Assembly: GCA_030390025.1 (NCBI GenBank) | Contig: CM059431.1 | Location: 44,330,001-44,394,000, forward strand | Length of the DNA stretch: 64,000 nt | Direction: 5' to 3' | Source of the DNA: Squalus acanthias | Taxonomy: Eukaryota | Shown here: piece by piece, positions 1 to 64,000 of the stretch | How positions within the stretch are numbered: position 1 is the stretch's first letter | Layout: every line of letters starts with the position of its first letter | Position numbers and translations under genes: made by a program | The notes under the pieces: model-generated | What the model saw: the letters and a program-made list of their open reading frames with translations, nothing else | The model's database searches: none | Told to the model about the DNA's origin: nothing

Positions 1-450
1 CACTTAATGTTCAGTTGGTGTGCGACCACACATAGCGAATCCTTAATGTCAATGTCCGCTATCCTGGCAGCAGCCACGATGCCTTCATTATGCGCCAGCA
101 CTCTTCCAACCACCACACCAAGCTCGAGGGTGGCTGCTTGGAGACAGGGGCTATCCATTCTCCACCTGGCTCATGACTCCCCTCCGCAACCCCAACTCTC
201 GTGTCCAGCACTCATATAATGAGAGCCATGCTACCACCAAGAACATCATCGAGCAGACCAGCGGTTTACTGAAGCAATGGTTCCACTGCCTTGACCACTC
301 GGGAGGAGCCCTCCAGTACTCGCCAGAGCAGGTGTCCCATTTTGTGGTGGTTTGCTGCATGCTCCACAACTTGGTCATCATGAGGGCGCAGCCCTTGCCA
401 GCAGGGATTGCGGACCACCTCAGGAGGAGGACGAGGCAGAGGAGAGGATG
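1..450 (+). pseudogene. Harbinger transposase (HARBI1-like) C-terminal remnant
   Basis: Frame-shifted translation contains YNESHATTKNIIEQTSGLLKQWFHCLDHSGGALQYSPEQVSHFVVVCCMLHN, the C-terminal DDE-E region of PIF/Harbinger transposases, followed by an acidic tail. Confidence 0.85.
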
Positions 451-1033
451 AGGAGGAGGAGGAACAGGAGGGAGGGAGGAGGCAGTGAGACAATCGTTCT
501 TCTGGACGGGCTGTCTGTGACTGGCTCATCAAACTCCGATCGACATGAATGAAACCCCAGATCCCCGTAGCTCACCACATCCCCATCATACAATCCCTGT
601 CTCATGGCCTATTTATGTAAATAGTTGACCAATAGAACCCACAGGTGGTACAGGGATTGTCATCAGCCTGAGATAATGGTACCAACTGGGGTTCCACAGG
701 GGTCTGTTTGGGGAACTCCTTTGTTTAATATCTTCATAAATGATCTGGAGGTCGGAGTCAGAAGCACAATGACTAAATTTGCAGATGATACAAAGCTAAT
801 GAAGGTGGTAGACTCCAAAGCTGAGGTAGATAAGATACAGGAAGATTTGAATATACTTGGAATTTGGGCAGACAGGTGGCAGATGAAATTCAATGCAGAG
901 AAATGCAAAGTGCTTCACAAGGGGACAAAAATGGAGAAGGGACTACTACTTGAATGGAAAGAAAATAATGTGCATGGAAAATGAAACTGATGAGAGTCCT
1001 GATTGGCAATAAAGTGATGCTATCGCAACAATA

Positions 1034-1388
1034 CAGGAAACTCTTTATTAACCGGCACCCAAATATCCGGAAATCTCTCTTAACCGGCAAAATTCTTGAG
1101 TAGGTAACCGGGGTTTTCCTTCATCTCTCGTTTAAGATTAACTTTAAAAAATACCCCGAGGCGTTTGCCTTGTATCGGAGCGTGTAGATTGGGAGGGGAA
1201 TGTGCAGCCTGGGTAGGCAGCGGACACGACAGATGGTCAGCTGGCGGTCCCCGGGGAGACGGAGCTCCGAATGCAGGCGCATGTCAATGTGTACGGGGCT
1301 CTCGTACGTTGGGAGATATAACTCTCTGTTATCCGGACTTTTTGATAAACCGGCACCACACCGGTGCCGGTTAATAAAGAGTTTCCTG
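1034..1388. mobile_element. Tc1/mariner-type (pogo/Tigger-like) MITE
   Basis: Perfect 26-bp TIR CAGGAAACTCTTTATTAACCGGCACC, flanked by TA on both sides; non-coding. Confidence 0.9.
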
Positions 1389-1429
1389 TACTTGGTGACA
1401 GTGAGTAAAGCAAATTATATGTTGGGACA

Positions 1430-3086
1430 TGACATTGGATGATGAGATTGGTAATGAGGTAAGTGCATTTAAAATAAGAGAGGATATATTAAATAAACTA
1501 ATCAAACTCAAAGAGGATAAAACCCCTGGTCTGGATGGATGGCACCCACGCATTTTAAAAGAATTTAGGGAAGAGATAGCAGAGGCATTACTACACATAT
1601 TTAATAATGTTAGAAAAAGATGTAGTGCCAGAGGACTGGCGGATAGCTAACGTAATACCTATATGTAAGAAGGGGGATAGAACATGTCCAGGGAATTATA
1701 GACCAGTCAGCTTAACATCGGTGGGAGGAAAAATAATGGAATCCCTACTAAAGGAGAAAATAGAAGAACGTCTAGAAACCAAAAACATAGTAATGAATAG
1801 TCAGCATGGATTTCAAAAGGGAAAGTCTTGCTTGACCAACCTCATTGAATTTTTTGAAGAGGTAACAGAGTAGAAAGTGGTAATGCAGTAGATGCCATTT
1901 ATCTAGATTTTCAAAAGGCCTTCGATAAGGTACCCCATAATAGATCGATGAACAAGGTCAGAGAATGCGGAGTCAGGGGACAAATATCAGAATGGATAGC
2001 TAACTGGCTTCAAGACAGAAAGCAGAGAGTAGGGGTAAAAAGTAGCTATTCACATGGCAGAAGGTGGGTAGTGGTGTTCCACAAGGATCAGTGCTGGGAG
2101 CACTGTTGTTCACAATTTATATTAACGATTTAGACTTTGGAATCAAAAACACAATTTCTCAATTTGCGGATGACACCAAATTGGGGGGGATAGTCAATAC
2201 TGAGGAGGACTGCAACAAATTACAGGAGGACATTAATAAACTTGCAGAATGGGCAAATAATTGGCAAATGAAGTTCAACACTAACAAATGTGAGGTATTA
2301 CATTTTGGTAGGAAGAATAGGGAGGTCACTTATTACTTGGAGGGTGCGAGTCTAGGTGGGGTAGAGGAACAAAGGGATCTCGGAGTACAAATACACAAAT
2401 CACTAAAAGTTGCGACACAGGCTAGCAAGGCCATAAAAAAAGCAAACCAAGCACATGGGTTTATTTCTAGAGGGATAGAATTGAAATGTAGGGAAGTTAT
2501 GCTAAACCTGTATCGAACCTTGGTTAGACCACACTTAGAGTACTGCGTACAGTTCTGGTCGCCATATTATAAAAAGGATATAGAGGCACTGGAAAGGGTG
2601 CAGAGAAGATTTACAAAGATGATACCAGAAATACGAGGGTATACAGATCAGGAAAGGATGAACAGGCTGGATCTCTTTTCTCTTGAAAAAAGAATGCTGA
2701 GGGGTGACCTAGTAGAGGTCTTTAAAATTATGAAAGGTTTTGATAGAGTGGATACAGAGAGAATGTTTCCACTTGTGGGGAAGAGCATAACTAGAGGCCA
2801 TCAACATAAGATAGTCATCAAGAAATCCAATAGGGAATTCAGAAGAAACTTCTTTACCCAGAGTGGTGAGAATGTGGAACTCGCTACCACAGAGTGATTG
2901 AAGCGAAAAGTATAGATGCATTTAAGGGGAGGCTGGACAAACATATGAGGGAGAAGGGAATAGAGGGTTATGCTGATAGATTTAGATGAGGAAAGACGGT
3001 TAAAGGGTCGAGTGGAGCATAAACGCCGTCATGGACTGGTTGGGCCGAATGGCCTGTTCCTGTGCCATATATCCTATGTAATCCTC
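1430..3086 (+). mobile_element. CR1 LINE, 5'-truncated ORF2 (RT) plus 3' UTR
   Basis: ORFs 1607-1873 and 2064-2897 (NYRPVSLTS, QHGF, YINDL..FADDTKL, HLEYCVQFW) with frameshifts; ends in a short (ATCCTATGT)-like tail. Confidence 0.95.
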
Positions 3087-3699
3087 TTAAAAAGGCAATA
3101 TTGAGCCAAAATAGTGAGGTAATCATGCCAGTTTATAAATCATTGGTGTGACCGCACTTAGAATACTGTGTACAGTTCTGGTCGCCATAGTAGAAAAAGG
3201 ATATTGCAGATATTGAAAGGATACAGAAGAGAGTAACCAGCATGATTGAGGGGATGAAGGGATTGGATTATGAGGAGCGATTAAGTAAATTGGACATGTT
3301 CTCACTGGAAAAGAGAAGGTTGAGAGGTGATACAAATGCTGTCTTTAGGATTCTAAAGGAAAGAGATAATGTAGACCACGACGAACTGTTTCACATTGTG
3401 CAGTAGAACCAGAAGACACGGACTGTGCTGGAAGTGCAGTAAATTCAAAACTAATCTGCAGAAACATTGGCCCTGATATTAATCTGAAGGCGGCTTCCGA
3501 CCGGAGGAGTGGAATTGCGTGGGCGAAACTCGGAAGTCAACTCAGCGGGTCGGAATCTGTGATCACAAATGCATCGAAGCAACTAATTTTGACTTCCGTG
3601 TTTCGCGTCTCCAAGCTGCACAGGGGCGTGATGTGCACCCACATGACGCAATCTCAGCTCTATTTAAACGGACAATGTACAAATGAAAATTGGAGGTGT

Positions 3700-5530
3700 T
3701 CACAATTGATGGTGCACATCGAGCAAGGGCAGACTCAAATGACGCATGCCTGGAATTACTGCTGGGTGCAGTCAGGAGCAGGAGGGACATACTTTTCCCC
3801 AGCAATGGGAGGAAGAAACCTGCGGCTCTCACCAAGAAGGCATGGTCGGAGGTGGCTGAGGAGGTGAGCAGCAGGAACATTATGCCCCGGCCTTGGATGC
3901 AATGTAGGAAGCAGTTTAATGACCTAATCAGGTCAGGAAAAGTGAGTACATTTGCTGATTCACCTACATCCTGTGGTTTAAGCCCCCGCCCCCTTTCACT
4001 CTGTCTTGCCAAGTATACTCCATCACATCACTCCTCACACCCACTCAACTTTGAGCAGCTCCTAGAATTCACTTTCTATGCACTTCATCACCTCCCCATT
4101 TGTCCATCTACTGTTGCCACTCACACCAATCCTTATGCAATGTAAAGCATCTGCCCCATAGTCACCCTCACCGAATGCACTACATCCACCTGACCTTCAC
4201 TCACTCACAGGTCTATTTTTTGCCCCATGTAGAAAAGGGTGTAAAATGCAAGTCAGAGGGCGAGGACTGGCAGTGGCCCACCACAATAGTCCAGCTAAAA
4301 GATGCAGAGGAGGCCCTGGAGATATGTGCCATATTTGCGTCCCTCTCAATCAGAGATGGAAAGGGAACTTGCAGATAGCTGGTGGCAGAATTGCAAATAT
4401 ATCCGACACACATATGCTGATTTTATTTCATCAATGACAGAACTATGAGAAGACGGAGTATGATGATTGTCAAGATAGTGACTTTGCCACGACTAAATCA
4501 TATCCCTTTTGTCTTCCAGGGATTTCACGCGTTCAGCAAGTGTCGCAGGACATGCATGATGACGATTCCTTAGAAGACCTCATTCTTTCTGAGGGTGCAC
4601 CATCACAGGATGTACAGCCATGCACCAGCGCAAATACTCGCACTTCAGTGGGTCCACTTAAGCAGTTAGTTTCACTTGGTGATTCACAACTTGCAAGTGA
4701 GCACGAGCAGACACAGGGACAGCTGTGGAGAGTCCACATCGGGCCTATAACTATAAAAATAATTATCTGTATATTATATAACCACTGCACCAGTTTTGTA
4801 GAATGCTAACAATTTTTTTTATACAGAATACCTCTGCATCTTTTTTGCATTTCCTGCTTCTATTTCCAACTACTGATAGTGTAAGGGCAACTGAACACTT
4901 TGTTTTGTAGTTGCCAAATACTGTATTCATTTAACAGTTCTTAGTGAGACACTGTGTACTACAGACACAATTATGTAGAACAAGTGTAGTGTTTGCATGA
5001 AATGTTATCTGGATATTACAGTCAGTGTGCTAGAAAACTCCCCATCCTCTCCAAGCTCTGGCACAGATGCTGAACCCCGGGGGCTATCATTGAGAAGGAG
5101 AATGCTAGAGGTGTATCAGCAACTTAGCCAGATACTGACAGGTGTGCAACGCACACTCTCCACAATAGCGGAAAGGATAGAGGAGTCCAACTCGATCACT
5201 AATGGATTGGTGATGCAGGGAATTGTGAGAATGTCTGCCATGGAGAGAGTGGCCGTCTCCATGGAGCTTCGAGCATGGCTCTCAAATGAGTCCAAGTTTA
5301 TTGCCGTGCAGACTTTGATGCCAACTTGCCTGCCGTCTTAAACAGGATGACAGGTACCTTATCCGTGGCCTTACAACATGTCACTGATCTCCACCAAGCT
5401 GGTCTGCAGCAGAGTGGTAGGAGTGATGTGGCGCTGGCCCAGGAGAGGGATGATGGCAATAGGATACATGGAAGTGAGAATGCCACTCAAAGCACTCTCA
5501 GTCCTCACCCGTTGCCTCAGCCAGTACCCG
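3700..5530 (+). pseudogene. Harbinger Myb/SANT-like DNA-binding protein (NAIF1/MSANTD-like), spliced, degraded
   Basis: LELLLGAVRSRRDILFP..KKAWSEVAEEVSS..PRPWMQCRKQFNDL ends at a GTGAGT donor (3942). A downstream exon with RTGSGPP starts at ~4233 and a coiled-coil region lies at 5060-5420; stops and frameshifts present. Confidence 0.8.
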
Positions 5531-5897
5531 TGATTTGTTGATTAGATGTTAAACTGCAGCTTTCTTTACAATGTCGGTTTTCTTTGTCTGCATCGTTGTC
5601 GCTTGAAATATATGTACTTATTCAACGTGCTAATGATCGTAAGACTGAATTATATCTGTGACTAATAATTGTGTTTTGTAGGTAACAGAGCATGGGAAAA
5701 GTCAGTATGAATCCAGTATGAGGTGGTCTTGGTGGTGCCTCCTGTGTGAAGCATAAGGACTGTCAGGTACACTGACTAACGCGAGTAAGGTGACACAGTG
5801 GAAGTGGGAACCAAAAGTGATGGGAGACGGAATGAGTAGGAAGGAGGAAACAAGCTCCTACTCGATCTCTAGTCTGAACACCCGCGAGGGATTGTTC

Positions 5898-7585
5898 CTT
5901 AGAATCATAGAATGGTTACAGCACGGAAGAAAGCCATTCGGCCCGTCGAGCCCATGCCGGCTCTCTGCAAGAGCACTTCAGCTAGTCCCACTCCCCCGCC
6001 CTTTCCCCGGAGCCCTGCAAATCCTTTTCCTTCAGGTACTTATCCAACTCCCTTTTGAAAGCCGTGATTGAGTCTGCCTCCACCACCCTTTCAGGCATTG
6101 CATTCCAGATCCTAACCACTCGTTGAGTAAAAAGGTTTTTCCTCATGTCGCCTTTGGTTTTTCTGCCAATCACCTTAAATCTGTGTCCTCTGGTTCTCGA
6201 TCCTTCTGCCAATGGGAACAGTTTATCCCTATCTATTCTGTCTAGACCACTCATGATTTTGAACACCTCTATCAAATCTCCTCTCAATCTTCTCTGTTCT
6301 CAGGAGAACAACCCCAGCTTCTCCAGTCTATCCATGTAACTGAAATCCCTCATCCCTGGAATCATTCTCGTAAATCCTTTCTGCACCCTCTCTAAGGCCT
6401 TAACCATCCTTCCCAAAGTGCGGTGCCCAGAATTGGACACAATACTCCAGTTGAGGCCGAACCAGTGTTTTACAAGTTCATCATAATTTCCACGCTTTTG
6501 TACTCTATACCTCTATTTATGAAGCCCAGGATCCTGTAAGCTTTTTTAACTGCTTTCTTAACCTGCCCTGCCACCTTCAACAAATTGTGCACATATACCC
6601 CATGGTCTCTCTGTTCATGCACCCCCTTTAGGATTGTACCCTTTAGTTTAGAATTCCTCTCCTCATTCTTTCTACCAAAATGTATCACTTCGCACTTTTC
6701 TGCGTTAAATTTCATCTGCCACGTGTCCACCCATTTCACCAGTCTGTCTATGTCCTCTTGAAGTCTATCACTATCCTCCTCACTGTTCACTATACTTCCA
6801 AGTTTTGTGTCATCTGCAAATTTTGAAATTGTGCCCTGTACACCCAAGTCATTAATATATATCAAGAAAAGCAGTGGTCCCAGAACTGACCCCTGGGGAA
6901 CACCACTGTATACCTTCCTCCAGTCCGAAAAACAACCGTTCACCACTACTCTCTGTTTCCTGTCACTTAGCCAGTTTTGTATCCATGCTGCCACAGTCCC
7001 TTTTATTCCATGGGCTTCAACTTTGCTGGCAAGCCTATTATGTGGCACTTTGTCGAACACGTTTTGGAAATCCATGTACACTACGCCAACCGCATTGCCC
7101 TCATCAACCCTCTCTGTTACCTCATCAAAAAACTCGATCAAGTTGGTTAAACATGATTTGCCTTTAACAAATCCGTGCTGGCTTTCCTTAATTAATCCAT
7201 ACTTGTCCAAGTGACTGTTAATTTTGTCCCTGATTATCATTTCTAATAGCTTCTGCACTACCAAGGTTAAACTGAGTGGCCTGTAGTTGCTGGGTTTATC
7301 TTTACACCCTTTTTTGAAAAAGGGTGTAACATTTGCAATTCACCAGTCCTCTGGTACCACCCCCGTTTCGAAGGAGGATTGGAAGATTATGGCCAGTACC
7401 TCTGCGATTTCTTCCTTCACTTCCCTCAGCGTCCTAGTATGCATCCTATCTGGTCTTGGTGACTTATCTACTTTAAGTACAGCCAGCCTTTCTAGTACCT
7501 CCTGTTTATCAATTATTATCCCATCCAGCATCTCCTCTACCTCCTCCTTCACTATGTCTATGGCAGCATCTTCTTCCTTGGTGAT
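5898..7585 (-). mobile_element. CR1 LINE, 5'-truncated
   Basis: ORFs 7340-7600, 6470-7264 and 5982-6287 (QHGFVKGKSCLTNL, YINDL, FADDTKL, RVVRIWN); 3' tail at ~5900. Confidence 0.95.
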
Positions 7586-7659
7586 TCCTAGAATGTACAA
7601 TGTTGCCCTGACTATGATGACAACGTACTTGATTGAGGAAGGAACCAGTGTGTGTGTAA

Positions 7660-8219
7660 AATAATCAGGGAAAAGGAACCTACTGTGTCACTACTACTGC
7701 AACTAATATGCTTTACGGGTCTAACAGGACCTGTCCCATTTATCACCCCAGTTTCTGCTTCACACCACATCTACCCATAACCATCAATCAAGATGTTTTA
7801 CTCAATATCAAAACCTATGCTCAAGTGAAACTGACAGTAAATGAGATACTTTAGTATGAGCTGCACAATTATGTGGCACAATTCGGGTACAACATTCCCC
7901 TGTTGTCTGAGGGCTTCAGTGAGCTCGTGATGCGACTGAACTCCTCCCTAAAGCATTTTTATGTTTTGGAGCAAGACAACTCGAGAATAGATATTGAAAT
8001 TGACAGCATAGGGGGCGATTCACACTGGTGGGCTATCGGACTTAATATATCAGCACACCCTTGGGTTTTGTATTATTTCCACACGCTCTGGTAGTTCTCC
8101 AGCTTGTAATGGTAGTGTATTTGATGTATGTAATCCACTTAGTAAAAACTATGTTAAGGAGGCTGAAGCGCTGGACTGGACTATTGGAGGAGGCTCGACT
8201 CTGGAAGGACCTTAAATAA
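7660..8219 (+). pseudogene. Decayed viral envelope/fusion-glycoprotein-like ORF (C-terminal half)
   Basis: Frame 1 reads GKGTYCVTTTATNMLYGSNRTCPIYHPSFCFTP..FSELVMRLNSSLKHFYVLEQDNSRIDIEIDSIGGDSHWWAIGLNIS with one internal stop. After a frameshift at ~8070 come the hydrophobic VLFPHALVVLQLVMVVYLMYVIHLV and a basic tail RRLKRW..KDLK*. Confidence 0.55.
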
Positions 8220-8622
8220 AATGAAAAAAGAGAACTCTTCTCCACTGGCGCATAAGCCAATTGTGTACTTATGCCTATGACTAACCAGCACTAACAAATT
8301 AATTGAGCACACCGAAAGAGAAGATCTGAGACGAAGTAGAGAAGACCTCAGGTGGGGTAAGATCAAGAAAGATAGAAGAAGAAACAGAGGATACCCCAGG
8401 CAGAATTGGAACACTGGAACAGGGAATTGAATTTGAGTGAGGGGTTGGAAGACTGCTCCTCCCCCTCAAGTGTGTGGACTGTGAAAATACTGGGAAAGTC
8501 TCCACTTCACATTCACTTACTAACTAACCTGAAATAGACACACGGATTGAACCAATAATCTAGCGTTTGTACGGTTGGTAGAGGGTCAAAAATGAGGTGT
8601 CGAATAGAGTTTTCTCCCTCTT

Positions 8623-8760
8623 AAGGTGGGGAAGTCTGTTAGAAATTAGGAGTACCTAAATGTATATGGTTACGCAAATTAAATTGTGGCGCAAATAATA
8701 CTGTGTTTAGATGATTGTATTAGAGCTTGAGATAACATGTCTTCAGACTAGTATTAGAGT
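8623..8760 (+). mobile_element. Putative polypurine tract plus start of a 3' LTR (truncated)
   Basis: Purine-rich AAGGTGGGGAAG followed closely by TGTTAG at 8637, ~400 bp downstream of the env-like ORF. Confidence 0.4.
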
Positions 8761-9030
8761 AGCATGCTCTTCCTTGGTGAAGACAGATGCAAAGTACTCA
8801 TTTAGTACCTCAGCCATACCCTCTGCCTCCATGCATAGGTCTCCTTTTTGGTCCCTAGTTGACTTTTGGATTACCTTTTATGTTGGCTGCCATTCTATTC
8901 TCATACCCTCTCTTTGCCCCTCTTATTTTCTTTTTCACTTCTCCTCTGACCTTTCTTTATATATCCTGATTCTCAGATGTATTTGCAACCTGACATCTGT
9001 CATATGCGCTCTTTTTCTGTTTCATCATAT
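8760..9030 (-). mobile_element. CR1 ORF2 fragment (upstream of RT)
   Basis: Minus strand reads MEAEGMAEVLNEYFASVFTKEE, typical of CR1 ORF2. Confidence 0.75.
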
Positions 9031-9032
9031 TG

Positions 9033-9240
9033 GCTATCTGCCACCACCTGACGTGACAACCTCAGCCTGCGGAAGCATTGCTCTTCTGAGAAGTCAAAGA
9101 AGCTGAGCCTCTGTCTGTAAACCCTGTGACGTGGGTAGTGCCTCCAGCGACCTCGGACCCTCTCCTGTGACCTCCCTCCTGTGCACATACTGATCCCACC
9201 ACAGCGCGTCATCGCTGCCGTGGATGGTGATGGTCTTCCT
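9033..9240 (-). pseudogene. Harbinger transposase N-terminal remnant
   Basis: RHYPRHRVYRQRLSFFD and SEEQCFRRLRLSRQVVAD (across a frameshift) match the HARBI1-type N-terminus. Confidence 0.75.
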
Positions 9241-11237
9241 CTTCTGATGTGCTGTCAAATGCATCCAAAGTCTCTCCCATCCTGATCTTGTCAGTTTGAA
9301 AGGGTATCCACACAAGAACTCTCTGCCAGACATTTGCCAGAGGGAACTGAGACACCAGCTGTAATAAGTGTGCTTTTATTCAAATGGGGCAATCACAAGT
9401 TAAAATAACCACCTGAACAGATAAAATTTAAACCTAAATAAAATTCAATGTAAAAAGACCTCATTAACGTCTCCTAAGGACATTAATACAGCAATAAGTA
9501 CCCGCCACTTGCACTAATTAAAGCCTCGACTTCGGCGAGGAGGTTACTTGCAGGCATCCAAACACGCCTTCGTTAAACCCGGGAGTCGGTGCGTTGGAGC
9601 CGGGTTGCGGTCGTGATGTCAAATTCAGTTATAGTAACTACCTACCCACCCTCAAACCACCTTTTCTTGGGGGTTAAAATTCCCCCCATTATTTCAGTGA
9701 ACGAGTGGTAAATCTATGGAACATGCTCCCCAGGGAGAAGTCGGAAGCAGATAGTATTGATTCATTCAAATTAAGTCTTTCGTCTCTGCTGGGTCACATG
9801 ACTGAGGTGCTGAACAGTAACAATGTGGTTGCTTGGAGGAAATAGGGAAATAAAAATACACAGATGGGTCATTGCAGACCATTTCACTGCCACTTACACC
9901 ATAATATGATTCTGAGGTTGCCACTGCTGGTAGATCTAAAGTCAGCAGGTAGTAAATGTAAAGCAATGTAAATAAGCTCTTTAGAAAAAGTTACAGTTTG
10001 TTACTTTATTGCACATTGCTTCAATGTGGATTCATTTGACAGCTATAGCCATTATTGCAGGAAGCAGTTCTGCAATTGAAAATTAGTATTAGCTGGATTA
10101 ATAGCACCAATGGAATACGACTAGCGTGAAATTGCCTGTCAGCCCCTTAAGGTAGGGAATAATGTATTAAATGGAGTGTGGTGAGGGATGCAGCAAAGAA
10201 TGTTTTTCCTCTGTACTCCTCCTTAGGATATGGTCAGTTCCAGGCCGCCTGCTTCAACTGGAAGAGCACAGGCTGTGAATATTTCCTTCACCTCCACAGT
10301 TCGATAATTAGCTGACAAAAGATGCATCAGTTTTGGGCTTCATCCATTAACCACACAATGGACTAACTCCATCATCTATGTCGATATTTATCGTTATATC
10401 TTTCAGTGCCATTCTTAATGTTTTCCACCCAGTCTACCCCATATCATTCATAGTTGTTTTTGCATGAATAAAATTTGAATTATCCAATAATTTGAATTAA
10501 GAATTTAAATAACACAGAAAAGTGGGAAATTAATTCTAAAAATTGGGCAACTTTGAATTAAGAGGATTGGACCATATTTGTTGTCAGAACTCATCGTAAA
10601 TGTATGTTTTGCAAAAATAAGTAATGAATTTAACAACAGTAAACTGTCAGCACCTGAAAAAGCAGAACAACAACTTTTGGAATCTAGTTTCACAGTGGTA
10701 CTAGTTATCTAGTACTACAGAAAAGTATGTTAGAGGCTGTCATTTTGCTTTGACTCATCATTTTTTGGAGTATATTGTAATGGATCTGATGATTTATAAA
10801 TTACTTTAGAGCCAATTAGATCAGAGTCATTTTATAGCCATGATTTTTAGCCAACACTGTAAAATTCATCAAATTGCCTGCTGTTATCATACTATTCATC
10901 CGGTTCCAAAAATACCAGGCTATTTCTCAACTCCCTAATTACCCAATATAACCTTGCTGTTAAGAGATAGGTTGGTGATATCAGTTCTGTGACACTGACA
11001 ATATTTTTAAGGGGCTTTGCATAAAAGAAGCAGTTGGATTAAGAGACTGTTTCCTTGCCTTGGGGATGTTGGCTTTAAGGAGTTTCTACTTCATTACAGC
11101 CAGATACCCACACATTTTCACATCTAAAATAGGTATTTCAACAGTAATGATTGTTTGATAACCATTATTGTTGGACAATGAGATCAAATACAAAGAAAGA
11201 TGTATATGAATAACAAAAAATAAAGTGATAGAAGTAC

Positions 11238-11261
11238 CTTACATCTTCTTTGGTTAGTTCC
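11238..11261 (-). CDS. ELMOD1: ELMOD1 24-nt micro-exon (R)ELTKEDV(S)
   Basis: ttcttttag|...|gtactt; phase-compatible; similar to human RDITKEEIS. Confidence 0.8.
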
Positions 11262-12120
11262 CTAAAAGAAAAGGATGAAATTAAAATAATAGGATAATGG
11301 TCAACTAATATGATATTGGTACAATATGTGAATCTGCAACGAACAAAATAATCCACAAGATGGGATTGAGGTGAAGACATACATTCAGAATAACTTGTAC
11401 AAAAGGTGTGACTGTGTGTGGGGGGCTGGTGGGGGGTTTGCATACACTACATTTGCTATGTAGTTGAATTTATTTGAAGTAGGAATCTCAGCATCAGCAC
11501 TCCTTAAAAATTGGGATAAAGTTCATTACTTTGGTTTTTGAAATCTTTTTTCAATGACTGTTTCAGCAGATGACAATATGTTATTACGTTGATGAGGTAA
11601 CTGAACCATCAATGTGAGGAAAGTGAATACTAGTAAATATAATCATCTTCCCATTGTTATTCAAGAATATGATCACTTCAATTTAGCTTTCCCACATAAT
11701 GTATGACTCAGAAACGTTTATCCTTCATCTCCCATCCCAAACTAGGTCTCCCTAATAGATCAGCTCCACATGCCCATTTTTCTGTTTTTGATATTTGACT
11801 TCTTAAAGAATACGAACAGTGAGATTTTTTTTAAAGTTTAGCTTGTTGCGTTTCAGTAAGATGTCTCAACAGACATTATTTGGAGTGAAAACAGAGTTGA
11901 CCTTCAATAATATTGATCTTACATTACTACACTAAGGAATTCTATGCTGTGTTTTTAATTAGTATACAGGGCTGAAGTGTAGGTACACATTGTTACAAGT
12001 GCACAGGGTGATGCTAGCTCTAGATCAAAAAACCTACTGAAGTAAACCACTGAAATTGAACCCAGAGGTAATAACAACACATGCGAAATAAAGCATCTTG
12101 ACCGAATATGGGCAAGTTAC

Positions 12121-12189
12121 CTGTACTTTGGTTGGTGAGAATCAAAAAGAACTTGGCGTGCAGTTGCATTGTCATGTTCTGCAAAAAAA
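12121..12189 (-). CDS. ELMOD1: ELMOD1 coding exon FFAEHDNATARQVLFDSHQPKY
   Basis: 69 bp, AG/GT boundaries; similar to human YFAERDATAAQQVLSDSLHPKC. Confidence 0.92.
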
Positions 12190-12309
12190 CTGAACAAAAA
12201 AGTTAGTAAAAAAAATTTATATGGTTTCTTTATAATTCACACACAAGAGGCAAGGAGGGGAGAAAACAGAAAAAAAAGTTTTAAAACATTGCTCATAATA
12301 TATACTTAC

Positions 12310-12443
12310 ACCAAGTTATATAACCCCAACATCCCCATTCCTCTGAAGTCCGTCTTTGGGTCATCACCTTGGAAACCTATTTCACACCACTGCTTGCTAA
12401 TTCGACCATCCAACGTCACATCAGGGCGAAGCAAAGTCCACAG
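12310..12443 (-). CDS. ELMOD1: ELMOD1 coding exon (ELMO domain, WCEIGFQGDDPKTDFRGMG motif)
   Basis: 134 bp, AG/GT boundaries; LWTLLRPDVTLDGRISKQWCEIGFQGDDPKTDFRGMGMLGLYNL includes the GAP arginine motif. Confidence 0.97.
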
Positions 12444-13133
12444 CTGACAGAATTTATAGAAAACAAAATAATATTTCTGCACAAATTGGTTTAAAAAAAA
12501 AATTAAATTGTAATAATAGTTGAATAAACAAGTTAGTTAGAATTCACATTCAATCTCCTATTGTCAGTGTCTGCATGCTATAAAATGTATACATTCATTT
12601 TAAACAAAACAGCTCTATATGATGCAGGAGTTGTTAATGTCATAGGCCTCGATATTTACAAGGAGGGAGCAGGGGGAGCATGTTTGCGGGGCTGGGGTGG
12701 GGGGGAACCTGGAAATGCCGGGAACGCGGAGGTTCTGCCAATGGCAGGACCTCATTATCATTTTTTTGCTCCGTTTCCCGCCCGGCAGGCAGTCTGATTG
12801 ACCGGCAATCGGGAAGGAGGGGAGATCAGGAAACATCATGGGTTTGGGGGGGGGGGTTGGGGTTGGCCGATCATAGCAGAAAATTTGCTTGAGGGGCTTG
12901 GGGGAGCATTCCTGCTCCTCCTGGCCCACAAGCAGTGCTATTAAAAGCACTTTCGTGCTGGATCCGGCTGCTCCCACCTCCCTTTAGCTGTCGGGTTTCC
13001 AGAGTCCTGGGAACCCCGGCCGGCCAGCGTTAAATTTAAGTTGCTGCCAAAATATCAGGAACAGAGCCTCATTTACATATTATAGTGAGAAGTCGCACAA
13101 CACCAGGTTATAGTCCAACAGCTTTATTTGAAA

Positions 13134-13170
13134 TCACAAGCTTTCGGAGCGCTGCTCCTTCGTCAGGTGA
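13134..13170 (-). ncRNA. Minimal type I hammerhead ribozyme motif
   Basis: Reverse complement reads TCAC-CTGACGA-A-GGAGC(AGC)GCTCC-GAAA-GCTT-GTGA. Confidence 0.7.
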
Positions 13171-13180
13171 AGTCTTCACT

Positions 13181-13673
13181 TTGGATCGGGTGGATGCGGG
13201 GAGGATGTTCCTGATGATGGGTGAAACTAGAACTAGGGTCATAGTCTTAGAATAAGGGGCTGCTCTTTCAAAACTGAGATGAGAAGGAACTACTTCACTC
13301 AGAGGGTGGTAGGTCCATGGAATATGCTGCCCCAAAAAGCTGTAGAAGCTACATCATTACATAAATTTAAAACAGAAATAGACAGTTTCCTAGAAGTAAA
13401 GGGAATTAAGGGTTACGGGGAGCGGGCAGGAATTTGGACATGAGTCTAGGTTCGGATCGGTCATGGCCCTGTGGGTAGCGTAGCGGGCCCAGGGGCCGTG
13501 TAGCCTGATCCTGCTCCTATTTCGTGTCCCCAATTCTGTTAGGTTCAGGAGATGGTTCTGTGATAGTAGATTGGTGGTTAGGATCAGATCAGCCATGATC
13601 TTATTGAATGGCGGAGCAGGCTCGAGGGGCCAATTGGCCTACTCCTGCTCCTATTTCTTATGTTCTTATGTTC
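13181..13673 (+). mobile_element. CR1 3' end inserted between the Penelope-like arms
   Basis: Near-identical to 53245-53750; (TTCTTATG)n tail; TTCACT TSD at 13175-13180 and 13671-13676. Confidence 0.9.
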
Positions 13674-13676
13674 ACT

Positions 13677-13713
13677 TCACCTGACGAAGGAGCAGCGCTC
13701 CGAAAGCTTGTGA
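13677..13713 (+). ncRNA. Minimal type I hammerhead ribozyme motif
   Basis: TCAC-CTGACGA-A-GGAGC(AGC)GCTCC-GAAA-GCTT-GTGA: helix I, core, helix II, palindromic AGCT in place of helix III, CUU triplet. Confidence 0.75.
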
Positions 13714-14014
13714 TTTCAAATAAAGCTGTTGGACTATAACCTGATGTTGTGCAACTTCTCACTTTTGTCCACCCCAGTCCAACACCGGCATCTCCGCATC
13801 ATACATATTATAAATTACGGACTCCAGAGCGGGTTACTCAGATGCCCCGAAACCCGCCGCAGTTAAAACGGAAGCAGGCACGTTTGCGGTGGGTTGGGGG
13901 TCAGGTTTTGCAAATTTGCCAATTTAACCACCCCCCCACCCTCTCTGGCCTGTTGTGCGGGGTTAAAATTCCCCCCAAAGTGTTTTTTAAAGTAAGTAAT
14001 ACTATTCGCAGTTA

Positions 14015-14438
14015 CAGGAAACTTTCGTTTATCCGGCACCCAAATATCCGGAATTCTCGCTTAACCGGCAAAAATCATCCTCCGAAAACTCCTCTCAAAT
14101 AACCGGCAATGTTGCCGAGTCGCAGTCGAGTCTCCGCGAAAGCCGAGTGCTCCGAAAACTCCTCTCAAATAACCGGCAATGTTGCCGATCCCGAGTCCGA
14201 GTCCGAGTCCGCGAACGCGATTTAGTCAGTAGGGGTACTTTTCAAAAGTGCCACTACTCGGCCTCCTGGCGCTGTCGGAAGTCCGAAACACTGCAGTAGC
14301 AGGAGTTGATTCTCCCGCGCTGCCTGGAGTCTCTTTGTTAAAAATAGCCTCGGTAGATATAACTCTCCGTTATCCGGTACTTTCGATAAACCGGCACCAC
14401 GCCGGTCCCGTCGATGCCGGATAAACGAAAGTTTCCTG
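14015..14438. mobile_element. Tc1/mariner-type MITE, same family as 1034-1388
   Basis: Perfect 24-bp TIR CAGGAAACTTTCGTTTATCCGGCA with TA flanks; internal ~39-bp direct duplication. Confidence 0.9.
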
Positions 14439-14850
14439 TACTTCCAAGCTTTTCCTCATTTCTATAAACCACTCAAGGATACCTGTAATTCAAGGTTAAA
14501 CACAGATTAGTAGAGATGTAGCATGTAAGTTTCAAATTTAAAAAAAAAAGGAAAAATCAATTAATTCCTTTAAGAAATCAACGTGAAAACCAACTCATGA
14601 GGCTTACCAAGTTTATCAAGTGATTTTCTGTCCATCAACACAAGTTCAGTACAGACTAGTTATTTTAATGGGAAGTGGGTCTATATCCAAATGATTTGAG
14701 AAACACGGAACTAGAAGATTTGCATTAGGAACATAAAAAGGCTTTAGAAAACACAACTCATACTACCAACATTAAATAAGTGGCACTGTACTGCAGAGAA
14801 ATGGAAACATAAAAACAGTTGCAAGTTCTGCAGTCCCTCTATCCACTGAC

Positions 14851-14980
14851 CTTCAACAGCATTTCTTCATGTTGTGTATTTTCTGAATCATAATGATCTC
14901 TGCGGAGTCTTTCCACTTCTGCAATCAGTCTTCTATATCCTACAATCTGTAGGAGACAGGCCTGCAGAGAAATCCCAAAC
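14851..14980 (-). CDS. ELMOD1: ELMOD1 coding exon FGISLQACLLQIVGYRRLIAEVERLRRDHYDSENTQHEEMLLK
   Basis: 130 bp, AG/GT boundaries; highly similar to vertebrate ELMOD1. Confidence 0.96.
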
Positions 14981-15909
14981 CTTGGCAGAATAAAATAGGA
15001 GTTTCAAAATGTTTATACTGAGAAACAGAATAGTATTCATACATGTGCAATGAAATCAGGACGTTTCCAGGCACCTCAACATGACCTTGTGGCAACTGCT
15101 AACTGTTCCATCCATGTGGAATACACATTGGATGTTGATATGAGTGTAATTTTGAAAAGAAAAAGAAACCTAACTGCATAGTTTCCATAAATTAATACAC
15201 TTGGGCGACACAGCATTTTGGAACACTTATGCAAATTGCTAAGGAGGGATGGAGTGTGACTTTGTACCCAAATTTCCTTACTGAGTGCCTGAATTCCATG
15301 CCAAGTGAAAGCCAGGCAAATTCCCACAGGGATTATGGAAAGGGGTCTTCTCACTCTACCCTTGTACACTTTTTAGCAACTGGTTTCAGCACAATATTAG
15401 CAAGGACAGTAAACAGATCGCAACCCCCCTTCTCCATCACAGCTACAGATGATCAGTGGCATCAGAACACTAGGGAAGCAGAAAAACTTTATAGGGTTTC
15501 TACACAAAAAATAAACAAAAATTAAACTAATAATTAGCTTCGGAAACCTTTATTAGGTGTTAATACAACTACCAGTAGATCTTAACAAAAAGAATCTGCT
15601 TATATGAAAAAAAAGACTGGCATTTATAAAGCACTTGATCACATCTTCAGGATGTCTTATATCACTTTACAAATTAATACATTTTTTGAACTGTTATATA
15701 AGCAGTGAATCAGCGGATGGGTCTCGGTCTCTTGAGTGAACTAGACAAGTGCCAAATGTAAAACTGCCTTGAGTATTGCAGTGTGCCAGATACAAATTTT
15801 TTGCCTCTGGAACCTGTTCTACTTTGGCCTAGATTAAAGGGTTGAAAGTGTCTTTGCTGCACTTATGTTTTCTTGTGACAGTTCCTTTCTTTTTAACGCT
15901 TTCATTTTT

Positions 15910-16292
15910 CTTCAGTCGCCTGGGATCATCCCTGGTCACACGGTTGAGATATCACCACTATTGCTCTGCAATTTATACCCAATGTCACTCACGGTCTTAC
16001 GGGGATTGCTTCATCTTGACGTGGCACTCGTGGCAGTGCAGGACTCGCCCTGGTTTGATAATATTACGTGGCGCCGCCGATTACGTCATCGGGCCATAGC
16101 TTTGCATCTTAAGTGGGCTCCACCTGCCTTTAACGGGAGCCTCGCGATGGCCTCAATTGCCACTGCTAATATTACGGTGGCCGGGAAAGCGGTGGGATCA
16201 TGATTTTCAAGATCTGAACCCCATGCCAGACCCTTTCCTGCCCGTCAGGAGATTGCAGGGTGGGGGGGGGGGGAGGGATTAAAATCGAGGCC
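15910..16292. mobile_element. Harbinger-type MITE fragment
   Basis: Ends in GATTAAAATCGAGGCC, the reverse complement of the terminus type seen at 12645; GC-rich interior; other end unclear. Confidence 0.45.
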
Positions 16293-16654
16293 TAAGTCTC
16301 AGTGACCTTGAGTTACGGAGGGGGACAAAATAAGCCATGGTTCCTGTCCCGATTGCTAACCTGTGATTCCTGCTCGATAGTGAATGTGTGCAAATGGAAT
16401 ACTAGCACAGAATCGGGCTTGGCTGTGATACCCTCTGTGGTTGAATTGCCCATTAACACTAACCATCTAGAGTCACATGAGTTGTTGATGTAGAGTCCAT
16501 ATACTCTTTTAAAAGGTAATTAGATGGTTGCTTCATAAACAGTAATTGAATGGTAAGGGATAAAAAAACTTGGATAAATTAATACACACATATATATCAT
16601 AAAAGCCACTCATTTACTGTTTTCATAGAATAATAGACAGAGCTATGAAATTCA

Positions 16655-16850
16655 TTCCCCTCTCTCCTTTTTCCCCTCCTTCCTCCCTTTCCACCTCCCT
16701 CCCCTTCCTTCTCCCCTCCCTCCTCCTTCACCACCCTCACCCCATTCCTTCCTTTCTCTTCCCTTCCCCATCTCCTCTTCCACCCTCCTCCCTTCTTCTT
16801 CCCCCTTCCCCACATCTCCCTAATTGCCTCCTCCCCTCCATTATCCCCAC
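16655..16850. repeat. Polypyrimidine (CT-rich) low-complexity tract
   Basis: ~195 bp almost exclusively C/T on the + strand. Confidence 0.9.
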
Positions 16851-17439
16851 CGTGTAACCCTGCTTGACCATAAAAATTCAAATTGGTCTCGATTACCTGC
16901 ATGCTGTGCCATGAGGTTGACTAGTATAATATTGTATAAAGATATAAAGGCGCTATATAAATACAAGTTGTTGTTAACATGATGTTACTTCAAGTGCTTC
17001 TTTGGCAACATAAGAAATGCCTCATCCTACATTGGAACCCCGAGAAAACACCTCCCCCTCCACGGCCACCATTACCTTCTTTGGGTAACCCCAACCATTT
17101 ATTCTGTAAGGCTGAGGTCGCTTCATTTCCCAGCAAGCTGTTCCGCTACGTTCACATACAAACAGAATTGGCAGCAGCCCCTCAAAACCCATCAGCAAAT
17201 TAAAGACTGCTGTATACAGCACAATTCTATGTTCAGCATTGAGTGGCTGTAACCTGAAATTCAGTCCTGGACAGATTCACTTGCATGAAGAGTAATATTT
17301 ACTGAGTGATGGCACTACACTGTGTGTGGGAGGATAATTACTGACATAGATCTTGTATTTGAATCTGTAATTACAAAACATTGCCAAGAGTGCCAAAAGA
17401 TCATAGGAAATGCGCAGTATAAAGTTCAAATTCCATTAC

Positions 17440-17537
17440 TGTGGATTGGTATCAGGATTAATTTTTTTCAGCTGCATGATGTTATCGACAGTCCTCTCGA
17501 TATCGTCTATATGGGTGATCACAGCAGACTGGAGTAG
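17440..17537 (-). CDS. ELMOD1: ELMOD1 coding exon LLQSAVITHIDDIERTVDNIMQLKKINPDTNPQ
   Basis: 98 bp, AG/GT boundaries; phase fits neighbouring exons. Confidence 0.95.
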
Positions 17538-18418
17538 CTGCCAGACAGAAAGAGAATAGATTGAAGATATACAACCAAAAAGATACAACAAACTATCAGT
17601 CAAGCAGAAAAACGCTTCAACAAAAATTTATTTTAAGCAATTTGATATATCACAATATACTACTGTAGACCTCTAAGTTAAAATAAGTAGTGTTTCATTA
17701 TCTGGGGAGACCTGTTTAGTTGTTTTCAGTGGGTTACAGTATCAAAATTGAAAGGTATTTCAAAATTATTATACTGCCTGCTCACACTGCGGTTGAATGG
17801 GGAAAAACAAAGCTTACTTATTGGCATCTGCTTACAAGCCTCTGACGACCATGGAATTTTGACCAATAGAACAGCTTTAAATATGACTGTCCTGGGGTGT
17901 CCAAACTATGGCAAAAGCTCCAGTTATCCAGCTCACTAAGACTCGGCTCCTGATGCAGCATTTTCCATCCACTGATTGCTTGCCTTTTTGAAATTTTTGT
18001 ACCTGTGGATTGTTGAAAAAGGCTGCTTTCTGATGGGTAGATTTAGCACCTGAATCTACCAATCAGGGAGAGGCCCAGAATCCACCAATGAAATAGTCTT
18101 TCACTAATCTGTCGGGTCTGTTATGTTCAAAAGTGCAGAAAATAAGCTTGCAAGCATTGAAGATAGAATATTCCAGCAGATTTATGAGTAAGAAGTACCA
18201 GCAACGTATGGCAAGCAGCACTAGCAAACAGCAAGGGGAAGGAGCAGCAGAGATAAGATGGGCAGGAGGGCATAAGCACTGGTGGAAATAAGGCAGGTGG
18301 AGAGCAGGCAGCCAGCAAAATGGTGAATGAGGAACAGGAAAGTGATAGCCTTTATACTATCTGCTCTTATGGTGTTTGCAATTTTTCCAAGTGTTTGAAA
18401 ATACCTTTGATATATCGA

Positions 18419-21347
18419 GGGGGCTAAACTGGACAGCTCCCGAAAACAGGCCCGTTGGATGTAATCCAGACAGCACAGCATCTTCGTGCTGCCCTTCTCA
18501 TTTACATGATTGCTGCGTGCAGCCAGCGCTAAACACACTGTTGATTGGCTGCACACATCAGCAGGGGGCCCAAAATAGATACTTGCTACCACTACTTAAA
18601 GTTAGCCTGCACTGCTTAAAGTTAGCCTGCACCTCTTAAAGGGGAGGTGCATTGTTGCTGGAGCAGGTTCTGGGAGTCGTTGTGCAACTGAATCTGACCT
18701 AGGAAAGAGTGAAGAATGGCTCAATATGGGAGAGAGTGGGCTCCAGGGTTTCCCGATGCTGCACTGTTGGTCTTGGTGAAAGAAGTGCCGTCCTGTATCC
18801 TCAGAGGGCCAGGAGGCCCTCCAGACACACGGTGATAAGGCAGTGGGAGCAGATAGCCATGGAGGTCAATGCCAGGAGTCAAGCCCCAAGGACCTGGATT
18901 CAGTGCCGCAAGAAGTTTAATGACCTCACAAGAGTGGTCAAGGTCAGTGAATGCACCTTCAAATACCATATCCTACCAACTGCACCATTAGCCTCAGCCA
19001 CTGCTCAATTCGCCACACCCCCATCACTCACCTACCAACAATCTCTATCAATCAGGACTCGTATCTAACATGCATATGCTTCACCTCACCCTCTTAGCAC
19101 TGTTGCAAGCCTCACACCCACATCTCACAGCTTGCACACACTGCCAGTTATTTAACCACGACAGCCACATCACCCAAACATATTGCACGACACTCCGACA
19201 CACTTCCCTCTCTCTTGCAAGAGAAGGGGGTGCAAAACTGAAGGCAGCAAGAACTAATCGGAGGGGAGAGGCGCGCCTGCATGACCTAACCCCCGTGGAT
19301 GAGACGGTGCTGGCCATTATTGCTGAGGCTGTGGCCAGCGGCGGGGCTGAAACCATTGAAGATGATGGTATGCTCATACCTAATCCTCCTTCTCACATCC
19401 CACTTCCTCTTCATCCCACAATCTCTTCCGACTTACAAGCTGCAGATGGTGTAAGCATGCACCTCTTACATTCCTCCCCTCCCCTCACCACAACCATACC
19501 CTTGTGCCTTTGTCCTTTCAGATATCCAAGAAGTGCAAACTGGTCAGGCAGTGGAGGAAGACCAAGAGCGTGATGATGAAGACACACTGTCATTTGATTT
19601 CACACTCGCAGCCACCAGCTCAGATACTGACACTACGCGTATCTTAGGGGATAGATTAGAGGTGGCATCTGCACATGGTGAGACACCAGGCACAAGTACA
19701 CTGCAGCCAGGGTAGGAGGGTAAGGATAACGCAGATGTCAGCTCACCGGAGGGCAATGTTGCACACGAGTTCTGCTGCAGAGGACTCAGATGAGGACTTC
19801 GATGGGCAGGCTACAGAAGGCGGCTGATGGGTATACACAACAAAATGCTTGGTGCATTGGGAAGCCTGCACCAACTTAGCACAGGGCCCAACCATGATGC
19901 AGCGTCTGATGGCTGATGTCTCAGCTTCCACTGCAGCACAAGCAGCTTCCACCAAAAGTCTGAGTGCTGCAGTGGAAGCTCAAGCTGAAGTCATGCAAGG
20001 TCAGCTTGCTGCCATGCAAGCTCAGACTGCTCTCATGCAAGCTCAGACTGCTATCATCATAGCTGCAGATACCAGTGTAGAAAGGAGCTTGCAGGGTGTC
20101 ACAGCAGTCCAGTGATCTGTGCTCAACAGATTACTAGGATTGCTGAGGCACCGCCCTGGGGGAATGGCAGTGGCTCCATGGAGAACAAGCCTGCTGTCCT
20201 CTCTCAGGATGACAGCATTCGTCCTCCCACCCCTGCCACTCCACCAGTGCTCTTGCCTGTCAGCCAGCAAGTCCAGTCTGCTGCTGCCCATGCCAAGATG
20301 GTGCAGTCTACAGCTGGGCCTCCTAGGCCCAGAGCTGCTCGAGGTCATCCTCCAAGGCTATCTGCAGCCTCCTCCACTGAAAGCCAGCAACCTTCCACCA
20401 GCCATGCCGCAGCCACTGGGGTGGCACTCCATAGGATAGGCAAAGGCACACGATAAGACAGGCACTAAGAGAATGCACATGGGTGATTAGTTTACGTTTG
20501 TATGCAATATGGCATGATTTCATTTATAAATTTGGTTTGGAATGTTTATTTTGTGGTGGGGTGGCTTTTATTTTTGCATTGTGGCAAGAGGATGATGTGA
20601 TGGGCAGTGACAGAGGCAAGGTAAGGTGTGTGAGACTGTTGGTGAATGGGGAATTGGGGGTGCAGTTACTGGTATCTCACTCAAATTAGTTCTTCACGTA
20701 ACCCCTGGGCAAAAAGGGTCTGTCTAGGTTGCCGCCTCCCTTCCTCGTCCTCCTCTTCCCTCTTCTAGCAGCTTGTCCTGCTCTGTGTGGCCTCTGTTCA
20801 TTCTCCCAGTCATGCTCTATTCCAAGAGGAAGGCCGACTAGTGCACTCATGTCTGGGAGCAACTGGTTTCTGCAGAAACCTTGAAGTCAGCAAAAAGTAC
20901 TTCAGCACTTACCACAACACTCCCTGTAGACTGTTGAAACTTGAAACAACTATGGAAAGCTGCAAAAACGTGTAGAATTGTAGCAAGAGCCAGAAGAAAT
21001 CAACCAGCAACTAACCTGTAAGTAGTTGATGATCCCTTTAAATAGCGATGGTGGGAGGCCATGTCTGCTGCTTAACGCGTGTACAACCATGCGAGCTTAA
21101 GACAGGGCATTGGCTGGACTGGCAGCGCTGGCGTCAAATCAGCGTTGCACACTGATTGATGTCATAATCTGCCTGCTCTGCATACTTCTGGCAGACATTC
21201 ACTGTGCACGCACTAACGCCTGCACCAAACTAGCGTCCGGCACACTTCAGGTCACAAGTGTGCATGCGCGCCACGGACGCCATTTTGGAACTCTAAGGGC
21301 ACTCGTAGCACCCAAAAAAGGGGCACTACTGGCCCAATTTCTTGCCC
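18419..21347. mobile_element. Harbinger element retaining the Myb/SANT gene, transposase deleted
   Basis: Termini GGGGGCTAAACTGG and CCAATTTCTTGCCC; both subterminal regions are similar to those of 29954-32472. Confidence 0.8.
18716..20456 (+). pseudogene. Harbinger Myb/SANT-like gene (spliced, degraded)
   Basis: MAQYGREWAPGF..; WEQIAMEVNARSQAPRTWIQCRKKFNDLTRVVK then a GT donor at 18943. Further exons start at ~19221 and 19521; Ala/Gln-rich coiled coil; frameshifts present. Confidence 0.8.
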
Positions 21348-21738
21348 GCTGTGTTTGCTTATTTAACTAGGAAATAAGTAGAAAACTTTCTATTTGAACT
21401 TTAAGTATACCTTCTACGTGGTATTTTGTATTGTAATTGTTTATATGTGGCCTACAGAGCCATGGTAAGAGAAAAAGTTTTGACACCGAGCTAATCAGTT
21501 CTTTTGCTATAATTAGAAAATTGAATGTTTCACACAACAGCCGTCCTGTGGTCTTTTTAAAGTTTGCAACAGAAAAAAGGAAAGAACTTGCATTTATATA
21601 GTGCCTGTTATGTCCCCAGGACATCCTAAAGTATTTAGTCAGCTGCAGTTGATATGCAATACCATTAGTGCAAGATTGCATTGCTACTGATGCCAAACTA
21701 CTAGCATCATTATACTACACATCTGGGATTGGTATGGT

Positions 21739-23275
21739 TTACATAGGATTACATAGGATATACGGCACAGAAACAGGCCACTCAGCCTAACCAGTCCATG
21801 TCGGTGTTTATGCTCCACTCGAGCCTCCTCCCGTCTTTCCTCATCTAAATCTATCAGCGTCACCCTCTATTCCCTTCTCCCTCATATGTTTGTCCAGCCT
21901 CCCCTTAAATGCATCTATACTATTCGCTTCAACCACTCGCTGTGGTAGCGAGTTCCACATTCTCACCACTATTTGGGTAAAGAAGTTTCTTCTGAATTCC
22001 CTATTGGATTTCTTGGTGACTATCTTATATTGATGGCCTCTAGTTATGCCCTTCCCACAAGTGGAAACATTCTCTCTGTATCCACTCTATCAAAACCTTT
22101 CATAATTTTATAGACCTCTACTAGGTCACCCCTCAGCCTTCTTTTTTCAAGAAAAAAGAGACCCAGCCTGTTCATCCTTTCCTGATATTTATACCCTCGC
22201 ATTTCTGGTATCATCCTTGTAAATCTTCTCTGCACCCTCTCCAGTGCCTCTATATCCTTGTTATAATACGGCGACCAGAACTGCACGCAGTACTCTAAGT
22301 GTGGTCTAACCAAGGTTCGATACAGGTTTAGCATAACTTCCCTACTTTTCAATTCTATCCCTCTAGAAATAAACCCATGTGCTTGGTTTGCATTTTTAAT
22401 GGCCTTGTTAGCCTGTGGCGCAACTTTTAGTGATTTGTGTATTTGTACTCTGAGATCCCTTTGTTCCTCTACCCCACCTAGACTCGCACCCTCCAAGTGA
22501 TAAGTGACATCCCTATTCTTCCTACCAAAATGTAATACCTCACATTTGTCCGTGTTGAACTTCATTTGCCAATTATTTGCCCATTCTGCAAGTTTATTAA
22601 TGTCCTCCTGTAATTTGTTGCAGTCCTCCTCAGTATTGACTATCCCCTCCAATTTGGTATCATCTGCAAATTTAGAAATTGTGTTTTTGATTCCAAAGTC
22701 TAAATCATTAATGTAAATTGTGAACAGCAGTGGTCCCAGCACTGATCCTTGTGGAACACCACTACCCACCTTCTGCCACTGTGAATAGCTACCCTTACTC
22801 TCTGCTTTCTGTCTTGAAGTCAGCTCGCAATCCATTGCTACTTGTCCCCTGACTCTGCATTCTCTGACCTTATTTATTAGTTTATTATGGGGTACCTTAT
22901 CGAAGGCCTTTTGAAAATCTAGATAAATTACATCTACTGCATTACCATTGTCTACTCTCTCTGTTACCTCTTCAAAAAATTCAATAAGGTTGGTCAAGCA
23001 AGATTTTTCCTTTTGAAATCCATGCTGACTATTCATTATTATACTTTTTGTTTCTAGATGTTCTTCTATTCTCTCCTTTAGTAGGAATTCCATTATTTTT
23101 CTGCCACTGATGTTAAGCTGACTGGTCTAGAATTCCCTGGACATGTTCTATCCCCCTTCTTAAATATTGGTATTACGTTAGCTATCCGCCAGTCCTCTGG
23201 CACTACACCTTTTTCTAATGAATTATTAAATATGTGTAATAATGCCTCTGCGATCTCTTCCCTCGATTCTTTTAA
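21739..23275 (-). mobile_element. CR1 LINE, 5'-truncated, same subfamily as 1430-3086
   Basis: 349-aa RT ORF at 22044-23093; 22-bp TSD ACACATCTGGGATTGGTATGGT at 21717-21738 and 23276-23297. Confidence 0.96.
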
Positions 23276-23523
23276 ACACATCTGGGATTGGTATGGTGCG
23301 AATGATCAGGACTATAGCAAGTTGAATCATGCAGTACAACTGAGGCATTGTGTTATGGAATAGACTGCCACCTAATAGTGTAACTGCTGACTCAGCTTAA
23401 GTATTCATAACATAATTGGATCAGTCCTAATTCAGTAGATAATAAAGGAATTCATATCCAGATACAGTTTGCACATTAAAAATAATAACCATGGATAGAA
23501 TGCCAACAAAGAATTCTACTTAC

Positions 23524-23552
23524 TTCATTCCTGGAGGACTTTAGCGATGACT
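23524..23552 (-). CDS. ELMOD1: ELMOD1 29-bp coding exon ESSLKSSRNE
   Basis: ttcttgtcag|...|gtaagt; keeps the frame between flanking exons; corresponds to human ETSLRDSKSK. Confidence 0.88.
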
Positions 23553-24069
23553 CTGACAAGAAAATACAGAAATCAAATTATTCTACAATGCAGACAATTA
23601 TATATCCAACAGTTCATACTAAGCTGGAATGGTGGAGATCCCAACCTGCATTGCACTAAGCTTAAAGTGGCTGTCATTTTATTGCCTGTTTAATAACATG
23701 TTTGCTGCCATCTGCTCTCATCCGCTCACTGCAATTTGTGCCTATAACAGTGCAGTTACAATTTCAGAATGTAATAGCTGTTGGATTTGACAATGAAGCA
23801 GCCATCAAGCACACGAGATGGTGTGTGGAGCCAGGGAAGCACTGCCTTCTTGCTCTCTTAATACCTGCCAACTTGACAGACCCAATGAGAAACTTAAGTA
23901 GATTGTCATTATTTTTATGAAAGAGGAAGAACATTACACTGAATTTAAATTAAATTTTTAAGTGTTATAGAGGAAGATAGCACAATCATCACTGTGCTTT
24001 GTACTTCAAAACTGCTGGTAAAAGACAGTCTATAAGCAGACATTTTGAGGTAGAAACTTGGGCGTGCCC

Positions 24070-24300
24070 ATTTCTACATCCCTGGGTTCTTCTGCACAGC
24101 CTTGGGTGACCTCAATCATATGTCAATCTGCTGTACACCTCTGTATCAAGATGGTCACAGATGTCCTGTTCAGGCGGGCAGCTCAATTTATCACCTTCTC
24201 AACGGACCTGCCAAGCAGTAAGTGTGAGCAGCCAACTTTTGTAGACTAGCAGGATTCCCTTATAGCGCTATTGATGATATTCATGGTGTTGAAGGCCTTA
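24070..24300 (+). pseudogene. Highly decayed Harbinger transposase fragment
   Basis: ICQSAVHLCIKMVTDVLFRRAAQFITF resembles the HARBI1 HTH-to-DDE linker. Confidence 0.6.
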
Positions 24301-25439
24301 CATGCAAACACCCTTAAATGTATTGATACGACGGGATATCATTTATAGAATTTCCATGAATTTCTGTGGAGATTCTCATGATTGTCTGCTGTAACTTTGG
24401 CGGAAGATTCACTGTTTCTATTATAAATGTGGGTATAGGAATTTATATTGGGAAAATTTGACAGGTAATGCGTGAAGGCACAATCTCATTAATATATTAT
24501 ATATTACGATATCTATTTTAAAATTTTTATTCCTCATTAGTTTTAAAGCTGAGAACACACAGTACTGTAACATGTACCAGTTAGAGTTAGATATCTGTGT
24601 CTGAAATTTCTGAGGGGGTCCCCCCCGATCTCCCACTTTAATTTTATACAGCCAGCTGTTTACGCTATTCTGTAGGATTTCCGCTGAAGTTACTAATAAT
24701 ATATATATATATATATTTATATTATGATTTGTTTGAAAAAGACTTTTCAAAAATATTTTTCTTACAGTAAATATGGATTTGCAGTATGCAAATCATGGAT
24801 GTTCTATAACTGTTACCTAAAAGCTAGTTTATGAACATTTGTTGTGCAGCAACATATCTGAATTCTAGCTCAGCAAGGGTGCTTACAGCTCCACCCTGCA
24901 TGCTGCCTGAAATACATTGCGCTAGTAACCATTACCAGCAGCTTAGTTAGCAACTATTACCAGCAACTTAGTTAGCAGTAACACAATTAGTGGTACATAC
25001 CAGCACAAAATGTCCTTTATACAAATGTGTAAAAGTAGAATTAGTATATTTCATCAGTCCCATTACAGAGTAGTTCAGTGGTGCAGATAACTGAATCTTG
25101 AACATGTTATGCCAAACAGGAGCAAGACATGGACCATGCCCACAATCTCCCGAACAGCAAGTTTACAATCACAGCCATGGTATTAAGAGAAGCAAGGAAT
25201 ATTAGAGAACAGTCACACTAGTACATTCTTTTTACCTTATACAGCCTATTACAAACAACCATTGGCAGATGCTGTCACCCCAGATTGCTCCCTTGCACAT
25301 TTTGTTGGTCTGTGTAGAGCAGCATTTGTAAACCTTGAAGACCAGGTTGTTTTCTCTTTTTCAAATGGGTTTAGTAAATTGTCCAAAAACATTCCAACAA
25401 AGGGAAGTTAAAAAAAAACAGCTTTAAAAAATAGACAAT

Positions 25440-26122
25440 GGCCCAAAATTTGCGATCTGTAAAAAATCTACAAATTTACCTGGTGGCCCGGGAGGTATGG
25501 AGACTTGCGATTCTGGGCCTCTCCGGGTACGCATGGGCAGAGGCCCACGTATCCCAGGGGCGCATGCGGTTCGTAGGCGTCCCTGGGATCACATGGGCCG
25601 GCCCAATCAATAAAAGAAGGGGATCCCCATTCATACTGATGAGAGTTCCGTACGGAAACCCCATAAGTATGAATGGGGATCACTTAAAAAATACATGAAC
25701 ACATGAAATAAATTAAAATAAAAAATTACATATTTAAGATTAATTAAAATGCCATTTAATTAAATATATTAAACAAAATTTAATTTTTTGAAATTTTAAA
25801 AATATGTTTTAACAGGGCTAAAAATAAATTTACCTTATTGGACAGGGTTTTTAATGTATAAATGAGTGATAACATTTTATTTTTCTATTTTTTAAAACTC
25901 TTATGCTGGTAAAAGCAGGCCTTACGCCTGCTTTTACCAGGCGTAATAATTTCACGGGCATTCAGCGGGCGGAAGTTGAGCAAATAGCGCAACTCTCCAC
26001 CCGCAGAGGCCCATCTCCTGGGGATACGGAGGATCTGTCAAGAAGATTCTTCACAGATCACAAGTTCCGGGCTTTAGCGTTTGCGCTTCGCACGCACCTG
26101 TAGGGGTCGCAAAATACGGCCC
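25440..26122. mobile_element. Harbinger-type MITE
   Basis: Imperfect TIR GGCCCAAAATTTGCGA / TCGCAAAATACGGCCC; AT-rich core; flanks AAT/ATT; related to the truncated copy at 49220. Confidence 0.7.
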
Positions 26123-27094
26123 ATTATTTTTCTGCAATTTGAATGCTGCTGCACTTTTGAAATTTTAAATGCTCTAAATTGAAAGCACATGGAATAAATA
26201 AATCATTCACTGCACTTCACTCCTGGTCTATTTATTAGACCTTTTTAAATGCACATGTGCCTGCTTCTGGTGCTGGATTGCTACTGAAAACAAAATGTGA
26301 TAGGCACAATAAGCTTGAAAATAATGCACTTCCACAATATTTTGTTGCTTATCTTCATTACTAATGCTTAATTTGTAACATCAAACTTTGGATATAACAA
26401 TGCATCAGAAATGTATTCAAATAGTGTCAAGGCAATACAGAGAGGACAACACGGGGATAATTTTCATGTGAAGCGTACACTAGGCGAGTCATATGCGACT
26501 GCCATTCGAAAATGTTCACGGGGACCTGATCCATTTTTGGTTCAGCGTCCTCATTATAATGTGGTCAGTGAACTGTCAGCGCAAAACGTGCTTCCCAATA
26601 GGCAGCTGGGGGCGGGAAATCAGGCAGGGTGGCTGAATGTGAAGGGCCTGTAGCAGCACCTTGAAGGGAAAGGGTATAAGCATCAGGAATGATAAAAAAT
26701 GGCACTTCAGAGCAGCAGGCAACATTTTGCAGAACCTACAGCTTTGACTTTGGAAGCCTTTAAGGCTGAAAACCCATTTGAATAATACAGCAGGAGTAGG
26801 ACTCCAGAGTCCAAAGATGGATTTTGCATCTCAAAATTCCTTTTATAATGAGTTTCCTCATCGGAAGGCAGGTACCAAGTGATAGCAATACATTTCCCGT
26901 AGTAAGAACAAATAGCAAGTCAGCTACAAACAAGCAAGATGCTTCTCAGGGTGAGGGAGACATATCTCCAAATAGCTTATGACACAACTGGATTTCAGAA
27001 GGTCATCTGCCTTTCTGTTCAGTGAAAAATGATACTAGCCACAGGAAAAGAAAGGGAAAAAAGAAAGAAAAGCTCAATTTTTTTTGGCACCTAC

Positions 27095-27240
27095 CTATTT
27101 TCAATGTCCTTTGAGCTCCAGGCTTCTTGCTGTAGCAGATTCTCTGCAGCTCACATTTTCCTGTTATTTTTCTCAGGGCAAATTTGAGAAAACGCCACAG
27201 ACATTTGCAGTACAAGTACAGACACAGTTGGACCAACATC
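27095..27240 (-). CDS. ELMOD1: ELMOD1 coding exon MLVQLCLYLYCKCLWRFLKFALRKITGKCELQRICYSKKPGAQRTLKI
   Basis: 146 bp, ttcag|...|gtagg; matches the ELMOD1 N-terminus (MLIQVCLYFYCKFLWR..GRCELQRICY). Confidence 0.96.
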
Positions 27241-27578
27241 CTGAAGTCAAATAATAAAAATAAGTTAAAAGCATGACCACTTCCAGACAAGAAATACTTC
27301 CATTCCATAAATACAAAATGCATCAACAGCCTAAGATTTAAGAACTTGGGTGTTAACCCATGTTGAAGTCTTGTTTGTTTTTTATTTTACAAATAATACC
27401 TATTATTAAATATTTAAAAGTTGCTTTTCACAATTTATTTCAGATTCCTTTTCCCAGCAACCTGGGAGTGCTCTGGTGTGATGTCTCAGAGCTTTACAGA
27501 ATCCTCTCAGTCAATCCGCTGCTCTCCCCCTCTATGTAGCATTATTAGCAGCTGACATGGCAGGGAGTCCACCATAGC

Positions 27579-27847
27579 TAGGGTTGCCAATTCTGGTTCG
27601 ACGTATTCCTGAAGGTTTCATCACATGATCTCCCACCTCCAACCGCCCTGCCAGTCATACAGTCTTTTTTTCCCCATCTCCAGTACTTTTATAATAAACA
27701 GAGGTATTTAAAGAAAATGAAAAAATACTCACACAATTTTAATAATGCCACTGTGGTTTTTCTCCTGGATTGCTCTCAGCAGTGTCCAGGAGATTAATCT
27801 TTAATTCCTGGAGATTCCAGGACAATCCTGGAGGATTGACAATTCTA
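27579..27847. mobile_element. hAT-like MITE
   Basis: Degenerate TIR TAGGGTTGCCAA / TTGACAATTCTA; partially matching 8-bp flanks. Confidence 0.5.
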
Positions 27848-28069
27848 GCCACAACTGTGAACTCACTTTTCCACAGTTCAAAACATGAGTCAAGCAATAC
27901 TTTTCCAGCAGACTTTAGTGCAAGATTAAGCATTAGCCAAGAGCCCATGTTCATTCAATTTAATGGAATTATTGCCAATACATTTAACGCCTTCCCCATC
28001 ACCCAAGCTTCTGCTAAACTTTTCTCTTTAAATGGTCACTTTTTTTAAAAAGGTGTCTTATTTAGTTAT

Positions 28070-28245
28070 CATAGAATCATAGTCTGATACTGCACAGAAG
28101 GAGGCCATTCGGCCCATCGCGTTATGCCAGCACTTTTAAAGAGCTATCCAATTAGTCCCATTCCCCTGCTCTTTCCCCATAGCCCTGCAAATATTTTCCC
28201 TTGAAGTATTTATCCAATTCCCTTTTGAAAATTACTAGTGAATCT
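28070..28245 (-). mobile_element. CR1 3' tail fragment
   Basis: Similar to the CR1 3' UTR at 5900-6075. Confidence 0.75.
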
Positions 28246-28704
28246 GTCAACAGAATCCCTGATCTTGCTCCTTTATTCCTACCAGTCTCCCTACCTCTTG
28301 TGTTTTATCTTTCCTTAATTTCTCTTGTAATCCTTCCCCTCCCCATCCCATGGATGGTTACCTTTTTTTCTTCCCAGATCACAAATGACTTAAAACTAAG
28401 AGGGAAAGCTCATGACTGGTTCTCAGGCCACTACCTATGCTACTCAAAGCAACACCGACATCCCAGGAACAAATTTAAAAAAAAATTAAATCTGCTTGGT
28501 GGTGAAGTGGCATGCCACTGCCTTTAAAACAAAAGGCTTCCTGGAAATCAAATCAAAGCCAGGAGAGGAGAAAAGGAAATATATAGTTGCTGGTGGTCCA
28601 GGTATGAAAATCAAAATCTCAGCACTACTTCCATTTCACAAAGGTAACCTTAAGAACCACCACGTGATGAACCATGGTCTTAAAATTTAAGCATTGGAAA
28701 TTTA

Positions 28705-29072
28705 CATAGAATATGAAGGGTTTTGATAGAGTAAATAAGGAAAAATTGTTTCCACTGGCAGGAGGGTAGGTAACCAGAGGACACAGATTTAAGGTAATTG
28801 GCAAAAGAACCAGAGGAGAGTTGAAGAGAACTTTTTTTAAACGCAGCGAGTTGTTGTGATCTGGAATGCACTGTCTAAAAGGGTGGTGGAAGCAGATTCA
28901 ATAGTAACTATCAAAAAGAAATTGGATAAATACTTGAAGAGGAAAAAGCATGGGGAAATAGCAGGGCTATGGGGAAAGAGCAGGAGAGTGGGATTAATTG
29001 GATAGCTGTCTTCAAGAGCTGGAACAGGCATAATGGACTGAATGGCCTCCTTCTGTTCTCTATGATTTTATG
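28705..29072 (+). mobile_element. CR1 3' end
   Basis: MKGFDRVNKEKLFPLA..RVVVIWNAL motifs plus 3' tail. Confidence 0.85.
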
Positions 29073-30189
29073 AATCTGCAGCACAGAAACAGGCCATTCA
29101 GCCCAACTGGTCTGAGCAGGTGTTTATGCTCCACACAAACTTCCTCCCACTCTAATTACCTCTTCCCAATCTTACCCCATATCCTTCTATTTCCTTCTCT
29201 TTCATGTAAGCATCAGGGCTGACCTGAAATGCATCAACACTATTTGCTTAAACCATTCCATGTGGCAGCTAGTTCCACATTTTTACCACTCTCTGTGGAA
29301 AGAAATTCCTCCTAAATTCTCTATTTGTTTTCATAGTGTTTATCTTACATTTATGCCCCCTTGATCTGGACTCATCCACAAATGGAAACAGTCTCTCCAC
29401 ACCCACCCTATTGAACCCCTTCATTATTTTAAAGACCTGTCACGTCTCCTCTTCATCTCTCTTTTCCAAGGAAAGAGCTCAATCTTTCCTGACAGTTGTA
29501 TCTGCTATCAATTCTGGTAACATTAGTTTTTTTGCACTTGATTTAGTGTTTCAATATCTTTTATTGTAGTATGGAGACCAGAACTGTGTACAGTACTCCA
29601 AGTGTGGTCTACTAAACTTCTAAATAAATTTATTACCTCCCTGCTTTTGTATTCTATTCCTCTAGAAATGAGCCCCAGTACTGTGCACTCTTTGTAGCGT
29701 TATTGACCTGTGTTGCTAATTTTAGTGGTTGATGTATCCTCTACGCCAATTATTTTCTTACCGATCAAGGAATAAGTAACCTCCTTATTCCTCCTACCAA
29801 AATGAACTACCTCACACTTCCCTATGTGGAATTTTATTTGCCATTTATCCACCCACTCTGCAAGCCTGTTTATGTCTTATTGTAATTGCTGCAATCCTCC
29901 ACAATATTAGCTACACCGCCTAATTTGGTATCATCTGAAAATGTTGACACCATGGGGTTTAAATTGGATAATCCCTGAAAACGGGTGTGGGGATCGCGGT
30001 ATATGATTATGTGTTCATTGTGTTGCTGCTTTATGTGATTGCTGCATGCAGCCAGCGCTACCCGTGTTGCTCATTGGCTGCACAGATCAGCAGGGGGTCC
30101 AATATCGCGAGTGGCTAGCGCTACTTAAAGGCAGCCTGAACCTCTTAAAGGGGAGGTGCACTTTGACTGGAAGAAGTGGTGGGAGTTGT

Positions 30190-30972
30190 TACAACAACAA
30201 CAACAACTTGCATTTATATAGTGCCTTTAATGTAGTAAAATGTCCCAAGTCGCTTCGCTGGAGCGTTATCAAACAAAATTTGACACCAAACCACATAAGG
30301 AGATATTGGGGCAGATGACCAAAGGCTTGGTCAAAGAGGTACCATCTACAAGATGCACGGCAGCAACTCGCCAAGGCTTCTTCAGCAGCACCTCCCAAAC
30401 CCACGACCTCTTCCACCTAGAAGGACAAGGGCAGCAGGTGCATGGGAACACCATCACCTTCAAGTTCCCCTCCAAATCACACACCATCCTGACTTAGAAG
30501 TATATCGCCGATCCTTCATCGTCGCTGGGTCAAAATCCTGGAACTCCCTACTTAACAGCACTTCACCACATGGACTGCAGCGGTTCAAGAAGGCAGCTCA
30601 CCACCACCTTCTCAAGGGCATTTAGGGATGGGCAATAAAGGCTGGCCTTGCCAGCGACGCCCACATCCCATAAATGAATTTAAAAAAGGTTTTAAGGAAC
30701 GTCTCAAAGGAGGAAAGAGAGGCAGAGAGGTTTAGGGAGGGAATTCCAGAGATTAGCACCTAGGCAGCTGAAGGCACGGCCGCCAATGGTGGAGCAATTA
30801 GAATCAGAGATGCGCAAGAGGCCAGAATTGGAGAAGCGCAGATATCTTGGAGGGTTGTAGGGCTGGAGGAGATTATAGAGATAGCGAGGGGGGAGGCCAT
30901 GGAGGGATTTGAAAACAAGGATGAACATTTTAAAATCGAAGCGTTGCTCAACTGGGAGCCAATATAGGTCAG
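30190..30972 (-). mobile_element. L2 LINE 3' end, interrupted at ~30340-30685 by the 3' end of the second LINE family
   Basis: FKMFILVFKSLHGLPPRYL..IGGRAFSC..LWNSLP; (TTG)n tail at ~30190-30210. Confidence 0.8.
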
Positions 30973-30989
30973 TGTGCTCCTCCTCCTCA

Positions 30990-31990
30990 GCTTCTCACCT
31001 GATAGGTGGAGGCAAGGGCTAATCCCTCATAATGGCCAGGTTGTGCAGCATACTACTACATATCTTGATACCCACTCAGCTGAGTACTGTAGGGCTCCTC
31101 CAGAGCGGTCCAGGCAGTGGAAGCATTGCTTGAGGACGCCAAAGTTGTGCTGTATAATGTTCCTTGTGGCAGCATGGCTCTCATTGTAGGCCTGCTGTGC
31201 ACATGTGCATGGGTTCTGGACCGGAATCATGAGCCATGCCATGAGTGGATAATCCTTGTCGCCCAGTAGCCAGCCTTTGACTTGCTGTAGTGTGTCAAAT
31301 ACAGGTAGAACAGAGGACTGCCGCAGAATGAAGGAATCATGACTGCTGTCATGATGCACTGCTTGTGGTCACACACCAGCTGCATATTGAGGGAGTGAAA
31401 TCCCTTTCAGTTCATGAAAATGGCCGAGTTCACATGAGGCACATGCAAGGCAATGTGTGTGCAGTCAATGACACCCTGCACCGTGGGAAAGCCTGCAATC
31501 CATGCAAAACTTCATGCTTGCTCCACCTGCTTGTCTGTGGCAAGACTGTATGAGATGAAAGTGTTTCTCTGTGTACAGAGAGCCTCAGTGACCTCCCTTA
31601 TATAGCAGTGCACTGCAAGATTTTGTTTACATCTCCAGCAGCAGCCTGGAAGGAGTCAGACACATAAAAGTTAAGAGCCACGGTCACCTTGACAGCCACA
31701 GGCAATACTGTCCTTGTCCTGTTTTGAGGTTGCAGATGTGGCTGCAGTAGTTGGCAGATTTCAGTCACGACTTCTTTGTGAAGCGAAGACATCTCATGCG
31801 TTGGTCCTCGTTGAAGTTGAGGTAAGAGACTTTCTCCCTGATGACCCTTGACAGATATAGCTAAGAGCTCTTCTCCAACTCCTCCCTCTTCTAGCAGATT
31901 GTCTTGCTCTGCGTGTCCTCTCTTCATTCTCCCAGTCATGTTCAATTCCCAGAGGAAGGCCTACCCGGCCACTCATGTTTTTCAGCACAA
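30990..31990 (-). pseudogene. Harbinger transposase (HARBI1-like), frameshifted
   Basis: LPVAVKVTVALNFY..FQAAAGD, HDSFILRQS..GWLLGDKDYPL..YNESHAATRNII..FGVLKQCFHCLDRSGGALQY. Confidence 0.9.
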
Positions 31991-33318
31991 GATTTTAAAT
32001 GGCGCAAAAAACGACTTCAAGATCAGCCAGACCACTAACTCCCTGTAGACTATTCAAACTTTAGCCAAGTGTAAGGAAGCTCCAAAAACATGTACAATTA
32101 CACTAGCAGCCAGAATAAATAATCCAGCAACTAACCTGTAAGTAGTTTATGATCCTTTAAATAGCACTGGTGGGGGGGGGGGGGGCCTTCATTCCATTTA
32201 ACATCGTGTTCAGCTGTGTGAGCTTAAGTATGTTGGCTGGAGTGTGGAGTTCGAAAATGGCAGCGCTGGTGTCCAATCACCGTTGCACACTGATTCATGT
32301 TATCATCTCACTGCTCTGCAGGCTGCCGGTGGTCGTTAGGTGGTACGCGCAAACCCCTTTACCAAGATGGCGTCCTGTGCACTTCCCGTTGGAACTGTGA
32401 ACGTGCATCTCGGACCCCATTCTCGATCCTTATGTGGCCGTGTTGTGCCTAAACGGCCCAATTTAGCCCCCCCATATCTCCAATTTCTGTGTCTAAATCA
32501 TTATGTATATGGTGACAACTGTGGTCCTGGCACAGATCCCTGCAGGACACCACTTCCAATTTTTGCCAGTTCAAGAAACATCGCTTCACTGCTACCCTCC
32601 AAATTGTAGCCATCTTTCAATCCATCCTGCTACCTGGCCCCTAACTCCACACGCCCTGACCTTTGTCTTGAGTCTCTTATGTGGCACCTTAAGGAATACC
32701 TTCTGAAAGTTCATGTATATCAGATACAATTTCTTACCTTACAAAGCCTAACCCAAAACCACATCCTTACATAGGAGTAACTTAAGTCTTCAGTGTTGCA
32801 GTCCTGATAAAATCAAGAGTTGGAATACAATTTCATTAAAAATTATCAAGGGATCAATTCAAGTGAAGTAATGCTATAGACTTCAGTTCTTCAATTATAG
32901 CACAGAACAATGTACTATTTAAGAAATTCCTTGGTCTCTAGGTCAAATGTGTAATGAAAAAATACAAGCAAGTGATCTGCTTAAGGGGTTTGAAACATCG
33001 AATTATCTCTTTTGGTTCATATTCCATATTGATAGTAGGACAAAACTAGGATAGAGAAGTTTTGTTTTGGAATATTAAGCAGCACCAACATTATCATCAA
33101 GAACAGAGATATTTTATATAGTACCTTTAATATAAGGAAATGCCCCAAAGCACATGACAAATATGCATAAGGAAAACAGACAATAGTCGTTGCTCTGTCA
33201 AAATACTAACATAATAATCAAGTATTATACCCAACTAGATCAAAAACAATCTGATGATTTCATTGGCCCGTAATTTGCGGTCAGTAAAGGCGTTCGCCGC
33301 TGGCCCCAAAGTAAGCTT

Positions 33319-36012
33319 GGTAAGTAATGTCCCAGACTCCTCCATCACCATCCCTGGGTATGTCCTGTCCCACCGGTAGGACAGACCCACCAGGGGTGGC
33401 GGCACAGTGGTATACAGTCGGGAGGGAGTGGCCCTGGGAGTCCTCAGCATTGACTCCGGACCCCATGAAGTCTCATGGCTTCAGGTCAGGCATGGGCAAG
33501 GAAACCTCCTGCTGATTACCACCTACCGCCCTCCCTCAGCTGATGAATCAGTACTCCTCCATGTTGAACACCACGTGGAAGAAGCATTGAGAGTAGCAAG
33601 GGCACAGAATGTACTCTAGGTGGGGGACTTCAATGTTCATCACCAAGAGTGGCTCGGTAGCACCACTGTTGGCAAAGCTGGCCGAGTCCTGAAGGACATA
33701 GCTGCCAGTCTGGGCCTGCAACAAGTGCTGAGAGAACCAACATGAGGGAAAAACCTACTGGACCTCGTCCTCACCAATCTACCTGTCGCAGATACATCTG
33801 TCCATGACAGCATTGGTAGCAGTGACCACCGCACAGTCATTGTGGAGACAAAGTCCCGTCTTCACACTGAGTACACCCTCCATCGTGTTGTGTGGCATTA
33901 CCACCGTGCTAAATGGGATAGATTCAGAACAGATCTAGCAGCTTAAAACTGGGCATCCATGAGGCACAGTGGGCCATCAGCAGCAGCAGAATTGTATTCC
34001 ACCACAATCTGTAACCTCATGGCCTCATGGCATATCCCTCACTCTACCCGATTACCATCAAGCCAACCCTGGTTCAATAAGGAGTGTAGAAGAGCATGCC
34101 AGGAGTAGCACCAGGCATACCTAAAAATGCAGTGCCAACCTGGGGAATCTGTAATACATTCCTACAAGAGCTAAGTGATCCCACAATCAACGGATCAGAT
34201 CAAAGCTCTGCAGTCCTGCCACATCCAGTCGTGAATGGTGGTGGACCATTAAACAACTAACGGGAGGGGGAGGCTCCATTAATATCCCCATCCTCAATGA
34301 TGGTGGAGCTCAGCACGTGAGTGCAAAGTCAAAGCTGAAGCATTTGCAACCATCTTCAGCCAGAAATGCCGAGTGGATGATCCATATCGGCCTCCTCCTG
34401 AGGTCCCCACCATCACAGAAGCCAGTCTTCAGCCAATTCGATTCACTCCACGTGATATCAAGAAACAGATGAGCGCACTGGATACAGCAAAGGATGTTGT
34501 GCTGAAGACTTGTGCTCCAGAACTAGCCGCGCCTCTAGCCAAGCTGTTGCAGTACAGCTATAACACTGGCATTTATCTGACAATGTGGAAAACTGCCCAG
34601 GTATGTCCTGTCCACAAAAAGCAGGACAAATCCAATCCGGCCAATTCCCGCCCCATCAGTCTACTCTCAATCATCAGCAAACTGATGGAAGGTGTCGTCA
34701 ACAGTGATATCAAGCAGCACTTACTCACCAATAACCTGCTCACTGATGCCCAGTTTGGATTCCGCCAGGACCACTCGGCTCCAGACCTCATTACAGCCTT
34801 GGTCCAAACATGGACAAAAGAGCTGAATTCCAGAGGTGAGGCGAGAGTGACTACCCTTGACATCAAGTCAGCATTTGACCGAGTGTGGCATCAAGGAGCC
34901 CTAGTAAAACTGAAGTCAATGGGAATCGGGGGGAAAACTCTCCACTGGCTGGAGTCATACCTAGCGCAAAGGAAGATGGTTGTGGTTGTTGGAGGTCAAT
35001 CATCACAGCCCCAGGACATCACTGCACGAGTTCCTCAGGGCAGTGTCCTAGGCCCAACCATCTTCAGCTGCTTCATCAATGACCTTCCCTCCATCATAAG
35101 GTCAGAAGTGTGGATGTTCGCTGATGATTGCACAGTGTTCAGTGCCATTTGCAACTCCTCAGATAATGAAGCAGTCCATGCCCGCATGCAGCAAGACCTG
35201 GACGATATTCAGGCTTGGTGATATTCAATGGCAGGTAACATTCGCGCCACACAAGTGCCAGGCAATGACTATCTCCAACAAGCGAGCGTCTAACCACCGC
35301 CCCTTGACATTCAACGGCATTAACATCACCGAATCCCCCACCTTCAACATCCTGGGGGTCACCACTGACCAGAAACTTAACTGGACCAGTCACATAAATA
35401 CTGTGGCAACAAGAGCAGGTCAGAAGCTAGGAAATCATGCGGCGAGTGTCTCACCTCCTGACTACCCAAATTCTTTCCACCATCTACAAGGCACAAGTTA
35501 GGAGTGTGATGGAATACTCTCCACTTGCCTGCATGAGTGCAGCTCCAACAACACTCAAGAAGCTCGACACCATCCAGGACAAAGCAGCCCGCTTGATTGG
35601 CACCCCTTAAACATTCACTCCCTCCACCACCGGCGTACCGTGGCTGCCGTGTGTACCATCTAGAAGATGCACTGCAGCAACTCGCCAAGGCTTCTTCAAC
35701 AGCACCTCCCAAATCCACGACTTCTACCACCTAGAAGGACATGGGCAGCAGGCGCATGGGAACACCACCACCTCCAAGTTCCCCTCCAAGTCACACACCA
35801 TTCTGACTTGGAAGTATATCACCATTCCTTCATTGTCGCTGGGTCAAAATCCTGGAACTCCCTCACTAACAGCACTGTGGGAGTACCTTCACCACATGGA
35901 CTGCAGCGGTTCTAGAAGGCAGCTCAGCACCACCTTCTCAAGGGCAACTAGGGATGGGCAATAAATGCTGGCCTTGCCAGCGATGCCCATATCCCATGAA
36001 CGAATTTAAAAA
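33319..36012 (+). mobile_element. Non-LTR retrotransposon (APE + RT, CR1/L2/Jockey superclade, distinct from the local CR1), decayed
   Basis: Endonuclease motifs YRPPS, GDFN, LDL, SDH; RT motifs RPISLLS, QFGFR, DIKSAFDRVWH, PQGSVLGP, FADD; A-rich tail; AAGCTT TSD. Confidence 0.9.
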
Positions 36013-36314
36013 AAGCTTCCCACACGATCTCTGTGTCGAAAGGTTCGGCTTTTCCGACGCGCAATTGAAATCAACGCAAGTTAACGGGGAATCCCTAACG
36101 CGAGCTGCTGTGACGTCAACAAGCTGTCTAAGCAGCCAATCACAATGCAGAATTCCCACAGACAGCGAACCAGGAAGTGGGTAAGCTCCTTTGATTTAGC
36201 ACTCCACTTCCTTCTTGGAGCGCAAACAGCGAATTTTTCAAAAGTTTGAAATCGTTAACACCTGGAGCGAAATTTTCAAACTTTTAAATGTTTGCGCCCC
36301 AAATGGGAGAAAAA

Positions 36315-37815
36315 AGTTCTCCTCAACTCCCCTCGAATCCTTCTACCAATCACTTTAAATCTATGCCTTCTGGTTATTGACCTCTCTGCTCGGCGAAATA
36401 CGTCCTTCCTATCCACTCTATCTAGGCCCTCATAATTTTATACATCTCAATCAAGTCTCCCCTCTCTAGTGCAATCACACATTTCCTGTAATGTGGTGAC
36501 CAGAACTGTACGCAGTACTCTAGCTGTGGCCTAACTAGTGTTTTGTACAGTTCACGCATAACCTCCCTTCTCTTATATCCTATGCATCAGCTAATAAATG
36601 AAAATATCCCGCATGCCTTCTTAACCACCTTATCTACCTGTCCTGCTACCTTCAGGGATCTGTGGACATGCACTCCAAGGTCCCTCTGTTCCTCTACACT
36701 TCTCAGTATCCTACCATTTATTGTGTATTCCCTTGACTTGATTGCCCTCCTCAAATGCATTACCTCACACTTCTCCAGATTGAATTCCATTTGCCACTTT
36801 TCTGCCCACCTGAACAATCCATTGATATCTTCCTGCAGCCTATAGCTTTCTTCCTCATTGTCAACCACACAGCTAATTTTTGTATCATATGTAAACTTCT
36901 TAATCATGCCCCCTACATTAAAGTCCAAATCATTGATATATACCACAAAAAGCAAGGGATCGAGTACTGAGCCCTGCGGAACCCCACTGGAAACACCCGT
37001 CGCCCATTAGCCTTTGCTTCCTGCCACTGAGCCAATTTTGGATCCAACTTGCCACTTTCCCTTGGATTCCATGGGCTTTTACTTTTCTGACCAATCTGCC
37101 ATGTGAGACCTTGTCAAAAGTCTTGCTAAAATCCATATAGACTACATCAAACGCACTACCCTCATCGATCCTTCTTGTCACCTCCTCAAAAAATTCAATC
37201 AAGTTAGTCAGACATGACCTTCCCTTAACGAATCCATGCTGACTATCCTTGATTAATCCATGCCTTTCTAAATGAGGATCAGAATTTTTTCCAATAATTT
37301 GCCCACCACCAAGGTTAGGCTGACTGGCCTGTAATTAATTAATCTATCCCTTTCTCCCTTTTTAAACAACGGTACAACGTTAGCAATCCTCCAGTCCTCT
37401 GGCACCACATCTGTGAGGTCGCACAACACCAGGTTATAGTCCAACAGTTTTATTTGAAATCACAAGCTTTCGGAGCTATCGATTGCTCCTTCCTCAGGTG
37501 AAGTAAATTAGATACAGAATCGCCAAAGCATATATAGATAGAAAACAAAGCATGTGTACTTTACAATTGCAGACCAATAAATTAAATCATCCTCACTATC
37601 TGCCGAGGTGTGATAAAGTTAATTAAGTCAGCCAGGAAGGTACCACATCAAAGACATAGCAAGATACAACTGAGACAATGAGGTGTAGTCGCAGGGGTTC
37701 TAACGTGTCAAAAGCTGCCGTCTGTATGTAAAACGCATCATGACCACATCTGTGGCCAGAGGATTGGAAAATGGTGGCCAGAGCCTCAGCTATTTCCTCC
37801 CTTGCTTCTCTTAAC
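36315..37815 (-). mobile_element. CR1 LINE fragment
   Basis: ORFs 36930-37202 and 36587-36955 carry RT motifs. Confidence 0.9.
37416..37742 (-). mobile_element. 5'-truncated Penelope-like terminal fragment with hammerhead motif (~37460-37501)
   Basis: 12-bp TSD ACCACATCTGTG at 37404-37415 and 37743-37754; reverse complement reads CTGAGGA-A-GGAGC(AATCGATA)GCTCC-GAAA-GCTT-GTGA. Confidence 0.75.
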
Positions 37816-38659
37816 CTGAACTAAAGACGAACAAACTTTTAAAGAAAAGTAATTTTTTTTTAAAGTTTCTTAAAAGTTTTAATTTTTATTAAAATGGATA
37901 AATTTGACACCACAAAATTAGCATTAGTTTTTCAGGGCCATAACCTTTGTTTAGCAGTCAATACGTTGTTAAAACCCCAGTTACACCTAATCCAAAAGGT
38001 TCTAATTTTTAATAGGGTATTTAACAGCGATATTACCACAGAAGAAACAAAGTTTTCATCAGTTTCCATGATTTGAGAGATTTCACTGATTGTCGGCTCT
38101 GTTGGGGTGGGATCCACAGCGCAGCCTGTGGAGGAGCAGTAAATGACTGACTGCAAGTTCAGGATTTCCGCGTTAGTCTGCGCACGCGCTAAATCCTGAA
38201 GCTGCGGTCAGTTTCAAAGGAGAAATGATGGCGAATGCTGCCAGTTTGCTGTCATCAGGAACCACAAGTTCCGGACCATCGAATCTCTGGTTACAATTGC
38301 TTTGCCAAGTTCAAACCAGAAAATATAGCAAACGTTTATTTTCTATTTTAAACTTCCAATTGCCACAACCTTCCCTTACCAAATCCATGCTGACTGTCCT
38401 TGATTAATCCGTGCCTTTCCACATGAGGATTAATACTGTCCCTCAGAATTTTTTCCAATAATTTGTCCACCACCGAGAATGTACAAGATGCAAAGCCTAT
38501 TTTTAGAGATGTGATTAGATGTGCGCATAAAACATATTAATGGTGCAGTTAACTATATTTTCATATCAATGCTATATGCCTTTGATGCAGACTCAAAATT
38601 GGCAGTATAACTTATGAGCATTCAAAAGTGAGAGTGGTGAGACCACTTTAATCAGTTAG

Positions 38660-39725
38660 GGACATAGGAACAGGAGTAGGCCATTCAGCCCATCTAGTCT
38701 GTTCCGCTATTCAGTTAGATCATAGCTGATCTGTATCTTAACTCCATCTACCCACCTTGGTTCCGTAACCCTTAATACTCTTGACTAACAAAAATCTAGC
38801 CTCAACAGCTTTTTGAGGGAGAGAGTTCCAGATTTCCACTACCCTTTGTGTGAAGAAGTGCTACCTGACATCACCCCTGAATGGGCTAGCTCTAATTTTA
38901 AGGTTATACCCCCTTGTTCCAGACTCCCCCACCAGAGGAAATAGTTTCTCTCCATCTACCCCATCAACTCCTTTAAGCATCTTAAACACCTCAATTACAT
39001 CACCCCTTAATCTTCTATACTCAGGGGAATACAAGCTTAGTCTATGCAATCTGTCCTCATAATTAAATCCTTTTAGCCCCGGTATCATTCTGGTGAATCT
39101 GTGCAGCACACCCTCCAAGGCTAATATATCCTTCCTGAGATGCGGTGCCCAGAACTCAATGCAGTACACTAAATGGGGTCTAAGCAGAGCTTTATATAAC
39201 TGGAACATAACTTCCACTGCTTTGTATTCCAGCCCCCTTGAGATAAAGGCCCACATTCCATTAGCCTTTTAAATTATCACTTTGTACCTGTCTATTAGCT
39301 TTTAGTGATTTCTGTGCTGAGTCAACTAAATCTCTCTGCTCCTCCATAGTTCTGAGCTTCTTGCCATTTAGAAAATATCCTGATCTATCTTTCTTAGGTC
39401 CAAAGTGGATGGCCTCACATGTCCCCACATTGAACTCCATCTGCCACAGTTTTGCCCACTCACTTAATCTATCAATGACCCTTTGCAACTTTCTGCTCCC
39501 ATCTACACTATTTACTGTGTCATCAGCAAACTTGGATATATGGCTCTCTATTCCTTCATCCAAGTGATTTATAAATATAGTAAAAGGTTGAGGCCCCTGG
39601 GGACACTACTAGTCACATCCTGCCAATTGGAGTACATACCTATTATCCCTACTCTCTATCTCCTACCTCCTAACCTATTCTCTACCCATGTCAATAGGAT
39701 GCCTCCAATTCCATGTGCTTTCATT
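38660..39725 (-). mobile_element. CR1 LINE 3' part
   Basis: ORFs 39261-39563 and 38861-39256 (KFADDT, RPHLVYCIEFW); tail at ~38660. Confidence 0.92.
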
Positions 39726-40218
39726 ATGTGAGGTTGCTGCACACTACTTTGAGTTCACATAACTTAAATAAGGCCACATTTTAAAAATGTCTAAGTGGAT
39801 CACTGGGCATAATAAATTAGAGATACTTATTAGAGACATAATAAAGTTATTTTTCAATCGTTTTAATGTCTCTGTAACAAAGATTTACTATTTTTCCCAT
39901 AGATAATGAGTTTTCTCTCTGTACTGCATTTCTTAGCTTAAAAATAGGTACTTTTATGAAAGTTTCCAACGTCAGAATTCATATTGGGAGAATGGTTTCT
40001 CTTCTTTTGCTTCTACATGAAGCATGTAAAAAAAAAGTCAATCAATATAGTTGATTATTAACAGACATATGTGTCTTGATAAACAGTCACCAAACATAAT
40101 TAAAAGGGCATCACTGGGCTATTAATCAACAACATAATGCAATCAAGAGAGTCCTAACAGAGAAAACATTTGTTAAACACAATGGACAGTTGGTGGAAGG
40201 ACTAAAATATTTTCTCAC

Positions 40219-40322
40219 TTTTCTCCCTCTTCAAGTTGCCCCACACCAAGCCTGCTTATGTGGACCTCCTTGGGTCAGATAGAGGTAAACTGGCAGAGGC
40301 CTTGGATCAGGTTCTCCACTGT
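40219..40322 (-). other. ELMOD1: Candidate non-coding 5' UTR exon of ELMOD1
   Basis: 104-bp unique GC-richer segment bounded by ttcctgttcag| and |gtgaga; stops in all three frames. Confidence 0.35.
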
Positions 40323-41671
40323 CTGAACAGGAAATGATTTGTGGCATTGGTAGACCAAAAACAGAAATGGAAAAAAACTTTTTAGGAAACAAAAATCTGT
40401 ACATACAAAATCTAACACTTCAGGAACTTGTATCATGTATCTCTTCAGTTAAATTTCAGTTGAGGATCTATCACTATCAATATTGTAACTTATTCCCAAA
40501 GTCATTGCTATGCTGTCACAGATCCCTGTTTAGTGACACGCGCATATCCTCCTGTTTATTAATTTTCTAAGATTTGCTATGCTTTTAGAAGCATTTTTAC
40601 AGGCTGAATGGAAAACTTCCAAGTTTGACTGTTAGAGCTGGTAATAATAGGGTTTTTAGATTTTAGTTTTAGAACTGATTTAAACAGCTATATCTGTAAT
40701 TCATTTGAAACAAAACTATCAAAGTACACGTTTAATTCATGAGCATACCAGTAAGCAACAGAAATCATGAGCTTCCAGAAGCAAACATGTAACTAACAAG
40801 ATGAAAGGCATCCTTTTGCCCAAGCTTATTGAGATGATCATAACATTAATATATATTGTTTTGGGGATTTGTGACCATTTTCCCACAGACTAGATTTGGG
40901 AATAATTTAGAGTTAAGTGCTGCGTTTTAGAATTAAAATGAGCTCACAAAGGTTTAAAGCCCTCCTTACGGCCATGTGCTATAGCTGCTGAGGCAAAGAG
41001 AGGATTGACATATGAATGAACCAGCTATCCTTACTGTTTACCACAATAACAGCAGATGATAAGAAATTTGTTATCCCATTACAGACCACCTGTAGGCCAT
41101 CTACTCAAGATGCTATTCTTGGGTACCCTGCAGGGAGAGGTCAGCTGAGAATATATTCATGAAAGGGAGGGAGGTAGCCGATTTGGTTGATAGGCCTAGT
41201 GATAAATCCCTGCATGGGAAAGATGTTGGAGGAAGACAAAGGACACAGGGATACAGGTCAGTCAGTCAGGATGGTCTGATAAGAGAAAGGCAAGAAAGAC
41301 CAAGGCAATTTATTGTAAGTCTTGTGCCAATCAAGCCCATGTCAGCCTTGGACTGTTTCAATGCTAGACTGAGCAAAGCAAATATTAGTCAGCCCACTAA
41401 CCCTGGACAAGACAGCATGGTTTATTATTTTGCTTATTATTGAGGAGGGGTTTAAAGCTAAATTAAATAACTGAGCTTTGATTATGACTGTGACTTTGTT
41501 TGTTTACTTGCTCCATTCACTAAAGTGTTTCTGCCTACTGAAAGATTGAAGTACACATTAAGGCACTTATGAAAGACACAATATCCAGTTCAGATCATAT
41601 TTGTATGCCCCTGGTTATGTCATGTCATATGATTAGATATTAGGCAGTATGGGCAGACCTCTAGACTCAAA

Positions 41672-41932
41672 GGGGGGAATTTTCCCAGCCCTGAGGAGGC
41701 GAGTTTGGAGGCGGGACTGCCGGGAAAATGGCAGAAACTGGGAGCGGGTACCAACCCGCCTCCGTGCCAAAAATTGAGACAGATGAAGCGTCATACGCTG
41801 CCGCAGGACGGGCTTAACAATGCCAATCAAGGGAAAATAGCTTGGGTTCGTCAGACGTCGCTGGGGGCGGGACTAGAACCCGGAAGGCAGCAGTCCCACC
41901 CCCAACTCGTCTCGGCTGGCAAAATCCAGCCC
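41672..41932. mobile_element. Harbinger-type MITE (short derivative of 51646-52409)
   Basis: Termini GGGGGGAATTTTCCC / GGCAAAATCCAGCCC; AAA 3-bp TSD. Confidence 0.8.
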
Positions 41933-42249
41933 AAAGAGACTGCTCACAGGAGTGACCAGCACTGTTGAACTTACTGAAAGTACTCATGTATTGAAGTTGA
42001 GTGAGGACAGAATTGGGCTCAGTTGTGATGCCTCCATAGTTAAATAGCCTACAGACACACTCTCTTGGCTAACTTGGTTGAGGTACTGGAGAGCACTTGG
42101 TGCTCTTGGGGCCATATCCCAGCAAGGAAACATCATCTTCAGGACAGGAGAGGAGGGTGGTGAAGGAAGAAAATTAGGGAAGAAAACAAAAGCTCAGAGC
42201 TTCTTTACCCAAACAACTTGTATACTAAAATATTTATATAGAAAACAGT

Positions 42250-43971
42250 AGGCTGAAGCATTTGCAACCATCTTCAGCCAGAAGTGCCGAATGGATGATC
42301 CATATCGACCTCCTCCTGAGGTCCCCACCATCACAGAAGCCAGTCTTCAGCCAATTCGATTCACTCCACATGATATCAAGAAACAGATGAGCGCACTGGA
42401 TACAGCAAAGGCTGTGGGCCCTGACAACATCCCGACTGTTGTGCTGAAGACTTGTGCTCCAGAACTAGCCGCGCCTCTAGCCAAGCTGTTCCAGTACAGC
42501 TACAACACTGGCATCTACCTGATAATGTGGAAAACTGCCCAGATAGGTCCTGTCCACAAAAAGCAGGACAAATCCAATCTGGCCAATTACCGCCCCATCA
42601 GTCTACTCTCAATCATCAGCAATGTGATGGAAGGTGTCGTCGACAATGCTATCAAGCAGCACTTACTCACAAATAACCTGCTCACCGATGCTCAGTTTGG
42701 GTTCCGCCAGGACAACTCGGCTCCAGACCTCATTACAGCCTTGGTTCAAACAAGGACAAAAGAGTGGACAGGACCTATCTGGGTGAGGTGACAGTGACTG
42801 CCCTTGACATCAAGTCAGCATTTGACCGAGTGTGGCATCAAGGAGCTCTAGTAAAATTGAAGTCAATGGGAATCGGGGGGAAAAGTCTCCACTGGCTGGA
42901 GTCATACCTAGCACAAAGGAAGATGGTTGTGGTGGTTGGCAGTCAATCATCACAGCCCCAGGACATTGCTGCAGGAGTTCCTCAGGGCAGTGTCCTAGGC
43001 CTAACCATCTTCAGCTGCTTCATCAATGACCTTCCCTCTATCATAAGGTCAGAAGTGGGGATGTTTGCTGATGATTGCACAGTGTTCTGTTCCATTTGCA
43101 ACTCCTCAGAAAATGAAGCAGTCCATGCCCGCATGCAGCAAGACCTGGACGACATTCAGGCTTGGGCTGATGTGTGGCGTGAAAGTTACTTGCCACTTAA
43201 GTGCCAGGCAATGACTATCTCCAACAAGAGAGAGTCTAACTACCGCCCCTTGACATTGAATGCCATTACCATCGCCGAATCCCCCACCATCAACATCTTG
43301 GGGGTTACCGTTGACCAGAAACTTAACTGGACCAACCACATAAATACTGTGGCAACAAGAGCAGATCAGAGGCTGGGTATTCTGTGGCGAGTGTCTGACC
43401 TCCTGACTCCCCAAAGCCTTTCCACCATCTACAAGCTACAAGTCAGGAGTGTGATGGAATACTCTCCACTTGCCTGGATGATTGCAACTCCAACAACACT
43501 CAAGAAGCTCGACACCATCCAGGACAAAGCAGCTCGCTTGATCGGCACCCCATCCACCACCTTAAACATTCACTCCCTCCACCACCAGCGCACCATGGCT
43601 GCAGTGTGCACCATCTACAAAATGCACTGCAGCAACTCGCCAAGGCTTCTTCAGCAGTACCTTCCAAACCCACGACCTCTACCACCTAGAAGGACAAGGG
43701 CAGCAGGCGCATGGGAACACCATCACATGCAAGATCCCCTCCAAGTTACACACCATCCTGACTTGGAAATATCTCACTGTTCCTTCATCATCGCTGAGTC
43801 AAAATCCTGGAACTCCCTCCCTAACAGCACTGTGAGACTACCTTCACCACAAGGACTGCAGCAGTTCATGAAGGCGGCTCACCACCACCTTCTCAAGGGC
43901 AATTGGGGATGGGCAATAAATGCTGGCTTTGCCAGCGCTGCCCACATCCTGGAACTAATAAATTAAAAAAA
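42250..43971 (+). mobile_element. Non-LTR retrotransposon RT plus 3' end, same family as 33319-36012
   Basis: ORFs 42291-42791 and 42764-43966 are near-identical to 34373-35990; A-rich tail. Confidence 0.92.
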
Positions 43972-45304
43972 ATTATTCACTATTTTCTATTTATTACAAA
44001 GATAATTCAGACTATATTAATACAGAAAATGTATAAAGCACAGTATAAAGTATATCAATAAGCCAAACAATCGTGTTTTAGCAGTTCCCATTAAATGTAA
44101 AAATCTACAGTTGGTGCTGGTATAACGACTACACTATCAGTTACTATTAACAGCAATAATTCACCTTTTCAGTGTAAATTCAATCAGTCTTCACAAATAA
44201 GTCTTATTTTTTACATACTGCACAGATTATTCATACTTGCATCACTAACCACTCATTTCTGTAACATACTGCAGTATAAGCCAATAGTGGATTAGTGTCA
44301 TCGCACCTTTACTGGTTCACTTTTTTTAAACTCAGATTTTCAATTAAACACCAACACAGAAATGTGTGATGTGAAGATGTTTTCAACTAAGTTTAAAAAA
44401 AAGCACCAGAATGTAAAGCTGATGAAGTCATATAAGATTTGAGAAGTGTATTTTTAAGTCTGGAAGTAACTTTCTCTTCAGTAAGTCATGAGATGTCACT
44501 GCTCAGGAACAGAACATATTTCCACCTTTGTTCTGTTGGCCACAAGCAGTCCCGTCTTGCTAGAGCAAGGATTAGATGCAGGGCAAATCTTCATGTAACA
44601 ATCAGTTTTAACTCCACCTCTAAAGAGGATTCCCTATTATACCAATATGACATTGCCGTTTGTGACACTAGCCATCCTGTGGCCTCTGAGTGAGTCTAAT
44701 TCATGGGCAGTTTTGGCTATGAACTCACACCTAATGGAACTAGATTAAGACTACCCAAATTAGAACTTGATACATTTCAGGGAAAAGAATTTCACCATAT
44801 CAGTGCAGGATGGATTTGAACCGAAATTTCAAAAGCAATGGTACTATGTCTTAACCCCCTGCACTACCCAAGTCCTTTTCACATGTATTACTGTAAGTGA
44901 TTGGCAGGGTTTCTGATTGAGTTGCCACAATTCCATAAATGATAAAAACACACAGGCGGGCATTTAATTGTTTGCAAATAGCCAATCAGAAAATGTGCCA
45001 ATAAACATGCACACTAAATTAAATAATCCCTCAATCTCTCACAACACCTGGTTGATCATAATTATGGTATTATTCTCTGTCCTGTACATCTGGTAGAAAC
45101 CATTTACATTCATGCAGCTGATTATAATAAAAACTGTAAAGAAGTAACGAGCAGGACTGTCACTGATTTTCCAATAGGAAGTCATTAATCTGATTTATTT
45201 TTGACAAGGAATAAGTCTGGAGAACTAATCAATTTGATTACTGTATCATTATTCACATTCTGCTCTAAGGTAATTTCATATAAACAGCACCCCATAAGAA
45301 GTTA

Positions 45305-45695
45305 GGGTACATCACTCCGCCTCTGAGTCAGAAGGTTGTGGATTCAAGTACCACTCCAGAGACTTAAGCTCATATCCAGCTGACACCTCAGTGTAGTACT
45401 GAGGGAGTGCTGTACTGTCGGAGGTATTGTTTTTCGGATAAGACAATAAATTGAGGTCCCATCTACTTTCTCGGGTGGACGTAAAAGATCCAATGGCACT
45501 ATTTGGGGAAAGAGCTAGGGAGTTCTCCCGATGTCCTAGCTAATATTTATCCCTCAACCTACATCACTAAAGAACATATTATCTGGTCATTATCTCATTG
45601 CTGTTTGTGGGACTTTGCTGTGTGCAAATTGGCTGTGCTGTAAAGCGCGTTGGGACACCCTGAGAAGGCACTATATAAATGCAAGTTCCTTCTTT
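45305..45695 (+). mobile_element. tRNA-derived DeuSINE (SacSINE1-like)
   Basis: B-box-like GGATTCAAGT, a Deu-domain-like AAAGATCCAATGGCACT..GATGTCCTAGC segment, and the L2-type tail GGCACTATATAAATGCAAGT. Confidence 0.75.
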
Positions 45696-46081
45696 CTATT
45701 TACAACATTAAAAAAAATCCTTTAAAGGGCTAATTAGCATGGTTGCTAATAGAGATGCCAACCTGTGATACAGTTAAATATACCTTCAAAATAATGAGAA
45801 GTCGTTTGAGTTGCACTTCTAGCCCTAGGATTGTGGAATGGGGGTGGGCGGGACAAGTTCCTACCAGCTTTCAAAATGAGCACTTTTTGCTCCCCCACTT
45901 TTTTCTGATAACACATTATATACAATGACACAGAACCCATATCGCTCATGTCACTGCAGCTCCACTGGAGGTAGGCTTAAGTCTTGGTTAAAGGTGGACT
46001 AGATCGGTATATATCTGAAATGAAAACAACAGTATTCTGCTGGGATAAGGGTGCAGCATATCCATTTAAAATGTTTATATT

Positions 46082-46797
46082 GACATGGAATTTGTGGTCA
46101 GCGGCGAAGCGACGGCGATCGCCGCTGACCTTGAAGAAAGCTACCCACAAAGATCTTCCGATCTCCATGGCGGAAACTTTAGCTTACTCGATCTTAAGCG
46201 CTGTCAAAAAGGGATCTCTGGCGTACAGCAGCAGTGATGTCATCAAGCTGTCTAAGCAGCTAATCATATTGACGAATTCTCACAGACAGCAAACCAGGAA
46301 ATAAAAGGCAGATTTTAATCATTCACTTTTAAATTGTTTTACAGAGAACGAAATAAAGATTGGGACATACACACGGGTTAAAGTAGAAACTGAAATAGCA
46401 TAAATAAACTTAAAAAAATATTTTAAAAATCTAGTCATTTTTAATCATAATGGAGAAATTTGACATTCCACAAATATAAAATTAATTTTCAGGCCCAGAA
46501 CGGTTGCTCAGCAGTCAATACGCGGGTAAAACCCCAGTTACCCCTCTTTCAACAAGGCTTAACTTTTTATGGGGTGTTTAAGAGCGACATTAGAGCGGAA
46601 AAGGGGACGTTTTCGTTAGTTCAAGTGATTTCACTGATTGCCGGCCTGTGGCGGAGCAGGAAATGACTGACCGCAACTTCAGGATTTCCGCGTTTATCTG
46701 CGCATATGCTAAATCCTAAAGTTATGGTCAGTTTCAGAGGGGTAATGATGGTGAACGCTGACAGTTTTGCCGTCATTACCACTTCAAAATCCGGGCC
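46082..46797. mobile_element. Harbinger-type MITE
   Basis: Diverged TIR GACATGGAATTTG / CAAAATCCGGGCC; colinear with the split copy at 33265-38277. Confidence 0.7.
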
Positions 46798-47398
46798 AGT
46801 ATATCATTCATAAGTGTATCAACAGAAATCACTTTGAGCCTGCATTCTGGTCGTTTAGACAATTTGATAATTTTAGACTTAGACACTGCCTTAAACTAGC
46901 ATGCATATTACATCGAATAAACACCTCTATATACGAAGCGAGAGTGGCTAAATCTGACAACAATGAAATACATTCAGATAGATGAATGAACAGTTTGCAT
47001 GGTTTATCCATCGGTAACCACTTCATTCATCTTGAATGAGAAAATACCCGTATTACAGATTCCGTGTTGTTTCTGGCGCGTTACATAACGTTTATAGAAA
47101 GAAAGGTATGATCAAAATGTGTTAAGGTTTTCCGAAAAGATGTCACAAAATTAAATTGCTCTTTAGAAAAAAATTCTTATGTAACCTCTTTTAAGAACAA
47201 TCTAATCACGTGTCTAGGCTAAAATTGTAAAGGCACAATTTCCGTTGATGCGCTTTATAAAGGTTAGGGCTTTTGGTCAACACAATTAATTCCAATAAAA
47301 TAAACAAGGACGCTAAATGGGGATTTAAAAAAAACATGTCGACACTCCGTAGACTCACTGCGGATCACAGTGATGTGGTTATTTTCTTGTCCATGTAT

Positions 47399-47446
47399 GT
47401 GATGCTATCTGGTACTATGAGGGTGATGCTATCTGGTACTATGAGG
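47399..47446. repeat. Perfect 24-bp tandem duplication
   Basis: GTGATGCTATCTGGTACTATGAGG x2. Confidence 0.95.
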
Positions 47447-47749
47447 ATGCAGCCTGCCTCCATTTGCTGCAGCTCCCTGAGCTGTCATGTTGCTGAGAGG
47501 GAAGGGCACGTAGCGCTGGCGGCTGGCCGCAGCATCGCACTGCAGTCAGGGCCAGGGACTGGCAGGGATGGGGAACACGCTTCGCATTTAATAACATGCC
47601 CATTAAATAAGTGCAATCAATCCTCGAGTCTCTTCTCTCCCCGAAAGATGGAAGTGATGGATTTCCACCCTCACACACACACAAAACGGCAAAGAGCATC
47701 ACCCACCGCGCCGATCTGATCTGATCTGTACATTATCGGGGATGTTCAA

Positions 47750-48470
47750 AACCCGAGAGCCGCACCTCGGGGCTTGGTTTCCACAATTTGTTTATTTATT
47801 TACTGTCCGGCTTTGGGGAAATAAATAATCGGCCGACCCTCATTTGTCTGTGGGTTTCTAGGGCAACCGCTATATATTAAATGTTTTACTAGTAAACCAT
47901 TAGATTTTGCTGGTCCACGGCTTATCGGCGAGATGGAAACATCGGCGCACCGACACGACCCGGACTCGTTCAGAAATCGGCGGCGCCCATCCAATGGAGC
48001 CGGTTTGCAGCTCGGCACCTGCCCTCAGCATCCATTTCAAACCACCGGAGGATGTCACTGTTCCTTTCTAAATGAGATATATTGCGCCTATTGGTTTGAT
48101 TTGATTTTCCCCTTCGCTGTAATTCAAAGCTGCTCACTCACCTGGCCTGGGGGCCGGGCTCGGGATGGGATGGGAAACGGGGCCGGGCTCGGGACCACTT
48201 CAGTCTCCCGCTGACGCTGTTACCATGGCAGAAGCTGCGGCGGAAGTACAGGCAAACGGTACCGGAAATACACACACGCACGGTGCATCTGGAAGCATCC
48301 ACTGGGTAAAGTCCGGGGCCTGAAAACCTCTCCACAGATCCAGTGAGGGGGGGAAAATCCCGCATTCGATGAAACCCTCGCTCCGGCAAAGCTAACGCCC
48401 GGGCAGCGCTGCAGTTAGTTGGCGCGCGGGCGGGTCGTAGTTAGCGCCGGACAAACATGGCGGCCCCCAG
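47750..48470. promoter_or_regulatory. CpG-rich bidirectional promoter ELMOD1/ALKBH8
   Basis: High CpG density; ETS-type GCGGAAGT (~48240) and ACCGGAAA (48261); CCAAT/ATTGG (47991, 48090); X-box-like motifs; YY1-type AACATGGCGGC over the ALKBH8 ATG; minus-strand GTGAGT donors next to 48142 and 47359. Confidence 0.7.
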
Positions 48471-48585
48471 CTGCAGAAACGTGAAATTGTCCAAAGAGCA
48501 AAAAAAATTACTGAGAAAACAAGTAAAAGCGCAGCACATCCTCCTGAAACACGACGGCATCGCAACCGTGTCTGGACCGACCAAA
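48457..48585 (+). CDS. ALKBH8: ALKBH8 (tRNA wobble-uridine methyltransferase/dioxygenase) first coding exon
   Basis: [43 protein letters not shown]|gtaagt; similar to human [26 protein letters not shown]. Confidence 0.93.
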
Positions 48586-48892
48586 GTAAGTTCGTTTCTC
48601 TTGTGTAATAGTTTGTCATCGGGTCCAATGTGATTTCTCCAATCTGCCGAAAACAGTTTCTGTACAAGAGTTGTCAGTACTGGAAAAATGTTAGGGATAG
48701 GATTAGGATTAGGATCAACATGATCGCAAACTTGTGTCCCTCCTCCCCCCCCCATCCCCATCCCCATCATTTTAACAGGTTCTGAATCCAAATTATTAAT
48801 ATGGGTTAGGAATAGTAGGAGATCTAGCATCAATCTGTCCTTCCCCCTCTTCGACATCACTCCCCAACAAGCATCTGCTGTTTTATTCCTTT

Positions 48893-49032
48893 GGCATGCA
48901 TTGTTCTCGATCTATATATGCTTTGACGATTCTGTATCTCCTCACTTCACCTGACGAAGGAGTTGTAACTCCGAAAGCTTGTGATTTAAAATAAAACTGT
49001 TGGACTATAACCTGGTGTTGTGTGACCTCTCA
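48893..49032 (+). mobile_element. Penelope-like terminal fragment with hammerhead motif (48947-48984)
   Basis: TCAC-CTGACGA-A-GGAGTT(GT)AACTCC-GAAA-GCTT-GTGA; flanking sequence homologous to the reverse complement of 37416-37555. Confidence 0.75.
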
Positions 49033-49219
49033 ATCTTTATCTATACTCAGGCTTTACCTTGAATTCCCACTACTGTCAGTTTCAGTAGCAATCTTTTAAC
49101 TATGACCCGTCCATTATCCCTGTTTCTCTTCTTCATTAACTTGTGGTGTCTCGTTTGAGTCCAGCACTACCCACGCCACTTAATTCTTCATCTACCTGAC
49201 CTATGTTGACTCATTTATT

Positions 49220-49720
49220 GGCCCTGAATTTGCAGTCAGAGGCATACCTCCGGAGTGCGCCTCCGACCCGCGAAAGATCTACGAACTTGCCTCCTGGCTC
49301 CAAAGCTACGGAGAGTGCGGGTCCTGAGCCGCGTATGCCCGCATAAGGGCCCAGGGACACAGGCGGTTTGGAAGCGTCCAATGAGAAAGGAGGATTCCAT
49401 TTACGAACGGAATCCCCAAATAATTAAACAATTTAGACAACTGTAATAAAAATAAATTTCTGATTTTCAAATTGAATTAAAAGTCCCTTCATTACAACAA
49501 ATACAGTAAAAATGTAACTTTTTTTGAAAAATAATTTTAAACATTTTAATCTGGTCCAATATTTGTATAAAATAATTTTAAGTGCATCATTTTTTATTTT
49601 AAAATTTTTAATTTAAGATTTATAATAACCCTTACACTGGTGAAAGCAGGCCCTTTGCCTGCTTCCAGCAGCCGGAAGAGTTTCGTGGGCAGTTGCTGGG
49701 TAGTAGTTGGGCAAATAGCC
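49220..49720. mobile_element. Truncated Harbinger-type MITE (family of 25440-26122)
   Basis: Starts ATT-GGCCCTGAATTTGC; shares the AT-rich core and GGTGAAAGCAGGCC..GGGCAAATAGC blocks. Confidence 0.6.
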
Positions 49721-50025
49721 CATTTCTACATTACAATCTGTGGTAGATTCTAATGACCTAGATTACTTGAAACTTTTAGCAGAATAGCATAATTTAAGAC
49801 ATTTGACTCCTATAGCCATATAGTTGAAACTTGGAAAAAGTTTATCTTTATTAATATTCATAGTGATCTTATCAGAGACCATTTAATTTGGTCTCTTTTT
49901 GTTTTTTAACTTGCTGGTTTTATAAAGCACACTTAATGCCAGAAGAAACTTTATATCAGCCTATTTTTAATGGTTAATAAAATAATTTCTGGTATAATAT
50001 GCCACATTGTTTTTGTTTTTATTAG

Positions 50026-50266
50026 CACTTGGTTGTAGCCAATGGTGGTCTGGGTAATGGTGTCAGCCGACAGCAGCTGGTGAAAGTGTTACAGCAGTTT
50101 GGAACAGTTGAAACCCTTCTGATGCTTCCTAATAAACCACATGCTTTTGCGACGTATGGTACAATTCAAGAAGCCAGGGAGGCATACAATGCTCTTAATG
50201 GACGAGACCTAAAGACTGATGGAAATACTCAACCTATCACTTTATATCTGAACTTTGTGGAGGAAG
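50026..50266 (+). CDS. ALKBH8: ALKBH8 exon (RRM domain)
   Basis: HLVVANGGLGNGVSRQQL..LMLPNKPHAF..ITLYLNFVEE; AG/GT boundaries. Confidence 0.97.
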
Positions 50267-51039
50267 GTAAGTTCATTTCCATTTTTCTGATCATCATTAG
50301 TGTTGAACTTTAAAACTGGTAATGGGTAAAAATTAAATGCGTAGATAAAAGAATATGTATAAAATAAAGGATATTCCTTTACCCTTTTCACAGAATAATG
50401 GTCAGAGTTGTGGAATTCAATACCCAAAGCACCAGAAAATAAAAATCCCAAAATGCCATTTAATAAAAATGGAATTTGACTTATTTAGTCACTATAAATC
50501 AGTGGCTCTGATATTATCCCGTACTTGGCATAAAATACTGAATTATATGACTCACTTTGAGCAACACAATGGGAGATCTACTAGTGTACTACTTTCAGTT
50601 TAAGTGCTTTAGCAAGCCAAGTACCTTTTTTTTTTCTAACTCCAATATTATAGACGCTTTTAGTTCTTTTAAACTTGTCTTTACAGTTAGAAAATACATT
50701 ACAAGCACGCATAAACTGCTGGTGAATCCAGCAAAAAGTCAGTTGGTGGCTGTGAGTCAGGAAGCAGCAGTGGCAAAGCTAGGTTGGGGATATTAATTCA
50801 TTGGTGCCTGCTGCCTCATTAATTTATTATTTGTTGGTGTGCTGGCTGCTCTATGAATTTATTAATTCAGGGGCACTTACTTCTCCCACCATTTATATAT
50901 GGTCTCGTGGAATCAAGCTTCAGGAGTAGTGGACCAGCCCAAATCATTACAAAATTAAATGTGGCCAAAATAATTTGTTTTTGTCTCTGAAGCAGCGTGC
51001 CAACTGGTAATGTTTGTTTTTATTTTTAGAAAAAAATAT

Positions 51040-51208
51040 ATATTTAAGAAGGAGATAGATAGATTTCTAGACACAAAAGGCATCAAGGGGTATGGGGAGA
51101 GAGCGGGAATATGGTATTGAGATAGAGGATCAATCATGATCATATTGAATGGTGGAGCAGGCTCGAAGGGCCGAATGGCCTACTCCTGCTCCTATTTTTC
51201 TATGTTTT
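51040..51208 (+). mobile_element. CR1 3' tail fragment
   Basis: FKKEIDRFLDTKGIKGYG plus 3' hairpin and tail. Confidence 0.8.
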
Positions 51209-51645
51209 CTAAATTAATAAATGTAGCCTTAACAAATGCAGTGGGGCTTTTGGGGCAACAATTCATTAAATCTGTCCTGCATAAATGCAATCTGGCTTCC
51301 GAGGTAGTGGTACAGCAATCAATTGATCAATACATTTACCATCTGCACCTTAGCAGGGCCACACCACTAACTGGTGTAAGAAAGAACAACAGACATTCTT
51401 GTAATACTTTTTTTTAAGAGGGTGGAGTGCCATCTCTAGAGCAAGTAAGAACAACAGTCAATCAAACTCCAGCGGTCTTCAATGTTAATCAACAAAAACC
51501 GTAAAGACACCATAGGACTGGCTTCCAAGCCATGACTCATGACCGAGCTACCAGGTGTTTGCACATTATGCCTTGGAGTGCTGTTCCTGTATCACTTTCT
51601 CTCCCTTTCTCACGCTCCCCACCCCTAAAGTACTCTGAAAGTTTA

Positions 51646-52409
51646 GGGGGCAATTTTGCCAGCCCTGTGGAGGTGGATTTGGAGGCGGGACTGCTGGAGA
51701 AAATGGCAGAATTTGGAGGCGGGTACCCATCCCGCCCCCAACCTGCCTCCGTGCCATCTTCCCAGGAGGCGGGTACCCGACTCGCGCCGGGTCCCGTCTC
51801 TTCGAGGCAGGAAGGGGATTAGTGCCAATTAACTGCCTGTTAACCTCGCCAGGGTCAGCGAGGCGGGCCGTCGGTCTGCGGGGGTCGGAGGGGCCGAGAT
51901 GTCCAGTGTGCGGGTGAGTGATGGGTGCATGTGTTCAGAGGTAAGTGTGTGAGGTGTGTGTAAAGTGTTTTAATAGTTTTACTTACCTTTACTTCTTCCT
52001 GCAGGCTTCCTCCCTTCAGGTCTCGGGAGTCCCTCAGCTCACCAGCATAGAAAGCAGAATGGCCGCTGAACTGTCAAAAGCTGCAGCCTTCTGCTTTCTG
52101 CTCAGGAAGGTTTTCTAATTGAGTCTTGAGTAAAGACTCAACTTAGAAGACAGATTGTCAGTGTTTGACAGCTTCACACACACAGCTGTCAAACGATGAC
52201 ATTACATCTCTTGACAGATGAAACGTCACTCGCTGACGTCACCTGTAACCGGCTTTCCCTTAATTGGCCTGCTAAGCCCGCTGGGCGGGCTTAACAAGGT
52301 CAATCAAGGGAAAATAGTGTGGGTTGGCCACAAGTCGATGGAGGCGGGACTAAAACCTGACAAGTGGGAGTCCCGCCTCCAAAAGCTGCCCATTGACAAA
52401 ATCCAGCCC
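51646..52409. mobile_element. Harbinger-type MITE with TTA TSD
   Basis: TTA-GGGGGCAATTTTGCC...GACAAAATCCAGCCC-TTA. Confidence 0.85.
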
Positions 52410-52588
52410 TTAGTGTCCAACTAATGTTTAGTCATCAAAGAATCTTATCCTGTTAGAAAATTAATGTTAATATGATAGTTAACATCTTTACATTTGTCAA
52501 CAACAGGCATGAATTTAGAAAATTGTAATTGTGCTAATTAAGGAGTTTCAGTCAAAGGGGTAAAAAGCTTTCAATATCTTTTTTGAAG

Positions 52589-52720
52589 TTTTCAGTGAAG
52601 ACGTTTCTCCTTTGAGCCTACCACCAGGCCTTCTGGTGGTTGAAGAGGTTGTAACTCCTGAGTATGAGAAGAGGCTTTTGGCATTTGTAGATGGAAGCAC
52701 AGACGCAACAAAGGAAAATG
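52589..52720 (+). CDS. ALKBH8: ALKBH8 exon VFSEDVSPLSLPPGLLVVEEVVTPEYEKRLLAFVD..
   Basis: 132 bp, AG/GT boundaries; LPPGL.VVEE motif starts the AlkB domain. Confidence 0.93.
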
Positions 52721-53054
52721 GTGAGTAGTACACAGAGAAAAGACAGTAGGTAGTGTTTAGAATCATCTAAAAATATCCAGTGCAGAATTCAGAAAGGCCA
52801 ATTCATTGTTTACGCCCCATTGTGTAACCATTTTTCTGTTAATTTTAAAAGGTGAGGTAAAGGGGGATTGCTTGATATGTATTGCTATTATTTCCATAAT
52901 CTGATGTATATTAACATAAAATGGTGCAGGAGATAGCGTGAGTAGGTGACCCACCCAAGCCCCTACCAATCATAGGAACAGAAATAGGCCATGCAGCCCA
53001 CTGGCCCTGCTCCGCCATTCAATTCGGTCATGGGTGATCTGCACCTCAACTCAT

Positions 53055-53751
53055 ACAGTTTTGGTGTCCTTACTTAAGGAAAGACATCCTTGCTCTCGAG
53101 GCAGTGCAAAAAAGGTTCACTCGGTTAATCCCGGAGATGAGGGGGTGGTCATATGAGGAGAGGTTGGGTAGATTGGGACTCTACTCATTGGAGTTCAGAA
53201 GAATGAGAGGCGATCTTATTGAAACATATAAGATTGTGAAGGGGTTGGATCGGGTGGATGCGGGGAGGATGTTCCCGATGACGGGTGAGACGAGAACTAG
53301 GGGACATAGTCTTAGAATAAGGGGCTGCTCTTTCAAAACTGAGATGAGGAGGAACTACTTCACTCAGAGGGTGGTAGGTCCATGGAATATGCTGCCACAA
53401 AAAGCTGTAGAAGCTACAACATTAATTAAATTTAAAACAGAAATAGACAGTTTCCTAGAAGTAAAGGGCATTAAGGGTTACGGGGAGCGGGCAGGAATTT
53501 GGACATGAGTCTAGGTTCGGATCGGTCATGGCCCTGTGGGTAGTGGAGCGGGCCCAGGGACTGTGTAGCCTGATTCTGCTCCTATTTCGTGTGTGCAATT
53601 CTGTTAGATGCAGGAGATGTTTCTGTGATAGATAGTAGATTGGCGGTTAGGATCAGATCAGCCATGATCTTATTGAATGGCGGAGCAGGCTCGATGGGCC
53701 GATTGGCCTACTCCTGCTCCTATTTCTTATGTTCTTATGTTCTTATGTTCT
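53055..53751 (+). mobile_element. CR1 3' end (young subfamily with doubled 3' module); inverted tail fragment at 52970-53050
   Basis: ORF 53104-53508; (TTCTTATG)3 tail. Confidence 0.92.
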
Positions 53752-54214
53752 TTCTGTGATACAGTACATTGGAGGCACCAATGTACTGGTCTGTGTTCAA
53801 TTAAACCGTTTTAATACCACTCTGTACTTTTTAATTTTAGATGCTATTTTGTTCTACAATATAGGCCAAGTAATTATGTCTAAATGAATTTGATATGGTT
53901 CTGAATGGATAGCCTTGAAACAAAGTGAATGTATTAAAAGCATGATGGTCAAAATCAGAAGGGTGTTGGCATTTAAATTAATATTTGTTTGCTTTACATT
54001 TTGATAGCAGATTTATTTATTTTTCCTGTAACAGTTTGTAAATTGCAAATCGTTACTCTGTATATTATTATTTACTTTTAAAAAAAACACATGGGACAAA
54101 GCAATATAAAATGATACAACTTTTACAGACTTTGTTAAATGAATGTTGGATCCTGCATCAGAATTCAATATTTAAAATGGTTTCTGTAATTTTATTTTAT
54201 TCTGATTTTCATAG

Positions 54215-54310
54215 CCCAGAGATCTCTGAAACATCGAAGAGTAAAGCACTATGGGTATGAATTTCGTTATGACAACAATAACGTGGACAAGGATAAGCCT
54301 CTACCAGGAG
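54215..54310 (+). CDS. ALKBH8: ALKBH8 exon [31 protein letters not shown]
   Basis: 96 bp, AG/GT boundaries; highly conserved peptide. Confidence 0.97.
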
Positions 54311-54674
54311 GTACATTAGACCATGTATTTCTGCCCGTTTTGGACTTTTGCTGTGATGCATTAAGTGTTTGGTGGAATGTAAGCAATTGCTAAAAACATC
54401 ACCAAAAATTATATATTCGTATTGTGGAGTGAATGAAACTTGCCACATTAATTCAAGTGATCTTTGTTCATGCTGGATTTTTAACTGACTTTAAAAAAAA
54501 AAAATCCATTTGCCATGCTAATCAGATTTGTACATATTTAGGTAGAAGCTTTAAAGCATATGTTTGTTATTCTCCCTTGTCATGCTTGAAATAGAAACTG
54601 AGCAGCATGAGTCTTGCCACAATAGGATAATCCTATGAGAATTCTGTGCAGGTGTGTTTGTTTGGGATTTTTTT

Positions 54675-55490
54675 TACATAGAATATACAGGCCATTCGGT
54701 CGAACCAGTCCATGCCGGTGTTTATGCTCCACTCAAGCCTCTGCCCATCCTTCCTCATCTAACTCTTAGCAGTATAACCCTCTATTCCCTTCTCCCTCAA
54801 ATGCTTATCTAGACTCCCCTTAAAATGCATCTATACTATTCGCCTCAACCACTCCCTGTGACAGCGAGTTCCACATTCTCACCACTCTCTGGGTAAAGAT
54901 GATTCTTCTGAATTCACCATTTGATTTCTTGGTGACTATCTTGTATTGATGGCCTCTAGTTTAGCTCTTCCCCACAAGTGGTAACACTCTCTCTGTCTCC
55001 TGTATCAAATCCTTTCATAACTTTAAAGACGTCTATTAGATCACCCCTCAGTCGTCTCATTTCAAGAGAAAAGTGACCCAGCCTGATCATCCTTTCCCGA
55101 TAGAGATAACCTCGCATTTCTGGTATTATCCTTGTAAATATTTTTTGCACCCTCTCTAGTGCGTCTATATCCTTTTTATAATATGGTGACCAGAACTATA
55201 CATAGTACTCCAAGTGTGGTCTAACCATGGTTCGATATAGGTTTAGCATAACTTCTCTACTTTTAAATTCTATCCCTCTAGAAATAAACCCTTGTGTTTG
55301 GTTTGCTTTTTAAAAAAATCCTTATTAACCTGCGTCGCTACTTTTAGTGATTTGTGTATTTGTACTCCCAGATCCCTTTGCTCTTCTACCCCATTTAGAT
55401 TCTTATTTTCCAAGTAATATGTGATCTCCTTATTTTTCTTACCAATATGTAATACCTCACACTTATCTGTGTTGAAATTCATTTGCCAAT
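54675..55490 (-). mobile_element. CR1 LINE 3' part
   Basis: WQMNFNTDKCEVLH..QRDLGV; same subfamily as 21739-23275. Confidence 0.92.
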
Positions 55491-55904
55491 ACATACATTA
55501 TGAACATTTTAGTTAACCTAGTTTTTTTTTTAGGATTTCAGCTGGGTATTATATCACAAAATCCAAATATTTCCACATCCCTCCCAATTTCTCTGTTATT
55601 TGGTTAAAACTTTATAAATAGCACCTGCATTCAAGTTGCCTCCTTACATTTGTAGATGTAAAAGGCTGCAACATGCACAGTCAAATTCACAATACTTATA
55701 TTTTCTAATGGTTAGCCTTTAGAAAACATAAGTATTGTGAATTTCACTGTGCATGTTAAGCAACTGTTATTTGAAAACGTTCACCCTCTTTTAAGACGCA
55801 AGGATGGACAGCTCACTTGTTACAAGACGTGCAATGCTGCTCCAGTTTGTTACTAAGAAATGGGGCGGGCTTTAAAAAAAATAGTTTTAAATCTTGACTG
55901 GTCA

Positions 55905-56057
55905 AATCTGAGATAGATAGATTTTTGGACTCTAGGGGAATCAAGGGATCGGGTGGGAAAGTGGAGTTGAGGTCGAAGATCAGCCATGATCTTATTGAAT
56001 GGCGGAGCAGACTCAAGAGGCCGTATGGCCTACTCCTGTTCCTAGTTCTTATGTTAT
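55905..56057 (+). mobile_element. CR1 3' tail fragment
   Basis: GATCAGCCATGATCTTATTGAATGGCGGAGCAG..GGCCTACTCCTG tail. Confidence 0.8.
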
Positions 56058-56437
56058 TATAAATTAATTTTGTACGTAAAGTTAAAGAATCCAGTAGCAT
56101 CCATCTTAAATTGTCAATAAAGTGTACTAGTGAATGGTTTTCAAGCCAAAGGTTTATTAAAATTCCAGAAATGAGGACCCTTGATCTGTAATGGTACACA
56201 GGCAAAACTTGAGAATATCTGTTCATTCTCACATCTCCACTGTATAATGTTAGCTGGTTGCTTTTCCTTGATCTCGGCAGTACAGGAACCATAATGTCCC
56301 ACAGATTATTTGACTCTTTCTGTCCATACTTATCCCTATAACATTCAAACCCATTCCAGGCATTTATTTTGTTCTCTTGTAGTGCAGTTATAAGCGTTCA
56401 AGCATTTATATAATTTTTGTCTTTGTTTTTTAAATAG

Positions 56438-56542
56438 GTCTTCCTGAAATTTGTGATGACATTTTAGAGCAATCCATGGAAAAAGGATATATAAAATTTA
56501 AACCTGATCAACTGACCATAAATCAATATGAGCCTGGACAAG
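56438..56542 (+). CDS. ALKBH8: ALKBH8 exon [34 protein letters not shown]
   Basis: 105 bp, AG/GT boundaries; AlkB NxY motif. Confidence 0.97.
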
Positions 56543-57013
56543 GTGAAATAAACTTTCAACAGTTTCAAATAGTATTTTAATGTGTTATCACAAGTGTGGG
56601 ATAGACAATGAAAGCAAGACGACTCTGGAAGAATCTCTTGTGTCAGCTAAAAGCCAGTTTTGTTGATTTAGGATGGCATGCCTTGTTCAGCTGTGATAGA
56701 ACATGATGATTTACTTTCAACCTCTTTATACAACTATAAATGAGATAAACCTAACTTTAACATTTTTTTAAAAATATATAATTTTTAAAGAAATCTTGCA
56801 TTCAGTGACCAGAAAAGTCCAAATTTATGTTTTAGTACTTTTTGGTATTATACTCGGATACAGACCTGACTAATTTTAGAAGCCTCTGATTATACTGCAT
56901 TGGTATCAAGGTTGACTTTTCAGATAAACATAGGATTGGTCTGGTGATTGGTTTTAGTGCTTTTTATTGAGCAGAATTAATATTGTATAATTTGTTTGCA
57001 CTTATTCTGACAG

Positions 57014-57084
57014 GAATTCCTCCCCACATTGACACTCATTCTCCATTTGAGGATGGGATCATCTGTCTGAGCCTTGGAGCAGAG
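57014..57084 (+). CDS. ALKBH8: ALKBH8 exon GIPPHIDTHSPFEDGIICLSLGAE (HxD iron ligands)
   Basis: 71 bp, AG/GT boundaries; later exons not found in the window. Confidence 0.97.
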
Positions 57085-57956
57085 GTAAATTCAGTTTTGG
57101 GTCTAAACTTGCAAAAAAAAAAGTTTGATTTTTCCTAGCTTCAATTAGTAGAATGCCTAATATGACACAACTAGCTGTAGTAAAAATATTTTAGTTTCAA
57201 CAGTTACTTTTTGAATCTAAAATTGACATATTGGCACGTCATTACTTACAGTGCTGTTTGTATCCTGAGAGCTGAGAGAGTTTATCTAGTGTTTTCTACA
57301 TCATCTGTGATATTATGATCACAAGAATATTTTTGATTGAAGGCTCTTATTTCTTTCAGGGTGCTTTGGATGCATATATACAACTACAGTGTTGGTGTGA
57401 AGCAAAACTGCAAAATACACCAATGCTATAGTTGTATTGTAAGTGTAGCTTGAATTTGGAGTCGGAATCAATCAGACTCCAGAGGGAAATGGAGTGAGAC
57501 TCACTGGAGCAGTGATTCTCCCTCTGCTTCACTTAGTCAGATTGGATTTACAAAAGTTTAGTATTTGGGCAAAACCAATGCTAAACTTTTAGTGTAAATG
57601 CATTCTCGTGCTCTCTCTTTAAACACATGCTTCTTCATAGAGTGGTGGGACTCGCGTATTGGCCCAGGAACAAGTTGTATTTTCAGGCTGTCAGCAATAA
57701 TGTGTTGGTGAGGGGAGTACAAATTTAAAATTCACAATCTGAGGTTACCTTCAATTTGATTGTAAAATCATACTTACTGTAAAATAAGATTTCCATTTTC
57801 CATTTTCTAAAATGGAGGAGAGTAGCTGCGGACTTGCACTTGTTTTGCAGATTGCTTGTTCACTCTTCCGTTTCAGAAAAAAAGATTTGTTCCTAAAGTG
57901 AACCTGCACCTTTTTCTTAGTGATCCCCATTATAACAATACTGATTTTACACTATT

Positions 57957-58054
57957 CTGATGAAGGGTCCCAGACCTGAAACGTTAACTCTGTTTCTCTC
58001 TCCATGGATGCTGCCTGGCCTGCTGAGTATTTCCAGCATTTTCTGTTGTTATTT
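57957..58054 (+). mobile_element. 98-bp Penelope-like terminal insertion (second family) beginning with a hammerhead core
   Basis: CTGATGA-A-GGGTC(CCA)GACCT-GAAA-CGTT; 16-bp TSD CTGATTTTACACTATT at 57941-57956 and 58055-58070. Confidence 0.75.
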
Positions 58055-59094
58055 CTGATTTTACACTATTTTGATATTGAGACTGGGGAAAAGGGGTACA
58101 TGGTGCTCGTGTCCCCTTTTGTCATAAAGATTTGTACGGTATAACATTCTGTAGCCTTTTATGCAGCCATGGGTGTCAAATTGCAGCAAACATCCGGGGA
58201 GCAGGACTGCAGGTGCACTACATGCGCATGCTCCCTAGTCCTCGTACATTTGCTCGAGTTGCAATGCTTTGCCCCTTCCCAGTTCTTAACCGTCTGACCA
58301 TGGTGGAACTTGTCAGCTGGTACAGGAATTAGCTGGTCTTACGGTCAACCTATGTTTCTGTTTGCATAGTTCACCAACAGTTTAATTCTGATTGTAATTT
58401 TAAAGATTGCCAGTAAGTTGGCAGTCAGACCAGCCTGTGCCACGCCAGTTGTTAATTTCTTCACTGGTCAGGCTGGTGGATGGAAGCAGAGCGTCAGGAC
58501 ACAGATTGGTGGGTTTTAGAAAGCAGAGGTTAGAACTGGCTTAGCATGGTGTTTATCACACTGTTGCCTGTTCCTGGCCACATCCTGCTTTGCAGTCCAG
58601 TATGGATGGCTGCCCTCCTCTTTCTCCTCGCAATTAGCACACAACTGGAAGGTAAACAGTTTATTATATTCTTATGCTGTTGGGCTTGGCGTTTTGGAAA
58701 CATCTGTTCTAAGTGGATTTGGGATTTATTCATCGATGAGAGTAGTGGCGAGAGCATTGGTGACCAAATCCTAAATCCACTGAGAACTGATGTTTCCAAA
58801 CCACCAAGCCTACCCGATTCAAACAGGTGAGCTTGGTGGTAAGTAAATAACGGCAAATTAAATGGAATGTTCCAATTTTGCAACTTCAGTCTCCACTGCA
58901 GTGAGTTGTGTTCGAGGTATTTGGCAGTGAGCTGGGCCAAGCCAACTCTGAAGGGTGTTAAAAGAAGTAATTCAGATTGGGAGATGCAATTAACAATAGT
59001 ACATGTTCTCTCAGCATGTTCATATATAGCTAGCTGCTCTTCCTCAGCTTTTAGTATCAAATATTTTCCAATTTCGGTATGAGATGTATATTGG

Positions 59095-59580
59095 ATGTCA
59101 GCTGTGGCTCAGTGATGGCTCTCTCGCTTCTGACTCCTTGCTGTTAGTGGGACTCTGTGTGCAAATTGTCAGCCATGTTGCCCTGTATTACAACAGTGAC
59201 TACATTTCAAAAATACTTAATTAACTGTGAAGCGCTTTGGGACCTGAGAGCGTAAAAAGCACTATATTAATATAAATCACTAGTTTATTTTGTTTTTTGT
59301 GATGTTGGTTGAAGGATAAAGCTTAGCCATTACACCAGGAAGAACTACCCTGCTCTTTGAATAGTGCCATGGGATCTTTTACGTCTACTTGAGAGGGCAG
59401 ATGGGGCCTCAATTTAACATCTCCTCTGAAAGACAGCACCTCCAACAATACAACACTCCCTCAGTATTGCACTGAAGTGTCAGCCTGTATTATGTGCTCA
59501 TAATCTCTGGAGTGGGGCTTGAACCCATGACCTTCTGAGTTAGAGGTGACAGTACTGCCACTAAGATAGAGCTGACCCCT
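59095..59580. mobile_element. Two DeuSINE pieces tail-to-tail (59095-59275 +, 59295-59580 -)
   Basis: Both are similar to 45305-45695 (AGTGCCATGGGATCTTT, GGGCTTGAACCC, AAGCGCTTTGGGA). Confidence 0.7.
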
Positions 59581-61559
59581 AATTGAACCATTTTTAATCT
59601 GACTATTAAGTGTTTTATGATATGAGATTGCTGTATTGGGAGTCAGTGAGCTCTACTAACCAATGTGGTGATAAGTCAACTCAGTATGAATTTTGTTTCC
59701 TTGTCAATATCAAGAACTCTAATTGAAAGAAGCTGCTGAGGCATTTTTCATTTTCAATCATGAGCCTGATCTAAAGCTGACGGAATACCTTCCAATTTTT
59801 TTTTTCTGTAGCTGTACTGCAATAAACACTCTTTGAACATTGTAAATAAGACTTATGTTTTAAGCATTTTATCATTGAATACACGGGTTCCTATTGCTCT
59901 CTCAAACAGTTTCCTACATCTGTGGATAAAGACTGGAGAATTTGCACTCGCACAAGCTTCAGTCAAAGCTGAATTCTTTAACCAAGTGGTGCTAAAATGC
60001 GACAGACTGGTAGGAAATAGATTTGTGCATTCAGTTCATCACCCTCTAAGCTCCCAGTTTCAGCTGTGCCACAGTTCTTGTACTCAGGAAAGCGTTTCCA
60101 CAGTGAGTTTAGGGGAAATTGACGTGTGCGTTACCTTTTGCTAATTTTGCAGGACTTGCTGTTATTGGGAAGCATGACTGCCTGAGGTCTGTGAGCAAGT
60201 TGCATACTGTATTCTTAGCTGCAGTAAAATGTGTAGAGGCCTAAAATAGCTAGTGAAAAATCACAACTTGGGGCGGGGGGGGGAATAGTTTTTTTTTTAC
60301 ACTGGAATATTCAATGTGTCACACTTTCATAAAGGAATATTTCTGATGTATTGTGAGAGTTTAATACTTGTTGCGTATAGATACCAAGGATAGCAAACAG
60401 TCTGCTTAAAGTTGAAAAGTGCTCTCTGATCAACACTAATTCTTGTTGGCACTTCTAGACTTTGTATTTTGATAAATAGATTGAAAGAGTGTCATTAAAT
60501 GTGGGTTTCTGAGCGTTCTGTTGTCCCCTTTGTGATATCTTGGTTTTAATTATTCATTAAATAAACTCTTGTATTTTAACATACTGTTGGAACTGTTTTC
60601 TGAAATATAAATAGCAAACTGGTGACAATCCTGATGTTGGAATTCTTGCTTTGAACTCCAAGCATATTGCTACCCACTAAGATAAGACAACATGGAGAAT
60701 GCACCTCCGAATAGTAGAAAAATTAACCAAGATAGTAATTTGCCGGAGACTGGTCTCGCTATGCCAAAGTACAGTTACTTAAGTTTAGTAACTGATTTTT
60801 TTTCTGTAATGCAAATTTGAAACGAAACTTTCAGAGCACTCTTAACCCCAAAGTAATAATTGCTGGTGCATTTAATCTTGGCGGTGTTGAGCCTTTGAAA
60901 AGGAAAGATCATACTAAGAAGTCAGATCTTAAATGCAATTAATAACTGAACTGTGTCAAACTTAATGTGGTCAGAAATATTCAGAATGCTGCAGGTGACC
61001 AATTTCATTTGATCAAAAAGGAAGAATGATTTTTATATATTTTTTGGAACATTAATATTTCCCCTCGCCTACATTGTATTATTCACTGACTAAGACCAGA
61101 TAGCTAACCTGCTGTAAGCTCTGTAACTCTGACTGTGAACAGCTTGAAATTTTAATGTTGTTTAAAGTCTCAAGAGGCTTCACAAGAAGGGAATTTGATA
61201 TTGAACAGGAGTTGGAAGAAGAATTAGTGGAGGTGGCCAAAGGTATGCTTGACTATGTAGGTTCTGAGGAGGTGTTTGAACGTGGGGAGAGATGTAGTAC
61301 AGCGTAGGGGTTTAGGAAGAAAATTTCAGAAGAGGGTAATGGCTGAAAGCTGTGCCGTTGGTGGTGAATTACGCAAGAGCAGTTCAATTTGACTTGCTTT
61401 TGAATTTTCCTTCCTTTTGTGGGGGGGGGGGGGGACAGTTCGTCTCTATTCTGCACATCCCACTGCAAATCTATCATTGCTAGTTCACATTGTATCTTGT
61501 TAGTGCACATAGTGCTGCAGTATAGGAAGGAAGCCTGTTTTGTCTAAAGGTTAAAGGGA

Positions 61560-61850
61560 ATCAAGGGATATGGGGATAGTGCAGGAAGGTGGAGTTGAGG
61601 TAAAAGATCAGCCAAGATCTTATTAAATGGCAGAGCAGGCTCGATCTTATTAAATGGCAGAGCAGGCTCGATCTTATTAAATGGCAGAGCAGGCTCGATC
61701 TTATTTTATGGTGGAGCAGGCTCGATCTTATTAAATGGTGGAGCAGGCTCGATCTTATTAAATGGCGGAGCAGGCTCGATCTTATTTTATGGTGGAGCAG
61801 GCTTGAAGGGCCGAATGGCCTCCTCCGGCTCCTATTTCTTATGTTCTTAT
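61560..61850 (+). mobile_element. CR1 3' tail with internal minisatellite
   Basis: Same tail as 55905-56057 but with an amplified internal 27-mer. Confidence 0.85.
61616..61804. repeat. 27-bp x7 tandem repeat
   Basis: GATCTTATT(AA/TT)ATGG(CA/TG/CG)GAGCAGGCTC, head-to-tail with no spacers. Confidence 0.95.
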
Positions 61851-61952
61851 AAATAGTATACAGCCTACTGAAGGGCTTATTTAGATTGCAATATAAACTG
61901 CACAATAGCCAACAAAAGTCTCTCTTTTTGTCAACTTTATAGGAGTTATAAC

Positions 61953-62079
61953 CAACGTTCCCTATAAGCTCCGCGGCCGCACAGCTCAATGCCGGTTCCG
62001 CGCAGCCCGGGAACAGCTTTTTCAATGGTAAGTTTTACTGTGAATGGGCTGCGCCCACCCAAAAAAAGAGGGACCATTG
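61953..62079. mobile_element. Short hAT-like MITE
   Basis: TIR CAACGTTCCCT / AGGGACCATTG; 8-bp flanks GTTATAAC / GCTATAAG. Confidence 0.6.
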
Positions 62080-63953
62080 GCTATAAGTGTACTTCCTCTT
62101 TGCGCAACTCATGTCCGTTAAAGTCTGCAAAAGTAATGTAGAGAGGCATGTGCCGGAATTGGCATGTACTCACTGGCCACTTGATGGTCACATACTGCCA
62201 CAGATGTGTTGCTAAATTTGTTGGTCTGAAATTAGTGAGTGTCAGAAACAGAGCTATGTTAAAGCTGTTCTGTTCTCCAAAAAAATGGAAGTGTTGCTAG
62301 TAGTCACTGGATTTTGACTAATTTGAAAAGAAATGAGAATCCAGGGGTGTGAATTGATGTATTTATCCAGTTGAAGTTGATTTTTTTTTCTGAAAGTTTA
62401 TCCAAAACCTTGTCCTCAAAAAAGTGTAAGCACAATATAACATTACTTACCTTGTTTATGCTGTGTGTGTATTTATGTAAGGGGAAAAATGTCTGTCCTT
62501 CAAATCCATTTGAAATTTGGCTTTTATGAACAAAATCATTTTTTTAGTAGGAGTGGAGTAATAATACTGCAGGGAATGTGGTAAAAGGATTAGATTAAAG
62601 ACAATGAATGCTGAAGATCTGAATTCTTTTTTTAAATGCTTGAACTGGTTAATCAGCATTTTCAAGAAAAAAGGCAATGCTTCAAGTGTAATTATTGCCC
62701 AGTTCCAGCATTGACTTATCTTTCTCTTCTGGATAATGTTTGACATGCTGTTCAGTTCCAGCATTTTCTGTGTTTTAATTGCAAAAATACATTATTGTTT
62801 TGTAGGAAAATCCTGGGAGACAGTTTCCCCATTGGTAGACATCATGAGGTTCTTCCTCTGACCTATGGCTGAGACTATTAAAATATTTTTGAAATTGAAG
62901 GCACTTGTGAAACTTTGGCTACAATGGATAGATTGCCTGGTGTTTCCCTAAGATTAATAATGGTAGCTTTCTGGCTTGGCGTTTCCAGGAGCTGAGTGCC
63001 ATGGACAGTAACCAAACTGAAGTAGTAGCTGCTGTGTAAGCAAATTGTTGCAGAAACTTGGTGCCCAGTGGAAAAGGTCTTCCGTTCCCCAGCAGTGACA
63101 TTCTCGCCTTAATGAATAAAAAAATTGCTGCATGAAACAAACCCCCAAAACCTCAGATTTTGCTTTAGTCTGAATATATTGCCATGATTTTCTTCCTTGG
63201 CGCGATCTCAGATATTAGAGTGATGGGGCTAGACAGGCATTCTGACCTTGACAAGTTTTCCATGGTCAGCCGAATTAAAAATTTTCAGGTGGCCTCTCGG
63301 CAATAGTCCTCTCTTGGGGGTTACACAAAATTGTGGCTGCTGCTGCTGGACTAAAATACCAGCAGCAGCTGAAAGAACCAAGCAGCATTGCCACAGTTTA
63401 TGATCCAGCTCCCTACACTAACATTTGTCGTAATTATCCCTCTCGTGTGTGCGCCTGTTGTGGTTGAAAACACTTTCTTCCAGATTCTCTGTTGCCTAGT
63501 AACATTGGACACCTACTGGATACAGTGTGAACAGCATCACCTGAGGTGATAATGACTGAAAGTGTAATGCCTTCTGTCATCTTGCTTCATTCGTATGTGC
63601 CCGACCTTATTTGGGCAGATTTGTCTGGCAGAAATGATGAGAAAACTAGACTGGATGCAAACATGGACAGGGATTCCTGTTTGCTCCAGTACCATCAGCA
63701 AACTAATGGTAACTTAGAGAAAAAATTGCCCCAGTGTGTCTTCATTCTCTTCTTGGCTAGTGCTTATATGCATTAAAATCCATAGTAACCTTAGAGGGAT
63801 TTCTGCTTGTGTACTAAGGGATTTTAATTTAAGGCACTAAATTTGGAGGATTGACACTTTGGAAATGCAAATGATTATACCTACCTAATGCTGCTGTTTT
63901 CTTTCACCTCCGGAATTATGTGTTTCGGGGTGGTGGGGGTGGGGGGGCGGTTC

Positions 63954-63975
63954 TGTGTGTGTGTGTGTGTGTGTG
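63954..63975. repeat. (TG)n microsatellite
   Basis: Direct inspection. Confidence 0.95.
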
Positions 63976-64000
63976 GCAATTTTTCTTATAAATGTTAATG

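Follow-up and report, generated by a model that had tools for sequence, protein, structure and literature searches.

What is the envelope-like fragment that lies on the plus strand at 7663-8219 of the window (the whole 64-kb stretch of Squalus acanthias DNA that was analysed), and what kind of element brought it there? A first-pass annotation had proposed a broken gene of about 185 residues, interrupted by one stop (7852) and one frameshift (near 8070), and inspection of the open reading frames agrees with that reconstruction. The frame that opens at 7663 runs to 8092, with the stop falling at 7852. A different frame, closed by the terminator at 8217-8219, holds the hydrophobic segment and the basic tail, and the two frames together amount to about 184 codons, with the frameshift falling within 8066-8079. 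The individual features that had been listed could also be located in the sequence. The frame from 7663 contains the Cys-spaced stretch (Cys motif at 7669-7761), three sequons (NRT at 7723, NSS at 7939 and NIS at 8044), a helical stalk at about 7915-8010 and a Trp-rich stretch, HWW..HPW, at 8026-8064. The second frame contributes the transmembrane segment at 8088-8144, where 19-residue hydropathy peaks at 2.49, and a basic tail of about 24 residues that runs to 8216. Read towards the C-terminus, a Cys-rich domain is followed by the stalk helix, the membrane-proximal stretch, the transmembrane anchor and the tail, which is the order found in F-type class I proteins. The class I architecture put forward by the first-pass annotation holds at the level of this order; the heptad pattern, which was part of the same claim, was reached by 266 of 2000 shuffles and is by itself not beyond chance.

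The fragment has clear protein relatives. A phmmer search with the window frame against 1.84 billion representative proteins returned 15 matches at E<=0.001 (best E 1.9e-19), all 27-38% identical to the window. A profile built from 11 of these relatives, with the window sequence excluded from the build, scored the first env frame at 130.7 bits, and shuffled sequences at 6.9 bits or less (n=500; 414 scored rows reported); given these scores and the 15 relatives, the likeness reflects homology and not chance. The same profile also picks the second frame, at 8061-8192, through its transmembrane columns, and since it matches both frames, these are parts of one broken gene. In the alignment, the relatives share a G-x-G-x-Y-C...C...F-C motif of invariant type, likewise present in the window, together with the helical stalk, a W-W stretch and the anchor. 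Within the 64-kb window, the relatives' sequences and the profile gave this single env match and no other. A search of the window sequence against Rfam returned a single match at chance level. Judged on its sequence, the region 7663-8219 is a real but dead fossil: a broken 3' remnant of an envelope gene, not a working one.

All the relatives that could be named are from vertebrates, three sharks and Xenopus, although the sensitivity of the naming searches was low, with two proteins each in three cases. P0005 is a protein of Chiloscyllium punctatum (739 aa) and P0017 its counterpart in Scyliorhinus torazame (754 aa); the two proteins contain an R-x-x-R site and carry an anchor at the C-terminus, and R-x-x-R sites are also present in P0006 and P0016. 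P0015 is a Xenopus tropicalis protein, and P0002 has kin in Heptranchias perlo at 87% and 75% identity. Among viral contigs, a tblastn search with P0002 found three stretches encoding a relative, and none was found with P0005, P0006, P0015, P0016 or a 19-nt pattern from the window. The only metagenome match was discarded as chance, being a likeness of 23 nt and nothing further. In an Env tree of 18 rows (the window included, P0016 omitted for its length), the window fell in no supported group and was at most 39% identical to any row; it forms a separate branch of the Env family. In the gene models of P0003, P0013, P0018 and P0019, the Env pieces are fused to cadherin, F-box, zinc-finger or TMED10-like sequence; these fusions are either annotation chimeras or exonised pieces of endogenous retroviruses (ERVs). 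No earlier description of this Env family turned up in the literature searched; closed journals, Repbase/Dfam or bioRxiv supplements may have one.

To which class of fusion protein the intact gene belonged can be approached through its best-preserved relatives. A language-model search of the Atlas with residues 200-710 of P0005, restricted to named clusters, placed Fusion glycoprotein F0 at the top (0.94, 209 of 256 features), with Fusion_gly, Baculo_F and Gypsy Env clusters as runners-up (Baculo_F at 0.92 and Gypsy Env at 0.91 in rows 3 and 6); the unfiltered search with the whole of P0005 reached just 0.82, to an unnamed cluster. The first-pass annotation had looked to a profile match with viral glycoproteins as a check. 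One relative gives such a match, P0013, whose residues 364-489 match Baculo_F under the Pfam cut-off (E 0.0011) in a region that overlaps the part homologous to the window, whereas Pfam returned 0 matches for the three frames of the insert that holds the fragment. None of the 15 relatives passed the Pfam cut-off for a fusion protein, and sequence searches of PDB with the window frame, the profile and P0017 gave no significant fusion-protein match, only chance or coiled-coil ones. The intact form of the window env is hence predicted, from the language-model score of a relative 33% identical to it and from the one sub-cut-off Pfam match, to be an F-type fusion protein of class I. A furin-type cleavage site, also predicted from the intact relative, would lie upstream of the retained part; this region, where a fusion peptide and HR1 would come after the site, is missing from the window. 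The likeness to the F proteins of paramyxo- and pneumoviruses (PF00523), to baculovirus F (PF12259) and to errantivirus Env consists of this predicted fold class and the weak Baculo_F match; the window itself has no direct sequence match to any of them, and its context is retroelement-like. Gamma-type Env, as treated in the available text of bioRxiv 10.1101/2021.11.23.469661, is also a class I Env of anamniote ERVs, cartilaginous-fish ones included, but it is defined by an immunosuppressive domain and a CX6CC motif; neither occurs in the fragment or in the relatives' alignment, and the relatives have no such Pfam match.

We consider it probable that 7663-8219 is the broken 3' env end of a many-copy family, likely a cartilaginous-fish endogenous retrovirus, whose intact form encoded an F-type class I fusion protein. 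The phmmer relatives, the Atlas score of P0005, an integrase linked to one relative and the divergent copies described below all favour the F-like viral envelope of a retrovirus-like element, probably of cartilaginous fish, that the first-pass annotation had supposed. The integrase piece precedes the Env piece in P0019, a gene model of H. perlo, and is the sole link to pol that was found; P0019 is one automatically built gene model, in which a host gene is fused as well. This integrase matches the solved structures of foamy virus (E 7e-9) and HIV (E 1.5e-8) nearly equally, and the Pfam rve model at E 0.0025. Searches of viral contigs and metagenomes found no reverse transcriptase of this Env family.

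Which retroviral lineage carried the env can be narrowed by comparison. The first-pass annotation had pointed to lokiretroviruses, and a true lokiretrovirus (lokiortervirus) env, extending that group to cartilaginous fish, is the alternative that survives best, unlikely as we hold it to be. In its favour, the Loki Env is described as resembling paramyxo- and pneumovirus F, as the relative P0005 does in the Atlas, and it is an F-like Env on a vertebrate LTR element with an R-x-x-R site, a coiled coil and a C-terminal anchor; X. tropicalis, host of P0015, also contains a Loki element (the Loki data from the accessible part of PMC7947760). The likeness accordingly stands at the level of an F-type fold. 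It does not extend to the family's signature: among the 8 of 23 Loki Env entries in the supplement that were compared by eye (two of them partial), none had G-x-G-x-Y-C...C...F-C, W-W...H-P-W or the long N-terminal extension (PMC7947760). The Loki screen, in the same portion of that source, was positive in 0 of 3 genomes of Orectolobiformes and 0 of 1 of Carcharhiniformes, the hosts of P0005 and P0017 among them. The P0019 integrase does look Loki-like by eye, but the stretch is widely conserved and so does not discriminate between lineages. The Loki supplement as available (PMC7947760), where line breaks may conceal matches, gave none to any of four 12-nt patterns for P0015. As the Loki entries lack the signature of this family, the window env would be F-like in its working but probably of another lineage, and the carrier is likely not a lokiretrovirus.

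The best lead for the carrier is instead the SnRV clade, with a foamy-like lineage next. The SnRV clade has fish, amphibians, reptiles and birds as hosts and accessory frames behind env (available text of PMC12193657), and SnRV-like ERVs of lineage I are reported from the elephant shark (PMC4422223, as far as accessible); the SnRV Env tail, however, has 136 residues in the former source, against about 24 in the window env. A literature search for a link between SnRV Env and paramyxovirus F found nothing. Foamy Env is structurally F-like according to the accessible text of PMC11468914, and foamy-like ERVs are present in chimaera and carry 3' accessory genes (from the parts at hand of PMC5210030 and PMC5512871), but neither the relatives nor the window nor the profile matched the Pfam foamy Env model or a solved foamy Env. 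The elephant-shark foamy-like elements are described from pol only in the portion of PMC5512871 available.

The envelope could also have belonged to an F-type Ty3/gypsy errantivirus or another LTR retrotransposon rather than to a retrovirus, which we rate as somewhat less likely than a lokiretroviral origin. The Baculo_F and Gypsy Env rows of the Atlas search would fit such a source, and F-type env is widespread on Ty3/gypsy elements of invertebrates; the same source, in its accessible part, reports that intact vertebrate homologues of the invertebrate elements were not found (PMC13524379), and every named relative of the window env is from a vertebrate.

The structure of the locus provides further evidence on the nature of the element. 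The fragment sits in an insert of 1176 nt (7585-8760) that interrupts a LINE on the minus strand, and contigs of other copies of this LINE skip about 1196 nt at the site. On the left, the 3' part of the LINE with its reverse transcriptase occupies 5897-7584, in the place of the middle of env, as seen from the Pfam match to RVT_1 (6473-7339, minus strand, E 1.9e-31) and from its likeness to LINE copies elsewhere in the window. On the right, the same LINE resumes from 7584 with its next upstream piece, at 8761-9025, as traced by its minus-strand frames and by the loose ends and joints of contigs. We take the LINE in both pieces to be of the CR1 type. A 20-nt direct repeat of LINE sequence bounds the insert, its left copy (7565-7584, given on the plus strand) being 90% identical to 8761-8780.

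Besides the env fragment, several plus-strand pieces appear to belong to the same element. Upstream of the LINE, 5532-5896 (left edge approximate; recognised from contigs of run X19 and from its frames) contains a branch-point-like and splice-acceptor-like site ending at 5681, followed by a frame with an ATG at 5718 and one stop. We infer that this piece is likely the 5' end of env, although the frame at 5718 gave no significant protein-level match to the relatives. An Ig-like reading of the frame at 5682-5896 was tested and found no support. Immediately before the fragment, 7585-7662 is a decayed upstream continuation of the element, to which three listed contigs align from 7589; no frame in it matches the relatives' profile. 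Directly behind env, a short Arg/Lys-rich frame with an ATG and one internal stop (8221-8430), covered in all four aligned runs, is possibly a decayed 3' accessory gene, a tentative assignment; Pfam gave no match for 8281-8427. The last piece, 8623-8760, starts with a purine-rich tract (8623-8634), has a TG at 8637 and extends to the end of the insert. Its sequence is likely that of a polypurine tract and the start of a truncated 3' LTR, a reading that is weak because four further purine-rich clusters occur in 8220-8760 and there is no second LTR. The insert ends without a poly(A), and no gag, reverse transcriptase or paired LTR linked to env was seen in the 64-kb window. Of the terminal features typical of an endogenous retrovirus (paired LTRs, primer-binding site, polypurine tract and short target duplication), the purine tract with its TG at 8623-8638 was the only one noted.

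Sequencing runs show that this copy is one of many. Sequence from the insert, amounting to no more than 31% of its words, occurs in 20 of the 21 listed runs, with no RNA run named among them; contigs were aligned over 7450-8900 in four of these 20 (organism labels A, B, A and H; two DNA runs and two guessed to be RNA). Depth was present in 30, 30, 28 and 26 of 30 bins in the four runs. On the insert, summed depth in the two DNA runs reached 1e4-1e5 and dipped at 7597-7645 and 8136-8233; on the LINE flanks it reached 1e5-1e6. These values are not copy numbers. The insert was covered by many divergent contigs in all four runs, under three organism labels, and therefore belongs to a repeat family. 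The listed contigs of other copies stop at 7589 or 7679 rather than entering the LINE flanks. The aligned contigs do not share the stop at 7852, the single-base indels that set this copy apart from others are concentrated at 8066-8079, and one contig of run X1 is identical to the window over 8104-8266.

Across 7646-7694, depth climbs about 15-25-fold. The DNA contig X1-4 aligns only from 7679, and in three X19 contigs the letters immediately before 7679 match, by eye, window positions 5708-5737, a junction which ties 5532-5896 to the same element. Positions 5738 and 7679 start with nearly the same ten letters. These three contigs of one run and the one DNA contig suggest a common form of the family in which most of env, from about 5738 to 7679, is deleted. 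For other contigs the alignment starts at 7589, and one of them appears to extend 229 letters further upstream in non-LINE sequence. We also observed that other copies skip 45, 56, 113 or 51 letters, at 7735-7853 and 8326-8378, and such differing skips point to several deletion subfamilies.

The LINE surroundings raise one further possibility, namely that the mRNA of a Mononegavirales F protein was copied into the genome by LINE machinery, leaving a non-retroviral endogenous viral element. The position of env within a LINE with a 20-nt duplication fits this origin, and the top Atlas cluster for P0005 consists mostly of Negarnaviricota. We nevertheless regard it as very improbable: no named viral F is among the relatives, the copies are many and divergent under three organism labels, one relative is linked to an integrase, and the insert has splice-acceptor-like and polypurine-tract-like sites and lacks a poly(A) at its end. 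The last alternative, a pseudogene of a cellular membrane protein, might draw on the intact relative conserved in two shark orders and on the host domains carried by several phmmer matches, but it is largely refuted and scarcely credible, since those domains fall outside the matched Env stretch in chimeric gene models, the family has many copies, and the score of the intact relative is that of a viral fusion protein, while its identity to the window env stands at only about 32-33%.

That intact relative deserves attention of its own. P0005 and P0017 are 86% identical over 734 residues, in clusters of sizes 1 and 2, and their sequences make them a candidate co-opted F-type env gene maintained across two shark orders. 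With at most 39% identity to any library protein, the sequence at this locus represents an old and separate branch of an F-type Env family that has been little described. The locus further points to an env-deleted derivative with many copies, and to an intact, conserved relative that may be a host gene. How retroviral envelopes originated has yet to be settled. Lokiretroviruses, foamy viruses and invertebrate errantiviruses are known to have an F-type Env; were sharks and frogs to harbour another diverse family of this type, that would speak for an ancient and wide distribution of F-type Env in vertebrate retroviruses, and for the gamma and beta types not being the sole rule. More tentatively, and with rather less conviction than for the retroviral reading of the fragment itself, we propose that sharks and amphibians may carry an undescribed non-Loki retroviral lineage with an F-type Env, of which the old shark branch seen here would have reached very high copy numbers as non-autonomous elements that have lost env, and another shark branch would survive in two orders as an intact host gene, making it a candidate for an F-type equivalent of syncytin.

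The present state of the locus could have arisen as follows. The ancestral virus would have expressed Env from a spliced RNA, using the acceptor-like site at 5681, and the protein would have been a furin-cleaved, trimeric F-type fusion protein. In class I fusion, the stalk helix zips against an N-terminal helix, drawing the membranes together; the retained fragment would represent the stalk and anchor end of such a protein, comprising the last part of the Cys-rich domain together with the stalk helix, membrane-proximal stretch, anchor and tail. Once in the germ line, the family would have multiplied, a large part of it in the form that lacks the stretch from about 5738 to 7679, lost at the 10-nt near-repeat. 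As the env-deleted form cannot make Env, it would need helpers to move. The copy in the window would have inserted into Harbinger-like DNA and then been cut by the LINE insertion, with the middle of env removed or replaced. The order element-LINE-element-LINE, with its 20-nt overlap, suggests that this was one complex insertion with a template jump.

The Harbinger-like DNA also bears on the setting of the fragment, which the first-pass annotation had placed inside a DNA transposon. This placement does not hold, because the direct flanks are LINE and a DNA transposon can be no more than the nest's outer layer; no clear terminal inverted repeat, as a fragment carried as cargo might show, was found at the locus. 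The outer layer includes a Myb/SANT-like frame on the plus strand (3687-4142; Pfam Myb_DNA-bind_5, E 4.8e-7), which is presumably the remnant of a Harbinger-type DNA transposon. On the minus strand, the frame at 9033-9254 is transposase-like in its translation, without a Pfam match, and we liken it to the N-terminus of a Harbinger-type transposase. The stretches with these two frames, 3470-5531 (plus) and 9029-9690 (minus), face each other across the nest, and it is possible that they derive from a common element. A 24-nt inverted match (79%) between 5858-5881 and 8739-8762, adjoining both LINE junctions, may be due to chance. Elsewhere in the window there are two pairs of LINE copies, 1554-3085 with 21745-23276 (93%) and 34334-36014 with 42252-43971 (89%), all with RVT_1, which are ordinary repeats.
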